Shown here one piece after another: positions 1-20,000 of a stretch of DNA of 20,000 nt (position 1 is the stretch's first letter; every line of letters begins with the position of its first letter). Both the position numbers and the translations under genes were made by a program. Origin of the DNA: Catajapyx aquilonaris (Eukaryota); the NCBI GenBank assembly GCA_000934665.2, contig KZ538075.1, forward strand, positions 111,751 to 131,750, read 5' to 3'. The notes under the pieces are model-generated. The model was not told the DNA's origin, searched no databases, and saw nothing but the letters and a program-made list of their open reading frames with translations.

Positions 1-1206
1 GTCGAGGGCCTCCGCATTAGGAATGCCAGATGTCCAGCAAGTGTTTGCGGAGGAAACAAGGCTATAAAATCTTAAAAGGCGTAAACCACCGGATTCCTTC
101 AGCACCTTACAAGACGCTGCAGCCCCCGTATAGCCCAAACTGGAGCTATAGCCGGAAAGAGGGCTCCGGGTTTTACGGCCAGTTTCTGCCAGTCGTCGTA
201 ATGTTTCCATATGTGGAGAGGGTTCATCTGGGGCCCACTTGGAAACCCGCAGCTTCCTTATCATGGCCTGGGAGTTAGTTATTCTCCACCGGTAACACCA
301 TCATATGGTTTTTTTTTTTCGGAGCCAGACATATGGCCAAGATCCATCGGGGGAGTTCCGCTTCAAAGACGTGTAAACACCTTGCCACTGGGTTTATTGC
401 AGCGTTTCACTCCAGGAAGCAGGCTGTTTTCATTAATTCCCTGCTAGTTAACTGTCTTGACATTGTTAACTCCCAATTGAACGGAGGATGTGACCCGATC
501 TGCAGGGACTTGCGAAACTGCTGGCCACATGCGTGCTATTGTTGTGCAAGGTCGACCAAGGTTGGCTTTGCCGGCGAGAAGTTTATTTTGCTCGCGCATA
601 CCTCTCTACAGCGTAACCCAAGAGTTCCTTGGGGGTCACGGCAAATGTCCGCGACTTGTCACCTGGAGTGGAACATACATTTTTTTTAAAACACATACAT
701 GTATTAAGTTGAAATAGTTGGCAGTACTGGTGCTGGAATATAGTCAATATGTGTACACTGTACCTGCCCTTGACCTAGCCGGAGATGGTCCGGATGCACA
801 AGGAGGGCTTATGCAGGGCGGATCAAAAGTGAGGGGGTGGACAAACAACCTCATTAGTCATGGGTGGAGACTCTCCTTCGACTCTTAGGTCAGGGCGGGT
901 GGAGAGAATCCAATTGCGATCTCCGGGATTATTCTGATCGCAGGTGGTTGTTGACCTCCCTGCTGAAGGTGATGACCACACTTTTGAGGAATGTTCCACA
1001 ACGCCTGTAATGCAGTATGAAATTGGCCAAGATTGTCGTCACTCCCCCCCCAAGATGGTTGTCCAACATCTTGGAGGTGACTCGTGGCGTCACCCTGGCA
1101 ACCCGGTGCTTGAAGGGGTGGAAGAGGAAGGGGGTAGGGTGGGGGGTCTATAGTCTGGCACGTGCGGGGCGGGGTGGGAAGGTAAAAGGGGTTTTGGTTG
1201 TCGGAT

Positions 1207-1230
1207 GGCGTCGTCGGCGTCGGCGTCGTC
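1207..1230 (+). repeat. Short imperfect GGC/GTC triplet repeat
   Basis: ggcgtc gtc ggcgtc ggcgtc gtc. Confidence 0.8.
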
Positions 1231-1584
1231 TGAAGGGTAAAATTAGCCCCGGAAGAGGGGTTGAGTCCCGCGACTGATTCAACGCGTGACTTGATTTGTC
1301 GACGTGAGACGCACGCACGTGGCGTCTGAACCTGTATGTTCCTTAGCTGACCGTGGTCATACAGTCCCAGCCGACGCGGTTTTGTCCGTAATGCGATGCA
1401 AGGCAACGCGACCTACCCCAGCAGTCTATTGATTCGTTCTAATGACAGACTGACGCCGTGCGAAAGGCGTTTACGTGCATAGTGGATTACACCTTTGCTG
1501 GGCCCGAGTTAGATTTCTTACGCGCGGCACAGTTGAATATTGATTAAACCTAATTAAGCTTCAAAGTGATCTTGTCTGAGATGC

Positions 1585-1630
1585 AAGGGGAGGGAGAAAA
1601 GGGGAGAGAGAGAGGGAAGGGAAGGAAGGG
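1585..1630 (+). repeat. Pure polypurine (GA-rich) low-complexity tract
   Basis: 46 consecutive purines, including (GA)n and GGAA units. Confidence 0.9.
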
Positions 1631-1811
1631 TAATGCGGAATATTTTCCTGTGAAGTTGTCTTCGCTCTAAATGAGATTGTGCCGAGCGGCGTAGGATTTC
1701 CAAGAGGAGAGGGATTCCTTGTTGTTTGATGTAGGATTTGTAGCAAAGCGCTCAAAATTTCACTAATTAGCACCTTGGGTTAATGGGGCTGTTGTAATAA
1801 ACCTACAATTA

Positions 1812-1842
1812 GGGCGGAGGGTCTGGGGGGCGGGCTTGGGGG
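1812..1842 (+). other. Canonical G-quadruplex-forming motif
   Basis: ggg-cgga-ggg-tct-gggggg-c-ggg-ctt-ggggg matches (G3+N1-7)3G3+. Confidence 0.6.
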
Positions 1843-2254
1843 TACAGTACCTGCGCCAATATTGGGGCCTCCAAGTGCAAAAACCATTTAGCCGGCATGA
1901 GGGGGCTATGATGTAAAATGTAAGCGGGGTGGATGTCAAAATAAATTGTATTCTTTGGCAGCGTAATGAACCCCACGATGAAGGATAAGGCCCTGTTCTA
2001 AATGTCTTGCGCCCCAAGCGACAGTCGGAGTCGGTAGACAAATTAGACCTGCTGGTTTTGAGTATGCATATCAAGTGGGCCACCCCGAAGAAGGATGAGT
2101 GTAAAACATGTAGCCTGGGCCGTCCCAACAAATCGTGCATGACTTCTGCACTTGCTGCTGCAAGACATCCTTATCGGTATGCAGCCCGCTATAGCCGAAC
2201 GACATCGCCAAGGGGAGGCCGGACCCCACCCACCCTTTTGCATATACACACTAG

Positions 2255-2270
2255 CACACACACACACACA
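2255..2270 (+). repeat. (CA)8 microsatellite
   Basis: Direct reading. Confidence 0.9.
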
Positions 2271-2714
2271 CCGACTGCAGCATGTTATGTCCGTGGGATG
2301 GGAACAATTACTCGGGTGGGATTGATGAGTGTTGCCGCGGTTTGAGCATTTGTCGTGTGCAGCAGAGAGAGGAGCTGGGGGAGGGAGGAGGGTGGAGAGA
2401 GGGGTATGTGGAGAGGATCGGGTGGGGAGGGGTTGTAGTTTCCGCCTGACAGGCCTTATCAGACGTAACAAATGACCAAAAGGCCAGCAGACCACGGACC
2501 ATATTAACGGCGAGTGGCTGCGCCTGGGCTTGTCATCGGCAAAAGGACCGGAGCCCGGATTGCAGAGGCCAATCCTGCTATCCATGTCCGGAGGAACTTT
2601 TCCGTGTCACTGCCATGGGATGCAGGCGTGATGTATGCGATGTTGGGGGCAGGGGAGGAGTTCAACCCCTCTCCTCTTTCTGCCTTTTTGGGGGGAGGGA
2701 AGGACGGTCTTACC

Positions 2715-2731
2715 NNNCCCCCCCCCCCCCC
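2715..2731. other. Ambiguous bases (nnn) abutting a C14 homopolymer
   Basis: nnn at 2715-2717 followed by C14. A second n at 15956 follows G13 (15943-15955). This is typical sequencing/assembly uncertainty at G/C runs. Confidence 0.9.
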
Positions 2732-4855
2732 AATGCGTGCCGGAGCCTTACCAGGAATAGCCCGGATTGACGAAAATTGATACGTGCTGGTGGACTGCGT
2801 GAGAGAATCTTTACTTCAGGTCTTCAGCACCCTGGCATATGGTAGAAATTGAATTGATGGAACACCCGGAGTCTTTCGATCATTCGAAACGCAGTGCGGC
2901 CACGATTTCTATTCATGACAGCCGACCGTTGCGGGATTAGTATGTATACCGGTATGTCTCGCAGGTAACGCACACACATTTGAGATATTCAGCCAGATCC
3001 GTCGGATGAACAGCGCGATTAATTCCATCGAAAGAGAAGCAGGACATCGATTTGATATAGGGGATTGAAGAGTAACGGTACTACCTTCCACCGACGACAA
3101 TCCTTTTCCTTGGCCTCACCCCTTATGCCGCCCTCCCTTGCACACGTCCTGTTACAAGCACCTGACATCACATTATTCGCGGTGTTGAAGCTCGAAGCGC
3201 TCACGATCACCATAAAACGCACGTTTTACTGCAGGAAAGTTGCAAGAAGGGGGGCTACGGCGTGTCATGGGTTTAGCATACTCGGCGTCGGGGCGTTTGT
3301 CATTTCCTTCATGCAAATGAGGGGCACTGGGACAACTTTGCTTGTTGCCGGATAAATGAGAGAGGGGTTTGATGTGGCACATGTGCGCATATTATTAGCA
3401 AGCCCAAGAGGTGGAGGAACATCAGGAGGAGGTGTTGGTGTCGGGTACCGCCCGCCGAAGTCGATTCCCAATTAAAAATTCCGGGGTGGAGACAGGGGCG
3501 GAGGGAGATAAAATCCGGTCCCTGTGTGCTGAAGGAAACAGGGTTAGGGAGGAGACGGCGTGAGTTGGAATGAATGAGGCTGAGAGAGACAGGAGGGAAT
3601 CTTGCGGCCAGGAGATGTCCGGAGAAACACCGCCTAAACTAGTGACAAATAGTCCGGGGCGCTCAACCGGAGCGGGATTCGGACCGTGTGCTCCCTTTCC
3701 TCAATTCACTCTTGGGTGATCCGGCCTTTCTCACAAGTTTCCAACGGGGGGGAAGAAGGGAGGGAAAAGGGGGCACAACTTCCCCAATCGATCGCACTGG
3801 CGGTTTGACAGAGGCTCCCGGGCTAGTTTGCATAATGACACATTTTCAAGATGGCTGCCAACTCTCTCCCCACCGATTGGATTATATATATATATTTTAA
3901 AAAAAGAGCGTCGCGGCTGTCCTTTGTTCCGGCCACTATTTGGAAGCGTCTGGCTGCCATACACCTGATTAAGCTCACCTGTTGCGCCGCGTGTGTTACA
4001 GTCTCCAGTATGTATGAAACTACCGGGTCAGCTTTCCCAAGGTGGGCTCCCGATTCTAGACACGTTGCCCACACGTCATCGCTGTAAGTGACCCTGGCCA
4101 CATTTGCGTAATTACCTCCTGGGGAGCATTTGTGCGGCCACTAAAAACCGTTTTCATCCGGTTAGAGGTGGGCGAGAGGTGTATGTGATGAGGCTTCAGA
4201 GTGACTCGGGGCTTTTCCGAGGCGACGGCCCCTTTTGCCAAATTTGATTCCTAGAGCCTGCGGACGGAGAGGTTTTAAAAATTCAGGACCAAAACACTTG
4301 CGATGTCACAAACATGCGATTTTGCAGCAGGTGTGTGGAGAAAGTTGCGTCGCGTCTGTACCTCATCTGCATGCGTTGGGGCCTCCGGACTAATTAAACC
4401 GGAGGAAGGGAGGGAAAGATGGGGGAGAGGCAAAAGTGGACCGGGGGAGTGAATGAGTGAGGTGAGGGTGAAAATAATTTCAGCCTGGACGTCACGTGGA
4501 CTCGTTTTTTTTCTCCCCTCCCTCGAGGTGACAAAGCTGGACAAATAATGAGCCATCGTCTAGGGAAGGGGGTCAGTCATGTATATACGCTGGACTTATT
4601 AGCCAGCGAAAAGAGGGGGATCGATTGGGGGTGGGAGATCATTTGGTAACGAATGTGTCAGCCCATGTGTGTCCAACTCCCACTGCACACACACTCACAT
4701 GCTGAGTCAGCACCCCGTTCATCCCCAAGCTCCGCTCAAGCGGCAGGACAAAATCCGGACCAAAGGGCGGGGCAGTTTAGATTCGGCTGGGGATAGTTAG
4801 TTGTGACGGGATTTAGCCAACTTTGCATGGACCTCATCCCACCTCTGGGCCATTA

Positions 4856-4870
4856 GGGGGGGGGGGGGGG
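4856..4870 (+). repeat. G15 homopolymer
   Basis: Direct reading. There is another G15 at 18572-18586. Confidence 0.95.
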
Positions 4871-7800
4871 TAGCCTGGGTACAGGGACAAAGGTTTTTTT
4901 CCCATTCTTTTTTTTTTTTTTTGGCCAGTGGGTCGGAGGGTTGAGGGGCAAGACCCTTCGGGGCGTCGGCAGGGTTTCACTCCTTTTTTAGAACCTCGCC
5001 CCGAGTTTTAAAAGTAGACGACGGGTAGGCGGTCATATCCCGCCTTTCTTTGTTGCCCGAACGGCGTGACCTGGCTACCGGAAGCTGGACCCAACCCCTC
5101 GATAACGGATCAGACTGACCCGTGCATGTGTCACATTATTTTGGGAGGCGGTAAGCAGGGGGAAGATTAATAGCACGGAAGCATGAGTAACCGGCAGATT
5201 CTTCAATCTTTCTTGTGTTTACCCCCCAGCATGCAGCTGCCATTTTCCGATTGTCGCATATATTTTTTTACAGGCGACAAAGGCATGATTAGTGGCAGGG
5301 GATTGGGATGATGAACGGTCGAAAAAGCTTCCTCCTTGGTCTTCCGACAGCCCAGCCGCAGCTCGGTTTCCTTCTTCCGCGTGGAAATGTGCAATTCCTC
5401 TCACCTGTTGCGAATGGCGCAGGAGCCCCGAGTTTGTGTTTGCCGCTCCGTATAATCCCGTCAGTACGCCTGTGCATAACCCGAGTTGTAATGTCAATAC
5501 TGCTAATCATGACAGGCAGGGTGGGAGAGAGAAACTAATTTGCCGCGGAAAAGGAAGTGTGAGGGCGGCCCAAGACGGTCCAGCATCAGATGTGAAATCA
5601 TGGTTCAGGTCTGGTGATTCTGAAGGTGACTGGCTAATTGAACTATGAGCTTGTCCTTGGTTTTGCATCCGGAATAACCGTTACTTTTTTTTTTTTTAAC
5701 TGAGGGGGGGTGGACATCCCCTTGGGGGTTTCCATCGAAACATCTTGCATTGGTGAAACCATTTCTCTCGGGAAGCCGTCGATTCGGATCAAACCACGGC
5801 CATCCGAGTCGGCGCCATCTACTTTGCATACGAGTAGCGCTGCCCCATTACCATTATCTGTAGAAGGGAAGGACTGGAGGGTGTAAACCACTTCTTTATT
5901 CCTCGGGGCGCCTGAACTTTAAGCGAAATTGGCTTTTTATGCGCCATAAAGCCAACATTGGAAGAGGAGCTATACAGTTGGCTCATGGCGGCACTGAAAC
6001 CTCTTCTCGCATGACCAGAATTCGTCAAGACGGAGGCCCCCAGCTCAAGGAAGGAAGCTCATTGTCCTCCTTCTGGCTGCAAAATACCCCCCTCAAGCCC
6101 CACCCTCTTTCCTTTGTCTTCACTTGAGGAGATACCAGTGCAGGGTCATCTACACCCGGAGATATTCACTATCTCCTCCCTAGGCTCCTTCCAAGAGTTG
6201 TCATAAACCTGGAGCGAAAATCCCTGGGTGCCCGCAGGACCTCAGGTTGAGTGCCTACACCGCATACACGCTGGCCGCATAAACATGTGTGTAATTGCCC
6301 AGATGCCCTCACTTTATCCGGGACTTGCCTGCCGGAGTTTACGGCGCTTCTCGCGCCATGAACTTTATGAAAAGCACATTTGAAATTCAGGAGCAGGCGC
6401 CAGTAGTCGTGGTGCAAGCTAGCTACCTGGCGATAAACACCGCTGCCCGAATCGCCCAAGACGACACATGTGGAGGTCATATAATATGTTGGCTCGCGAT
6501 ATGGACCTGCTGGGGAGGGGCCTCCTGCTGGGAAAACTGGCAGCTGTTGGAGATGTTGAGGAAAAACCAAGAGCAGGCCATCTTCTTTGTCCATGCAAAA
6601 AGGGAAGAGAGAAGGAAGGAGTGGGCGGCTGGTGAGAATCCTGGCTGGGTCAGGTCATCTGTGGGTGGCTTTGCACTGGAATAAACTTCCGCGCCTATCT
6701 GGCCAGTAGGATCACCAACCTTCCATCACGCGTCAGGCCCTATCACCGCCGACCATTCTGCTACCGACAACGTTTCTCAGGGAATGGCTGTTTTTACGGC
6801 TGTCCACCTATACCGGTTTTTTACCTTCCCAATGGACAAAAGGTGTGAGTCATCCCACGTCCAAACGCTTATTGTGAATTGCGCGTTTCTGGGCTTACTC
6901 TTTAAGCGGCCAGGCCTCACAGCGGGGCTTTTGCTCAAGGTATATCAATAATCTCTGGAAGGAAAAATCGTGTCCCGTATTTAATGGGCTCACATGTCGT
7001 GACCCTGTCCGGCTGCCTTTATTTTCTATCTACACTGCGTCGCTAAAGTGGACCCCGCCCGAAATACTCGCATTTGAAAATCCTAACAATATTCCACGCA
7101 GCCAGTTCCAGTACTACTTTATTACTATGCAATCGATGCGCTCAGCAGGTAAATCTTCCGGGCAAACTGCAGTTAGAAGGAAATTTGCAGGCAACATAAA
7201 AAAGGCCAGATCACGATGGTGTAAGAGAAGAGGGCAGACGGGTCAAAGGTGGCGATCGAGACCGATATCTCTCCCAAGTGAGGCCCTTTTGGCGCACACA
7301 TGTCGCTGCGAGTCTGTCCGAAACCCACCTATTACATTGTTTTCCCAGGAAGAAAAGGTCCGAGCCGAAGCGCATGAGAATTAGGGTATTCGGAAGGTTA
7401 TCACGAGAGGATTTTTTCGTGAGGGGCCACGTGATTTGATGCCTAGGCATGCCATTAATGTCTGGAACGATGCTCACCTGAGGTTAGCTAATGAACAGTG
7501 GTCATTCACGAAGAGAACGTGACGAGGCTCAATTGCCGTAATCTCAGCCTACGATTTGGGAAGCCTGCGCAATTAGTTAATTATACGAGTCAATGTTGGC
7601 AAAAAGGACCCGATGCCCAAGTGACTGGTCTTGACCCTTGCACGGAATATAGTTAGTAACTGTCAAAAGTAATCGAAGTTGCTACCAATGTGGATAATCC
7701 GGTTTGTCACCACGCCTTGCAATTGCAACTTAACGGTACCGCACAGGGCCGTGTGTGTGAACTTTTTGGTGAAGAGACAGCAGGATAATTTTTATGAAAG

Positions 7801-9924
7801 ACTTCCTGGGATTGCATGGTTTGGAATCGGGAGTGGGAGATGCCGGCGGTGATAAATTCCCGAGTCGGTTGTGCCCCCAATATGGGAAGGTCACGAGCTT
7901 CAATCATTTCTTATCATCGGGGGTGCTAAGAAGGGGCCTAATTGAACCAGGGGTCAACGCGTAGAAAATGCGAGGGTCTCGTTACATGGAGGCCGGCGCA
8001 ATTTGTGTCAGGCCAGCGCTTTCAAACAACATCTTAATGAAAAATATGTTGTCCTCTGGGCTGGCGGGTCATTACTTTTTGGGCACCGGAGCCTGCAAGC
8101 GTTCACCTCTGAGGATACGGGTCATTGGCGCCCTTGTCAACATTCCGTTCGGTTCTGACTTGGCCGGGGTGTGGTCGGAAATTCGCCGCCTGTGTCTTGT
8201 CAAACCCTAATGTTATGGCCTCTATACCCAGTCAGCAATCGTTTAAGCTTATCGTTAGTTGAACCTGCATTACTTTTTTTTTTTTTTTTTTTGCTGGAGA
8301 AAGATGGGGCTGCTCGCCCCGGATGGCATATATCACGGCCTTTCCGCTTCATGTCACCGTCGTAGATGCACAGGCGACACTAACGGCCAGCGACAGGGCT
8401 ACATTCCTCTTCGGCCATCGTGTTTGCATAATTTTGACATTCGGCTCCATTTGAATCTGCCTGGAGGCCTGACGGGACCCCTTTCCTGGTGTGGGACCGA
8501 TGCAAGTGTGGCTTAGGTAAGGTCTTGCCCAGGGCAACGCCCTCGGAGGGGCAGGGCCCACCTTTGGAAAGCCGTTAGAAGGATGAAGGGGGGGACCTTC
8601 TTTCTCGAACTCAATTACAGAGGCCCTTGTACTTCATCAGTGTCTGGAGCGACCGCCATTCGCCCAGCGTCTTGTCAAGACAATGCATGTGTCACCTACA
8701 TTTTTCAGAAATTATTTTTCAATTTGCCCGACCTCCACATATTAGAAAATTATTATATTTTTTGAAGGGGGCTACATCACCTGGTGCTGATTGGCTCCAT
8801 GGTCAGGCCCGCCTGATTTTCCTCCTGAAACTCCAGGTGTTCCACATAAACCTTGGTCCGAACACTCTTTGCCCCCCATCAGCGAGCCCTCCCCATTATT
8901 AATGGCCATTAGTGAGTTTCGGGCGGAGGGAATGGACCCTTTTCTTGCTGCTAAAAAGTTGGAGCCGTTTTTTCCCCTCCCACTGAGGGTTTGCCCTCGA
9001 CCCTCTTTCACCTTGTCTACCTGCCGGACCCAGAAAGTGCCGCATGGAAATGTAAATTGCGCAGTTTTTTATATAGCGAAAGGTGCCCCCCTTCCTTTTT
9101 TTTGACCCCTAGGGCACGCTGCTCCAACCTGCGCGACATTTTTTTCCAATTAACGTATCACCTTACCCACCACATCCTTATCCCTTTATATAGGCTTATA
9201 TACAATATCCTTTTTTTTTTTTACCCTACCTTTACCCCTGTGCGTTTTAACTGCCCTTCTTTTGATTGGAGGCAAGCTGGTGGTCGGAACAAAAGGCGCG
9301 GAATGAAGAGTAGAATACAGGTGTTGGAGCATATCCCTTCCCAGATAGGCATTGAAGCGTTCCATTGTTCTCAGGCAGTAGAAATCTGAGAAACTGACAA
9401 TGTAAATGCCTCTGACTCCGTGCGACAAACGGCTAGTGGCAAAAAAAAAGAGGTTTACACGCCATTTACACATCATGTAGAGCATTTTTTTTAAAGGGAG
9501 CCAATGTTGCTGGTGGAAATTGTAGCAGGGAAAAGAGCTGGGTTGCTTTCTTCTCAGCTGATGCCGGCATTTTCTCTGAGAATGAATTACGGGGGGCTAC
9601 CTTTTACCCGAACAATGCGTCTTAAACAATGCGCGAGTTCATGCTGGGGGTTGAAAGGGGACGCCACTATATTTTAGACAGCGTTATTAAGTGCTTCGCC
9701 TTGTTTAGGTACAGCGCAATTTTTATATTACAAGACAAGTCCCATCACTGTCATCTTGAGCTATGAAGTTATCAGCCGATTTTGGGCACGCGCTGAAATG
9801 GATTGCAGGGATAACGAGGCTGTAAATGGTCAAGGTTGACCAGAAGTGACCTGCCCCATAATGAAGTCCTGCAAAAAGGCATTGTTTCTTTAGTTGGGGT
9901 GGTGGCATTGTCCTGGGGGGAACC

Positions 9925-9968
9925 TTAAATTAATTATAAATTATATAATAATAAATTAAATAAATATT
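9925..9968. repeat. 44-bp pure A/T island
   Basis: ttaaattaattataaattatataataataaattaaataaatatt, with no G or C, in about 50% GC flanks. Confidence 0.9.
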
Positions 9969-10837
9969 GTGGGCGCCTTGGTAGTGGGCAAGCTGGCGAA
10001 ATGTTTCAAAGTCCGGAAGCGGCCACTGATCGTTTTAGGCACACGTGGCAACGTTGCGGTCCGGAGTAATAAGCTCTTCAGTGCGGCTAATGAAAATTTA
10101 CACCCGCGCATTGCAGGTTAATAGTCTGGGGCATTTTGTGCAGGAGTGTGGGGGGAAGTGTGTGTGGAGTGGCCTCGATGAATTACTCATGCTACCAGAG
10201 GGGGAGGAGGAGATAGGAAGGGGGAGGGGGTGAGCTTCTACTTTCCCCAGTTTGTACTTCTCAGTACTTGAAATTATTGTAGGACGAATAATTCCGGAGG
10301 AATACAAAGCGTGGGGGGAGGCTCGTAATCGGTTGGTAATTGAGGGTATCGAGGTTGGGTAATTACGGCCTGATTGGCTGTAGCATGGAGAAATTGTCAG
10401 GGGGAGGGATAATGAGAGGGCGACAGTGCTGAAATGTTATGGAGCAAAGGATGGATTTGATGGTAGACGTGTGATTTCTAGGGAGCCCAGGTAATAACTG
10501 ATTGATTACACCTATCGATTTGGGTCAGTGGGCCCATAGGTGGGCCCCAATCATTCACCCAAGGGCCAAGACAAGGCGCCATTGTGCAAAGTAAATTTGG
10601 CCATTCTCTACGCTCTTCATCACTGTCTGCTGGCAAAGCAGAGAACCACTTCACACCCATATAGAAGTTGGTGCCTGAAGGTGGGGTCGGCCAGTAACAA
10701 ATGTGCATGTAAGGAAACCACGTGAGATATGTGGAGAGACGTGACCTCTTGGGCGTCAGTCCCGGAGTCCAAGGAATGCTCGCTTAATTACGTGCCAGTT
10801 TCCACAAGTGTCTTGTGTTTTAAAAAGCATTACATCT

Positions 10838-10875
10838 CACTAATAGCCATTTTTCTTCTCCTTCCGCAGGTAAGT
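10838..10875 (+). other. Candidate recursive splice site (3' acceptor fused to 5' donor, AG|GT at 10869/10870), or a strong exon-end donor
   Basis: Sequence cactaat-agcca-tttttcttctccttcc-gcag|gtaagt. It has a CTRAY branch motif (A at 10843, 27 nt before the junction), 16 consecutive pyrimidines (10850-10865), CAG, then a perfect GTAAGT donor. Confidence 0.6.
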
Positions 10876-11515
10876 GACCGGAGAACCAGCTGCGTGGTCT
10901 GTCCTTCGCTGCTGACGTGATGTAAGGATGGAGTGAGGCGATGCATGTTCAAGCACTTCTTCTGGGGGCCAGGTCAGGGCACTTAATAAGGGCTGCGCTG
11001 ACACACGGGGGACATGTTCAGGATAAACCTGCGTGGTTTATGTGAATAGGGGGGATCGCCGTTACTAGCAGGGATTGCAGTGTTCAATTGCGGACACGTT
11101 TTCGTGAAGAGTCCGGGGTGGTCTCCTTTGTCCATTGGAGGAGCTGATGGTGCAATTTGGGGGTCGCCAGCATGATGCCCCGACCACGGTGTCGCCACGG
11201 TATGGCCATAGGGTATGTTAAAAGTTGCGCCGACTTCCGGTCCTGCTGGCCATTTTCGGACCCACACGGTCACCAATAATCCGCTCAACCCAATCGCCAT
11301 GCCAGTTATGAACCCGTATTTACAGGTCTTTGGGTCGCCTAATCTCGATAATAGGATTGGTCAGAAGCCTGTCCCCGTCTGGGTCAGGAGGGTATTTCAG
11401 ATGGCCAACGGAAAGAATGAGAGTAGGGAGAAAGGGGACCTGACAATGATGGATGAGAGATAATGTAAATCATTAAGCGTCACAAAGGGAATCTCATGCC
11501 CGGACAAAAAAATAA

Positions 11516-11559
11516 GTGGGGGGTAGGGGGAGCAGGGGGTTGGCGGTGGGGGGTAGGGG
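11516..11559 (+). repeat. G-quadruplex-type motif built on a 14-bp direct repeat
   Basis: gtggggggtagggg occurs at 11516-11529 and 11546-11559. The stretch has five runs of 4 or more G. Confidence 0.7.
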
Positions 11560-12747
11560 ACAATGATATCGATGGTTGCTTGTAGTGATAATAGCCCTGG
11601 CAAGACAGGAAATTAAACCTGGGGAGGAATGGTTTGCTAGCTCTGCTGGCTGGATGTGTAGGAACAAGTTGCTCGCAATTCACTGTCAGACAAGACGCCT
11701 TCACATTTTTGCCTTCTTCAACTCCTGATCGCCCTCTGAAGGTCTCCTGAGGTGTGACAAGAACCGCGTAAGGTCACCGCCAGGAAACTCGGGTCAGATC
11801 CGGCGAAAATCCGTCACCGGTCACATTCAAAGTCGACCACAAGGAACTAAAACGCTTTTTCAGCCGTGTAATTTAAATGAGTTTCAAAGGATTTAAGCCC
11901 TTTCGGGAAAGAGTTATTACAACAGAGGTGGTTCAACTTGAGATTAGGAGCCGACTTCAATCGGCTGCTTTTCCATTTATGACCCGTTCCATTAGAGCTG
12001 TTTCCATGTATGATGCTGAGGGCCCCAAGCCCATCCCCAAAGAGCAGCGTTCAATTTTCCCGGCCTGGGGGAAAAAAATAGGGGCTGGTGGGAAACTGGT
12101 CCGGTAGAGGTCGAGCCGATGGTCACTTGACCCTTCGAAGGGATAAGGTCAGAAGGGACATCTCTGGCAGCAGCTGCAACCCTTCTTTTTCAAATCGGGT
12201 TTTTCCGTTGGAGGCCTTTTACATTTTTGAACCGCCCAATTCATCAATAAATGTCCATTCATTGGCATGGATAGGGAGGGGATGGGACCCTTGCTTTTGC
12301 AGATGTTCCAAAAATTGAAGCAATTGCAAAAGGTCGACTCAGTCGGAATGATTCAAAAATTTATGCCCTCTAAGATTGATCCGACTCTTTTCCGTTTCAC
12401 TTCGGACGAGATTACTTCGGAACGAAATCTGATAATGGCCCGAAACGGTTTCCTCTTTTATCTTCCAAACGAAGTAATTCGCGCGGAAATCTCCCCAAGT
12501 TTTGTAATTGACAGGGAAGTTTGCAAATTATGGCGCAATAATTCAATTAACGCCACACGGACGCGGATGTTTTGACTCTCTGTCTTGCGATTGGGCAACA
12601 AATATCCGGATTTTTGTGAGAGAAAAAAAAGCGTAATTCTTGAACCTTCCCCCGAAGCGTGAGGTAATTTTCGAACAAAAAGTCTGCAAAAGGGCGGAAA
12701 CGAATAGGAAGTAAGAGCACAAAAGTCGGCAGATTTATTTCCCGGCC

Positions 12748-12836
12748 AGGTCAAAGGGTAGCAACCGGCCACCAGGGGAGGGTATAGAGGGGGAAAACCC
12801 ACGCTCTGCTGACCTCTCGACGGGTCACTCTGACCC
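12748..12836. promoter_or_regulatory. Composite nuclear-receptor response element candidate (ER6 + perfect IR3, with an upstream DR1-like site)
   Basis: TGACCT(12810-15)-N6-GGGTCA(12822-27)-ctc-TGACCC(12831-36), plus AGGTCA-a-AGGGTA at 12748-12760. Confidence 0.3.
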
Positions 12837-13040
12837 CGAACCAACTCACCAGACCCTTTTCCAGGACATAACGTCCCGTGAGACTGCATAAAATAGTCGG
12901 GAGGCAGGGTGGCTGCCCCTTTTTGTATGAATTTTACTGCCGGTTTGAAATATTTATCTCCCCCAGGTTTTGTCATTGGGCTCGATCTAAAATCCGACAA
13001 AACTTGCAGCATACTGGTTTTTAACCCTCAGGATAGACGT

Positions 13041-13061
13041 TTTTCGACTCAGAGTCGAAAA
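13041..13061. repeat. Perfect 21-bp palindrome
   Basis: ttttcgactc-a-gagtcgaaaa (10-bp arms, 1-nt spacer). Confidence 0.9.
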
Positions 13062-13799
13062 TAGTATATAATTCGGGGGTCCTGGTCTTACAAGGCATGG
13101 TTTCCAAATGGAGAACCCCTTTCATTTCTATTTTTTTTTTTTTTCAGGGGGGGTATTCCCTAACCATTTCCATTCTGGAAGGTCCCAACCACACTCGGCT
13201 CCTGGAATTCACCCGCCTTCTTCCCGGGAGGGGAAGAAAAAAAATCCGACAGCTGTAACAAAATACACGAAAGCCTAAGGGTGGTGGGGGGTGTTTTAGA
13301 GAAAAAAAAGGACGAAGAGGGGGCTATTTCTGTTCCTCTGGCGGCCTTCCAGTGGTGAGGAAAGAGGCAGAGGGTTTTTTGGACACAGAGACCATCTTTG
13401 GCCTGTAACGGCTTCCAGGAGATTGTCCATGGTTCAAAAGCCTCTGAGCCAATGATGCGGATGAATCATTTTCAAAATGGACTGGTCAATGCCAGGTGCT
13501 GGTTTTTCTTTTTGGAACCGACTGTACTTTTTTATATATAAAAGGCGCGTACTAAAGAGATCAGAAGCCGACTACCGTATAATTGGTCCATTCTTCACAC
13601 ATGTCGTTCCATTATACGTGCTTGCGTAAGATGGTATCAGTGCATCGTATGCTTGTTTATCATGGGAATCATCACCACCTCTGAGGATGGGATGCGAACC
13701 CGGATATTTTCGGTGTGAACAATTTTTTTCCAGACTTCCCGATAGTGGAACCGGGAACTACTGCCCACTAGTTTTCTCCCAATTGAGCAAAAAGGCAGC

Positions 13800-14420
13800 C
13801 GCTAATTAATAATAACCGTGCAACACAAAAAAAGCGTGGAAATTCTATGACCGGAAGCATTCATGGATTAACTGGACACTGGTGATGGCCCTTTTTTTTT
13901 TTCATGACCTGCATCAAGATCTGTGCGTGAGAAATCCGCCGCCTAATGGCGGTGTTTCCCAACTTCATTTTTTTTGCACCTTTTTCCCGTCATCATTTCC
14001 TTGCATCAGGTCAGTTTAGTTTCAAGGTTGAGGACCGCGGTACATACACACACAAAAAATGGCTGATCCGGATTTTTGTTCGAGGGTCACCGGTTGTGTA
14101 ATCTTTTCGCATGGTGTTGGCAAAAGGTGTGAGAAGAACCAGACGTGACGTGGCCACATATGTGAGTGATTAGGGGAGTTAATTAGCGCTCGACAGGTTG
14201 GTCCCGATTGCCTGCCATCTGGGATAGTTTCGACACTAAGGTTAGCCGGATTAATTAGCGGTGGGGTTAAATGTGTGGCCAGCGTTCGGAAAATTTTCGT
14301 GACAAGCGGCGGTTTTTTTTGGGCGCGTGTAAAAACCGCATCTTCATCACTATTAAGCGGGGGAACTGCGACATGTGAGTCATACCGTACATACCCACCG
14401 GGTAATTAATCCATTACAAG
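13800..14420. promoter_or_regulatory. Enhancer-like motif cluster (homeodomain, CSL/Su(H), T-box, E-box)
   Basis: TAATTA at 13803, 14180, 14252 and 14403; YGTGAGAA at 13926 and 14128; AGGTGTGA at 14125; CATATG at 14157. Confidence 0.25.
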
Positions 14421-16230
14421 TCATTTGGTCGCAGTTGCGCTGGGAACCTGCCATCCGACATGTTTCAAAAAAAAGAGAGAGAGAGATATTAGTATAATTT
14501 ATGTGAACCTTAAAATCCAGTTTTATGTCTGCCCAGGTGTAGTTTGCTGTTGAGAGAAGACTTATAGCGGTGTCGGGTTTACTGCGCAACTTCTTGCACC
14601 TCGCAAGTTCATTTTGGCGATTATTTTATTGGCAGACGAGTTAGTATGCTATTCATTAGGCCCACCGGTTTCCTTTATGCATTGTCGGCCAACATGAATT
14701 TGGGCATGTCGGAACGTCAAACCCAATTGGGTTTATTGGGAAGTGGCTGATGGATGGCATCTGTGGACAGGTGCTGGAGTTCTTTTTTATATATATACCG
14801 ATGAGCGACTCTTACTCGGTTGGATAAGCTTGGTCGGTCAGCAAGTCCCTTCTTGTCGTCATCCTCATCATCTCTTCGCCCCAATGGAGCCCATCACGTG
14901 GTGGTCACCCACTTGGAAATCGGAAATCCACCCCTGGATTGCACGCCTTGACGCACCTAGGTGCTAGGAGGTGAAAGGACTTTGGGCTCGATTGGACATC
15001 GATCAGGCCGTGGTCTAATAAGCGTTTTCCGGCTGAGACAATACAGGCATGCCGAGTGTGAGTCATGTGTGCAGGGAGCATATGTGGATTCCGGGCTTCC
15101 AAGGGAGGAAGAGAACACGTGGAAGTCATAATCGGAGGGTCTCTCTTCCAAGATTAGCCCAACAGAGAGCAGTTTTTTTTAACGTGTTGTCTGCTGCTGT
15201 CGCCTATAGGGCAAGTTTCATGTCGAAAAGTCTGCGTGTCTGGAGGGAATCAATTCGGATCCTGCAACCTACCCACCCACCCACCAAACAACAAACTCCC
15301 CACCTTGTTTTAATGGCCGGTCCCCTGGCCAGCCTTGGGTGTGGTCACTCCGGCGTCAGGGTCACTGGCGAGGGGGATCCGGAGGGAGGGGCTATTTTTT
15401 GGAGAGTAAAAAGAGTTGGGGGTGTTTTAGACTGCTGGCCCCATCAGCTCCATTACATCACATGGCGTTGGAAATCCAGCTTGGAGGAAGGGGTGTTCCC
15501 CCCCCCCCCCTCTCTTCCTTCCAGAGAACGATTTACGGCGGACAGGTATTGGGGAATAAATTTGGCTTCCGGACGGCTAGCCTCCATTTTATGGTCAAGG
15601 AAAAAGTCCGGGACGGGCTAGAGTTATTCTTACGGGCAGTTGTCTAGGACTTTTTGCAATTTATTTATTGAGATAGGGCAAACACAGGGCGGGCAGAAAA
15701 AAAAAGTGGTTGGGTCAGTGTGTTTATCTGCTAATGTGCGAGTGATTCATTAATTCGTGTCGACACTAGGAAGAATTGCACAACTAAATACAAAACATTG
15801 CTCCTGTTCCTTCCCCAGGCTTCATTGCCATGCTAAACAGAGTGAAGCAGGGAGCGCGGAAATGGCCGTGGGTGTGTGTGGGGGGTCGTTAAGAACCATC
15901 TCCACGACCTATATGATTAGAATGCAACCTGAGATTTGAGGAGGGGGGGGGGGGGNATGAAGGGGTTGAGAGAGCCGGAGGGTTGACCTGGGATATGCAA
16001 GCAAGTGTGTAATGGCTTACTTTGCGGAGGAAGAGGGTGGGCTGGCTGGCAGGGGTGGAAATAGGCGCGTGCAAATGGGGAGTTGGCCTGTGCGGTCGCC
16101 TGCTACCTGCTGTGTGGTTAGTTATTCGCGGGGGAAGGGTAATTTCACTAGATCACGCATCGGCGCCCGCCTGGTACAGTTGCTCGCGTATGAAACGTGA
16201 TGGGGAAGTGCTACTGTAGGTTACTGGGAC

Positions 16231-16291
16231 TGACGCCATTCATTTCGTCATTGGAGTGACGTCATAGAGGTGATCCGGCAGGTGACGTCAC
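16231..16291. promoter_or_regulatory. Cluster of CRE (CREB/ATF bZIP) motifs
   Basis: Perfect TGACGTCA at 16257-16264 and 16283-16290, variant TGACGCCA at 16231-16238, and half-site CGTCA at 16246-16250. Function is inferred only. Confidence 0.4.
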
Positions 16292-16530
16292 GACCATTCG
16301 CCACACTTCTTGTGGTCCATAGCTGCTGCTGTTGCCTGTATAGGGGAGGTTGTACCCTCAACCCTGGCCATGAAGTGGCAAGGCGAGGTCGTAATGAATG
16401 GGCAGCTTTTTGTCCTCGCGTGCGGAGCATTCGTCATGTCAAGAGCCCCATTTCAGCTGCACGATCTCTTTACAGTGATACATTGGCAGCCTTTGCGGAT
16501 TAAGGCGCCTCTATGGGCGCCAGTTCCATC

Positions 16531-16579
16531 CTCTCTCTCCTTCTCTCTCTCTTCTCTTGGCTTCCAAGGAGAGAGAGAG
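16531..16579. repeat. (CT)n/(GA)n inverted low-complexity repeat
   Basis: ctctctctcctt (16531-16542) is the reverse complement of aaggagagagag (16566-16577). Confidence 0.75.
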
Positions 16580-18959
16580 TGTGTGTCTTGTGCTTTTCCT
16601 TCCCCCAACTACCTATCAAATGAAGGTGTTATCTGTTAGAACCGATGCCGAGAGGGTGCTAAAATGAACTGTTCGTATTGGCGCATCCTGCTAGAGGGCT
16701 CTATTTAGATAGTTCCTTTCAGGCTGGATTAGGTTGCGGAGGATTGGCGCCGTCCATATAGATCATTGTCAGCAGCGTTTATCGCCGTGGCTACGTCCAT
16801 TCGCGTATTGTTTACGACGCTCAAAGGTGACGAGCAGCAAAATTGTCCTAATTAACTATGAGAGCGGGCCATAATTCAGAATCGATAACGAGTCCATCTA
16901 TGTGTATAGTGGCCAGACTTGAACCAAAGAGTGGAGGCTGAGCATTGGTCAAAAGTGGAAAATATGAGCTGTATAAAGCAGACAGGTCCCTCTCTCCCAT
17001 CAGGAGGCCCAAATTATCTGTGCGATTGTATCAAAGCCCAGACGTGATTTAACCCGCAGAGAAGTGGATGGCCCCCCTGAACCCTTTTGGGCTGGGGAGG
17101 GCGTTGGCCATGGCCCCGACGGTCCGTCCGGCAGCCCCCAACACTTGAAAGTCGCCCTTTGCAGTAGTTCATTATCGCCTCTTGCGGAGGCTGTCCGAGG
17201 TGATGGATGATACTCCCACTCGGAGAGAGAGAGAGACTAATAGGCGTGCAATATGCCCAAATAGCCACCATTCAAAGACCGGACAGGATTTTACAACCTG
17301 CAAGCAGTTTTGAGGATAATACTATTTAGAGATGGCTCCAACCCACCTGAGTCGCGAACAATGGTGGAGGACCCAGGGTGTATGCCCTTCCTTACCCTTG
17401 ACCTCTGACGGGATTGCTTCTCACCTTTCCGCCTGGTTTTTTGCGCACATGGCATATGCCACACATCGACAGTGGACTTTTTAGTCGGTGTCCAGTATGC
17501 AAATCGACTGACACGCCATTAAGCTCAATACAGCCCTCTTTGATATGGTTTGAGTGGTGGCAGCGATGGAAAAGTTGGCCCCAGGGAGACACGCTCCAAT
17601 GATTAAGACGCCATCTTTGACTCCGCCACAAGGTCAGTGACAGGCGCCACCTTGCCAATTAAGGTAGGCGGAAAGAGGGCAAGGGAGAGGACAGTAACCG
17701 GGGGGGTGGTTCTCAGGATGGTCGAAATTCTTCAGCATCTTATGTTTATAGCCATGAAGGAGGGCAGATAATTAGAAGATGGTGGCCTGGGGTCATGGCG
17801 CGTGATTAGAGGCGCCGGGGAAGAGCCAAAAATCGGCCTAAGTGAATGGGTAACTATTAACTTTCCTCAGCCCATTAGTTCCGGTGGCGGAGGCCAAATA
17901 AATCGTGACTCTTCCCTGCCACTGTTCTTATCATTCGAGTCTGGACAGTAGCGGTAGAGTGACGTGGAAAGTTGGCAAAACCTGTTGGTTGACCACTCCA
18001 GGGATCATCGATGACCGTGGGGTCAAATATGTGAGAGTTGGGATATGAGGCGGATGAAAAAATATGCATAACTGAGTCTCGTTTCATCAACATCTCAAGT
18101 ACGGTGTTCGTGACTTCTATAGAATGAGGTGGGCAGGTGAAGAAAAGGGGGGTGAGATGGAGGGGGAGGAGAATTTAAAAAGAAAAAAAAAAAACCGAAA
18201 AGGTAACGGAGAGAAGCCTGATTCCCACAGCCTCCACTTTCTTTCGGAGGAAAGCTTTGCCCCGGACCCCACCTTTAAATCCTATATGACGACCGGTCAT
18301 TTGGCAAGTTCCGAGTCTAGAATGCGGTTTGGGATGAGGTGATAGCAACTGTTCTAGCCATTTTCCCCTCCCGAACTTTTTTTGCTGACAGGTAAAAAAA
18401 ATAACCGCATGTAATATTCGACCTTTGCCAGTTTTTAAAGTTGAACTACCCCAGGCGGTAGATTTTGCCGACTTTGTTAGTAATGAGTTCGCTTGACCAG
18501 ATACATTGCTTTGCCCCCGTGCGTCAGAGCCGGCATTAAAAATTACCCGGAAGCCAGCCCCAGGAAAGTAAGGGGGGGGGGGGGGGTGCGTTATCCGCGC
18601 AAAAGTTGGTAGGGCTAAGTGTTAATGCGAAAGGGAAATGTACATCTGGAAGGCATAGAAAGCAGAAGTACATAAATCTATCAAGTGTCGAGAACGAAAA
18701 AAAAAAGCGAACACTCACCCGGTTTGAAAGACGACGCAACTGCAAACCATAAACCAGTCAGGAAAGGTCACCTTCGACCTGGTAGGTCAGTGTCGCGACG
18801 GATGCGGGTGATATCCGTATCCGAAAGATATGACAGTTGTCTCAACCTCGACCTAGCAAGAAAGCTTTTTCCCGCGCTCGAAGTCCATCAACCTATGCAG
18901 TTATGTTTTGCAGCTGGCAAAGAGGTCATGGGGAATGGTGGGAAACGAGAGTGACCACG

Positions 18960-18977
18960 GAAGAAGAAGAAGAAGAA
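18960..18977 (+). repeat. (GAA)6 microsatellite
   Basis: Direct reading. Confidence 0.9.
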
Positions 18978-20000
18978 GGGAAAACGGAGGTCAGCTCTGT
19001 TAGTTCTGCAGCAGCAGGAGAAGACTCTTCTGGGGGGCTGTGGAATGCAGGGTGGTCGAGGGGTTGCTAATAAATCCAGACTCAGGTGACGTTAAGAGTT
19101 AGCACTTGGGTGTCTGGAATTGGAGGCACTAAGGCCTTTGGGCGTAGCCTAAGCCATGTCCTTTTCTTTGCCTGCCTGTTTATAGTTTCTTCAATGGCCA
19201 GCTTTTTGTATGTCGCAGCCATCAAATATATATATTTTTTACCAACTCTATTTTTGGTTTTGTACGATTATAACACGGCTGTACAGAGCCGGTTGGTAGT
19301 ATAATTTGAACTGGCCTACGGTTCGCACGAGTTCAGGTCGATCCTGATTTTTGTAGTGTCCCTCGTGGTGCTCTCATTGCAGAGGGGGAAAAAAAAAACT
19401 CGTTTGATGAGAACAAGCCAGTCGGTTCGTGATAGAAAACGCATGTCTTCAGGGAGGAAAAATGCGTGATAAAAACATTGGCACGCGAATAATACAGGGC
19501 GTGCAGATCATCATATCGGCGCAAGTTTGAACCATCCGAGTATAAATAACCGGGACATATATTTCCGGATACAGCTAGGGGCCGTGGGGGTGACGAGAAG
19601 AAAAGCAAGCTCATTGAAAGTAATGACTGTCATTAGAGTGTAATACTGTGAACCCGCCAGAGTTCGTGAGCCTTTCAAGCTGACACGGAGCGGACGCAAG
19701 AAATTGCACTCAGCGACCTCCGTCTTCTTAACAATTTTTTTTGTCTCTTGCATTGTTGCCATCATGAATCGTACCTGATGGAAGAATTAAGGGGACAGCC
19801 ATATCTGAGCACTCTGTGCAGGTGGAAAGGTCAGGGTCAGTCTGGCATTTATTTGACGCGGTTAACCTTGGTGCTGGCCAAATGAATGTGTGGATGCTGA
19901 TCAATACATGTAGGCTTCTTATTTTTAGGAGGCAGTGTATGCAAATCGGCAACACAGGATCCTCTCCCCATTCTCTACAAAAAAAAAGCAGGGGGGGGGG

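Follow-up and report, generated by a model that had tools for sequence, protein, structure and literature searches.

We asked whether a position on the + strand of a 20-kb window (the whole stretch of DNA analysed here), at which acceptor-like sequence is followed directly by donor-like sequence, could be a recursive splice site, or ratchet point, or whether it is better explained as an ordinary exon boundary, as part of a U1 snRNA gene on the other strand or as an accident of sequence. A sequence-only reading of the window had described a ratchet-point signature there, consisting of CACTAAT, a 16-nt pyrimidine tract and CAG, then GTAAGT, in a window with no clear coding exon. On re-reading, these motifs, their coordinates and the junction at 10869/10870 are all as it had given them.

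Anatomy, rarity and setting of the candidate site

The elements of the site and of its flanks are collected in Table 1. The predicted branch-point A lies 26 nt 5' of the acceptor AG, and six bases separate the branch-point-like motif from the pyrimidine tract on the + strand. The stretch from the branch A to the acceptor contains one other AG, at 10845-10846; it falls 2-3 nt past the branch A, a distance that is generally too short for use as an acceptor. The tract is one of 8 in the window that reach at least 16 nt on the + strand, and acceptor positions -6/-5 (10864-10865), within it, are CC. Downstream of the junction, two weaker donors delimit a candidate cryptic exon; donor strength was graded by consensus matches, at the motif level. 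Such a downstream donor with its cryptic exon is a prediction of recursive splicing that was absent from the sequence-only reading, and it too is borne out at the motif level. Read by eye, the shorter form of this exon carries stops in all three frames (TAA at 10871, TGA at 10875 and TGA at 10918). We found no RNA structure at the site (z = -0.88), and no CpG island or change in G+C there in the window profile.

Table 1. Positions of the sequence elements at and around the candidate site, in window coordinates.
Feature	Position	Strand	Remarks
A/T-rich TTTTAAAAAG, taken to be TATA-like	10818-10827	+	about 30 nt 5' of the tract start
Branch-point-like CACTAAT	10838-10844	+	predicted branch A at 10843; read from sequence
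CCATTTT, taken to be initiator-like	10847-10853	+	read from sequence
Pure pyrimidine tract, 16 nt, tttttcttctccttcc (also written TTTTTCTTCTCCTTCC)	10850-10865	+	read from sequence
Acceptor GCAG	10866-10869	+	G at 10866, CAG at 10867-10869; junction 10869/10870
Donor GTAAGT	10870-10875	+	with the preceding CAG, the full 9-mer CAG/GTAAGT
Candidate cryptic recursive-splicing exon, 52 nt (63 nt with the donor at 10933)	10870-10921	+	sequence and donor list
Weaker downstream donor GAT/GTAAGG	10922-10927	+	donor list; +52
Second weaker downstream donor GGA/GTGAGG	10933-10938	+	donor list; +63

This composite is real and statistically unusual in the window. The pattern Y8-N-CAG-GTRAGT has one match on both strands of the 20 kb, versus 0.01 expected, and a match was present in 1 of 200 dinucleotide-preserving shuffles; among the 185 AGGT on the two strands, only one extends to AGGTRAGT. 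Because real DNA is richer in pyrimidine tracts than shuffled sequence, the null for the strong form of the motif was built on the 60 pyrimidine tracts of at least 12 nt that the window itself contains. Under this null, the expectation for a tract followed by N and CAGGTAAGT is 2.3e-4 per 20 kb, or about 3 per 250 Mb. Matches to a branch point and to a downstream donor lower the chance expectation (0.01 for the loose form, 2.3e-4 for the strong form) further. For this sequence, the chance of finding CTRAY in the branch window (-18 to -40) is 7%, and that of finding ACTAAY there is 0.7%; the chance of a GTRAG at +30 to +150 is 21%, and that of a GTAAG at +30 to +100 is 4%. The product of the single chances puts the full composite (tract, CAG/GTAAGT, branch point and downstream donor) at about 3e-6 expected per window, a loose figure for features that were partly chosen after the sequence was seen.

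GTAAGT itself occurs twice on the + strand of the window and nowhere on the - strand. Both copies share the 10-mer GTAAGTGACC (4084-4093 and 10870-10879). We rejected the instance at 4084 as a related copy of the site: its flanks do not align with those of 10870.

The claim that the window contains no clear coding exon held as far as it was tested, by periodicity, by a Pfam scan of 150 of 232 frames and by a homologue search with three ORFs. There is no peak of 3-base periodicity in the window. Pfam gave nothing above cut-off in the 150 longest (28 + 122) of the 232 stop-to-stop frames of at least 50 aa; below cut-off it listed 5 weak matches, with E between 0.003 and 0.03. For the ORFs at 12231-12572 (+), 888-1412 (-) and 15037-15618 (+), a search restricted to proteins of comparable length gave no homologue. 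Short or lineage-specific exons may be present within the window.

Searches for RNA families and repeats were similarly empty. No Rfam family reached its gathering score anywhere in the window, and the sensitive RNA-family scans returned 9 matches over the whole window and 2 around the site, all far under the cut-offs and at chance level. A weak match to DLG2-AS1_2, an Rfam lncRNA region, at 10578-10703 (+) reached 14.4 bits where the gathering score is 70, with E = 0.44 in a 701-nt search, and we took it as chance. The only repeats in the window are families built on homopolymers and a single A/T tandem repeat of 39 nt. Contigs from DNA runs of a single sample and study, possibly the one from which the window derives, span it at about 17-38x, a single-copy depth, without joints; a further small run aligned nowhere on it, and a scan of metagenome contigs for the site core gave 0 matches. 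By its sequence, the window looks like a long intron or a gene desert, a resemblance that does not discriminate between the two; it may be intergenic or lie within a - strand gene.

The recursive-splicing reading and related systems

The best single explanation of the site, in our judgement, is that a long + strand intron is subdivided here by a recursive splice site (ratchet point). We put this forward tentatively, as a reading that falls somewhat short of probable, and that estimate takes for granted, as its prior, that sites of this kind occur in long introns of the organism. In its support, the anatomy is complete, correctly spaced and unique in the window, and of the predictions for a recursive site that the sequence allows to be checked, all are borne out but one, the fly-specific TT at -6/-5.

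Under the recursive reading, the branch A at 10843, the 16-nt tract and CAG would be recognised as a 3' splice site, with the weaker donor at 10922 or 10933 assisting, so that a cryptic exon of 52 or 63 nt would be defined. The upstream exon would be joined to 10870, and the joining would set GTAAGT directly after that exon, recreating a full-strength 5' splice site. This recreated donor would then beat the weaker donor downstream, and the cryptic exon would be removed together with the remaining intron in the next step, leaving nothing of the cryptic exon in the mRNA. We infer the splicing mechanism, and with it transcription, strand and membership in an intron, from the anatomy and the rarity that are observed in the sequence.

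A first comparison is with flies. In the current fly model (PMC8605326), a ratchet point does not really have zero length: the splicing machinery must first recognise a cryptic exon that is about 50 nt long, has a weaker donor and as a rule is out of frame, and this exon is then skipped because the regenerated ratchet-point donor is stronger. Pai et al. likewise describe strong donors as enriched after recursive sites. Like the ratchet points of Drosophila (Ubx, kuz, Bx and several hundred others), the candidate has acceptor and donor juxtaposed at AG/GT, a prominent tract and GTAAGT, and it shares with them an out-of-frame cryptic exon of about 50 nt, a weaker donor and a long setting that is exon-free as far as tested.

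The difference lies at -6/-5, where the candidate has CC and flies have a near-invariant TT: the dinucleotide is TT in 196 of 197 Drosophila ratchet points according to Duff et al. (bioRxiv version), and in 47 of 47 rows of part 1 of 11 of table S1 of Pai et al. The candidate thus lacks a feature that defines the fly family. The ratchet-point signature of the sequence-only reading stands in its juxtaposed acceptor and donor, its branch point and its tract, and overall the interpretation given there is partly supported.

Long neural genes of vertebrates are reported to carry recursive splice sites and RS-exons (Sibley 2015; Blazquez 2018). The host differs from vertebrate systems in its CpG observed/expected ratio of 0.75, which is unlike vertebrate DNA. 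What the candidate would have in common with vertebrate RS-exons is exon definition followed by donor competition, as set out in PMC8605326 and PMC6224609.

A further resemblance is to dual-specific splice sites, at which an AGGT can act at the 5' or the 3' end of an intron (Duan et al. 2024, PMC10809524). What defines these sites is that they have been seen to work in either role, and it is in tandem-repeat genes that the enriched cases lie. The candidate is like them in having an AGGT of intronic type with both acceptor and donor signals; it is unlike them in that there is no repeat at the site and that it is known here from sequence alone.

In the literature surveyed, recursive splice sites are those of flies and vertebrates and a predicted site in locust. 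Were the candidate in use, it would add to these sites, possibly in a lineage with few or none documented, and would offer a natural test of the need for TT at -6/-5. The stronger proposition, that outside flies and vertebrates it works as a zero-length recursive site whose acceptor is C-rich, with CC at -6/-5, seems to us possible and rather doubtful. Were it true, the cryptic-exon ratchet mechanism would be used more widely among eukaryotes, and the TT rule of flies would be a habit of that lineage and no requirement of the mechanism.

Alternative explanations

A serious rival, which we regard as rather less likely than the recursive reading, is that the juxtaposition arose by chance and has no function, in untranscribed DNA or on an antisense strand. 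At the tract frequency of the window, the roughly 3 strong matches per 250 Mb would come about with no recursive splicing at all; the TT of flies is missing, and neither a compositional feature nor RNA structure (z = -0.88) marks the site. Against chance stands the expectation of only about 3e-6 per window for the full composite, so that real sites, even if modest in number across the genome, would outweigh accidental ones, and GTAAGT is scarce in the window, with its two + strand occurrences and none on the - strand.

The site could also be an ordinary boundary that serves in one role, whether it ends a non-coding or first exon as a donor or opens a small, retained non-coding exon as an acceptor; we consider this unlikely. 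CAG/GTAAGT is an ideal donor, and a first exon could lie behind the A/T-rich, TATA-like TTTTAAAAAG and the initiator-like CCATTTT; the four ACGTG at 10720-10915, including CACGTG at 10719, could be a promoter-like cluster. Yet the first exon so defined, a possible but weak version of this explanation, would be very short, measuring only about 15-21 nt with pyrimidine-rich last bases. The frames upstream of 10869 have 48, 15 and 7 open codons, too short for a long coding exon, and the frame at 10726-10917 has no Pfam match. The 9 kb downstream yielded no coding exon in the frames that were scanned, a CpG island is absent, and no snoRNA or other RNA family was found in the window. The branch point (7%) and the downstream donors (21%) would, moreover, have to be coincidences. 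A short pyrimidine-start first exon of the ribosomal-protein or snoRNA-host type does not fit the sequence: terminal-oligopyrimidine starts consist of C followed by pyrimidines, and C10848 is followed by A, with neither a snoRNA nor a downstream coding exon found. In the acceptor version, the small exon at 10870-10921 or 10870-10932 would be kept in the RNA, but it has stops in all frames and after splicing would carry the regenerated strong donor; this version shades into the recursive reading.

A U1 snRNA gene or pseudogene on the - strand was considered on the strength of the 9-mer, as CAGGTAAGT reads ACTTACCTG on that strand, identical to the 5' end of U1; a purine-rich run and a loose resemblance, judged by eye, follow further along the - strand. 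When both strands of 10400-11100 were scanned sensitively with covariance models, the matches up to E = 10 included no U1 and were only two, both unrelated and weak, and the scans of the whole window were also without U1. We therefore rejected this explanation, whose probability we regard as very low.

Composition and assembly of the window

The window has a G+C content of 50%, higher than that of Drosophila, so that its host is probably no Drosophila, and a CpG observed/expected ratio of 0.75, unlike vertebrate DNA. On the + strand, G exceeds C in 18 of 20 1-kb bins (mean skew about +0.10), and T exceeds A overall. An excess of G over C and of T over A is the direction seen in the sense strands of transcribed DNA, and the skew weakly favours transcription of the + strand; the G-over-C excess could reflect the direction of transcription, replication or G-rich motifs. 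GGGGGG occurs 58 times on the + strand versus 25 times on the - strand.

CpG observed/expected exceeds 1 at 1001-1750, 2751-3250, 12251-12750, 14001-14750 and 19251-19750; none of these stretches overlaps the site, and there is no coding signal inside them. The individual + strand ACGTG are at 10720, 10739, 10790 and 10915, with the palindrome CACGTG at 10719; at an average of about one ACGTG per kb over the two strands, this is a mild local excess at 10719-10920.

Homopolymers of G or C reach 13-15 nt at 2718-2731, 4856-4870, 15498-15510, 15943-15955 and 18572-18586, and T runs reach up to 19 nt (4908-4922, 8274-8292 and 13131-13144). The window's four N (2715-2717 and 15956) adjoin two of the G/C runs, and the DNA-run contigs break at these homopolymer places, which for both reasons look like weak points of the assembly. 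The DNA-run contigs also lack one base at 1611, where the contig concerned overlaps the window only in part, and four bases at 2714, beside the N run; these gaps are probably repeat or assembly differences.
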